Position numbers and translations under genes: made by a program. Shown piece by piece: positions 1 through 64,000 of a stretch of DNA of 64,000 nucleotides. Position 1 is the stretch's first letter. The number at the start of each line of letters is the position of its first letter. Origin of the DNA: Octopus vulgaris. Taxonomy: Eukaryota. The notes under the pieces are model-generated. The model was not told the origin of the DNA. It made no database searches and saw only the letters and a program-made list of their open reading frames with translations. The stretch lies in contig OX597816.1 of the NCBI GenBank assembly GCA_951406725.2, positions 80,228,001-80,292,000 on the forward strand, in the 5' to 3' direction.

Positions 1-41
1 CATGAGAATACATACATAAGACAAAACCTAAAAATCTGTAC

Positions 42-166
42 GTATACATACATACATATATACATACATACATACATGCATGCATGCATACATACATACA
101 TACATACATACATACATACATACATACATACATACATACATACACACATACACACATATATACATA
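42..166. repeat. (CATA)n microsatellite
   Basis: Tandem CATA/TACA units with few interruptions. Confidence 0.95.
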
Positions 167-458
167 CTATTTTTGTCCTTCAGTGATTTTGCTGTATGTG
201 AAGAAAGATAGCGCACCGTCAACTACACTCCCTCGACCGTGACCGCCTTGAATCCAGTTGCTTAACCAGGTCAAAATGCCTGAGAATAGAGAAGTATGCT
301 GCAGAAGACCAATGATTGACCTCATTTTGATCTCTGCACACCACAATGCGTTGCTGCAGCTGCTTTCCTCTCGTTGGACCATGTAGATTACTAGATCTTC
401 TGTGATCCGAAGTTGTAGTAGCAGTCATTTACCCCAGGTATGGGGTATTTAGCATTTA

Positions 459-603
459 AGGCGTAGCTATGTGGTAACAAGTTTCGTGATGCCCAATTCG
501 GTTCCACTGCGTAGCAGCTTGGGCTCGTGTCTTCTATTATAGCATCGGACCGACCAAAATCTTTGTGCATGGATTTGGTCATGGGAAACTGAAAGAAGCC
601 CGT

Positions 604-606
<3 letters not shown>
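459..606 (+). mobile_element. SINE family A, 5' half (degenerate)
   Basis: Matches the head of the copies at 651 and 41216 (tgtggtaa...gaccaaa...ggatttggt...ggaaactgaaagaagcccgtcg), then (AT)n. Confidence 0.8.
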
Positions 607-650
<44 letters not shown>

Positions 651-653
<3 letters not shown>

Positions 654-782
654 TGTGTGGTAAGTAGCTTGCTTACGAAATGCATGGTTCCGGCACCTTG
701 GCTAAGTGCCTTCTACTATAGCCTCGGGCCGACCAAAGCTTTGTGAGGGGATTTGGTAGACGGAAACTGAAAGAAGCCCGTC

Positions 783-832
<50 letters not shown>

Positions 833-1020
833 GTGCGTGTGTGTTTGTGCGTGTGTGTTTGTCCGCTCACCATCGCTTAACAACCGAAGTTGGTGTGTTT
901 ATGTCCCTGTAACTTAGCGGTTCGGCAAACGAGACCGATCGAGTAAGTACCAGGTTTACAAAAAATAGTCCTGGGGTGCTCCAGCATGGCTGCAGTCAAA
1001 TGATTGAAGCAAATAAAAGA
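651..1020 (+). mobile_element. SINE family A (tRNA-derived head, internal microsatellite)
   Basis: ggctgtgtggtaagtagcttgcttac head, internal (AT)/(GT) tract, tail ...ccagcatggctgcagtcaaatgattgaa; homologous to 41216-41635, 45492-45869 and 60447-60795. Confidence 0.9.
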
Positions 1021-1033
1021 ATATAGTATATAT

Positions 1034-1085
<52 letters not shown>

Positions 1086-1269
1086 GTGTGCGTGTGTGTG
1101 TGTGTGCGTGTGTGTGTGCACGCGCGCGTCTGTGTGTCTTAGCGTAGTAAGCGAATGTTAGGCATACTCATGCTACACTTCCACAAATACTTAATACAGG
1201 CTAATTTGATTAAAGGGAAATAATCCGTGCCCAAGGGAAACAACTCTGTAATATACGTTTTGATCGTTC

Positions 1270-1588
1270 TCTCGCTGGCGGAATTATTGATGTGTTTCAA
1301 AATTATATCGCAGTATCATTTCAGCCCTTTATATGTTGAGTTCGAATCCCAACGACGTCAATTTCACCTTCCTTCTTATAGTCAGTAAAATAAAGTACTA
1401 ATCAAGGACTCGATTCGAAGTAATTGATTAGCCTCTCTCTTCAAAACAGACTGCCTGTGCTTGACTTGGAAATTATGCTAGCATCTACCTACCCATCATA
1501 TTTTGAATATTTGAAGCCGATTTCAATCGTCCATAATCTCGTGCGCTCCAATTCTGAGTTCAAATTCCGCCGCCTTCGACTTTGCCTT
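1270..1588 (+). mobile_element. Two degenerate SINE family B fragments
   Basis: gttgagttcgaatccc...aaataaagtact and ttctgagttcaaattccgcc...tcgactttgcctt motifs shared with other B copies. Confidence 0.6.
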
Positions 1589-1667
1589 ATTATTGTTGTT
1601 GTTGTTGTTGTTGTCGTCGTCGTTGTTGTTGTTGTTGTTGCTGCTGCTGCTGTTGTTGTTGTTGTTG

Positions 1668-1718
<51 letters not shown>

Positions 1719-1738
1719 GTAGTAGTAGTAGTAGTAGT
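1588..1738. repeat. Compound trinucleotide microsatellite (GTT/GTC/GCT/ATT/AGT)
   Basis: Directly visible. Confidence 0.95.
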
Positions 1739-2297
1739 GAGAGAGCAGTGCATGTCATCGAAGTGACACTGGGGTAAAATATACGAAGCCCAGTATACCC
1801 ATTATGACTACTCGTCAGATAAGGGTACGCTAGGCACATACATCACAACCATGGTGATCTCATATCAAGATAAACAGCGCATGACCTTGCAGGTGGGGCC
1901 CAGTTACAACTTTCTTCAGGTCGAGTAGCTCCCCCTGCACAAAAGGTCCCAGAATAAGGGTTGTGTTAGGATATTGAACATCCGTGTTTCCAAATGTGAA
2001 TTATCCAAACCCCAAAGAATTCTTAACACATGGCTGTGACGCTCCCCCTTTACTTCTGCTCGTGATCAGAGATGCACATATCGTCAGTCTCTAAGGGACA
2101 TGCTCAGCTGGTTAAGATCAAACAACTGACAAGCAAATCTGTGGTATTGAGCAGAATATTTGCTGTAGCCCATCTTTTAAACCAAAACAAAACAACGTAC
2201 ATTATAACATTTCCAATCAGTTAAGATGAGAAACCATAAGAGCCACTGCCTTGTACTATGTCAAGAATTTATTTATTTATTATCATTATTATTACTA

Positions 2298-4680
2298 TTC
2301 GATCTGACTCGGGTTTGTTCTTATTTCTGATAGAAATTATGTGGGTAGCGAATACTACTTGTAATCTTAGATATCCACACGATTTCAATAATTTTTCATG
2401 TGCTTAAAACATTTCTGATAATTTTCCCCAGTTCTAAGAGGCAAACCCTCTGTAGAAGCTCTACAGGATATTCCATTTAAATTTCCCTCAACCATTTGTC
2501 AATATCATTATTCACAGTTCCCAATACACCAATTATTACTACTCCAACCATTACAGTTTTCATATTTCAAATTTTTAGAAGTTCAAATTTTAAGGAATTG
2601 TTCTTTTATTTTTCATCGTCTTTCTTTACAATCCTGGAATCATAGGGACATGACTGATCAATTAGTAAGCAACTTAGTTTTTCCTTGTCTATTATTATGT
2701 CTGGTTAATTATTTTCTAGCTTCTTATCCGTTTGAATAGGGAAATCCCATAAAATCTTGCATTTCTTCGTCTCAAGAACTCTTTCAACTCGATGATCAAA
2801 CCAAGTAGTTACAGCTTCAAACCCCCCATTTCTGACAAAGCTTCCAGTGTAAAACTTTCACAACTTTGTCATGCCTTCATTTCTTTTATTTTTCCTGAGC
2901 TACCTCATTCTGCAACAATGTGTACCATTGCTTCATCCCAAATTCCACATACTCTACATATCGCTGGAACCTTCTTCCCTTACACATTTTTTCTGAAGTT
3001 GTTTGGTTTTAATACTTGATCTTGTGCAACTATAGCGTTCTCTGTTTCTTTTTTTAATTGCCCTTTTTTCAGCCAAGCCCAGATTTTCGTTCCGCATACA
3101 TCCTCAGTGGCTTCCCAAAACTGACAATGCAAATGTTTCTCTTCTATCTGTTTAACACGCTCTCTTTGAATTTCATTCTTGTCTTTTTCTCCTATTCCAA
3201 AACATGATCACCTGCTCCTTATTCACTGACTTTAGTAATTCCTCTGTGCTGTTCTGTAAATATATTAGTAGGGTTTTTCTTTCTATCTGTACATACTCTT
3301 CTACAACAATTAAGCTTTTTCACTGTGGTCTGTCTTCAAGTACAACATTCGAATGGTGAGCTCCATACATTGCCAACAACTTTCTAGTTTTTCTGTCAAG
3401 TTTCTGTATGTCTCTTGAGATCCAATTAATAATTCCAACTCCATACTTGGTTACGGTTACTGCTTTTGCATTTATTGTTTTAATATTTTTTTAAAATTCA
3501 ACTTTGACTGAAATATTTTTCTCACTCGTCTTGTATACTCCCTACTGGTAATTTGCTTCATTTCTTCATGTTTTATTTAATCTACCTCCAGTATTTCCAA
3601 ATACTTACACCACCGTCCTTTCTCAAATGATTTCATTGTTTGCCCATTTGGCATTTCAATTCCCTAGCTACCTTCAAATCTTCTTCCTTTCTCTATCAAT
3701 ATAACGCACTTTTCAATCCCAAATTCCATACCTACATCCTTTGATAAAATGTGATCCATAAAACTGAAATGACTTATCGAACCATATCATTTTCTCAAAT
3801 CAAAAGCTATTTTAACTTCTCGTAATATTAAACTGAGCAGTGACATATTCAATACAAGTATTAGAGATTATCTGTCACCTTGAAATATACCACGTCCGAT
3901 GTTCACTTTCTCAAGTCTTTGTTTTCTTCCTATCAATTCAGTATTTCAATTTTTCATACTTTCATTAACCATTTTCTCCATATTTTCTGCCACCCCAAAC
4001 ATGCTCATTGTTTTACCTATCCATCTGTGCGGTAATATGTCATATGCTTTTTTGTAATTTAACGATGCTACATTCATTTCCGTCCATCTGCATCTAAAGT
4101 TTCTAATTATCATTTTATCAACTAATAAATGGTCTTTTATTGCCCTACTTTGCTTCCTGTATACTTTCTGTTCTACTACTGCTTTCCAGATGATTATACA
4201 ACTTTTTCGCCAAGACACAGGTTGAAAGCTTCCACATAAATAAACACGTTATACCTATTTCTTTACTACCCACAAGGGGCTAAACACAGAGGGGACAAAC
4301 AAAGACAGACAGACGGATTAAGTCGATTACATCGACCCCAGTGCGTAACTGTACTTAATTTATCGACCCCGAAAGGATGAAAGGCAAAGTCGACCTCCGT
4401 AGAATTTGAACTCTGAACGAAACGGCAGACGAAATACGGCTACGCATTTCGCCCGGCATGCTAACGTTTCTGCCAGCTCGCCGCCTTTAAACACGTTATA
4501 CCAATCTATATTTCAAGGTGTCCTCGAGACATAACAGCATTCGCTCACTTATCACCCAGTCGGGACGTGATCATGCTGCAGGCAATTAGCCAGGTATGCA
4601 ACTATCCTTTCATGCAAATGTGTAAAATTCAGCCAATAACCTTGTGCTCCATCTGGGCCAGGTCCTTTCCAATTTGCTAT
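2298..4680 (-). mobile_element. Decayed R4/Dong-like non-LTR retrotransposon (RT, CCHC, RLE)
   Basis: Minus-strand peptides NWKGPGPDG (~4650), NYKKAYDILPHRWI, DVGMEFGIEKC, KYLGILE, WLKKGQLKKETE, ILWDFPIQTDKK..PDII..LLID; many stops and frameshifts; 3' end runs into (TAA)n. Confidence 0.85.
4256..4487 (-). mobile_element. SINE family B (long tail), nested in the LINE
   Basis: Full head to tail; 15-bp target-site duplication taaacacgttatacc at 4241-4255 and 4488-4502. Confidence 0.92.
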
Positions 4681-4726
4681 TTTTTGTTTGCTTGTTTGTT
4701 GGCTGGTTGTTGTCGTTACTCCTAAA

Positions 4727-4924
4727 GTGGTTAGCTGGCCGAATTGTTAGCCCGCCGGGCAGTATGCGTAGCGGCATTTCGTCCGCCTTTAAATTCTGAG
4801 TTCAAATTCCGCCGAGATCAACTTTACCTTTCATCTTTTCGGTACTAGCCGAGCACTGGAGTCAATGTAACTGACATAACTCCGTCCCCGAAATTACAAG
4901 CCTTGTGTCAAAACTTGAAACCAC
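4727..4924 (+). mobile_element. SINE family B (short tail)
   Basis: agctggccgaattgttagc...ttctgagttcaaattccgccgag...ccttgtgtcaaaacttgaaacc. Confidence 0.8.
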
Positions 4925-5147
4925 CACCACCGCCATCACTACTACTACTACTACTACTACTACTATTGCTAAATTTATTGTCTTGTACGTGCAAGTATGT
5001 TTGTGTGTGCGCGTGCGTTTTATGTATGTATGTGTATGTGTGTGAATTCTTTTAATTTTCTTTTACTTATTCCAGTCATTAGACTACGGCCATGCTGGGA
5101 TACCGTCTTATACACATGTGCATACGCACACACTTATTCGTACATGG

Positions 5148-5218
<71 letters not shown>

Positions 5219-5259
5219 CGTGTGCGTGCGCATGAACACGCATTACATACACAGGTCTA

Positions 5260-5356
5260 TGGCGTGTGATCTAGTGGCTGGAGTGTTGCTTTCACAATCA
5301 TACGGTTGTGAGTTCAATTTCTGCACCAGTCAACGCTGTCTGTCCCTGATCGAGGC
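5260..5356 (+). mobile_element. Degenerate tRNA-like SINE head
   Basis: A-box-like tgatctagtgg and B-box-like gagttcaatttc; resembles heads of families C and D. Confidence 0.45.
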
Positions 5357-6499
5357 CTATAATTTCATGTTGCTTTCGGCTCCTCAGAAGAAAATATGTA
5401 ACATTCAACTTCAAGCTGCTGAGTTGTAATCCATTCCAGTCTTTAGCTTTGACATACTCCGCTGGCTGAAGGAAACTTGGTCAAGGTGAAGTGTCTTTCT
5501 ACTGTCGACTATACAATTAACGAAATGGCAAGTTTAGTATTGCTATATTAGTAGTGATGTTTTGACAAAGTTATTAAAGATTTCTATAATTCTTTTTAAA
5601 TATATTCAAAACGTAGCTGCTCTGTAACTTAAATTTTATAGATCTTCGTTTCAGTACAAATTTGAGCCGCGGCGTGAGTGAATGCACCCAACTTTTAGTT
5701 ATCCAGGATAAATAATCCAGGTCGTAATTCTTTGTAAAGTTGTTGAATAAGTATTCACTTTAATTTTGAACACTTGTAGGAATCACTTCCTTGAATTTAT
5801 GATCATTCTGTTATCAAGATCACCAACTCTAGTCTTTTACTCGAATTCTAGATTTGTTTCAGAAGGAGGGCGTTTGATATCGAACTCGTTAAATTTTTAG
5901 GTTACTTTGTCTTCAATACTTCGATAGAAGTTGTTAACAACGATACTGCACTTCCATTAGAGTTATCCAGTAGCTCTTATATCAGGCTTGAAGGTATTGT
6001 GAATGCGTTTAGTTAATACCCTTAGAAGTGTTAAGCAGCTTGCATTTAGAATTTGATAGAAAATTATATTCGTGGTCCTTAAGATGCAACAAAGTAATCC
6101 ACACGGACTTCTAACCTCCACAAAGTGTGCCTTCGCTGCTGCGTTTATTTCGTTGTATGATGTTAGATAAGTGCCTGTTGCATGATGTAATGATCGCTTC
6201 ACGAATGTTATTTTAATATTTTTATTTTACAAGAAAGAATGTGTATTTTATTGATTGAAAGGTTTGTGTGTTTGTTCAAAGTGTTTAGAAAAGGGATGGT
6301 GTATTACCAGTGCCAAAATCTTACCTTACCATTTAACTACGTCGATCAAAATGTGCCTTCACAGCTGTGTTTATTTTGTATGATGCAGTTAGATAGAAGC
6401 CTGTTGCATGAAGTCTCGGTCGAGTCTCCTTCACTTGCTGAAAGTACTTACTGACATGGCTTCTGCTACTGGAAAGCGATATAACCTGGTCAACAATTC

Positions 6500-7650
6500 T
6501 GACACTTGTAACTGGAAGTAGAATGATTGCTTCACGTAGTATGATTATTTGAAAGGAAATAATCTAAGATGACATTTCTGTGCTTCTATTTACTTTGGCA
6601 AAAAGGTGTTGTCGTTGTTGTTACGAATAGTTTAGTGTTGATGCGTTAGGATTCACAACTGTAAAAGACATCAATGTAACCAAACTTTTCTTTGTAAACG
6701 ATCTAATTATCCACACTACAAATATATATAACGCTGGCGTTACTAATAACATTTGCAGTTGATATAGGGATCGATTTTGACCAAAAGAGATGTTCGTTTT
6801 TAATAGTTTGATACGTACACTGATTTCCAAATTCAAGACATTTGCATAAGCAGTCTTTCAGTGTAGCTCTATTGTTAAAATCAATGAGTAGTACAAACAC
6901 CTATATGCTGACAATTTTATCAAATAAAGGTGCTATGAATAAAGATAGATTAACCAAAGAATATTATATCAAAATTAAAGGGAAAACTATTGTAGTCGAA
7001 GCTTTCCTCTTATAAAATATTATCCAAAATGCATTTAGAGTAACAGTACGGTTACAAACATTTACTTCAAAGATATTAAAAGCTGCATGGTTCCTCTCCA
7101 GCAGGAAATTTTCTCAGAAACAGCAATATTGGAAGGCGCCACTCGAATGGGAGAGACGAGAAACATTCAATATTTCATAAAATGTTGTGAGTTAGTATAC
7201 TTCGTGTAAACTTTGGAATGATGCTAGCATTAAGTCTACCCTGGGGTGAATATTGCAAACCTTTGCTATACATATCAGCTCAAACAATATTGGTGAAACA
7301 TTCCTTGCAAAACTTTATGCAGCCGGAAATATAACGGGTCTAATATAATCGAGTAGGGGAGAAAAGAAATTTCATGTTACAGCCATAAAGTTAGCTGCTC
7401 TATAGGTATGAATATTTCTTCCAAAACCAATAAGAAAAAGAAAACTTATAGACAACTGTTTAGAAATCTAGAACTTCTCTTCCCAGATTATAAATTTACG
7501 TTTTTATCCGTAATTCTAGCTGCTGCACCCGGTTATGTTAGTAAACCCCTTAGAAGCTTGAACAGCTAGCGTATTTCAAGCACAGAAAATGACTAGCTAG
7601 CACGCACTTAGCGAATAAAATCTGTAAGCGGAACAAAAAAACTATGTAAG
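6500..7650 (+). mobile_element. Heavily decayed RLE-type non-LTR retrotransposon
   Basis: Plus-strand peptides VTKLFFVNDL (YxDD-like), DIGIDFDQKRCSFL, YW*NIPCKT..NII..VSCS..TYRQLFRNLELLFPDYKFTF. Confidence 0.65.
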
Positions 7651-7859
7651 ACGTATCTATGCAGTCAACGTGTAGCAATCATAGTTTTCCTTAGCCAAGT
7701 TCTAACGCTGGAGTTTTCTTAGAAAGATATTTTATTCACGGAAACAACACACATATTCACAGCCAGAGGTGACAAAAATTGTATGTGCGCGTGTAACCCA
7801 TATGAGTAAATATATATGCATATATGTGTGTAGTGTAGTTTTGTATGTATGTAGATCGG

Positions 7860-7891
<32 letters not shown>

Positions 7892-8292
7892 TATACATAC
7901 ACACGTACGTTCATACATACATTAATACAAACTCACTACACACAAAGACGCGCGCGCACACTCATACGCACGCACGCGCAAATATATATGGTTAGATTAG
8001 TAATTAAAGCTACACAAAAGCCATGTGAAATTCAGATACCCATATTTTTCTTGGTGGAATTTAAAATTCATTTCGTCATTTCTCAAGCTGGTAATGTCAA
8101 CATGCTGGGTTAGCAATTTCGAATGAAGTGAGGTTTAAAGGTGCACAGGCGGTTTGAAAACGACGGAGAAAGAGCAAAGATATAATTCACTGAACAGGAA
8201 ATAGAACCAGGCTCTTGGAGGAACCAGTACGGTAAGAAAACAGTGGAAAGAGTATTTAAGTGATAGGAGAATTTGAGATATAAATGCGTTAT

Positions 8293-8527
8293 CGTATTTC
8301 TTTATTGCCCACAGGGGGCTAAACATAGAGGGGACAAACAAGGACAGATAAAGGGATTAAGCCGTTTACATCGACCCCAGAACGTAACTGGTATTTAATT
8401 TATCGACCCCAAAAAGGATGAGAGGCAAAGTCGACCTCGGCGGAATTTGAACTCGGAACATAAAGACAGACGAAATACCGCTAGGCATTTCGCTCGGCGT
8501 ACTAACGTTTCTGCCAACCTGCCGCAT
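8293..8527 (-). mobile_element. SINE family B (long tail)
   Basis: Homologous to 4256-4487 along its length. Confidence 0.9.
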
Positions 8528-8919
8528 CGGTTTAGACGGTTGCGCACAGAAGTAGTGTATAAGCAAGTAGATTAAATCAATGTGTAAATCGTTGCAAATA
8601 TGATGGCACAGTATAATATATTCACTGATGGCTGCTCGAGAAAATCGCAATCAATGTGTAATGACTTGTGATTTAATCTCCAATAAAATATTCTTCGAAA
8701 AATTTGGACATAAAACAATATTGTACTCTTGATTTTTATACAGTCAGTGGAGGTTCGCAGATTCCCCAAAAGTGTAAGTTTTAAAGTGAGCTTGCAGAAA
8801 ATCTTTTTGATCCGTTCAAAAAGTAGTCTGGTCCACAAAAGAATCTTTCAGCTGATATTGTAATTGATGCCTGCATGTCTAGATTAATGCCGAGAGGGTT
8901 GTGGAATGTCTCTTCTTAG

Positions 8920-9143
8920 AAGGCGGCGAGCTGACAGAAACGTTAGCATGCATAGCCGTATTTCGTCTGCCGTTACGTTCTGAGTTCAAATTCCGCCGAG
9001 GTCGACTTTGCCTTTCATCCTTTCGGGGTCGATAAATTAAGTACCAGTTACGCATTGGGGTCGATATAATCGACTTAATACCTATGTCTGTCCTTGTTTG
9101 TCCGCTCTGTGTTTAGCCCCTTGTGGGTAGTAAAGAAATAGGT
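8920..9143 (+). mobile_element. SINE family B (long tail)
   Basis: aaggcggcgagctgacag...gtgggtagtaaagaaataggt; imperfect TSD atgtctc(t/c)tctt near 8906 and 9144. Confidence 0.9.
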
Positions 9144-9902
9144 ATGTCTCCTCTTGCAGCACCTAAAGGAAGAAAGATAGTTGTATCTCGATTTAAATTT
9201 TCTTTTCACGGATCCTTCTTAATGCCGGTGTTGTAGTTTACCGCTGCTTGTGCCTAATAATCTACGAAGGATAAATATACACATACAGGCGTATGTATAC
9301 GATATACTTAACTTTGTACATGATGTAATTCTGCTTAAATATGTAATGCTTAAATTTATAAGCAGTAACTGGGGTTTATAACATGACATGAGATAACTAA
9401 TGTAACAAATATTTTGAAACAAATAACAAGCAAATATATTGTCATATAGCAGGAATAGAAAAATCGTGGTTAAACGGTATTCGTTATTTATGAGAAAAAT
9501 AATGATTATCTATTGGTAAATTGTAACACTTTATAGCAAGTTAAAATAATATATACATACATGTCTACCTATATATAGACAAACAGATAGTCTTCGAATG
9601 TCGTGTAAGACTCACTCAGACAGCACATGCTAAAAGACAGAAAAAACAATAAATAGGTAAACCTAGTTCTGAAAAACGAAGAGAGCAACATCCTGCATTT
9701 GGCAGTAAGCTCCTGAGGAAACGTTCTCTTCTTTGACGACCTCCCATCCAACCCCAAGACAGCTGAACTAACTTTTCCTGGATGGGAAATGCTCACAAAA
9801 ATAAACAGAAAACATCTATGCATAGGCATGTTTTCCAAAGTAGGCCTGTAACAATAGCGTTTTTAAATGTTGGCATAAGGCCAGCAGTTTCAGGAGAGGA
9901 CG

Positions 9903-9905
9903 ACA

Positions 9906-9937
<32 letters not shown>

Positions 9938-10375
9938 CACACATACATACATAAACACACACACATACATACATACATACATACACACATACATACATTC
10001 ACACATACATACATACATACACACATACATACATACATACATACATACATACATACATACATACATACACACACATACATACATACATACACACATACAT
10101 ACATACATACATACAACATACATGCATACATACATGCATGCATACATACATACATACATACATACATACATACATACATACATACATACATACATACATA
10201 CACATACATACATACATACATACATACATGCATACATACATGCACACACATACATACATACATACATACACACATATATACATACATACATACATACAAC
10301 ATACATGCATACATACATGCATACATACATACATACATACATACATACATACATACATACATACATACATACATA
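9903..10375. repeat. Long (CATA)n/(CA)n microsatellite
   Basis: About 470 bp; source of several spurious ORFs. Confidence 0.95.
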
Positions 10376-10567
10376 GCTCACTCGATCAAATCGACGTTGT
10401 TTGAACAGGTGCACCGTGTGTCACGCGTCAGTTGTCGAAGTGACCGCAGAAAAACGTGAGATGAGGTGCTTTGCTCAAAAACACTACTCACTACCCGGTC
10501 TAGGAATTGAAACCACAATCTCGTGATCGTGAGTCCAACACCCTAACCACTAGGTCATGCGCCCTCA
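10376..10567 (-). mobile_element. tRNA-derived SINE family D
   Basis: Reverse complement gagggcgcatgacctagtggttagggtgttggactcacg...ggtttcaattcctagaccggg has A and B boxes; head related to family C, body different. Confidence 0.75.
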
Positions 10568-10575
10568 TACATACA

Positions 10576-10606
<31 letters not shown>

Positions 10607-11335
10607 GTATGTATTTACACACACACACACATATATAGATATAAATCATGAGTAAAAAGGATTAATACATTGGGACACACATACATGCACACACACACTC
10701 ACGTGTATATATTTTGCAAGAAATTTGGTTACTATTTCTAGCAGATATGAGAGCGCTTAGAGGCTTCCGCACAGGCTCAATCACATTATGAGATATGAGA
10801 AGATAATAAATGATGTTTTGAAATACCTTACAAAAGCTTACCGCAGATATAATAAAGAGATTTATTTATTTCGAAACTGGAAATTGTAAAATAAGAACAG
10901 AAAATAAACAAACTACATTTTTTTTTCTCAATGTTCAATTCTATTTTATAATCATATCCCTCATGTTTATCGTATTATAGTGACGATGGATCACGGCGAC
11001 CATGATGAGTTTCGTTATGATCATAAAGTCCATTACAATAATGATGGCAGCGCAATGTTGATGATGATGACGACGATAACTACGTTGACGACAATAATGA
11101 TGGCAGTGATGAACATGATGAGGATGATGATGAAATGAAATGAAAATGATCTCAATTATTATCTAACAATTAATAAACTTGATTAAGCTAGAGAGAAAGA
11201 GAAAGAAACAGCAGCCTAGAGAGACTGACAGACAGACAAAGGAAGCGAGAGGAAAAGTTAGAAAGAAAAAGCCAAGAATAAAATTTATAAATATGAGCGG
11301 TATTTGTGTCAGTACTGAAAGTAGGATTATATAGA

Positions 11336-11398
<63 letters not shown>

Positions 11399-11553
11399 GT
11401 GCGTGCGTGTGTGTAAACCTTTTAAAGAATAGTGAATCTCGAAGCATACGTAAAGCTATAAATGTGAAGATTTTGTGAAGATTTTAAGCTTTATTAATAT
11501 GATATACACACAAATACACATATTTATGTATGCATGTGTATATAAATTTCAAC

Positions 11554-11644
<91 letters not shown>

Positions 11645-12429
11645 ACACACACAGACAGTTGAAATTTATAGAAAAATAAAAGATAAAGACGGGTGTAGAA
11701 ACAGTAAACACGTGTATTGGTTTGACACCCAGGGAGAAAAGGAAGGAATAAGAGGAAATAGGGAGAGAGCGAAAAAGAAACGTGTAGAGTTCAGCGGTCC
11801 AACATGGCGAATGATTGAAAAAATAGATTCTGAATGAAAGGGAGAGAATAATGGTGGTGATAAGGTGGTGATACCAGCAAGTTAAGGTGCAAAAGCGTAT
11901 GTGTGTAAGTGTCTATGTGTGAATGGGAACGAGTAAGTTTGACGTGTGTGTCTGCGTGTGTAACGTGTGTGTGTGCTGCCTTCTGTGTAACAGTTGATGC
12001 CTGCTTTTTCACATGGTATGCACATGTGTGTGTGTGTGTTTGTGTGCCTGTGACCAAATAGTGTGCATGTGTATAGCATATGTATGTGGGTGGAAGTTAT
12101 CTTTGTCTGTGCGTGTTGTGAATGCATGTATATATAGCCTGTGTTAAGGTATTATGTGCTTGTGTGAGTGTAGTAGTATATATTGTCTGTGTTCAGGTAT
12201 TATCATCTTGTGTGGTGTGAGGTGTTTGTACTGAGTTAAGCAGTGTGTGTGTGGCTGCTCATATAGTGGTATGTGTGGCGACGCTATTGAAGAATGTATG
12301 TGGGTGTGTGGATGATAATGTGTGAGGTGGGTGCTGAGAAGTGGTTAGATCTAGTGTGTGTGGAATGGGAATATGTAGAGTGTGTGGGGGGAGGTGTAAT
12401 GGTGTGTGGAGTAAGCAGTGTGTATGAGT

Positions 12430-12790
12430 GTGTCAACAGGAAGAGGTCAAACGCCTACATCTACTTTGGGCAGGTTCCTCAGGCTTTTTGGGAGAATATT
12501 AAAAAGCTGTAGGTCCCTGAAACCCAGGCTGTTGCAGTAACTGGTCTTGAAGCGTGATGGCGTTTCTGGGATCTTTGATACGACGCAGTGTCGTCCCGTT
12601 CTGGCATTGGTGTAGCTTCCAATGCCAAAATTTGGCACAGTTCCTTCCAGGATCTTCCAGATGTATATTGCTCCACACCTCTTCTGCCTTTTCTCCAAGG
12701 AGTAGAGTCTTAGCTATTTCAGCCTTTCCCTGTAGCTGAGCAGTTGCAAAGAAACGATCTTTTCTGGATTGCTTCAAGATCCGCTGTTAA
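12430..12790 (-). mobile_element. CR1-like LINE 3' fragment
   Basis: LEAIQKR...YRERLK.LRLYSLEKRQKR..IYIWKILEGTVPNFGI...LFNILPKSLRNL C-terminal motifs. Confidence 0.75.
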
Positions 12791-12801
12791 ATTCGCTGTC
12801 A

Positions 12802-13479
12802 ATTTTCATTTGTCTTGCTTATTTTTACACTTTGGTTTTTTGCTGAATTTTTTTTTGAGAACATATTCTTCGTGGAAAATGGCGATTTTGACGTCTACAT
12901 CTAGCATACAGGCTGTCCACTTTTAGTGGTCAGTCCTCTAAATTTTCTATGTAAAAAAATTTTTAATCTTTGGATTTTTAAAAAAAATATGCTAGGCCAC
13001 TGGTTTTAATTGATTAATATCAATTTCTACCCTTATTTAATTTTAAATAAAAATGTTCTCTAGCCGGTAAATTCACTGCTGTAGTTTATTACCTGCAGAA
13101 TAATTTCCGATCTCAGCGCGCCAAGGTGAAGGCATTTGAAGATACACATAAATGTAATTTGTAGAACTTTATACATAATGGATTTCGTTCGAGCGTTCTG
13201 TATCTATTTTTGGAAATTGTGTTTTGTAAACGACAGGCTTTGCTGATGGTTTTGCAGATGTTTACGTATCCATATACGTAAATATTAACAAGTGAAACTA
13301 ATTAGTACATAGGTAATCGCTTTTTATTTCGTATATTTTCATTTGTCTTGCTTATTTTTACATTTTGTTTTTTGCTGAATTTTTTTCTTGAGAACACATT
13401 CTTCGTGGAAAATGGCGATTTTGACGTCTATATCTTGCATATAGACTGTCCACTTTTAGTGGTTGATCCTCTAAATTTT
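12802..13479 (+). mobile_element. Retrozyme-like / non-autonomous PLE unit with ~145-bp direct terminal repeats (period ~533 nt)
   Basis: 12802-12946 repeated at 13335-13479; interior homologous to the reverse complement of ~14620-14860; carries a hammerhead motif. Confidence 0.7.
13237..13313 (+). ncRNA. Degenerate type I hammerhead ribozyme
   Basis: gctttg CTGATGG ...tttacgtat/atacgtaaa hairpin... GAAA ctaattag TA catagg; palindromic stem III; A9 changed to G. Confidence 0.55.
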
Positions 13480-13574
13480 GTGTGTATATATATATATATA
13501 TTAACAGTAATTGTATGACAACAAAAGAATGAATGAGACCTCGATATTAAGTAAACAGGAATTCATCTGTAATG

Positions 13575-13779
13575 TAATATGTGACAATTATTCGGTTACC
13601 ATAATAAAAGTCCGAGTTTCGGATGTCGGCGTGGAAATCTGCTTCCGCATTTCGTCAGTTATTAAGACAATAAAAAAAATTGATTGTCTTATTAACTGAC
13701 GCGATGCCGGAGCAGATTTTCGCCCCGACACCCCTAACTTGGAGTTTTATTATGGCAACCGAATAATTCTGACATATTA
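13575..13779. repeat. Inverted repeat (~97-bp arms), each arm holding a hammerhead-like motif
   Basis: 13575-13671 pairs with 13683-13779; same family as 33850-33944. Confidence 0.85.
13603..13663 (-). ncRNA. Type I hammerhead motif (partly decayed)
   Basis: aataa CTGACGA aatgcgg...ccgacatcc GAAA ctcggac TT ttatt; stem I aataa/ttatt. Confidence 0.6.
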
Positions 13780-13784
13780 TATTA

Positions 13785-13838
<54 letters not shown>

Positions 13839-13920
13839 CCTATATATATATACATATATATACAAGAATGAGATAAAAATCCAAGTCTGTGAAAGATTTT
13901 AGATCATTTATAAATAGAAA

Positions 13921-13968
13921 GTCTTGCAGCTGTTTCCGGGATATTCTATATATCCCTTCATCGGAGAC
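13921..13968 (-). ncRNA. Type I hammerhead motif (variant or decayed)
   Basis: gtct CCGATGA agggatat..atatcccg GAAA cagctg CA agac; stems I and II intact, two core changes. Confidence 0.6.
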
Positions 13969-14185
13969 GGTGTGAGGAAATGGTTAAGTAATAGTTATTT
14001 TAGATAAGATATGAAGTAGAGAGAGAAGTGGAGGAATGAAAATAGATGTGAGATATGCAGGGATATTGCATCTGTAGAACATTAATGAGGCAGAATGGTA
14101 TATATATATATAAGATTCTAGTACCTTGTAAGTTCCAGTAGTATTTAAAATTGGTCATTCCATGTATAGAGTTTTTATATATATT

Positions 14186-14262
<77 letters not shown>

Positions 14263-14264
14263 GT

Positions 14265-15062
14265 ATGTATATTTAAACACTATGTGGTTAGCCATATGCT
14301 TGAAGTAGATCACCTGCGATCAAACTACAAAGAAAAGAATGTTCTCCAGAGAAAAATTCAGAGGACACCAGAACAATATGCGGGCAAGACAGATGAAAAT
14401 TATATAAAAAACAAGAATTAATCGCAGACCTAGGTTTCGCCTATTAACGAATGAATCACTTACGTAATCGTAATCGTCCATAGGGCTCGTCAGTGCGATC
14501 GTTCCACAGGTAATATAATTTGTAATTATAATTTGTATAATTTGTAAAACTAACCACCAGTTTTCCGTATAAAAACAGACACGTGCTTAGTTTCACCGAT
14601 TCCATTGGGGTTAATTTCAAATGTCTGAGTTCTGGCGCGCTAAAATTCCGGAAACAAAATCTGCAGTAAATAATTTACTGCAGTTAATGCTGCCTATTAG
14701 AGAACATATTTATTTTAGCATTTAGATAATGAGGGAGATAAATTGAATATTAATTTAATTAATATCAATTTAAAACCAGTAGCTTAGCATGCAAAAATCT
14801 GAAGAATCAGAGAAAATTCTAATACATGTGTATATTTAAAGAGCTAAACAACCACTATGTGGTCAGCCATATGCTAGAAGTAGATAACCTTCGATCAAAC
14901 TACAAAGAAAAGAATGTTCTCTAGAGAAAAATTCAGCGGACACCAGAACAATATGCAGGCAAGACAGATGAAAATTATATAAAAAACAAGAATTAATCGC
15001 ACACCTAGGTTTCGCCTATTAACGAATGAATCACTTACGTAATCGTAATCGTCCGTAGGGCT
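14265..15062 (-). mobile_element. Retrozyme-like / non-autonomous PLE unit, ~1.4 tandem copies of a 575-nt monomer
   Basis: 14265-14486 repeated at ~14826-15062; non-coding; flanked by (AT)n; contains an intact hammerhead. Confidence 0.8.
14421..14499 (-). ncRNA. Type I hammerhead ribozyme (canonical core)
   Basis: atcgca CTGACGA gccctat[extended stem II with gattac-GTAA-gtgatt hairpin]ataggc GAAA cctagg TC tgcgat; perfect 6-bp stem I, palindromic stem III, GUC site. Confidence 0.85.
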
Positions 15063-15082
15063 ATATATATATATAATTATGA

Positions 15083-15525
15083 GCAATAATTCTCTGAACG
15101 AGGTATAAACAGTAGCTGCACGACAATGTGAAGTATATTTGTCACTTAAATGAGGCTAACTTCACATTGTCGTACAGCTACTGTTCATACCTCGTTCAGA
15201 AATTAATTATGGCTTGTTTACACTTTTTCGAGATCAGTGACTATTCGTCACTGGAAAAAGGATATATGTATTTGCATTGGGAGCCCGCCGCATCGAAGAC
15301 CGGTGATTGTCGTGCACTGACGACTGGTAAATATTCAGAAACCCGGGTCTGTGCGTATCACGTCAGGTCGAAAATGAGAAGGATGGCTTCCCTGTGCAAA
15401 TGCTGATAGGGCACAGAAAGTGTTTCAATACCCAGCTCGAGAAGATGTTCTCCTGGGGCAACAAGCTACAGTAGCATCCACCCTTAGTGGTTAGCCACAT
15501 TTAAGTGGCAAATATACTTCACATT
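15083..15525 (+). mobile_element. Retrozyme-like unit (357-nt period) preceded by an inverted partial copy
   Basis: acttcacatt at 15159 and 15516; ~15085-15160 is the reverse complement of the junction-spanning sequence (15489-15525 joined to 15169-15205); contains a hammerhead. Confidence 0.75.
15311..15355 (+). ncRNA. Type I hammerhead ribozyme (canonical core)
   Basis: cgtgca CTGACGA ctggtaaatattca GAAA cccggg TC tgtgcg; 6-bp stem I with two GU pairs, palindromic stem III, GUC site; stem II weak. Confidence 0.75.
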
Positions 15526-15841
15526 ATATAGTTATGTATATATATGTATATATATATATATATACGTATAAATATATTTATAAACATATATAAATGCATA
15601 TATATATATAAATATATATACGTATACGTACATACATGCGTATATATATCTATATATCTATCTATATATATATATATGTGTGCACATTTACGTTGTCATA
15701 ATACGTACCCGCACTACATGTTCGTCGTACATCTACGTAAAATTGTTATATAACCAAATATAAATATATATGAATATATATGTATATATATGTATGTATA
15801 TATGTATATATATATATATATACATATAAATAGATGGATAA

Positions 15842-15884
<43 letters not shown>

Positions 15885-16070
15885 TACACAGTCTCACTCA
15901 AACATACACATATAGTGGTATGCGTGTATGTATGTATATGTGCACATATATATAAATATACATTTACACATAATTACATTCATACAAATATATATAAGTA
16001 CACAGACACCATACATACGCATGTATATATGTATGTATATATATATGTATGTACATATGTATGTACGTAA

Positions 16071-16136
<66 letters not shown>

Positions 16137-16415
16137 ATATTTATATATACGTGAAGTATGCATACGTGTAGGTTTATGTAAGCATATCGATTTATCTAAT
16201 TTACAACATTGAAAATATTGAGAATTGTTGAAAGTACAACGTTTGAAATGAAAATTATAGAATATTTCCCACAAAATTCTTTTCAAATCGAGAAAATCTC
16301 ACAAAAGAACAGCATTTGTGGAAAACCATATAATTGAACTTAATGTTTTATTCCAAGCAAATACACGTGCAAAAAGTGCATGAACACTCCCCGATGTAGA
16401 AGTGACAACGCATAC

Positions 16416-16461
<46 letters not shown>

Positions 16462-16503
16462 ATGGAATAAATATATACAGTTTTAAATGAATTCTCACAC
16501 ACT

Positions 16504-16535
<32 letters not shown>

Positions 16536-17049
16536 AATATATATGTACGTACATATATATATATATATATACACGCAGACATATATGTATGCATACTCAT
16601 TCATAGAGACTTACATGTATGCATACATAGAAGGATGTGTGTGTATAGGTATATACATATATCTAAGGATACAGTATATATTTATGTTGATATATAAATA
16701 TATAAATACATACATGCGTACAAATACGCATATATATATAGAAATATATATAATCGTATATACAACAGGCTAAGGCAAAATACATTTATCTCATTGTATA
16801 TTTGAGATTCTTCCATTTCCGTTCCACTTTTCACATCGTCGTTCTCATAGCTCTAATTTAATATATTTCTATTTTTATGGAGCACTTTTCTGATAAATGC
16901 CCCGTTCTTGGATGAATTAAGATGTAGCATGCGAAGCCGATGTGAGTTTATCTATGAATCAATCTATCTATCTCCATGTATCAATACATTTCGTACCGCT
17001 GAATATTTGTGTGTGCGTCGGTGTGAGTGGATCTATGCATATTCACACA

Positions 17050-17080
<31 letters not shown>

Positions 17081-17867
17081 GCACACATACACACACAGAC
17101 AGACACACACACACACATGTATATATATATATATACACATATATGTACATACATACATTTATAAATACATGTATTATTGTATTTATTTCTATACGGATAC
17201 ACTACATGCACAAACACATCACTGCCCGTGCTCACACGCATATATTTATATAGGTATATAAGTATATACATTGAGAGAGTGAGAGAGAAATGATCGCGAA
17301 TGACAAGGATATGGTACTGGGTTACTTCCATTCACAAGTATATCTCTTATTTTAATCAATCACACGACGAAGAGAAAGGAGAGACGATGAGGAAGAATAC
17401 TCCGGTAAACCGAAGAAACATAAAATAGAGAGATATTTGGGAAACGGCCAGAACCTATGTATTGATATACATACATACAAACATATATACATACCGAAAA
17501 ACTCGCACTTTACATAGACAACATATAAGTGAAACAGCAAAATATGGGAGGGTTTTCTCAGGTTTAAAATGTGACAATGATGAAGCTTTGTATCTTTATT
17601 AGAAGCTAGTTCCTTTTGCAGATGGTAAATTTAAGTAATTAAAAACAGAAGAGGACCTATAAATATATTACCCATGCACACACACACAAATACATACATA
17701 CGTACACAGATGCATACATATACACATACATACACACATACATTCATACATACAAACACATACATACACACACATACATACACACATACAGACGAACATA
17801 CATACACACATATGCATACACGCATACACATACATTTACACATACGTACATAATACATATGCATACA

Positions 17868-19448
17868 TGATGGTTGCTAACTCGATTTCGAGTTAGAGCT
17901 ATTTCCTGATTTCTTTATTCCTTAGAATATCATCGATAAGCTGAACGAATATGGCTTTTGAGGCCTGTCAAAGACCTGCAAGGTCTTTTGACAATTAGTG
18001 CAAGAAAACTCAGTGACTGTATAGGTAACAGCTCCATGAACTTTACTATGTCTTTTCAAGCCACTTTCTGATCCGCACATTTTATGACAGTATGCGTTCA
18101 AAATCATCTGTCCATGAATGTGCGGTTGTGCAATGTGTGAATTCATATGGCACTTCAGCTCAGACAAATTTTTCCAAATTTGTCACATGTAAAATCATCA
18201 CGTTTATTAATGCTTGTTAGAACATCATCCCTGTCACTTTTTCTCATCTTCCTTTTGATCTTTGCATGCTCCATTCTCTTCTTTTCAAATTCATTTTTGC
18301 CTTCAAACACAACTTTTTCCCATTTTTCTCAGCAATGCGCTAAATCTTCCCAGTTGTCAATCGGAACATTTATCTCATTCAGTCCCGACTTCAATCTTTG
18401 TACCTCATCTTTGGTTTGTGGGACGGACGCTTACCTGTCACCAATTCTCCGTAAAAAAGTTGTTTAGGCATTCTGTTGTTTATCATTCTGACAACTGCAA
18501 TAGTAAAGCTTCAATACTGAAGCATTTACCTTTTTCAAGAACCTTATCGTCACTCACAAACATAAACATTTTCCAGCTGATCCTCAAAATCCTTCTGAGA
18601 CATTGTTGATGAAAACGTTCCATAAGTTTTAAGTGCTTACGATACACAGTCCAGGTTTTGCAAGCACACGATAAAGAGGTTAAGATACATGTATATCTTA
18701 ATCTTTGTCACAGTGGAGATACCGTGTCTAGACGACAGGCGGTCTTCCAGTTTGCCAAAAGCAAAACTGAGTTTCTAAATACGTAGTGATACTTCATCAT
18801 CAAGATTCGCTGATGTATTTAGTGTGCTCCCTAAGTAAACAAACTTAGAAACCTTCCATACACGATGATACCAGGTCCTATGTATGGCATTCCTGGTGCT
18901 GCCTGAAACGCCAACAGTTTTGGTTAAATTTATGGCTAAGCCAAGTGCTTCAGAAGCCATAAATTGCATTCATAAGAATTTGCATGTCCTCCTCAGTATG
19001 AGTGACAATATCACAATCATCTGCATAGAGAAGGTCTCTAATAAGAGTTGAGGACGACTTTGACTTAGTTGTCAGTCTTTTGATGTTAAACATTTTTCCT
19101 GTTATGCGATATCTGATATATATGCCTTTGATAGCCAATTGAAAAACTATAGTAAAACAGAGGGTGAAGAGAGTGGGTGCTAGTATGTCACCTTGTTTTA
19201 CTCCATTCATGACAGAGATAGGCCCCGAGAGCTTTCCACCAATGTTGATCCTTACTTCCATGCCATCATGAAACTGATTCAGAATAATGAGAAACATTAC
19301 CGGGCATCCAAGTCTCTCCCAAGATATTCCACAAGGTAGTTCTATTGACAGTCAAAAGCCTTAGTAAGATCACTGAATACCTGATAAAGTCCTATTTGCT
19401 GTTCCACACACTTTTCCTGTAACTGACATGCAGAGAAGATCATGTAAC
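17868..19448 (-). mobile_element. RTE-clade LINE, 3' part (RT C-terminus, C2H2-like fingers, 3' stem-loop)
   Basis: GVKQGDILAPTLF, LLYADDCD, FVYLGSTL, CHKMCGSESGLKRHSKVH; hairpin ctaactcg-attt-cgagttag at 17877-17896 before a (TATG)n tail. Confidence 0.9.
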
Positions 19449-21050
19449 TGCCGTGCTGATATTGCTGAGGTTGCCTTTAAAAAATAGGTCGGTAAGTAAC
19501 ACTTGTTAGTGTTTATGCACCAACCATGAATGCAAGTGAAAATGGAAAGCTCTCCTTTTATGATGTGCTGAAAGAAAATATACACAAATTCCACACGATG
19601 ATAAGATTATCAAATTGGGCGATTTTAATGCTAGAGTTGGTATAGATCATGAGGCATGGGGTGTGATTGGAAGATACGGTGTGGGAAATTGTAAGAGCAA
19701 TGGCTTACTTTTGTTACAGATGTGTCCTGAATTGAATCTATTTATTATGAGAACTGCTTTTCAACAAAGAGATATATTCAAAACTACATGGATGCATCTC
19801 GGTTCAAAGCAATGTCACTTAATAGACTATATAACTAGAAAACGAGATAAGAGTGATTTCTGTATAGTGCGGGTCATACGGGGAGCAGAATGTTGGACAA
19901 ATCATCGCTTGGTTCGTGGGAAGATCAAGTTTGTAGTGAAGCCAGAAAGCAGACAAAGTGGCACTGACATCCTTAAACGTCTGAATGGGAAGCTGCTTAA
20001 GGATAAAGCAGTTAGAGTAGAATTTCAGTAGAAAATCGAAAATTTGGATTCGACAGATGAGTGGATGGACTTCAGAGGACAACTATGCAATTTAAGTAAA
20101 GAACTTTTAGGAGTAAAGAAGAAGAAACATCAAGATTGGTTTGATAACAGTGATGGAAATATTCAACATTTGTTGGAAGAAAAACGAAAGGCATTGCATT
20201 CATTACTAGCAGAGTAATAGAGTTTTTCCAAAGAGAGAAAAGCAGATGTGCAAAGAAAGATTCGAAGCATACAGGATACATGGTGACGGAAGAAAGCAGA
20301 AAAGATAGAGGCTGCTTCCAATGTTAAGAACACTAAATTATATACTCTCCTTCGTGAGGTGTATGGGCAATCATGTTCTACTTTGGCTCATGTGAAGAAT
20401 AGGAATGGTGTTTTATTGAGGGAGCCAAAAGACATCTTAAAATGATGGGAGGACCATTTCAATGAACTTCTGAATCGACCATTAGTATTGATATGATTCC
20501 ACAGAATGCACCCACTGAGTGTTTAGATGACATCCCGTCAGTGGAGGAAACAATAACAGCAGTATCAAAGCTGAACATTGGTAAAGCACCAGGAATTGAT
20601 AGACTGAATGTAGAACTATTTAAGTTTGTGATTTACTACTTGCTAGAAATGCTGACAGCAGTAATACAGAAGATATAGAGAAATGAAGTTATGCCAAAAG
20701 ACTGGAAGGATGCAGTCATTGAAGTAGTGTTCAAGGGTAAGGGACAAAACGATGAAAGCAATAACTTTCGTTGTATTTGCCTGCTTGATACGGCCGGCAA
20801 AGTTTTATTACAAATAATGTTGGCCCGGCTGCAGATATATGTGGCTAATGAGATTCTTTCTGAATCACAGAGTGGATTCAGAAATGGTAGGGGTATTGTT
20901 GACATGATCTTCTCTGCACGCCAGTTACAGGAAAAGTGTGTGGAGCAGAAAATAGGACTTTATCAGGTATTCCTTGATCTTACTAAGGCTTTTCACTGTC
21001 AATCGAACTTCCTTGTGGGAGATCTTGAGGAGACTTGGATGCCCGGTAAA
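19449..21050 (+). mobile_element. RTE-clade LINE, inverted 5' part (AP endonuclease and RT N-terminus)
   Basis: VSVYAPT, GDFNARVG, TWMH..HLIDY, WTNHRLV, GKAPGID, ESQSGFRNGRGIVDMIFSARQLQEKCVEQ, FLDLTKAF. Confidence 0.9.
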
Positions 21051-21104
21051 TAGACATACATGCATGCATACGCACACACATACATACATAATACATACAT
21101 ACAT

Positions 21105-21315
21105 TCTTTTGTTATTTTACTGTGGCCATGCTGGAGCACCGCCTTGAAGTTTTCAGTCGAACAAATCGACCCCATGACATATTTTTTAAAGCCTAGTACT
21201 TATTTTACCTGTTATTTTGCTGAACCGCTAAGTTTCGGGGAAAAACACACCAACAACGGTTGTCAAGCGGTAATGGGGGACAGACGCAGACACAGACACA
21301 CATATAAATATATAC

Positions 21316-21353
<38 letters not shown>

Positions 21354-22022
21354 ACAGGGTTATTAAAAAAGAATGAACCGATTTTATTATGCAATATTTT
21401 AATAAGGAAAGGCAATGGAAAACTCTAGCTAAGTCATAAGTATTTACCCACAATCCACTTTTATTTCCTGCCTTACAAGTGTTCAGTGTGGCCACCACCT
21501 GCAGCACGGGCAACATCAATGCGATAAGAGAACTCCTCCCAGACGCGTATCAGCATATCACAATGCAATGAGTTAATCGCAATTGTGTGATTTTTTCTTG
21601 GGATACGTAAAAGATCGCGTTTATGTTCCACCGCTACCCACTAACCTCGATGACCTTAAACAACGAATAACAGCAGCGATCAACTCATTGGATCGTGATA
21701 TGCTGATACGCGTTTGGGAGGAATTCTCTTATCGCATTGATGTTGCCACATTGAACACTTGTAAGGCAGGAAATAAAAGTCGATTGTGAGTAAATACTTG
21801 TGATTTAGCTGGAGTTTTCTATTGCTTTTCCTGATTATAACATTGCGTAATGAAATCGGTTCATTCTTTTTGAATAACCCTGTATAAAGGACGGGTTTCT
21901 TTCATTTGCCGTTTACCAAATCCACTCACAAGGCTTTGGTCTGCCTGAGGGTATAGTAGAAGATGCCACGCAGTTAGATTGATCCCGGAACCATGTGGCT
22001 GGGAAGCAAGCTTCTTACCACA
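21105..22022 (-). mobile_element. SINE family A split by a MITE
   Basis: Tail at 21105-21280 and head at 21890-22022, either side of the inserted MITE. Confidence 0.8.
21355..21882. mobile_element. Tc1/mariner-derived fold-back MITE with ~225-bp inverted arms
   Basis: TA-cagggttatt...aataaccctg-TA; arms carry transposase C-terminus CDFFL(W)GYVKDRVYVPPLPTNLDDLKQRITAAI. Confidence 0.9.
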
Positions 22023-22049
22023 CACTCACATGCACACACACACACCAAG

Positions 22050-22435
22050 TTTTACCTTTAACTAGTTTCAGTCATTGAAGGCATCAGTGAAACAGATCGA
22101 CCATAGTATTTATCTTAAAAATCTGTTTATTTTATCGGTGTCTTTTACCGAACTGCTATGTTACGGAGATGCAAACAATCCAACATCGGTTGTCAAGCAG
22201 TGGTGGTGGGCAAACACAACACAAACAAAAAAAAAACACACACATGCACATGCACAAGACACATACACACACATATAAGTGGTTTTTTCCAGATTCTGTC
22301 TACCATATTGTCTCACAAGGCCTTATTCGACCCGGGGTTATAGCAGAAGAGACTTGCTTAAGGTGCTGTGCCGTAGTACTTAACCCAAGACCACATTATG
22401 GGGAAGCTAATTTTTTGCTCATATAGCCACGCTTA
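22050..22435 (-). mobile_element. SINE family A (degenerate)
   Basis: gtttcagtcatt, caacatcggttgtcaagc, ctcacaaggcctt and agccacgc motifs of family A in reverse. Confidence 0.7.
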
Positions 22436-22535
22436 TGCTTAAATATATATATCTAACAAATACACACGCACAAACAGGCACACACAAACACACACACAGA
22501 GGGAAACATATGCATAGATATATTTATGTATTTTT

Positions 22536-22584
<49 letters not shown>

Positions 22585-22907
22585 TTATGTACATATATTT
22601 ACAAAGAAAGACAGACCAGTGTGTTATTACCAAATATAGAACTATTTTGTTTAACGGAAAATAACATAATGTTGGAATGTATACAAATTATAGTAATGAA
22701 AATTTAGAAAGGTGACAGATTTAGATTAAATTTAGTGTGTCATACGACAAAACAGTGATAGATAATAGCATGTTAGTAATATATTTTGAATTGATTGTTA
22801 GGTCTCGTGTGATGTGATAGGTGAGAGAGCAAATAAACTGTTGTAACAAGACTGTAGAAACCTTTGGTTCCTCTCATTTGTTTTCTATTGGTAGATGTCG
22901 TAAATTC

Positions 22908-23314
<407 letters not shown>

Positions 23315-23599
23315 CACGTATGTTTGGGTGTGTGTGTGTGAATTTACGTTTGTATCTTACTATTAGTTAATAAAATATATCCATATATTACATTGCATGT
23401 GTGCATTCGTATGTTTTGTTTGATTTATGCATTTGTGTTTACGCAAATTTGTATTTCTATACACACATATAGTTATTACTGGCTAGACTGCTGGAATGTT
23501 TCATATACTTTCACTGTTTCAAAAATTGCTCATAATTGTAGCCGTATTCTTTTTGGTTTTGTGATGCTCTCGCTCTCAATATTTGACCCACGGCAATCA

Positions 23600-25400
23600 G
23601 TTAGATAACCAAGTTGATAAATAATTATAGATATGAATCTGAAGGTATACTATAAGTCTATTATTTGGAGATATCTCATTAGTCCTGCAAAGAAGTTTTC
23701 TTGTTTTTCTTTTATCATCATTATGCTAACTTTTGCGCCCAGTGATTTATTTTCTAAGTTCAAGTAGTCTGTTTTATCATACCTTCATTTTACAGTTTTT
23801 ACAGGAATATTTCAGTATGCTTTTTTCATATTATAAGTAATATCGCTACAACACTATCATTCATATTTTTATTTCATTATTGCCACAGCATCAGACTTCG
23901 TAAGTAGATAACTAGGTGATGACATTTCCAGATAGCTACTTTTGACGGGGATTATATTTTAGCGTAAATTCTGCCGAGATTGCAGCGATGGCCATGCTCA
24001 GATGTTATATCCCTATCTTGAATCCTGTTGATAATTCTTGTTCCTGGATTGCCACAGCATGCCTGTCAAAGTGAAAGCCAATGTAAAGGCTGTTACTCCA
24101 AGTTAAATGAAACTATTTTGATTATCCGTTATTACCTCTCAGTGGGAACACATCCATGCATAGACTTCTGTTGATAAAAAAAAAACATGTTATCTGATAT
24201 TCAGTAATGTTCTATTACAGTAGAGCCGTGCAGCTTCCCTGGATGTGTAACTCTTGTCATCAATTAGAGAATACCTTCTGTGTAGCTCTTTCTCAATTTT
24301 TCTGATATTATTTGCTTTATTTATGCAGTCTTACTTCAGAGACGCATGTCGTTGGCTGAGTTTGAGTAACTGTTGCTGAATTGAATGATGTGATTTTCAA
24401 AATTTGTTTGAATAAATCTTAAGCCTCTGTCTCCCTATGTTCATTTTAGACAAACGCGACCAATATCACTGATGACGCAGAAGTTTCTTGCACTTGGTAA
24501 TAGCTTTTTTGTGTTTTAACATTAATGTTGGATCTTGTGTTCAATAGCACAGCCCAAATGTCAGTACGAGCACTCTGTACCACTGATTTATAGAACGCAT
24601 AGAATTCTGATGACCATATTTTATACCCATGAGTTATATTTGCTATTTTCCCTTACCTTGTTACTAGTTGATCCTTGGATATATTTTCATCCCACTCAAA
24701 ATACCAGTATTTCATCCCACTCAAAATACCTCATTGAATATCGGAGGAATAAGACATTGCTAGATATTGAAGAATTCATCAACAAAAGCAATAACCTCAA
24801 CTATGTTACCATGCTGATTTATTATTTGTTTTCGTTTTACAATCATCTAGTATCGCTATCTTGGACAAATTCCATCCCGATAACTTTTAATAGTCTGGTA
24901 ATGAGATCAAAGTATTCCGACATGCATTGATACCATTTCGTCTTTTCCTGGCCCAGTCATATCTCCCCTTGAACTATATTTGGCGTAGAAGTTAAGGACT
25001 TCCCTGTTAGTATGAAGAGCATCGCAGAATCTCTTTGAAATATACCTCTGATATAATCTCATATATTTCTGTTGTTATATAGAGGTCGTTGTCAGATTAG
25101 TTAAGGACTTATTGTTTCTTTTAAGTTGTAATACCACCATGATCAATAAGTTAGAACTTAATTACATACACATTTTTAATAATCTATCCATGTTGTAACT
25201 AGCTTCTTGTTTTTTGTTTTTGTTTTTTTTTTTAGGCGGGGAAAGGGGTCTTTTTTTTTGCATCTTAAATCCTTTATTTCCTGTTACTCAGTATTTTGAA
25301 GAAAATTATTAAATGAATTTTCTGTAATAGATCGATTTCAGACAAAAGGTTTGACTCAGTCAAGTTAATTGCCTTGTATATTTGCTATTAGCGTTGTCTC
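23600..25400 (-). mobile_element. Heavily decayed RLE-type non-LTR retrotransposon, related to 6500-7650
   Basis: RGIFQRDSAMLFIL, VIGMEFVQD, AVAIQEQELST, Y*NIPVKT, GLMRYLQII..YTFRFISII; 5' boundary uncertain. Confidence 0.6.
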
Positions 25401-26612
25401 AGTAAATATATGATTTTATATTACTGTCCAGCCTCATAGCTTAATCGCGGAAATTAATAAGTATTATGCTTAAATAAAAATTGTTAAATTATTTTATCTT
25501 TATTTCTTGACATAATTCCAAAGATATCATTTTTAATGGTATTTGTCTTGCAAAAAATGTCACAATACCCAGTTCTGATTGCACTAAGACATGCTTTACC
25601 GCAGTTAAAGTCCTTCTCTTAGCAGATTTTTTAACGGAAAATATTCACATTTACCCGAAAAGAAACTGCTTCGACTGAAAGATATCTACGTGTTTGAACA
25701 ATCTAGTAATGTATTTTTCATTTTTACAAATGGTCGTTAAAATTTTATCTTCTTGTTGAATATAGAAAATAGAATGTGCTGTTGAATATAAGTCATAGAT
25801 TATTCAATTTAGTTTGTTGAGTTCCTTATGAAACGTTGTAGTATAAGAAGCCTTCGTTCCTGTAAGAGGCAAATACTCTAATTTCCTTTGTAACTTAAAT
25901 AGGGTATTGTTAATTATTTTATGATTGTTATTATGTTATCAGTTGTGGAAAATGTGGGTGTAACGCTAAATTGATTTTTTTATTTGTTGACTATTTATCG
26001 ATTGAGACAATATAATTTCTTATTATTAACTGGAAAATTAATTTTATCTTATTTTCAGATTTTTCCGAGTAAATATTTTGAAAACAAATCGTAACTTAGA
26101 TATAGGTTTATGTTTAATGTTCGGATTAAGAATAGAGGTAGGCATTAAAGTCTGGAGTAAGTGCTTTTAATAGGAATAACCTACTTAAAGAAAACGGCAC
26201 ACGTCTTTCTCTTCCATTTGTTCGTAAAACAGAAGCCCAAGAAATCCAACTGATAATTACTTAACGCCAGAGAAATCTTCTTAGGCTTCACGTTACTAAA
26301 TGTAATTTTATACTCAACATCCTTGTGCGTGCTCGACGAAGACGTATTGTTATCAAAGCAATGGACAGGTTTTTGATGCAGCGAGAGATCCATATTCCAT
26401 ATGTTCAGACGGCTGTACATCAAAGTTTCAACTCAAAGCTAGTCGAGGTCTTCGCTGTCCAAAAAGCAAAATATTAGTGACCAAAAGTAAAGAGTACAAT
26501 ACATCTCTCAAGGAATAAGAAGCAGCGATTAAGAATCTTGTGGAGATTGTAACGTTAGATATGTTACCAAATGTCCTCTGTCGAATTTGAAGACCCTGTA
26601 AATTTCCTAATT

Positions 26613-26662
<50 letters not shown>

Positions 26663-26994
26663 ACATACAGTTACACACATACACACACACGTATATTAAA
26701 TGTTAATCGTGTGATACACATTTACCCAACAATAATAGAAATACGGAACACATACACACATACATATACGTGTAAACATGTGTGTGTGTGTGTGTGTAGT
26801 ATACATATGGTTGCACGTATGTATACTATCTTTTACATGTAAAAGTTGAAAGTGACTTCGAAGAACGGTTGATTCGTCTTCATCGGACTGACGACCATTT
26901 TTCTTGTAAAAATTAATAAATGGTTACTCTAAAAAAAATTTGAATAATCCCTTAGTTTAACGTTAACATGTATATAACATAACATAAGATAAAC

Positions 26995-27041
<47 letters not shown>

Positions 27042-27169
27042 GTGTGTGTGTGCGTGTGTGTGTGCGCGCGCGCGCGTGCATGCGTGCGTGTGTGTTTTCA
27101 ACTGTTACACTGTGACTGCACTTCCAAGTCTGTAGTCTATGACTAATTCTTTCTACTAGAAGCATAATG

Positions 27170-27442
27170 CCTCAGTTTTGGGGAAAGGGATTAAGTCAAT
27201 TACATCGACTCCAGTGCGTAACTGGAACTTATTTAATCGACCCGGAAAGGATGAAAGGACAGACAAACGGATTAAGTCGATTATATTGACCCCAATGCGT
27301 AACTGGTTCTTATTTAATCGACCCCGAAAGGATGAAAGGCAAAGTCGACCTCAGCGGAATTTGAACACAGAGCGTAACGGCAGACGAAATACGGTTATGC
27401 ATTTCGCCCGGCGTGCTAGCGATTTTGCCAGCTCGCCGCCTT
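27170..27442 (-). mobile_element. SINE family B with partial internal tandem duplication
   Basis: Core ggattaagtc...atttaatcgaccc..aaaggatgaaagg present twice. Confidence 0.85.
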
Positions 27443-27456
27443 TGTAGTCTATGGAT

Positions 27457-27844
27457 GTGGAGGCGCAATGGCCCAGTGGTTAGGGCAGCAGACTCGCGGT
27501 CGTAGGATCGCGGTTTCGATCCCCAGACCGGGCATTGTGAGTGTTTATTGTGCGAAAACACTTAAAGCTTCACAAGGCTCCTGCAGGGGGTGGTGGTGAA
27601 CCCTGCTGTACTCTTTCACCACAACTTTCTCTCACTCTTTCTTCCTGTTTCTGTTGTACCTGTATTTCAAAGGGCCAGCCTTGTCACACACTCTGTGTCA
27701 CGCTGAATCTCCTCGAGAACTACATTAAGGGTACACGTGTCTGTGGAGTGCTCAGCCACTTACACGTTAATTCCACGAGCAAGCTGTTCCGTTGATCGTA
27801 TCAGCTGGGACCCTCATCGTCGTAACCGACGAAGTGCTCCTAAA
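27457..27844 (+). mobile_element. tRNA-derived SINE family C, full length
   Basis: A box tggcccagtgg, B box ggtttcgatccc; 11-bp TSD agtctatggat at 27446-27456 and 27845-27855; closely similar to 39387-39773. Confidence 0.93.
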
Positions 27845-28439
27845 AGTCTATGGATAATATCGAGTCTAACACTACATAGTTTATAGGTTTTAGAAGCATA
27901 GTGAAGCTGGGTAGTGCTTGGACTCAGAATCTAAAGAAACGTAACCAAATACCATTTAATATTTTGTTCGCCTTCAAGCTAATTTAACCATAATTCCTTC
28001 CACCCAACGACATGCAAGCATACATGTACACACACTCACACACACGTACACGCGTGCGCGAAAATTAATCTTTTGGACACATCTGTACTCTCACATGAGA
28101 AAGGAACAGAATGTAGAAATGACGAAGAAAGAGAAGGAACAGAAATGAGAGAAAAAGGGAGAGGCAGAGAGAGAAGAGAGATAGAGGGCAGTCTTATATC
28201 AGTCGCGTAATGTTTCAAACCACGTATCTGCGTGGAAAATGATTTACAAACATCAAATTAACTGCATCACTTCCATTCATATTTTTGTCATGAATTACAT
28301 ACATATCTATATTTTAGTCTCAAAGTAATGACAGCAATGTGAGAGCGACAGTGAAAATAAGTGTTATATTACCGTAAAGCACGTAGATTATGCATGAAAT
28401 GAAATATTACTGCTTAAAATATGAATTTAAAAAATGGTA

Positions 28440-28481
<42 letters not shown>

Positions 28482-28484
<3 letters not shown>

Positions 28485-28880
28485 TATATAAAATCCGTTC
28501 TGTCTGTCTGTGTGAGTGTGTGTGTGTGTGTCTTCTGGCATCTCGGGCATCCTCCATCCGATTGCGCTCAAATTTGGTATGTAGATACCGATAGTATCAG
28601 GGCGTGTGTAAGTCTTGAAAAAATTACAAAAATCGATTCCAGGTGAGAATGCGATCGATAAAGCCGTGGGAACGTGCATTTGTACGCGCAAGTACATCAC
28701 CTGTTGCGATTGATATCTTTATTTCTTCTTTTGCTGGTGTCTCAAATTTTGTTTAAATCAGTGTTTCTGAAAGGGAAGGCCTATGGGACGGACGGACAAG
28801 TTGTTTTGAGAAAATTTGGTTTAAATGTTTGACATCCCAGCGACCTTCCATTGGGCGGGTGGGTGGGGGCGTTTTGCTAG
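28482..28880 (+). mobile_element. Possible non-autonomous Helitron-like element
   Basis: Starts tatataaaa then (CTGT)n; internal ccgattgcgctcaaatttggtatg; GC-rich subterminal segment ending CTAGT; no TSD or TIR seen. Confidence 0.45.
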
Positions 28881-28905
28881 TAGATATATATATATATATA
28901 TATAT

Positions 28906-29133
28906 AAATCGAAGTAAGCAACAAGGATATCCAGAGGTAATGCAGTACGGTCGTTTCATGCAACTCCATTTATGTTTCAGCGGCAAAGTGTTCAGACGGC
29001 TGTACATCAAAGTACAATGCAATCACTACATCAATTTAAACTGATGTAATGATTCCATTGTTCAATTAAATAGAGTTGCATGAAACGATCGTACTGCATT
29101 ACTTCTGGATATCCTTGTTGCTTATTTTGATTT
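28906..29133. repeat. Inverted repeat (~67-bp arms) of a dispersed repeat
   Basis: 28906-28972 pairs with 29066-29133; 25 nt of the spacer (28989-29013) are identical to 26402-26426. Confidence 0.85.
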
Positions 29134-29484
29134 TAATCACCTTACTTTGAAATTGTATGGATAATACCGTACTAAATTATGGTGCCTCAACTTATGTACC
29201 ATATTAAACTGAATCGACATATATATACATACATAAAACAGAACTGGATCTCTTACTGTTAAGGGTTCCAGACGAGCCTGCCTCACGGCAGGAAACACAG
29301 GTGATGGCAGCAGCTTCAAACTTCCTCATTGATCAAATGTCACATATTAGAGGAGGTTCCAAATAATAGTGTAGCTCAGTCAATGGTGGTGCTCCTGCAT
29401 GACCGCAGCTTTGCAGCTGAAACATTTTTAAAACATAAAAAAAAATTTTTAAATATAGATATACATATATATAATCATACATCA

Positions 29485-29516
<32 letters not shown>

Positions 29517-29532
29517 GTATATATATACACCC

Positions 29533-29563
<31 letters not shown>

Positions 29564-29578
29564 AATGTAGTAGTAGTT

Positions 29579-29614
<36 letters not shown>

Positions 29615-29689
29615 ACAGCAGCAGTAGTAATAGCAGTAGTAGTAGTAGTAGTAGCAGCAGCAGCAGCAGCAGGAGATGCGTTAAAAAAG

Positions 29690-30650
29690 CATAACAATAC
29701 ATAAAATTGACCTAGTAATTTAAATAGGTAAAGCGATAAAGATCTGTCGAAAAAATATTCATTGTTATATGAAATCATACTACGAAATAAATTATTAAAA
29801 AAGGTAAGAAAATGCTCTGGTATTTTGAATGCCAAAATGCTAGAAGATCCTTGCTATTTAAAATGAATGAATCTCCACAAGCAGAAATGGATTATTGATA
29901 TGGCCTGTACCAGAGAGGGAACATTTATTCAAAATAACTACAGAATCTGAGAAAGTACCCAAAGCTAAATTTTGAAATGCGTGAAAATAGGAGAGGGTAC
30001 GTAAGGATGATGTCAATAATGATTTCTTATTTAAGCGGAAGAATAGTTGAGATAGGGAAAAAAAAAAAAGAAATTTGTTTAAAGGAGAGAAAACGATTGA
30101 AAAAAAAATGTATACATGCGAAAGTAGAACATTCCATTGTGCAAATGCGGAATAACTTTTTATATGTTACTTTTCCGTATTGTCAGAAAAGCATGCATTT
30201 CTATATTTAAAAGAACTATGAAAATCTTGGTTACCCAAGGGTAGCTGAGGTTTTTGAAGTTTCGAAGCTGTTTTTGCTTGGCAAGTGACGTAATTTGATT
30301 ACAGTGGTAACATCCATCAAGACGTGATGTTATTGAAAAAAATGATTATTGTGAGATCCCGTGATATTTCTTACCATGCAATATAGGAACGGAAACCAGA
30401 TATGATCCTGAAAGAAAAAAATAGGTGAAGAATGTAATATCATGGATTTTGTAATGCAATATCACAATGTAGCAAAGACAGCTGGAGAAAAATATAAAAT
30501 ACAGAAAAAATATCTGGATTTAACAAAAGAACTGCAAGTGAGACACAAAAACATTTCCCATTCCCATTGTGGGAAAAAGGAAGGAAACTGCTATAGTTTT
30601 TCGAAAGAGATAGGAGTTGCGGAAGACCATGGTCTTCTATACTACAAGAA
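29690..30650 (+). mobile_element. Heavily decayed RLE-type LINE fragment
   Basis: KPDMILKEK...IMDFVMQY...EK..KKYLDLTKELQ (PD..D..K-type motif) near 30390-30540; boundaries approximate. Confidence 0.5.
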
Positions 30651-31127
30651 CTAACTTTTCAATTTTTCTCAATTCCTTGAAGGTTGGGAAAATGGTTCAC
30701 CAAATATCACAGTATAAATCTGCAGACATAATGAGTGTGATATTTCTATAAAGCAAAATAATCTGTCGTATGCCTCGTTCATCACATGGAAATGATAATA
30801 AGGTTAAAAACGTACCAATATTTGGTACAGCACTGGGAATGATTAAAGAGAACAAGAATGAAAATATAAACTTCGTGTTCTAAATTTCCGGTCCGACCAA
30901 AAAGAAAAAAAACTTGTTAAACATCATCGCACGTAAGACACATTACATTAAATAACATGCCTCACACAATACATACTTTACACAATCATTACCTAATATT
31001 CTAACAGATTCATAGATAGCAACATAATGAGAAATAACAAAGCAAGCTACTCAATGCATCAAACTGGTGACATATTTCTTCTCAAGATAATTAGCACCGA
31101 CTTCAAGAATACGTGTTGAAAATTTAC

Positions 31128-31592
31128 AGCGGTGGGCTGGCAGAGATTTTAGCATGCCGGGCAAAATGTTTAGCAGCATTTCGTCTGTCATTACGTTGTG
31201 AGTTCAAACTCGGTCGGAGTCATCTTTGTCTTACATCAATTAGTGAGCGATAAAATAAGTACCACTTGAAGACTGGGATCAATGTAAATTCCTTCCCCTG
31301 AAATTGATGGCATTGAGTCAAAATTTGAAACCATAACAAGTAAAATAATAATAATAAATATTATTATCATCATCATCATTATCAAGGCGGTGAGCTGGCA
31401 GAAGCGTTAGCACGCCGGTCAAAATGCTTAGCAGCATTTCATCCGTCGCTACGTTCTTAGTAGCGAGGTCGAATTTGCCTTTCATCTGTTCTGGGTCGAG
31501 AGATTAAGTACCAGTGAAACCCTTTGGGTCGATATAATCGACTAATCCCTTTCCCCAAAATGACTGATCTTGTGGCAAAATTTGACACCATT
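31128..31592 (+). mobile_element. Two tandem SINE family B copies (short tail)
   Basis: Heads at ~31128 and ~31384, each ending ...caaaatttga(a/c)acca. Confidence 0.8.
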
Positions 31593-31605
31593 ATTATTAT
31601 CATCA

Positions 31606-31928
31606 TATGCACACAACAGATTAGACTGTTGAAAATGAAAAATCCTAACATCGGGTTTCAACAAGTAACCTTAGATGCCAGGAATCCTCTTAAGTATCCT
31701 AGCTGTCCCTATCACTGTTTTTTTGTGTTGTATTAAACTGGGTCTTATGCCTATTTCCTCTATCCATCGGTTCAAATCTTTAAGAGATACATTTTACCCG
31801 CACGTTTCATAGCCTTTGTAATTCAATAGCTAGGTCCTGGTACTTTGCTATTTTTTCTATTCCTCTCATATCGATTTTTTCATATGGAACTGTAAAGTCA
31901 ACTATCTGACATTTTCTATTCCCCTTAT

Positions 31929-31963
<35 letters not shown>

Positions 31964-31973
31964 GCTGCTGCTG

Positions 31974-32021
<48 letters not shown>

Positions 32022-33590
32022 AATCAGGATTTCTAGCTTCTATTACTCTGTCAGTCTGAATGTTAAAGTCCTACATCTTTTATCTCTTACTTTCTAGTAT
32101 TTTAATCGGTTCATATTCATACCATTTGTCAGTATGTTCAAATCCTAGCTTTCTACATAACTTCCCGTGGATTTCTCTCCTTAGGTCGTCATGTCTTTTC
32201 TTGTATTATTTCTGTGCCAGCATGCTACATTCACTTACTATACCAATAACGCTTTCCTATATTGATTTGCATAACCTACACTGGGAATTTATTTGGTTTT
32301 TGTCTATCTTGATTTTTATCCAATTAGTCCTTAATGGTTGATCCTGTGTTGCTATTAAAAAACTTTCTATCCCCCTTTTCAGCGTTCCTTTCTGCAATCA
32401 TAACCATGTCTCACTACTACTAATTTGCTACAGCTATTTTTGAGAATCAGCCATGCAACGCTTTCTCCTTCCAGTCAGATAATTTCTGGGTGTTTTTCTG
32501 GTTTTTAACTTCGTTTGGGATATTGGTTTCCCTATATCTTGCTGTAACTCTACAGCTTTTAATAAACTTTCTTTATCATTACCTACATGGGAGAATATAT
32601 CTGCTCAAGCTAACTCCACGCAGTCTTCTACAGTTATTAACACGCTTCCGCCTTCCTTTCTAGATAAGTATAATATTGCTACTCCTGCCCTTGTGTGAAG
32701 TCATCCATTCATATTGAATTCCTTCCTAGTTCATCTGTCTAGCTTTGCTAGTTCAGTTTTTGCCCAATCTACAAAAGCTGCTGGTTATCTAAGTAATGAT
32801 ACTGCCCAAGTATTTACAACCTTCACTAGATTCGGGCCATTTAGCTTTGATTTCATTAACGTTCTCACTCTTCTGATGTACTCCTCAATTTTTATTTTTA
32901 TTTCTGTTGTTAGTACTTTGTCAGATTCTAATACTCCTAGATACTTATAACTCTCTCCTCCTTTCAATGATTTTAATGTCTGGCCATCTGGTAATTGGAT
33001 GCATTCGCTGTTGACTACCTTCTTCTCATGACTAATATTGCACATTTATCGATACTAAATTCCATGCCTATATCTCAGCTGAATAGTCTTACGGTCTATA
33101 TTAATGAATCTATCTATTTTCATTCTTACTAAAAAGCTTCAGCTCATCCATGTAGAGTAAATGGTTAATTTTTCCCTTACTATTTCTGAGCTGATATCCT
33201 GCCTTTGCCTTCCTTAATACTAAACTGAGGGGGATCAAACATAAGGCAAATATTAAAAGGGAACAACCAGGCCCCCTGAAAAAATCCTCTTTTGATATTA
33301 ACATTCCCTGAGAGTGTCAACCAAGTAGAGATCTACTTTCCATTTCTTCATGCTAAAGCTGATTCTCTTATGTTGTCTGCGATACTGAATTTACTCAAAC
33401 ATTCACTTATCCATGATTGAGGGATCATGTCGTATGCTTTCCTATAATCCATCCAAGCTATTTTAAAATTTTTCTTTCCAGATTTTATTTCATTTAGAAC
33501 TGCTTTGTTTATGTATAATAGATCATGCGTTCCTCTAGCCTCCTACCTGCAACATTTCTGTTCTTCTGGCAGTAAATTCTGATTGTCAAG
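31606..33590 (-). mobile_element. Decayed R4/Dong-like non-LTR retrotransposon
   Basis: LLPEEQK, WMDYRKAYDMIP, INHLLYMDELKLF, YKYLGVLESD, CRLCK..SEC..RHD, RNPDL..DKG..IVDFTVPY, GTARILKRI; ends in (TAA)n. Confidence 0.9.
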
Positions 33591-33652
33591 GTACTCGTAA
33601 ATGCTTTCTGAAAGCATTTCTGTGTTTACATTTTCTGTAAGATGCTACTACT

Positions 33653-33700
<48 letters not shown>

Positions 33701-33719
33701 GATATTATATAATATAATA

Positions 33720-33768
<49 letters not shown>

Positions 33769-33802
33769 GATATTATATAATATAATATAATATAATATAT
33801 AT

Positions 33803-33834
<32 letters not shown>

Positions 33835-33849
33835 CTGTAAATGTATCTG

Positions 33850-34152
33850 TAATTATAATATGTGACAATTATTCAGTAGCCATGATAAAACTCCGAATTT
33901 CGGATGTCGGGTTGGAAACCCACGCCGGCATCTCTTCAGTTATCGGGCCATCCCAAAAAATTCTATGATCAGGTGCTCATGGTAGCGAGCTACCGGGAAG
34001 GAAGACGGATCAAATCTGAAACCAGCACGTATCAAGCATTAAGAATCCACAAAAACAATGAAACAATCAAAGAAAACTATATCTTGATGTGAGCCATCTC
34101 GGGAATACTGAAAGATTTTTCTTGTATGAAGCGTATATAACACACACACACA

Positions 34153-34218
<66 letters not shown>

Positions 34219-34348
34219 TACACACACTACACTTCATACAAGAAAAATCTTTCAGTTTTCCGAGATGGTTCACATCAAGATATAGGGTTGTTTCATTGTT
34301 TCATTGCGTGATGGTTTCAGATTTGATCCATCTTCCCGACAGCTCGCT
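33850..34348 (-). mobile_element. Hammerhead-bearing non-coding element with inverted partial copy (PLE-like layout)
   Basis: 33984-34135 pairs with 34228-34348 across a (CA)n spacer; left end homologous to 13565-13663. Confidence 0.7.
33884..33944 (-). ncRNA. Type I hammerhead ribozyme (canonical core, GUU site)
   Basis: gataa CTGAAGA gatgccggcgtgg-gttt-ccaacccgacatcc GAAA ttcggag TT ttatc; stem I gataa/ttatc covaries with aataa/ttatt at 13603. Confidence 0.75.
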
Positions 34349-34780
34349 CTCATTCGTCTATGGTGTTTGGTATACGCTGTGGTATTCTTCTATTATGAGT
34401 CCATTTTCGACAGCGTTTACTTTTTCTAACTGAATACTACCCATGGACATTTAATGATGTTCCTGTCGTAGTTATAATTATTATTGATGTATCAGCGAGA
34501 GACCCCGAAAAAACAGTAATGTGCATATATAGAGAGGTCTTGTATAAATATGGATGTACACGTAATTAAAATTTAATATTTTACTCACATGTTTGCAGTT
34601 TTCGTATAGAATTATTGCAGTCCTTTTGCTTGGATTTTTACGCACATGTTAGTAGGGCGGTGCATCTGGGGGAAGCTACTTTTGTATATATATACTCCTC
34701 CATATAAGAAAAATCTTTCAATTTCCTATGACAGCTTACATTAAAACACAGTTCTCTTTCATTTTATTATTATTATTATT

Positions 34781-34844
<64 letters not shown>

Positions 34845-34866
34845 GTATTATTATTATTATTATTAT

Positions 34867-35030
34867 TCAGTAGTTTTATTTTTATAGCGTGCTTTCACTT
34901 CACTACCGAGCGCAGCTCTGTGTGCCTTGGGTATGTGCTGTGATTTGTTGGGATGCTCTGATGGTTATTGTATGGAAAGTGTTCTGCGTAGGATGTGTGC
35001 AGTGCCTAGTAGTGCAATTTTCTGTATATT
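34867..35030 (-). mobile_element. 5'-truncated R4/Dong-like 3' end embedded in (TAA)n
   Basis: NIQKIALLGTAHILRRTLSIQ* then a short 3' UTR; (TAA)n on both sides. Confidence 0.75.
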
Positions 35031-35075
35031 ATTATTATTATTATTATTATGATTATTATTATTATTATTATTATC

Positions 35076-36190
35076 AAGGCGGCGAGCTGGCACAATCGTT
35101 AGTACACCGTGCAAAATGATTAGCAGCATTTCACCCGTCGCTACGTTCTGAGTTCAAATTCCACTGAGGTTGACTTTACCTTTCATTCTTTCAGGATCGA
35201 TAATTTAAGTACCAATGAAACTCTGGGGTCGATGTAATCGACTCATCTCATCCTCCAATATCGCTGCCCTTGTGGTAAAATTAGAAACCATTACTATTAC
35301 TAAGGCGGCGAGGTGACAGAATCGTTAGCACGTCGGGCGAAATACTTAGCGGTATTTCGCCTGTAGCTACGTTCTGAGTTCAAATTCCGTTGAGGTCGAC
35401 TTTGTCTTTCATCCTTTCAGTGTCGATGAAATAAGTACGAGTTATGCACTGGGGTCGATGTGATCGACTAGCCCCCTTCCGCCAAAATTTTCAAGGCCTT
35501 ATGCCCAGAGTAGAAATAATAATAATAATTATTATTATTATCAAGGCGGCGAGCTGACAGAATCGTGAGTACGCCGGGCATACGTCTTGAGTTCAACTTC
35601 CACCGAGGTCGACTTTGCTTTCATCCTTTGATAAGGGTTGAGAGATTAAGTACCAGTGAAACACAGGGGTCGAAGTAGTCGACTAGTCTCCTCACCTCAA
35701 AATTTCAGGTTTTGTGCCTTTAGTAGGAAGGATTATTCATATTACTGTTAAGGTGGTGAGGTGGCAGAATCATTAGCACGCTGGACGAAAAGCTGAGCAG
35801 TGTTTCGTTTGTTGCTACGTTCAGTGTTCAAATTCCGCCGAGGTCGACTTGACCTTTCGTCCTCTTTGGGTCGGTAAAATAAGTACCATTTGATCACTGG
35901 GGCCAATATAACCGACTCGTACTCCTGCCAAACTAAAAAGCTGCCTTTGTGACAAAATTTGAAACCCTTATTATCATTGTTGTTAAGGTGGCAAGCTCGC
36001 AGAATCGTTAGTACGCCGGGGAAAATGCTTCGCGCATTACGCACGTCGTTACGTTCTGAGTTCAGACTCCACCGAGGTCGACTTTGCCTTTCATTCTTTC
36101 GTGGTCGATAAATTAAGTACCAGTCAAATACTGGGGTCGATGTGATAGACCATCAATCAATTTCCAGGTCGTGTACCTATTGTAGAAATG
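35076..36190 (+). mobile_element. Head-to-tail array of five SINE family B copies
   Basis: Heads at 35076, 35302, 35543, 35750 and 35985 separated by short (TAT)n-like spacers. Confidence 0.9.
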
Positions 36191-37002
36191 ATTATTATTG
36201 CTGCTGTTGTTGGTCTTTTAAAGTCTCACCAACGACCAATCTAGAAGTAGTGTCTCAATGAAAATACTAACTTTAGTGTCATAGCGAATTTCTGAAACTA
36301 CAGCGTACTTTTTATTTATTTTTGCTCTCTGCAACTAAACCACAGATATTTCTCCATAAATAATTTCAATATATGCAAATAAACTAACCAATGAGAGACT
36401 GAAGCCCGACCAGCTAGAAATAGTTCCCATTTCTCCTTGGAATTACACATTACCGAATTGACAAATAGTGGCATATTCGACAATAGAGAGCAAAATCGAT
36501 AATGCTCCGAAGGGGGACAGGTGGCCATGATTATGAGATAGTTTTCTTTGTCAAATATATTGTCTGCTGTTTTTATTTGTCATATGATGCACTGCTTCGG
36601 TCTGTGAGCAGTGCTTGTAGCGTTTTCAGTGTTTGTATCTTATTTCTCTTATACACTATTTCTCTCTCTCACTCTCTCGCACACACGCACACGCACGCGC
36701 AAACACTTTTGCTCGCTCCCTTTTCATAATATCGTAAGCCCCGTTATTCTCTCCTTTCAGCTCCTTCCCTACAGTTGTTCTTTACATTATTTCGCCTTCC
36801 TCTAGCCCTTCTCTGATTTTATATACCTTCAGCACACGATAAATTCACAAACACTCCCTACCTTCACGCAATACACACGAATACACAGCAAACATACGAA
36901 ATTTCATGTACGCACAAGTATACCCAAATATGATATATGTATATAAATATATATGTATACACATACACACACATGCATATCAAATACATATTACAAAAAG
37001 AT

Positions 37003-37173
<171 letters not shown>

Positions 37174-37475
37174 CGTTATACATACGAGCAGAAAGACCGC
37201 ACTCCGGGCGGTTTTCTGCTAGCCCCTTGATGATATTTTCACGTCTGATTCCAATCATAATCATTTTAATATTCTACGTGTAATTATTTCTTTGTATAAT
37301 AGTGCTCACTTGTTAACTAAATATTGCTTTCATTATTTTGTTAGTCATAATCTCACTTTTTTAAACAAATATCACGGTAGTCCAACAACAGAAGGGGAGG
37401 CAGTTTGTCAAGGTTTACCTTCCCCTCAAAGCTACATTGAGATTTCAATTCAGCAGCCCATCTGTAAGCTTTGCA

Positions 37476-37525
<50 letters not shown>

Positions 37526-38767
37526 ATGTGTGTGTGTGTGTGATGAATGAAATAAACATGATATGAAAAAATCGTATAAATAAAAGGGTATTACTACAGA
37601 TGTATATGTCCCCGACATTGTTGCCTCATTACATCCAGAAAGATGGATACTTTTAACAAAATGTTCTACAAATACCGCTTAGATGTTGTGGCTTCAGAGT
37701 AAATAGGGATTTATGGGAAAGAATATTTCTGAGGGGGTGGACAGAGGAGAGAAGAAAATTCGCGCGATCTGATTTTTTTACCCTCATAATTTTCAGGAAA
37801 ATGGGTATCTTTTAATGAAAGTTTATATAAATCCCTTCCAAATACCATTATAAAGCATAGATTACGATTATAAAGAAATCTGTGGGGAAAGTTTTTCGGG
37901 GATTTTCCCCATTTTTTAAACCACCCCCTTCGAAATGATGGGGTGGGGTGGGGTTCATCTTTGTATAAAAAAGAGTTTTGAAAACTCTGTTTTTTTTTTA
38001 TATCCTTCCGTCATCATCCCACTCCGGACCTATTTTGGCCAACTTTTTGGCATTTCAAAATGATGGGAAGAGCGTTTTCGGTAAAAAAGTAATATTTTCA
38101 GAGGGAAAAGTGAGTGATTTAAGGGCGATTTGGCTATTGTTTCTAGCAGACCGAAACACAACTCACCTTGTTTCTTTATCACTCTCGCATGTATTCGTGT
38201 TTTTCAATATTTTCCCCCATAAATACATTTATATGATATAAAAAAGAAAATTTTAGAAATTATGAATTTTTTGCAACCCACACCCTGCTCCCGATTGTTT
38301 CTATTTAGAAATAAAAATATTGAAGAGCCTGAGAAGGTCATTGCTGGCATTTATCAACAAGGATTTTTTTTTAATGTTTCGTAAACGATAATTCATTTTA
38401 ATAGCATACTGTTCTGTTAGAAAATATTTTTCTTACACACTCACACACATGGCTTCACTTGATTGAGGTGTGAGTAAACATTTAGATTACAATTTATTTT
38501 GTCGCTTATATTCCACCAATGGGCCGCGCGTTATTTTATTTCGCCATCATCATTCCATAAAATGTGTTTAATGGGAGAAAAGTATTGAAAAACCACCAAT
38601 ACATGTGATAGTGAAAACGGAGGGTGGTTTGGGTTGTGCTAAAAACAACCAGTTTCACTTCAACATTCGGATTTCATGTATGAGAAAATATTTTCGTCGC
38701 TTTGAAACCGCGACCTGTTCACTGACAACACTTCCCAAAAGTGATGCCGCACAAAGTTTTGACAGTG

Positions 38768-38811
<44 letters not shown>

Positions 38812-39386
38812 CACATTCATTGCCTTTCATTTGTGTGTGTGTGTATCTATGTGTGCGCGCGAGTGCGTATTGGTGTGTGTGTGTGTGTTACTGTTGAAGT
38901 CGCTCGTGCAACTTGTTTGCGTATGTATTGGCTTAGTGGTATAGAATGGTTGGAAACTGTGAATAAGGTGCAAGTTTCGAGTACTTGTCGGTAACTTTTA
39001 TCTCTTCGTCTTCTAATAGTAATTACCCAACTTTCTAAGCTATCCCGCGTTCAAAAATTATACGGGTATTTAAAAAAAATTTCATTTAATGTTTTTACAA
39101 ATAGAAAATTAAAACTTAAAAGAGAAAGTGAGAGACTTTGCAAATGAAAATGGAATACTCCGCAGTGAATGCAAAGAATATTTAAATCTGTGAGAAATTG
39201 GAATTTTAAAAAAGTTAAGAAACTCGAGAAATTGAAATTATAGGAAATTTCTTAGAACAGGAATTTATAAAAATATTACCCGACGGTCAACCCTTTAATA
39301 CGTGTTTTGCTATAGTACTTTGTACTTTTTGTAATTGTTACATACCTAATTAATAAGCAGCTTTCTCCATTATAGTAGAAATGTAT

Positions 39387-39773
39387 GGAGGCGCAATGGC
39401 CCAGTGGTTAGGGCAGCGGACTCGCGGTCGTGGGATCGCGGTTTCGATTCCCAGACCGGGTGTTGTGAGTGTTTATTGAGCGAAAACACCTAAAGCTCCA
39501 CGAGGCTCCGGCAGGGATGGTGGTGATCCCTGCTGTACTCTTTCACCACAACTTTCTCTCTCTCTTACTTCCTGTTTCTGTTGTACCTGTATTTCAAAGG
39601 GCCGCCCTTGTCACTCTCTGTGTCACGCTGAATATCCCCGAGAACTGCGTTAAGGGTACACGTGTGTGTGGAGTGCTCAGCCACTTACACGTTAATTTCA
39701 CGAGCAGGCTGTTCCGTTGATCGGATCAACGGGAACCCTCGTCGTCGTAACCGACGGAGTGCTTCCATCCATC
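39387..39773 (+). mobile_element. tRNA-derived SINE family C, full length
   Basis: Closely similar to 27457-27844; imperfect TSD aga(a/g)atgtat. Confidence 0.93.
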
Positions 39774-40562
39774 AGAGATGTATACATATACATTGTTTTC
39801 ATGGTGTTATAATATGTATAAAATGAGTATAATCTTCTTTCTACACATACGCTCAGTCACACATAAATATATGCATATATATATATATAATATTTACATT
39901 AAATATTGCATCTCAACGGTATAATTCAAAATATCTACTTCAATTATCCTTTAATATAACGGAAGTAAATGTCAAATGTAATATAAGCCAAAGTGTGCTG
40001 AAATACAAGAAACAATGTAAGAAATAATCAACCAGTGTATCAATCCAACTTTAAAGAGGAGAATGGCACAGGATAAAACAGAACAAATAACAAGAAAAAA
40101 ATCAACGAAAATGCAAGCGAAAATGAATTAAAAACAACTTTTGTTGCCTATGATATTACTCATTCTCTCATAGTGACATATGAAATGTTATCGAGTCACA
40201 ACTGAAAAATAACGTTTAATAGTTCTGCTGTTATTTAATTGTATACATGACATTAAGGCTGAAGTGGGTTTTTAGGTAAACTCTACAGATAAAGACTAGC
40301 AGTTATTATAGAAAATCAGGCTCACATTGTGAATATTAGTTTTCATTTTTGAATTCTCTTACATTCTGATGGAACAACCAGAGAGTGTAAAAGAAAGAGT
40401 AGAAGAGAGAAGTATAGAAGGAGAAGGTCGAAGTTAAGAATGTGAAAGAAAACAGAAATACTTGTATATAAACTTATATACAAATTTGCAAATATGACTT
40501 ACGATTCAAAAATTGAATAGCACCATCTACTGTATGTCATATGAGTTTAAAGGGATATATAT

Positions 40563-40960
40563 ATATTTCTTTATTGCCCACAGAGGGTTAAACATAGAGG
40601 GGACAAACAAGGACAAACAAGGAGGTTAAGACGATTACATCAACCCCAGTGCGTAACAGGTACTTATTTAATCGATCTCAAAAGGATGAAAGGCAAAGTC
40701 GACCTCGGCGGAATTTGAACTCAGAACGTAGTGGCAGACGAAATACCTATTTCTTTACTACCCACAAGGGGCTAAACACAGAGAGGACAAACAAGGACAG
40801 ACAAACGGATTAAGTCGATTATATCGACCCCAATGCGTAACTGGTACTTAATTTATCGACCCCGAAAGGATGAAAGGCAAAGTTGACCTCGGCGGAATTT
40901 GAACTCAGAATGTAGTGGCAGACGAAATACCGCTAAGCATTTCGCCCAGCGTGCTAAAGA
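40563..40960 (-). mobile_element. SINE family B tandem dimer (long tail)
   Basis: Two bodies joined at gacgaaatacctatttc (~40737-40753). Confidence 0.9.
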
Positions 40961-41215
40961 TTATCTTGGCGGTTACCGTGTTTTCTCTTGATTCGGTTTC
41001 AGATGCCGACTAATCACAACGGTCCTTTTTTGATACCCGAGCTAACAATAAGTTGCAGGCTCTGGTAACTTTTCTCGCTGGGTAGAGGAATTAATAGTGT
41101 TAATAATAAAGAGAACAGAGATTTTTGTTATTCACATCCATAATTTTATTTAACAGTTATTTCCATCATTTTTACGTGACAAAAAAATCTCCGTTCTCCT
41201 TATATCATATATATA

Positions 41216-41635
41216 GACGTAGGAGTGGCTGTGTGGTAAGTAGCTTGCTTACGAACCACATGGTTCCGGGTTCAGTCCCACTGCGTGGCACCTTAGGCAA
41301 GTGTCTTCTACTATAGCCTCGGGTCGACCAAAACCTTCTGAGTGGATTTGGTAGACGGAAACTGAAAGAAGCTCGTCGTATATATGTATATATACATGTG
41401 TGTGTGTGTGTGTGTTTGAGTGTCTGTGCTTGTCCCCCCAACATCGCTTGACAACCGATGCTGGTGTGTTTACGTCCCCCGTAACTTAGCGGTTCGGCAA
41501 AAGTGACCGATAGAATAAGTGCTAGGCTTACAACGAATAAGTCCTGGGGTTGAGATTTGTTCCACTAAAGGCGGTGCTCCGGCATGACCACAATCAAATG
41601 ACTGAAACAAGTAAAAGAGTAAAAGAGTAAAGAGT
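41216..41635 (+). mobile_element. SINE family A, full length
   Basis: Best-preserved copy; B-box-like gggttcagtcc; tail (gtaaaaga)n. Confidence 0.92.
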
Positions 41636-43759
41636 ATATAAGAGGTTGCTAAGTTCCTGGCTTTGGGTAAAAGAAAATACAAGAGGATCAGTTAATTATG
41701 TTTTTATTCAACTTATACCCCTCTCAGAGTCACAAACTTATTGCAGTGGTCCTTCAATTTTTCTAAAATCTTGTAAAAGAACTCGGAACGTTGGACCTCC
41801 AGCCAGGCCTTTCGCGACACCTTTTGTACACACATGCATACACAGACACGCACACACATGTATATATATATGAATATGTATGTGTGTGTACTTGCACGCG
41901 TTTGTGTCTACGTGTAAATGCATATATATGTCTTTGCGTGTGTATGTATAGATACAGATAAACATACACGCATGCATGTCGGTTCTACAGAAAGGGAACA
42001 CCTGCAAACATCATGTGCAATCTGAAGTATCATTCTAAAAATTACAATTAGAATGTCTCCCTTTAATATAATTACTATAATCATGGCTTGTAATGCTGAA
42101 ATTAGAAAAGCGTTTAATTTGTTGCTTCTTTATTACATGTTTTGATAAATTTGAGTGGAAACACCTTTTTCATTAGGGTTTTGTGATTAATGAGTTGAAG
42201 TTTTATGTAATTAGATTCTGCAAAATCTCTTGATTTTACTGATGGCTTCAGTGCAAGAAATATTTGTCAGCTTCCAAAGAGAGGAAGATTTTGTTACCTC
42301 GTTATGAATTTCAAGACTCTCAAAAGCTAGCTGGATTGGAATTAAATATTCAATTAAATGTATACGTAGAATACAATAGATCAACAAAATAAAGTAAGAA
42401 GTTCATGAGGTTAGAAAATTTAAAGTTACGTAAAGATATCTCAGAATTTAGGACAAACAGAAAGATCACGGAGTAAAAAAACGGAAAAAATAATTTCTGG
42501 TGAAGGAAAAAATAAACACCCTGTTCCACAAACATTCTACTGGATAATGTGTCCATAAAAACTAAGATTCATGAAATAATCCAGAAATAGCTTAACTTTT
42601 AAAAACTGTTGACTTCGGTGAACTAAAAATTTTGTCCATCCAGATACTTAATCAGAAACCATCGAATTAAAGTCATGGGAATGATTTCACTTAAGGAGAG
42701 AGGAAAATATTTGAAGCAGTGACATAAGACTTTAGGGGTATTTCATAAACAGAAGTGATGCATGGCTTATTTTTTGTCATGAATTCTTACTGAAATGCGA
42801 AAGCATAAATCAGCTAAATTTTATGAATGTTTTTCGAAAATCATGAAATTCGCAAGATTTTCTCCAGACTTAAAACCACTTTGAGAATTTATGACAAATT
42901 ATTAAGTTAAAACTAAATTCAAGAGATTTAGGAGTTATTATTCTTAGCTATTCAGGAAAACCTGTCCAGATAATTTTGGATAAAGCATTGAAATAACTCT
43001 AAAATAAACATAACATACATTGGTGATTAAATTGTGGTCATAAACATACAATAAACCTATTTTTATTTGATTCTCATTACATTATTATTGCTGGCAAAGC
43101 TGTTAGCGCATCGGACGACGTTCTCCTCGGCATTCCGTCCAAGTTTACGCTCCCAGTTCAAATTCTACCGGCGTCTATTTTGCATTTCATCCTTTTGGCC
43201 TTGTACCTATAATAGAAGGGGTTATTATTAATTTTATTATTATTCGATTTCAAGAAAAACTAATTTGAATTTGAAAACAAATTTCGCACTTTGTAATTGG
43301 TGGCACGTGTACACACACACATACAAACACGCATATGTATACACACACACACGCGCACACACATATATAGGTATTATGTATGTTTGTGTGTGTGTCTGTG
43401 TGTAACGAATGCGCATACATACTTCATGTTTATATCGCAAAGTGTTATGATGAGGAATATAGAACCATTCATTACATGTAGACGAATTAAATATTCTGTT
43501 ATAGTATCTGTAAGGAACATGCTTAATAGATTGTTTCTATTGCTTCTTGATTTCAAGTGTCATCTTTATATCAAAACAACGTAGCTGATAACATTGAAAA
43601 GGTGGACACAAGAATGAACTACGCACTTCCTACAACAACTTCCGTCTGCAGATATTCAAATTAGATATTCAAGTCAATTAATTCTAAAAATCATCTCAAC
43701 TTGTAAAAATGCTTCAACAATTTGTGTGCATTCATGCATATGTTGGTGTGATTAATGCC

Positions 43760-44580
43760 ACTTGGTCTGGTGGTTCGGTCTTTTTCTAGAATGTTAAAAA
43801 ACGCCTTGAAGTGTCAGATCTGTTTAAATTATTGGATCTGATGTCTATATAGTTATCACACTGAAATTTATTGATAGAAAAGTTTTCTTAGAATTATATA
43901 AATAAACAGATTCTTCGTGTATGGTTTGTATTGCTAAAGAATTTTCAATGGCTGTTTAACTTTCCTTTAAGTTTCCAAATATAGTTGGAAAATCCAATGG
44001 CTTCCCTCTTCTCTATATTTCTGAGGCAATATGAAAATTTATCTACTATTTCAATATGTTTGCTCAAGGCTCTGGCTCTTCAAGATAATCCCAACCTCGC
44101 AGAAAATAACCCTGTTGCTCCGGCCTCGCTCGACAAATTAAGTTGGCTTGTTGTCAATACGAGTAATTTTTCTCAACTTATTTGACTTTTATATTAAACT
44201 ATAGTACCGTATATTACATTATATTATATTCAAATAATTTCTTCTAAGGATAGTCGTTTGGACAACGATAATTAAAAAGCCTGAATATTTATACTGAATT
44301 TTACATGTAACGGGAAGGAGCAATGTGATCAGACGATTTTTACGTATTTTGCTGTTAATGTGTATGGGAGGATCAGGATGTAATGAATATTACCATTATA
44401 TCTGATTGATATCAGTATGTTATTACAGTAAAAGCACGGTGTATTGAAATGGCTTTTGTGTGGCATTATAATGGGAATTGTAATATTAATAATTTGACAA
44501 TGTTTTTGAAAGCATTGGAGAGAAGTTGGAGTAATTTATAATCTATATGATGCTTTTGAATGCCTTCCAACGTGGCTCGT
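43760..44580 (-). mobile_element. Heavily decayed Penelope-like ORF remnant (RT thumb to GIY-YIG region)
   Basis: Minus-strand peptides resembling PLE motifs: YP*KKLFEYNN, LRKITRIDNK, RNIEKREAIGFSNYIWKLK, RRICL. Confidence 0.5.
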
Positions 44581-44774
44581 TTTCATGCATATTCAGGCTG
44601 GCTGTAAAGTCGAAGACGTTAACTGTACACATGTTCGTGGAAATCGTTATATTAAAGCCGAAATTGAAATGCAAATTATTACACGCACTTATACCATACA
44701 TACATGCATGCATATATACATACATACATACATACATACATACATACATACATACATACATACATACAATATAT

Positions 44775-45169
44775 ATATTAGCAATAATTATAACGATATA
44801 GAATATGGAGATTTGTGCATCCTCAAAATATACTTATTATTTTACAATTCTATACAGCATCTCTTTATGGTTATTACGACACAGCACATACTACGGAGTG
44901 TTGCAGATGCAACCGGCCATGATTTCAGGTCTATTTCAGGGTCTATCCATCTGACTAGCTTCGAAACTAGCCAAATAGACAGAATCTGAAGAAGCTGCAC
45001 CGAAAATCGTGCCCAGTCGCATCTGCAACTGTCCGTAAAATGCGCAGTGCAAAAACATGTAGGTCGAAATAGCCATAAAAATATGCTGTATAAAACTGCA
45101 AAAATAATAATTAAATCTTGATGATGAACAAGTCTCCATATTCTATATCGTTATAATCATTGCTAATAT
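44775..45169. repeat. Imperfect long inverted repeat (~160-bp arms)
   Basis: atattagcaataattataacgatatagaatatggaga... pairs with ...tctccatattctatatcgttataatcattgctaatat. Confidence 0.85.
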
Positions 45170-45420
45170 TACCGAAACAATATTACCGTCCAATGAAGCG
45201 AGTACGGAATTACCGATCACAGGAACTTACAGAGTGACTGACAACTAATAGTTGTCATACACATTATATACTCTTCGATGTGGTTAGCCGTATCCTAGAT
45301 ATTAGCTGAGAGCCACCATAGTATGATCCCGGATAATATGTCTGTGTAAACTCTCTCTCTCTCTCACTTTCTCTATCCCTATCTCTCTCTCTCACTCTCT
45401 CTCTCTCACTTTCTCTATCC

Positions 45421-45462
<42 letters not shown>

Positions 45463-45491
45463 CTCTCTCACACACACACATAATATATATG

Positions 45492-45869
45492 GATATGTGG
45501 TAAGTAGCTTGCTTACCAGCCATATGGTTTCGGGTTCAGTCCCACTGCGTGACACCTTGGACAAGTGTCTTTTACGATAACCTCGGGCCGACCAAAGCCT
45601 AGTCAGTGAATTTAGTAGACGGAAACTGAAAGAAGCCCGTCGTATATATGTTTGTATAAATATATATGTATGTGTGTGTATATGTTTGCGTGTCTGTATT
45701 TGTCCCCTAACATCGCTTGACAACCGATGGTGGTGTGTTTACGTCCCCGTAACTTGGCGGTTCGGCACAAGACCGATAGAATAAGTCCTGGGGTCGATTT
45801 GCTCGACTAAAGCCGGTGTTCCAGCATGGCAGCAATCAAATGACTGAATCAAGTAAAAGAGTAAAAAGA
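45492..45869 (+). mobile_element. SINE family A
   Basis: Homologous to 41216-41635. Confidence 0.9.
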
Positions 45870-46417
45870 CTATATATATAACTCAGTGGAAAAACTAAGC
45901 ACAGTATTCTCGCTCTCTTTGCTCCACCCCCTCTCTCTCTCTTTCTCTTTCTTTCGCTTTATACTCAGAGTAATTTCAGTACTGTAAAAAATTCGTACAC
46001 CCATTCGTGCATATGCAGAGATGCAAACCCACACGGTAACATGCACATGTAGACACACAGTCATCAGGCGATATTCCTGTGTGCTTATTGTTCATGCACT
46101 ACAATCGGCAAAGGAATAAAAGAGTATTTAGATATATGTGTGTATAGTAGCATGTGTGCGTTTGTGCTCTTCACATATATATATATATAATACACATCAT
46201 ATGCATACACACACCTACATACATACAAGTATATATATGTGTGTGTGTGTGTGTGTGGTGTGTATGTGTGTAAGTATGTGTGTGTGTGTGTGTGTGTTTG
46301 TCAGAACATCGTGTATCTGTTTATTAGTTTGCATTGTATTGCATGCTATGGCTATAATATTCTTTTATGCTGCTTTGCTTTCAGGTAAAGAAATCATCAT
46401 CACAACCAAAGGCCTCG

Positions 46418-46437
46418 ACTATTATTATTATTATGAC

Positions 46438-46506
<69 letters not shown>

Positions 46507-46508
46507 CA

Positions 46509-46546
<38 letters not shown>

Positions 46547-46587
46547 GTTGTTGTTGTTGTTGTTATTATTATTATTATTATTATCAC

Positions 46588-46671
<84 letters not shown>

Positions 46672-46709
46672 CATCATCATCATCAACATCACCATCATCA
46701 TCATTATTT
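46418..46709. repeat. (TAT)n/(CAT)n microsatellite
   Basis: About 290 bp. Confidence 0.95.
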
Positions 46710-47019
46710 AGTTGCTTATTTTTTTCTTGTTATCGCTGTTGTTAGAAGAAAACGATAAAAAAAAGCAACCCACACGAATTTTCATACTTATGTATTATGT
46801 AAGTTAATGGCTGAAGCGAACTCATGAATTATTGATGACAGGATTTGCTTGTAGTCTCTCCAATCCCCTTTCTATACCACACTGTTCTACGTCCAACAGA
46901 AATAGACTTCCATACAGCATGGATTCCATAAATTTGACCGTTATATAGCGACTCTTTAGTTTATCACTCTAAACTAGTGAAATAGAAACTACGACGCTTA
47001 GATATTCTAAGCGCTGTCA

Positions 47020-49070
47020 TGAGGATCGGTGATGGAGAAGCTAGTGCTGGTATTACAATGGCGGCGGTGGTGGTGGTAACAGTGGTAATGGTGGTGATAC
47101 AATTTGGATGTGATAATGGTAGTGGTGTCTGTAATTGTGATTATTGTTGTGTTGTTGGTGAAGGCAGAATGAGGTTGTGATAATAATAATATTGGTGGTG
47201 TTAGCAGATACAATAATATGAAATGTAGTAGTGATGGTGGCCTCAGAATGTGATTATGAAAATGGCGGATGCAATAATAGTGTTGATCATAATGGCAGGA
47301 TGTGATTGTTGTAATGCTCATGGTGGCGGTGTTCGTACCGCCGTTGCCGCTGCTGCTGCTGCTGCTGCTGGTGGCGGGGTTTAGGGAATGACAGAGACTT
47401 GGTATGCAGGATGTGATGCTAGAATATTAACGTTGTTGAATGTGATGACGGGTAGTAGCTATGATTATTGTTGTTGTTGTTGTTTAACCACAGGTCGGTT
47501 AGCCCTCATCAAACAGTACTACAATCAAAAGCATTCCAGCTGTGAAAGTGGTGATGGTTTCAGCGGATGCAATGATAGTGTTGAGAGTAACTACAGAATG
47601 TGATTGTGATAATGCTGTCAGAGGCGGCGGCGGTGGTGTTGGTAGCAGCGGTGATGCTGCTGGTTGTGGTAGCGGCCATTTCATCATTTTTTAGATATGG
47701 TGTATATAAAACATTATACAATATCTTCCTATTACCGTTTAAATGACGGTAGACTGTAGTTTGAGTAAGATTTGGTTGCTATTTTTACCAGACAGGGTAC
47801 CATGTAATGATTCCTTAATAGGCTCCTATACGGTAATGATGGGGAAAGTGACAATGATGATGGTGATAGTGATGGTGTTGAATGCGACGGCGACATCAGT
47901 GGCTTTGAATGAACGATAATGTTGGTGGTGCCCGTGAGGGTAATGACGATATAGATGACACTACTGAACGTTGGTAATGGTATTAGTGGTTGTTAGGATG
48001 CAGTGGTGGTAGTAGTAGTTTTTTTAGGTATTTATTCACTGCGGTGTCGAATGGTGTCGAATGTAAAGTAGGTGGCGATTTTTAGTCGTGCTGGAAGTGG
48101 CGTTTGGGATACTAACAAATGAATGTACCGTGGGTGATGGTGGTGGTAGTGATGACTGTGAAGCTTTCAGTAGCAATACTAGAGATATGTTGGTGGTCTT
48201 GGTTGTGGTGATGATGTTGGTAATGGTAATAGTAACGGTTTTCTGTTATTGTAGTTGTATAGCTCATGGCGAAACTCTGATAGAACAGACCTGTGATGAA
48301 AGTTATTCCAGCCATGACCATTCTGTTTGGTATTTTTAAAAGTTGGGTTATCTACTACAACAGTATCTAATGTTGTTCCTAAGGATACTAGAGATTGATT
48401 TGAGGAGTGATTTGGCTGCTATTTCATGGATGGTGTGTGGAAGTGAGAGAGAATTCCAACTGTCCTTATCTTACCGTTCTGCAGTTGTGTCACTAAGAAC
48501 AGACTAGACTAAATCAGACTACATAATCCAACGGGTTCTTTCTTTTCTAAAGCAACAGGGTGTAATTTGAGGATGATTTGGTTACTATTCCTAAACAGGT
48601 CGAGTGACAACGTAGATATTCTGTCTCTGGCTCGGTGGATGGGTTTTGGTTGAAATGGCGTTGATTTTCGTAAAAGTGTTGACGGTTGTGTTTGTGTGAG
48701 TAATACTGGGGTTGATAGCGTTCTCAGTCACTGTGATGGATGAGGTAATAATGTAGCCGTTAATGATGATAATGCTGTTACTGGTGGCGGCGGCGGCGGT
48801 GGTGGTGGTGGTGGTGGGGATGGTGGTGGTTTTGGTGGTGGTGGTGGTGGTGGCGGCGGCGGTGGTGATTCGGTCTTGCTGGTAAGCTAATGATAATGAT
48901 GGTATTAATGTTGTTGTTTGCAGTGGGTAGGGTGATGATAATATAGTTGATGCTGTTGTGGCTGTTTTTTGTTATTTCGTTGTTGTTGGTGTTGTTAGCG
49001 GCAGCGGCAGCGGCGGCGGTGGCGGTAGTCGTAATAGGTTTCTCAACATCGGTGGTGGTGTACGTAATAT
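47020..49070. repeat. Degenerate GGT/GAT-rich low-complexity region with fragments of a dispersed repeat
   Basis: Trinucleotide-phased simple sequence; motif gatttgg(c/t)t(g/a)ctatt at ~47770, 48410 and 48575, also ~10722 and reversed ~50310. Confidence 0.7.
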
Positions 49071-49342
49071 AGGCGTAGTATTGGATTGGATTATGAGGCA
49101 AAGGTTCTGGGAGGAAGCAATTTGAAAGGTCATAACATAGAAAGGGGCGAGCTGTTATATTCAGCTAATGGTTTCTTCCATTTCGCGAGAATAATCTTTT
49201 CTCTGCCATAAAGAAAAGGCATTGAACGAATTATGGTTGTTATGAAATGGTAGCTGGTGTAGGTAGCTCTCTCAACCAAAGACGTGTGGAAAATCGAAAC
49301 GCGTGTATCGTGTACATACATACATATATATACATACATACA

Positions 49343-49406
<64 letters not shown>

Positions 49407-49519
49407 TAGATAGATAGATAGATGCACATAAATACGTATATATATATATATTATACACACACACATACACATATATATATATATTATATACACACACACA
49501 CACACATATATATAATATG

Positions 49520-49561
<42 letters not shown>

Positions 49562-50747
49562 TATATATATTATATACATACATATATGTATGTGTGTGCG
49601 TGCATGTGCGCGCGTATGTGTGTGCGTGCGTGCATGTGTGTGTGTGTGTGTGTGTGTATAGATAGATATAATATACATTTATACAAGAAGAGAGACAGAG
49701 AGAAGTTAGCGAGAGGGAAAGCGAAACAAAAAGAAAGCGAAGAAGGAAGAATGTATTGTAGAAAATACATGACAAGACGACAGTGATAAACAATTAGAAA
49801 TATAAAAAGGGAAGGAAATAAAATTAGAGAATGATGGAGAGACGGTGGGATATGTTTAAAAAGATTTCTTGAGAAAAACAAGCAGAAAAGGCAAAACGAC
49901 ACCGCCATATAGAGAAAGAGGATACGAGAGAGCGGTAGAGTGTGAGAGGCAGAATTAGAGAAATGAGACGTTCATACATTCATGAGGAAAAAAAGAGGCA
50001 ATGAGAGAAAAGGAGAGCAAAGCGGGAGAAAAGACCATGTTGGTATGTGGTTATGCGATAAATAAAGATAAAAGAAAACCGGAGAAGGAAAAGAGGTACA
50101 ACGCATGCGCAGGTGTGAATGTGTAAGGGAGAGTGACAGGAGAGAGCTCTGGGATGTGGTCCTTGTGGTGAGGTGAGATAACAACACGGATAATGCTGCT
50201 CAGTTGTGTGTTAACAGTTGCAGTCGTAATGAAAGAAGCTTTATTAGCATTCGTTATTAGAATACACAAGCAAATAAATTAAGGCATCTCTATGCGGTTA
50301 CCAAACCTGCTAGGAATAGCAGCCAAATTTTCTTTAATTCCCAACTTACTGTCTTCATTCGAGGAAATATTTGTCATTGTCGTCCTAGACATCCCAAATA
50401 TGGATGGTCATGGATGGAACGCTTTTGAATATAGGTATGTTTGACTCGATTCACAACAAAGAAACATTGATAATTATAAATGAATGAACAAATAAATGTT
50501 AGACCTGTATTGATACATTCGTTAGACTCTTTGGTTAGACGCTTTACTTACAACAACAATGTTATGAGGAAACGCATGAACGTCATCACCTCCAGTTTTC
50601 TTTCAGAAAATTACGACTCACTTTGCTCATGTCACAACGAGAAAGACAGACAGTTTGACAGAAAATTTGATAGATCGACAAGGAGGAAAAGTCGAAGAGA
50701 TGTATTTAACTATCGATCTATCGATAGACAGATAGATAGATAGATAA

Positions 50748-50802
<55 letters not shown>

Positions 50803-50803
<1 letters not shown>

Positions 50804-51800
50804 GTTTCTTTATTGGCCACACAGGGCTGCACACAGATGGGACAAGTTACAAGGTAGAGCTTTTCTTTTGGGGGATGAAAAAACAAAAAAAACAAAAGAA
50901 ACATAAAAAAGGGGGATGGCGTAGGTTTTCTATCAAGAGGGATCGTAAAAGGGAAGAAAAGAAAAAATAAATAAATAAATAAAATAAAAATAAAAAAATA
51001 AAAAGAAAAGAAAAGGAAAAGGAACAAAAGAAACGAGAAATGAAAAAAGAAGAAAAAAGGGGAAAAAAGGGGAAGAGGAAAAAAACGATCAATAGGGATC
51101 GTGTATCACAGTGTTATGATATATGGTGTAAAGGGGAAAGCAAGTAAGGTTTATCCGTGGGAAGAAAAGCCTACGAAAAAGACCACGGTAACCTTGGTCA
51201 ATATTGTTATATGTTACCACATTTGTTTGCAAGTGGGTAACCCTCTGTTTTCAATTTCTGGGTTCATAGGATTATGCTGAAGGTGGCTTCGTCATTCATA
51301 CGTGCCATCCTTGCTACATTCACCCATCTTTTTTAAAAACATTCGCTAGACAAAACTTGCCTCTCTACTCTCACTTTCCTTTTCAAATGGTACTTGAAGA
51401 AGTTGATGAGAGATTGACCAGAGAGGAAAGTGTTTGTCTCCAATCCTTTCAGACGCGTCCACCAGATACATTCTTTCGCCATAGCCACAAGGATGATGAA
51501 AATAGCTCTTCCTTCACGTTTGAAGGAAGGAGGCGTGACAATATTGACGATAGACTCAGCTGATAAACCGACTCGTCCCACACGTGACAGCAGTTGTTCG
51601 ACATAAGCCCACAGGTTGGAAATTGTTGGACACTGCACGAGTGCGTGCAGAACGGTTTCGTCGCTCTGACCGCATCTCGGCAGGTCGGCCCCCTGTTTCT
51701 CGAGCCGTGTCTGTAGAGCTTATCCCGAATGGGTAGCGCTTCTCGGTAGCACTGCTAGGCCAGGGATCTCTGGAAGTTGTCCATGGGCCCTGGCCCGAAA
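50803..51800 (-). mobile_element. Tx1/L1-clade LINE, 5'-truncated 3' end in (GATA)n
   Basis: ALPIRDKL..CCHC-like RCGQSDETVLHALVQCP..AKECIWWTR; pyrimidine-rich 3' UTR with AATAAA; (GATA)n on both flanks. Confidence 0.8.
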
Positions 51801-52271
51801 GATAGATTGATAGATAGATAGATAGAAATGAAAGGGTTAAGGAAAAGGAGTTAGAGCTATAATTCGAGGTATAACTAGTTTTCTTGACTCTGGGTGACTG
51901 ACTAGTAATACCTAGCCAAGATACGTCCTTGCTAAAGGATCCTGGAGTTTATGGTAGGTGAGTGAGAGAAGAATTTTTGAATGAGTGACTAAACATGAGG
52001 ATAACTTGCGACAATGAGATATTAATTCTACATCTTAATTTACTCTAATATCTTATTCTATCGGACACTTTTCCCGAACCGCTAGTTTACAGACTATAGT
52101 AGAAAACGCTTGCCCAAGATGTCACAGTAAGACTGAACCCGGTACCATGTGGCAGGGATGTAATCTTCTTATCACAAAACCACGCCTGCGCGCATATATA
52201 TACATACATACATACATACACACACACGTTTATCAATTTGCGTTGCAAAATTCTTTATATATATATATACT

Positions 52272-52437
52272 CTCGGAGTGGTTGGCGTTAGGAAGGGCAT
52301 CCAGCTGTAGAAATTCTGCCAGATCAGATTGGAGCCTGGTGCAGTCATCTGGTTCGCCAGTCCTCAGTCAAATCGTCCAACCCATGTTAGCATGGAAAGC
52401 GGACGTTAAACGATGATGATGATGACGATGATGATGA
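52272..52437 (+). mobile_element. 3' part of a SINE with (GAT)n tail
   Basis: ggttggcgttaggaagggcatccagctgtagaaa core (recalled as resembling the MetaSINE domain) ...ggacgttaaacgatgatgat; single copy here. Confidence 0.6.
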
Positions 52438-54619
52438 TATGTATATCTATGTACATACATATAACAATGATATATCAATTTTAAAAGACCCTAATTAATG
52501 TTATTTATCTTTGAAGAGAAGCTCTCCGTAACTGTCAGCAACAAGTTGTGAAACTTTATGAATATTTTAGGAAAAGATTCGTAAGTATTGACTGTTAGTT
52601 ACAGATACTTCTCCACACTGACGTCTGACACCGGTGAACACTGTTCGAATGGAAACATATTGTATTCTGTAGTAATACAAATATCTTCTATGAAATAAGG
52701 TTCTAGCAGCCGTAACTTTGTACGCGTTTCGCAGATGTAACAGTAATAAATACAGATTTGCATTCTTAAATATAACGTATTTTATTTCAAGTAATACTAG
52801 ATCTGCTCTACATTTATAATATTCCGGTAGTTCGTCACACTCAAGTATGTGCAATGCCAAAGTTACCACATAATTTGAATTCAAGAGACTGTGAATAAGA
52901 ATTTAAGATACAGTGAATTTGCTTTTAAGATTCTCATATTAATATTGTAATTAATACCTTGTTCACTCAATCATCCCTCTTCCCCAATTCACATATCTAT
53001 GTCATTTTGATCGAATTTTATTAATGAGACGATTTCATTAATCGTTGGAAAACCATCTATTATCCTATGATTTGAACTCTGCACTGCAAGTAAAATCAAC
53101 GACAGCTACGACAACTACTACAATCAAAACAACAGCAGCAACAACGACAACAACACAATGTAGCGCTCCCTCTATTTGCAGTAGAGAATTGTTCCTGTCC
53201 ACAACAGTTATTTTACGACTAAGTAGTGCTTCTGGCTATCATGTGTTAAGCGAAATATAAACCGACGCCAACGCCCCCAGTAATCGAAATTTATACAAAT
53301 GATGTATAGATTTTGTTGAAACAATCTGCTATATGACCATTAAATAAACTCTTCCAAAATTTACACAGTCGGCTCTGTTAGTTTTAATCTTTGTCGATAC
53401 GTAGTTGTTTTGGAGTTCGGCCAAATTAACTTCTGCATTAGACATCTTTTACAGATACACATATGCATACACATATGTATGAATAGGACATACACACGTA
53501 CACGCACGCGTATATTCGCCCAGATGTATATACTATATATTATATTATATGACATTATATTATATCCCGGTAACTTAGGTTGATAGAGTAACCAGTTACA
53601 ATTCAATGCGTTTGTTTCATCACTGAATTTGGTTGTGACGACTGTATTATCTTCACAATCTCTTTCAGTAGTAACCTTTTCAGTATCGAAAGAGACGATC
53701 TCTATTAAGAGTAGAAATTCCACTTCATTGTTACGTTCAGATAAAAGCAAACACATATTTTGTTAGTATAATTGGTCGGCAGTAAACATCTGTATGTATG
53801 TATATCTATGTATGTATATTATATATTTGTGTGTTACTTTAGATATTGAGTTAAATAACACACAGATAGACACCTAGTTGAAGACATTTTAATTATGCTA
53901 TTAACACTTTTAAACAAACACATAAACATCGCACAATTTATGCTTTTTTTCTTTCTTCTTAAAAAATTAGGTTGTGAGGATAAATAGTAGAATAGTCTAC
54001 AGTCTAAATAAGTATTAATCATAAATATAATGACACTAAAGTCTCAGGGACCATAGTGTATCTACACAGTCATTTACTTAGATCCATTATTTCCAAGAAT
54101 ATGGCCCTGTGTCAGTCCAAGAAATTAGTATCTAAATAATGTATATATTTGTGTGTGTATGTGTGTGTGTATCGCACGCAAACGTAAAATATCAGTCAAA
54201 CGAATTTCCTTATGCAGCTGATTATGCAATAATAATAATAATAATAATGATAATAATTACTGTTTATAAGAACATCTATTATAATTTGAACTCAGCACTG
54301 CAAGTATTAAACATTCGTTAATACAGCAGTGAACTGTTCATCCCGACAACATCTATTTGAATCAGTAAGGAGTTGACTAGCCAGATTTAAATACTATGGA
54401 CAGGATAAAAATCACAAATTTGTCTCCTCCTATCAATTTCTGCATATTTATTTTAAAGCATCTTGTTCACTGATTTTCGACGAATAACTCGCGTACATTT
54501 TCTATATTTTGGTAATAGATAGAATTGATAAAATAGGTGTTAAGTGTTTCAATGTTTCTAAGCGACTAAACTTCTTAAATCGCAGGATATACATTTCTAT
54601 GCATAACATAATATACTAC

Positions 54620-54840
54620 TAAATATGGTTAAGTTTTGGCACCAGGCCAGATATGTCGAAGGGGGAAAGTCGATTACAAAAATTCCATTTTTTTTTTCTT
54701 ACTGGCACTAATTCCATCTGTATCGAAATGAAGAATGGCAAAATTGATCTCAGCGGGATTTTGAACTCAGAACGTAACGTGTCGGAAGAAATGCTGCAAA
54801 GCTTTTTGTCCAATGTGCGAACGATTTTGCCAGCTCACCT
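54620..54840 (-). mobile_element. SINE family B (short tail, degenerate)
   Basis: tttgaactcagaacgtaac...ttgccagctcacc motifs. Confidence 0.75.
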
Positions 54841-54989
54841 TTTTAAAGTACTGCTAAGTACAATTTCAACGAGTCGTATAGGGTTAAAAAATATCCTTCG
54901 TGTCCTATCCATTTGACTAAAGATGATTTACTTCATAGATATAGAGAAAATAAATTAGATCAACTGAGCAGATAAATGACAAAATACAA

Positions 54990-55647
54990 TAATGTGTTAA
55001 GACAAATGTTTTGTAATATTTTGGTAACTCATTTACTTTATTCATAAAATTACAACAAAAGCAACCGAGCATTCATAGTAGAGGCTATCGTGTCGCACCA
55101 TCTAAAGCCACCTTTCTGCCAGTTCTTTGATCCTACGCTGATATCAGTTCTTGTCTTTCGAGGCGAAGAACTCCTGCAGTAAAGCTTCCAACTCTTTTTG
55201 TTTGATGAAGAGTTGTGAGCTCAGGAAGTGAGCCATGCATTGGAACGAGTAACAATCCGAAGGAGCTAGGTCCGGACTTTATGCTGGGTGCGACATCAGT
55301 TCGATTCCTTCAAGTTCAAGCGGTATGAGGTCTTGCGCTGTTTTGCAGCCGAAGAGCTCGATTTCTGTTAACTAATGTCGGTTACATTTGACGCACAATG
55401 GAATCCATCTGTTCCAGCTTTTCGGACTACAGGTTAGCATCGAAGGCTCAAACGCGCACTGAATTATCCCCTGATAATTCTATCAGACGCAAATCATCAC
55501 CTTTGCGTTCGAAACGGCCATGTTTGCCGACAGTTTCCGGAAACTAAGCCTTACTTAACTATGCCTATGCACGTTAGGATTCTGAAATCTCTCTCTCGAT
55601 CTATCTCTTTCTCTCTCTCTGTCTCTGTCTGTCTCTGTCTCTGTCTC

Positions 55648-55722
<75 letters not shown>

Positions 55723-55920
55723 CGGATTATTACCTGCTCTGATCCATGCCTCGCGACTCTTCATCAGCGAAGCGTAGGCTCAAAGAACTGGCAAAAAGGT
55801 AGCTTCAGACGATGCAACATGGTGGCCTCTATTTTGAATGCTTGACTACTTTTGTTATAATTTAACGAATAAATCAAATAAGTTACAAAAATATTGCAAA
55901 ACTTTTGACACAATACAATA
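54990..55920 (-). mobile_element. Rearranged mariner remnant with inverted duplicated 3' ends
   Basis: Minus strand HPA*SPDLAPSD..QEFFASK..IKELAERW; 55760-55920 is an inverted copy of 54990-55145; microsatellite in the middle. Confidence 0.75.
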
Positions 55921-57162
55921 TATTATCATCCTCATGTGATTCATTCACAGGGAATTAATATTTAAGTAAAGTGGGAATGCTATTAGAAAAACCTTCATAA
56001 TTAACTGACATAGGTGTTAGTTATATAATTTTGGATGTCAAGATACATTTACTTTTTATATCTTTTACACTATTTTAATAAAAAGTGTTAGATACAGTAT
56101 AATAGATATAAGAAAATGTTACAAAATGTAAATGAACGCATCTTAACTATAAATAATCGCTGGAAATAGTGCAAGATACTAGATGATGGAAGAATTAACG
56201 AATAGTATTTCATTTACGTTGACAATGGAAAAATATTCATAAGGTGACTTATAATATTCGATTCTTATATCAGGATTTCCATTTGACTATTACTTTACAT
56301 GTACCTTTGGAGAATTAAATTCTTTATGTAAATACTGATTTCAAGATAAATAATATACAAATACAAAATTGTAAATACAGGTTGGGCCAAAATTCACGCA
56401 GCAAAATATTTGCCATTTTATTTATATTCCGTTATTAATATTATTATTCATTCTGTTCATCATGCACCAGTACGTATGCATATATCATTTTTAAAATTCA
56501 ATTTTTAAAAATATTGAACCATATCTGTGACAATTCTGGTACGTTTAGAACTTATTTTGTGTCTATCTTATAGTCCACACTGTAATATTCTACTCTTGAT
56601 ACCTACTTCTACATAGAAAGACTGTCTAAAAAATAAAACCTTTGATATCTACTTCCAAAGGATAGGCATGGCATTCATGCTTTTCTCACAGGCACAACCT
56701 CTCGAAATAAAGTAAAATGACTGTTCATTTCAAATATTAACTTCTTGCTTCAGTGAAAATTCACAAATATTTGCAGCAAAGGGAAAACGTTTTGAGTTGA
56801 TGACTTGTTCAACAAATATTTGTTATGAGTGATGTAACTTCAAACGAATATTTGCAGGGGGCGAAAATGGGTGTAACGAAGTATATCTACATCAGTGTGA
56901 CTGCTTTATCAAGACTAAATATAAGAGAGATAAATAATAGAACTTAGAGAGCTTAGAGGAAATTTATTACATGTTGCGGGCTTTTAAATCTAATGTTTTA
57001 TCGCTTCTGACATTAATTTTAAAAAGGATTTCCTTTAATACATGAGGTATAAACGCAGCCTTTTCGAATGTCCTTGGTAAAGATGGGTGATTCGAATGAA
57101 CTCTAGCCCATTACTAGTATTGCATTATCTAACCAAGACTAACGAAAGAACTGATATAAATA

Positions 57163-58447
57163 CGAGGGACGTTCAATAAGTAATGCCTTTGACCCACTTG
57201 CAGTTGTTTGATCTAGCTGAAATTTTGCATGTGCAATTATTTATATCTCTATAGAGTAAGTGGCAAATTACAGCTCTGAATTAATTGTGGTTTCTGATTT
57301 ACAGGTGTTTGAACCGAGTCAAGTGTGAAATGGAGCCTGTTGAGTGTCGAGCAGTGATCCGGTTTTTGTATTTGAAAGGACGCACACCACGGGAGACTTT
57401 TGATGAAATGAAAGTAACTTATGGTGATGATGCCCCATTATATGACCTTGTAAAACGCTGGCATCGTGAATTCAAACATGGTCGGAACTCTGTGGAAACA
57501 GCTCCCAGATCTGGTCGCCCCTTCTGCCATTGATGAGGCATCTGTCCGTCAAGTTGAGGCTGCCATTTTGGAAGATCGACGCATAATTATTCGCCAAATA
57601 GCCCATGAGGTCAAGATTAGTACCGGGTCTGTGGAAACTATCATTCATGACCATTTGCATATGCAAAAGGTGTCTGCCAGATGGATTCCCAAGTTGCTCA
57701 CGCCTTTCCAGAAGCAAGAACGCGTCGAGTGCTCGAGGGTGAATTTGGAGATGTGCCAAGAAGATGAGTCAAAATTTTTCAAAAGACTGATTACACAGGA
57801 TGAAACCTGGGTCCATCACAATGATCCAGAGACCAAAGCCCAGTCAATGCAGTGGAAGCACCGTGACTCACCCCCTCCAAAGAAGGCAAGGGTGCAGCCC
57901 TCCGCTGGCAAGGTCATGCTCACAGTCTTCTGGGACCAGGACGGAGTAATGATGACAGATTTCCTGGCAAAGGGTATCACAATTACAGGAGCCTATTATG
58001 CTTCACTTTTGAGGAAATTAAGAGAAGTTATCAAAATCAAGAGGCGGGGCAAGATCAGCAAAGGCATCCTCCTTCTGCAGGACAACGCTCCGGTCCACAA
58101 CTCGCTTGTCGCCAGATCAGAAGCACAGGCGTATGGCTATGAACTCCTCCCCCATCCCCCTACTTTCCTGACCTTGCACCCTCTGATTTTGCACCCAGTC
58201 ATGAAGTTGTTTTTGAAAGGAAAGCGTTTCCCAGATGATGCAGCCTTGATTTCTGAAGTCACATTCAGGTTGGAGGACCAAGCTGGGGTCTTCTACAAAA
58301 ACGGTCTCCAGAGCTGCATCAAGCAATGGGAGAAATGCGTAACTCTGGGTGATTCCTATGTAGAAAAAGACTGATAACTGTGCCAAGTTTCGTTGCTCTA
58401 CTGCTATGGGGAGTGGGTCAGGGGCATTACTTATTGAACGCCCCTCG
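57163..58447 (+). mobile_element. Full-length mariner DNA transposon (1285 bp, irritans-like)
   Basis: ~34-bp TIRs cgaggg(a/g)cgttcaataagtaatgcc..tgaccca; TA duplication at 57161-57162 and 58448-58449. Confidence 0.96.
57330..58374 (+). pseudogene. Mariner transposase, frameshifted
   Basis: MEPVECRAVIRFL..RSGRP, frameshift near 57520, then WIPKLL, QDETW, QDNAPVH; HPP-Y(F)PDLAPSDF is out of frame near 58155-58195. Confidence 0.92.
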
Positions 58448-58479
58448 TATGAACACCATTTATAGAACCAAAATCACAA

Positions 58480-58830
58480 GAAAGTACTAATTCTTGTGGC
58501 CTCATTTACAGAACTGCTAAGGAGGCATAAACAAGGACTGCTACGGAGGCATAAACAAACACCAGTTGTCAAACAATGGTGGGGGACAAACACAGACACT
58601 TTTATATATGCTTTAAATATGTGAGTATGTTTATACACACACATACATAAATACATACACAAACACACACACAATGAGAAATGGCACGTTTTCCGTCTAG
58701 CATATTTACTCGGAAGGCATTGGTTGGCCCGGATCTATAGTAGGAGACACTTATCCAAGGTGCGGTGTAGTAGGACTGAACCAGAAGCCGAGTGTTTGCA
58801 AAGTGAGCTTCTTAACCTCACATCAATGCC
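58480..58830 (-). mobile_element. SINE family A (degenerate)
   Basis: accagttgtcaaacaatggtgggggacaaac, ctatagtaggagacacttatccaaggtgc, ggactgaacc. Confidence 0.7.
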
Positions 58831-59344
58831 TGAAAAAAAGAATGTTTTTATTAAAAACAGTACCATTATAGCAAAGGATCGAACACAATACAATGACTTC
58901 TTCATGATAAGAATTTAAAGAGAAATTTCACTTTGGTATGGTAATTAAAATCAATTCAGGTGAAGTCTTTCAAATATATTCTTCTCTTCTCACTTTCGTA
59001 ATAACGTTTTAAAGATGTTATTATTTTAATGGCAAATCCCAACAACAAATAAAGTGTTTACGTTTATTCAATTTATTTTTCGATGATACGAATTTGTTAT
59101 TGTTGTTGTTGGAATAAATTGCCTTGTCACGGCATAAACAAATGTTTTCTCATTAGTGATTACCAGGATTATTGTTATTCTTTCATGAATATCTTCTCAT
59201 CAAACCATCACCTAATCATCGGTCATATGTAAGTTTTCAAAGCAATTTTAGTTGTTTAAATGGCGCTTATAATCAATGAAAGCTGTCAGGCAAACAAACT
59301 AGTTTAAAGTTTTTTTCTTTTAAAATGAATTCTTAAGCATACTA

Positions 59345-59407
<63 letters not shown>

Positions 59408-59874
59408 ATTTTGTTTTACTGATGATCATAAAGGTTACCGTTGATACAGAAATTTTATTGATTTAAATTTATAAAGAGTAAATAACGACATTTACTAAAG
59501 AAAATTAATATCATCATCACGAACGAAACTTTTGTTTTTTCTGTTTCTTTACTTTAATAATTCTTATAATGGAAAGAAGTTCTAAAAGCACACACACGTG
59601 CCCGCCCCCCACCCCACACGCACACTCTTTCATTTACGTATGCATATATGCATATAATCATATAGATTTGCATACACAGATTCGGTGTTTGTCTTTATAT
59701 GCATCGGTGTGTGTATGTGTGTTTGTGTGCGAGTGTGTGTGCGACAACGCCACCATCGATGACACGTCGAAGTCACTGCCGATCAAAAAGTTAGTAACAT
59801 TTGATCTACATATACAGCAAGCCCCGTTTTTCATTTAATTTTCGCAGGTTTATTTAACCACATACACACACACA

Positions 59875-59963
<89 letters not shown>

Positions 59964-60093
59964 ACACACACACACACACACACACACAATGACACACATA
60001 CAGTTCATATAGACTGTGAAATAACATTTAAATTATAATATGGATGAATTTTATAGCAAAACATTTTTAAGAGAAACTTTGGTTGATTTGGTC

Positions 60094-60125
<32 letters not shown>

Positions 60126-60287
60126 TTACGTTTTACTTGTTATAGGACTGCGGACATGCTGGGGCACCGGCTTGAAGGATTTTTAGTCAGACGACTAAAA
60201 AGGTGAGTACTTATTCTATCGATCTTCTTTGCTGAACCACTAGGTTACGAGTACGTAAACAAACCAACATCAATTGTGAAGCAGTGG

Positions 60288-60328
<41 letters not shown>

Positions 60329-60446
60329 TGCATTTTTCCTTCTTTCTCTTTGGACTTTCCTCTTTCCGACGAAGAGCTCAGCTCAAAACGTTAACAACAA
60401 CTCTCTCCTTTCACCGAACGTCAAATTAATGTATTTCTTGTGCAAA

Positions 60447-60795
60447 GCGTAGGAGTAGCTTGCTTACGAACTACATAGTTCTGGGTTCAGTGCCACAGCG
60501 TGGCACTTTGGGCAAGTGTCTTTATGTGAGTGGGTTTGGTAGACGGAAACTGAAAGAAGCCCGTCGTATGTATGTATGTATATATATATGTATGTGTGTA
60601 TGTGTTTTTACCCCCAACATCGCTTGACAACCGATGGTGACGTGTTTACGTCCCCGTAACTTAGCAGTTCGGCAAAAGAGACCGATAGAATAAGTACTAG
60701 ACTTCCAAAGAATAAGTCGTGGGGTCGGTGTGCTCGACTAAAGGCGGTGCTCCAGCATCGCCACAGTCAAATGACTGAAACAATTAAGAGTAAGA
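60447..60795 (+). mobile_element. SINE family A
   Basis: Homologous to 41216-41635, with internal deletions in the head. Confidence 0.88.
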
Positions 60796-60831
60796 GTTCT
60801 CATAGTTTTTCTCTGTTTTCTAATTGTTTGC

Positions 60832-60910
<79 letters not shown>

Positions 60911-60960
60911 AGAAGAAAAAGAAAATGGAGTGTTTATTATTAATAGCAATTTATTCATCA

Positions 60961-61046
60961 TCCCTTACAGCTGTTTCAGTTAATACTCAGTTAATATCAA
61001 GTAGATATTAAATTTATTTGACCTGAACATAATATCTTCAGAGGGA
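60961..61046 (-). ncRNA. Type I hammerhead motif with long stem II
   Basis: tccct CTGAAGA ..atgttcag..ttaatatc/gatattaa..ctgagtat.. GAAA cagctg TA aggga; palindromic stem III, GUA site; base of stem II mismatched. Confidence 0.7.
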
Positions 61047-61579
61047 AAATTATACCCTTGTATGTTATCTACAAGGTGTTTATGGATTCATTATAGCAGA
61101 CTGAATGATATGGTTTATGATTTGTATTGTTATATGTACGGGCGAGGGGTTTACTGGTTGATTGGAGATAAGATAGAGTGAGAAGGTAAATAGAATTACA
61201 ACAATAAATGCATAGTGAGGATAGAGGAAATTTAAATATAAACAAGGAAAGTTCATAGTTAATACAGAAATGGAATATTCGTTTGTAAGGTATAAATAAA
61301 GTTATGAAAATGTGTATATATGCAAGTACGCACATATACACTTGCACACATAGATATATGTATCCGTGCGTCCATATATATGCACAAACACATACTCATA
61401 TACTCACACATATACATACATCCACATGTACACACACATCCACGCATATACGTATATACGTATATACACATATACATGGCGAGTACATTACTACGTATGC
61501 ACACTCATCCATGTATGTATATATATATTTATGCGTTTACACATTTTAGCCATCACCTCTGAGAAGAAATTTTTGCTTA

Positions 61580-61649
<70 letters not shown>

Positions 61650-61652
<3 letters not shown>

Positions 61653-61975
61653 GTGCCAGAATTTAAATTCACAGATGACCAAACCTTCTAAGTTAAGTCC
61701 AATCTCACCTACAACACGGAAAATTTGATCTACGTAATAATATGCAATGGCTGCTAACATAATTGCCAACGGGCGGATTGTTACGCAATAGAATGACAAT
61801 CCATCACCAACAGATCTCAGACAAAAGCACAAGGAAGATTCCTTAACCTGTGCAGGAATGGTCTTAACAAATTTCAAAATATTTCCCCTTTACAAGTGCT
61901 CAGATTCCTTCAAACAATAACAAAGACTAAAAGAAATGCAATTTATCAACAAGTATAAACCACAATCAAATATAG
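61650..61975 (+). mobile_element. Penelope-like GIY-YIG endonuclease remnant
   Basis: NLTYNTENLIYVIICNGC..QTGGLLRNRMTIHHQQI...RLKEMQFINKYKP, with stops and frameshifts. Confidence 0.75.
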
Positions 61976-63084
61976 ACGCAACCACATCCAATATATAAGA
62001 ACAGACACTTAAAAACAATTTCATACATAATATTATCGTTTTGAAAAATACTTCCCCTCATTTAGTAAATCCTTTTTCCAATATTCATATATGCCAGCAC
62101 AACACAACTCTGTACACATACGCACATGCACAAAAAAGAAAACATCACAAAACACACACACATACAAACACAAACACACACATGTATTTACACACATACA
62201 AAAGAAAACATCACAAAAAACACATAAACACAACTATGTACACACACACAACATACACATAAAAATAAACATCGCGAAAAAATACACATGCACAAATGCA
62301 TCCACACATACACTCACACACACACACGCACACACACACACACGAACACACACATACAGTTGATGACCACACACATACACACACGTGGAGACACTCAAAA
62401 TAATAGATCTAACCCAAAGAAAAATCCTAATTCTTTCTCCAAGACATTTTTCACAACATACACACCCATCAACTTACAGCTGGTCATTTTCTAAACATAT
62501 TGAAAGGACATTCAACACCGCACGCACACACACACACACACATACACACACAGGTGGACATAAAAACCCATTCAATAAATGACTTTTAGTCACTCTCTTG
62601 GCAGGAACCCACAAAGATTTCTTTTTGACAATAGACACCCCTTTTCTCACTCTCTAACACTTTGAACTCTATACCAAACTATACTTCAAGAAGACTTCAA
62701 TGAAAAATTTCCAGACATGTTCTTGACCCCCAGACAGAAGATAGATTGTTTTTATATCAAATTTTCATAAACTTGTACTAACATTTGATAAGATGAGATA
62801 CATCGGAACTGATAATATTTTCTTTATATAATTTTAAAATCATTTTTATTAAAATCCTTCTTAAATTGAAATGTCTTAGACTTACTTCTGTGCTATTTCC
62901 ACCTCCATCTATTATATATATATATATATAAACGCACACACACGCCAATACATAAAGAAACACACGCCTAGAGGCACATACCTTCGCCTGCACAGACACA
63001 CATATATGTACACATGCACTCAGACATAACATGTACTTATATACATATAAATATTTATACATACATATACGCACGTACATATAC

Positions 63085-63264
<180 letters not shown>

Positions 63265-63864
63265 ATATATATATATATGCATATATACTTATATACATGT
63301 ATACACAGATGCACATACATCCGCACACATGCATGCCCATATACATATGCACGTACGTATATATCACAGCTTACATATATTCATATATACACACATAGAT
63401 ATGCACACATTCACCCACTAAACATACATATGTGGCTATACGTATATGCAGGCACATATAGAGATACATAATATATGTAGATAGATATGTCACATATATG
63501 TACGCATATACACTCATATACATGTACGTCTCAGTATACATATATACACACACACACACTTGTATCTACAGATGTATACATATATACTCACACATATTTT
63601 TATACACATACGCAGGTGTACATGTATACATTCACACTCATATTCGTATACACTTGCTTGTATTATTTTTCGGCCCCGAAGGTAAAGAAAGCAGAGGTGA
63701 CTTCGGCAGGATTTGAACTCAGGGCGCAGGGATCAGAAACATTTACTGCAAAACATTCTACTAGAAGCCCTATTTTAGTTCTATATTCAAGAGATGAGGA
63801 ATTATGTACATTATTTACATTATTTTCAATTCACGGATATTTGTCCTCATCTTGTTTGTTGTTA

Positions 63865-63908
63865 ACACAACGTTTTGGCCGATATACTCTCCAGCCTTCA
63901 TCAGGTGT
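63865..63908 (-). ncRNA. Minimal type I hammerhead motif (G12 mutated)
   Basis: acac CTGATGA aggctgg..tcggcc AAAA cg TT gtgt; stems I and II intact, palindromic ACGT stem III. Confidence 0.6.
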
Positions 63909-64000
63909 CTTGGAAAAATTTCGAACCTGGGTTCTCATGCTTAAAGTATTTTTTGTTGTTGTTGTTGTTGTTGTTGTTATTATTATTATTATTATTATTA

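Follow-up and report, generated by a model that had tools for sequence, protein, structure and literature searches.

A TA-microsatellite patch of the Octopus vulgaris genome holds copies of five dispersed retroelement families bearing hammerhead motifs

Five retroelement copies, belonging to five dispersed repeat families (A to E), lie adjacent to one another in one TA-microsatellite patch of the Octopus vulgaris genome. These are very probably five separate copies, of which B and C are stumps of Hydra-type Penelope-like elements (PLEs) and A, D and E are hammerhead units likely copied by PLE enzymes. The locus is a new example of known biology, Hydra-type PLE ends together with retrozyme-like units. 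The window analyzed here comprised 64 kb (contig coordinates 80228001-80292000) of a genome of 2.8 Gb in 227 contigs; positions are given in window coordinates. For each unit, 44-64 matching places were found and 40 candidates were scored, and alignments were built from 20 loci of each family. The copies studied were the best-scoring matches, taken without random sampling.

Results

Layout of the locus

The units and neighboring features are listed in Table 1. The preliminary description had proposed five adjacent units parted mostly by (TA) and (CA) tracts, and this arrangement was recovered with one exception, the 5' side of unit A, which adjoins a LINE fragment and lacks a TA tract. Its proposal that several families had inserted repeatedly at one TA microsatellite is supported by the family structure and the TA-linked 3' ends presented below. 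Tracts of (TA)n and (CA)n are plentiful in the window, and those between and after the units are likely the target tracts of the units. In the window copy of unit A a direct repeat with a spacing of 533 was observed. The copies at the locus are likely inert fossils of differing ages.

Table 1. Positions and strands of the units, hammerhead motifs and other features of the window.
Feature	Position	Strand	Description
LINE reverse transcriptase frame, 3' fragment	12440-12801	-	immediately 5' of unit A; presumably CR1-like
Unit A	12802..13486	+	retrozyme-like, non-coding; 3' part 12802-12953, then full ~534 bp monomer; ends in (TA)n
Hammerhead of A	13238..13312	+	damaged: A9G, U.U break in stem I; predicted cut after 13307
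Unit B, 3'-anchored arm	13500..13678	-	Hydra-type PLE 3' end; damaged hammerhead ~13595-13670
Unit B, inverted arm	13680..13784	+	dead hammerhead 13691+; inverted repeat of 105 nt, 83% complementary
Unit C	13862..14170	-	3' end of second Hydra-type PLE; hammerhead 13921-13968
Unit D	14275..15062	-	retrozyme-like; partial tandem of 1.38 units, 575 bp period in window copy; related to A
Hammerhead of D	14421..14500	-	intact canonical type I: 7-bp stem I, G10.1-C11.1, palindromic stem III, UC cut site
Second hammerhead of D	14996..15062	-	5'-truncated, begins just past CUGACGA; lacks stem I 5' strand; G at position 17
Unit E, short inverted arm	15080..15160	-	3'-anchored
Unit E	15159..15525	+	retrozyme-like, 357 bp monomer; stops at first of the family's two regular 3' end points
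Hammerhead of E	15311..15353	+	core, stem I and palindromic stem III intact; stem II weakened
(TA)n/(CA)n spacers	13487..15560 (~13487-13501, 13786-13861, 14171-14274, 15062-15076, 15525 onward)		between and after units
Frame of 155 residues	19564-20028	+	presumably resembles LINE endonuclease
Repeat pieces	27184-27339 and 40564-40931		tandem pieces of one common repeat, periods 81 and 184; presumably SINE-like
Further B copy	33845-33944	-	5'-truncated; (TA)n end; broken stem III
Frame of 306 residues	57454-58371	+	presumably resembles mariner-type transposase

Hammerhead motifs and family consensuses

Seven hammerhead motifs had been reported from the locus, two of them (13691 and 14996) as decayed or partial. 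Remnants of all seven were found at the reported positions and are not attributable to chance, but only those at 14421(-) and 15311(+) give a full type I fit, and the number of broken motifs had to be corrected to five, four damaged and one cut short. As read from the sequence, the 13603(-) hammerhead of unit B is damaged by G10.1A and a C.C break in stem III, and the 13691(+) hammerhead of its inverted arm is dead, with A9C and GAAA changed to CUAA. The 13921(-) hammerhead of unit C has the core of its family, CCGAUGA (U4C), and a U16.1C change particular to the window copy.

A relaxed descriptor was composed post hoc, with the consensuses already known (C[UC]GANGA, stem II of at least 3 bp, GAAA, palindromic stem III, UH, stem I of at least 4 bp). 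It matched twice in the whole 64 kb, with cores at 14493(-) and 15317(+), whereas none of 2000 dinucleotide shuffles of 12802-15525 gave any match, so that the expected excess of motifs over shuffled sequence was borne out. The consensuses of all five families fit the descriptor, against 0-1 of 2000 shuffles for each. They thereby keep the conserved core and stems, as anticipated, and uphold the earlier reading of the motifs as minimal type I hammerheads with palindromic stem III, of the PLE and retrozyme type. Among individual copies, 59 of 162 fit (A 15/21, B 12/53, C 14/46, D 9/20, E 9/22). The cores failed to line up in a plain multiple alignment of six window motifs, which was set aside.

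The core CUGANGA/GAAA/NUH is present in consensuses A, B, D and E; that of C is CCGAUGA, and its U4C core was found also in another protein-coding PLE family. Consensus A combines CUGAUGA..GAAA with a 10-nt palindromic stem III and U.U at the base of stem II, where D and B have G10.1-C11.1, C has A.G and E has C.A. Stem III is a palindrome of 8-10 nt, predicted to form an intermolecular duplex of -9.0 to -14.9 kcal/mol, compared with 0 as a hairpin. In a subfamily of D (copies L012, L014, L016, L018 and L019), stem III begins with one additional base. Several features tell against the hammerhead reading: A, C and E are without a direct G10.1-C11.1 pair, C has U4C, and the minimum-energy fold of the isolated A, B, C and E motifs differs from the hammerhead fold. 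Judged by core and stems, the five consensuses are type I hammerheads with predicted ribozyme activity. Within-family changes, judged by eye, resemble neutral decay, mostly of CpG type, and thus provide no test of stem covariation. Between A and D, 28 of 100 changes are two-sided, but in a fold itself fitted to those two sequences, and they were given no weight as evidence.

A chance origin of the motifs, as matches in hairpin-rich repeats, might be suggested by the lack of hammerhead families among the 150 of 175 Rfam matches listed for 10000-18500, by the lack of any hammerhead at gathering score in six loci, and by the fit of only two of the seven window motifs to the descriptor. The comparison of descriptor matches with shuffles refutes such an origin, which retains practically no probability; the five consensuses moreover fit with different stem sequences in each, and a like motif occurs near the 3' end of protein-coding PLEs.

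The motifs agree with the minimal PLE hammerheads of Cervera and de la Pena 2014 (PMC4209133), as far as the available text describes them, in being of type I, in a palindromic stem III that implies folding as dimers, in an extra nucleotide after position 9, in the many families per genome and in opposite-strand pairs 100-700 bp apart. They differ in a longer stem III, of 8-10 nt; in A, C and E, stem II also has an additional base on each side.

Among the descriptor matches in the fetched loci, 30 different stem III/cut-site strings were seen, more than 20 of them from outside A-E. Two descriptor matches in 120 kb of unselected DNA would extrapolate, very loosely, to a genome-wide total of intact motifs in the thousands to tens of thousands.

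Units B and C are ends of Hydra-type PLEs

Sequences 5' of B copies contained a reverse transcriptase (RT), a CxCX5C linker and a GIY-YIG endonuclease at L183, L185, L189 and L198, and the same order was found 5' of C copies at L163, L165 and L221. The frames of both parents are interrupted by stops and shifts. In their translations no cysteine pair lies between GIY and YIG, and CxxC, E, N and CxH come next. These features are shared with Hydra-clade PLEs as described in the available text of Craig et al. 2021 (PMC8557442), which have an RT and then a C-terminal GIY-YIG, a CxCX5C linker, no CCHH pair, CxxC and CxH around a conserved E and N, a (TA)n target, a 3' type I hammerhead with palindromic stem III, and truncated and inverted copies. 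B and C were assigned to the Hydra clade because their protein motifs match that description, and by these predicted motifs both are 5'-truncated 3' stumps of protein-coding PLEs. A reading of the linker as Neptune-type was dropped in favor of Hydra on the CxCX5C spacing and the absent CCHH pair. The preliminary description had called the families non-autonomous, which holds for the non-coding A, D and E but fails for B and C (two of five units, three of seven motifs), whose parents encode RT and GIY-YIG.

The supplement of PMC8557442 includes Hydra-1_Obim from Octopus bimaculoides, with a (TA)n preference and a hammerhead. The B parent matches Hydra-1_Obim at ~49 of 70 residues by eye, but its hammerhead differs; both B and C depart from that element in their hammerhead sequences and in long, low-complexity 3' UTRs, and C also in its U4C core. 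Hydra hammerheads in the same supplement include ctgatgat..tgaa, the U.U form seen in A, and the odd palindrome actc-g-gagt, seen in B, and U.U is common at the stem II base. A (TA)3 sequence was found at the 3' end of 18 of 20 B copies and 13 of 20 C copies, against a background of 7%.

N-terminal RWK and DKT motifs were not seen in the 12 loci scanned, all copies fetched being 5'-truncated. Pfam gave no family for two PLE frames, and no homologs were retrieved with the C endonuclease piece as query. The Atlas gave unnamed clusters in which 27-94% of members carried PF26215 HTH_animal, and in one of them 48% carried GIY-YIG, which is a lead only. A third PLE family (L126-L130, L133) is young, with many near-identical copies and RT-GIY-YIG frames of 335-557 residues. 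It lacks a cysteine linker, has a CCGAAGA hammerhead core and ends in (TA)n ~50 nt beyond the cut site.

Units A, D and E are retrozyme-like

Units A, D and E form closed head-to-tail units with periods of 534, 551 and 357 bp, and the closed monomer of A is seen at 20 loci. Family sequence upstream of the monomer is the monomer's own 3' part, in direct or inverted orientation. A is related to D (local score 101 versus a shuffle maximum of 31), and local alignment with shuffles gave no significant similarity of E to A or D. A CCAC..GTGG hairpin and the ~174-nt spacing are common to all three, which is no more than a lead; the L182/L201 family does not have this hairpin. No PLE protein match was found in the window, and none of 55 PLE loci (35 + 20) contained a protein-coding element whose 3' end resembles that of A, D or E. 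The predicted circular folds of the monomers have z values of -8.4, -5.9 and -6.7 for A, D and E (40 shuffles for each). As linear molecules they give -10.3, -6.6 and -5.8, compared with -1.3, -0.3 and -1.2 for the 3' ends of B, C and the third PLE family (40 shuffles each; the compared lengths differ, 265-551 nt, which influences z).

Two complete hammerheads in direct register were found at none of 59 A, D and E loci, the longest copy comprising 1.57 units. A genome-wide search for two motifs, covering E, located two E stem III motifs one period apart at three places, two of them with both cores, against 490 single 12-mer matches. Copy numbers are at least 17 for D by exact 16-mers (control 0) and at least 490 for E by exact 12-mers (control 38). 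At L009, an inverted piece extends the template ~190 nt further 5', across a whole second hammerhead.

Metazoan non-LTR retrozymes and their circles, with units of 150-450 bp, were described by Cervera and de la Pena 2020 (PMC7229834), and vertebrate retrozymes were tied to PLE pLTRs by Li, Clavereau and Pollet 2026 (10.64898/2026.07.22.740005), in whose work one of nine tested dimers cleaved and 'active' retrozymes are tandem arrays with two or more complete hammerheads. Units A, D and E resemble retrozymes, as depicted in the available text of both papers, in being short, non-coding, low in GC and head-to-tail, with one type I hammerhead and predicted self-pairing. Unlike the dimers to multimers of retrozymes, they are dispersed insertions of 0.5-1.6 units with fixed (TA)n 3' ends and PLE-style inversions. 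The hammerheads they carry belong to the PLE/Hydra type, A and D at 534-551 bp exceed the range of PMC7229834, and circles are here predicted. A, D and E thus fit retrozymes as short, non-coding, strongly self-paired hammerhead units, yet at the 59 loci do not form the tandem arrays by which active retrozymes are recognized.

At least three further small partial-tandem hammerhead families with (TA)n ends were noticed, with periods of ~400, 473 and 420 bp (L182, L201, L064, L042/L196). The repeat at L182 (+, ~370-950) is 98.9% identical; its start coincides with its own predicted cut site, and its end lies 172 nt beyond the downstream one. A single E copy at L235 (~969-1534) comprises 1.6 units with two decayed hammerheads and has its 3' end at the second cut site.

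Insertion signature

In all five families the 3' ends are fixed and the 5' ends are variable. Measured from the predicted cut site, 18 of 20 B copies end at +109-111 nt and all 20 C copies at +60-66. Units A, D and E have two end points each, at +169-179 (11/20) and +267-283 (8/20) in A, +169-182 (12/19) and +282-296 (6/19) in D, and +173-176 (7/20) and +217-230 (13/20) in E, the first being about +173-176 in all three. Since these 3' ends lie off the ribozyme cut, priming would have been internal or on uncut RNA. A 3' end at (TA)3 was observed in 69 of 99 copies, versus 7% of random 20-nt windows; in E it was seen in only 9 of 20 copies, and the second end point often lies in ATT-type sequence. 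An inverted 5' piece is carried by 32 of 99 copies. The 5' end lies beyond the upstream cut site in 4 of 59 A, D and E copies, by ~58 nt at most. One target duplication is clear (15 bp, L091) and there are three weaker candidates. Judging from the copies aligned, the insertion pattern is that described for PLEs, optional 3' tail included (available text of PMC8557442). A Helitron or DNA-transposon origin was excluded by the fixed 3' end, the variable 5' truncation and the lack of terminal repeats.

Clustering and age

Insertions of other A-E families were counted 18 times in 264 kb near copies (4 within 200 bp), versus three times in 181 kb of unselected DNA, and intact motifs of other families 18 times in 309 kb around 94 copies, versus twice in the 181 kb. 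Clustering is thus enriched about four- to fivefold, a figure that is loose because the background counts are small. The neighbor count left out L017 and the five window loci; A-versus-D matches below 80% identity were treated as cross-matches and discarded, at the cost of one A-like neighbor at L019. At the other 94 loci at most two of the families occur together. Five units in 2.7 kb are therefore extreme, and a simple TA preference may not be the full explanation. PLEs tend to insert beside older copies, according to the available text of PMC6765202.

The window copies diverge from their consensuses by 0.026 (D), 0.043 (A), 0.055 (C), 0.058 (E) and 0.083 (B), and the duplicated arms within a copy by 0.024 (D) to 0.097 (B). 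On the scale in the available text of PMC13282606, where a divergence of 0.09 equals about 25 million years, the unit ages span roughly 7-25 million years. The units likely inserted individually and at different times, given their unequal divergence and the finding of each family apart elsewhere. The suggestion that the locus represents a candidate retrozyme 'system' did not survive these observations, which point to a pile-up. That the five units form one functional or co-mobilized ribozyme cassette is very improbable. Such a cassette might be read from the fact that no other sampled locus holds five families within 3 kb; against it, each family occurs alone at 19-20 other loci, divergence varies about threefold among units, the orientations alternate, and five of the seven motifs are broken.

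Discussion

In the mechanism proposed here, drawn from established PLE biology, a GIY-YIG endonuclease would nick a (TA)n tract and reverse transcriptase would prime there. Every copy would land next to TA repeats, leaving TA repeats for the next insertion. For A, D and E, a transcript longer than one unit would be cut by its hammerheads, dimerized through the palindromic stem III, and the cut monomer would be closed into a self-paired circle. Reverse transcription would then initiate within the unit, at an A/T-rich site ~174 nt beyond the cut or at a second site 45-110 nt further on, and run 0.5-1.6 times round the circle. We place the probability of this circle model for A, D and E a little above even. 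Both of its parts face contrary evidence: two-hammerhead arrays are missing from all 59 loci and E dimers are rare, unlike in classic retrozyme arrays, and copying by Hydra-type PLEs is weakened by the lack of a protein-coding parent among the 55 PLE loci and by the listing for Octopus of Naiad PLEs, which also target (TA)n.

Units A, D and E could instead be linear mini-PLEs: short elements derived by deletion, whose template was a linear transcript made up in part of tandem units. The hammerhead would then do no more than trim the 5' end, if it acted at all, and no circle would be formed. This is plausible, though we think it probably not the case. It would account for copies that never contain two full direct units (1.57 at most), for the rarity of dimers, and for an upstream cut site passed in only four of 59 copies, by no more than ~58 nt; a related small family also starts at its own cut site (L182). 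It is harder to reconcile with the strong self-pairing that separates A, D and E from PLE 3' UTRs, with the inverted piece of L009 spanning a second whole hammerhead, and with two alternative 3' ends that flank the monomer junction. Mobilization of A, D and E by another enzyme, from Naiad PLEs or a LINE, appears improbable. Naiads with a (TA)n preference are recorded for Octopus species in the supplement of PMC8557442, A, D and E show no 3'-end homology to the Hydra-type families examined, and E ends at (TA)3 in fewer than half of its copies, often with an ATT-type second end. Naiads, however, lack canonical hammerheads and have long been inactive in cephalopods (available text of PMC8557442), the A hammerhead has the Hydra-type form, and the head-to-head 3'-anchored inversions resemble those of PLEs and not of LINEs.

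The literature search turned up no paper describing cephalopod retrozymes or families A, D and E. The Octopus vulgaris repeat paper (PMC13282606) counts Penelope-like families in its main text, where the words 'ribozyme' and 'hammerhead' do not occur. The sequences of A, D and E may already be catalogued in repeat libraries.

The locus itself is a transposon graveyard, and its value lies in the features shared within one genome, where Hydra-type PLE ends and non-coding hammerhead units have the same target, insertion signature and ribozyme style. That PLEs are the motor of animal retrozymes is a proposal based on co-occurrence and on vertebrate pLTR similarity. The 3' ends are precise, one young PLE family (L126-L130) has long open frames, and hammerhead variants are numerous, which makes this genome an easy testbed for mobilization and dimer cleavage. 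We suggest, tentatively and as an unlikely rather than a likely reading, that the genome hosts a collection of small circles with hammerheads (from A, D, E and no fewer than three further families) riding Hydra-clade PLE enzymes, reverse transcribed from a fixed internal site 172-176 nt past the cut in four families, and spreading as single target-primed insertions instead of satellite arrays. If true, this would be the most direct genomic record so far of PLEs mobilizing animal retrozymes from circular RNA, and a ready test system.
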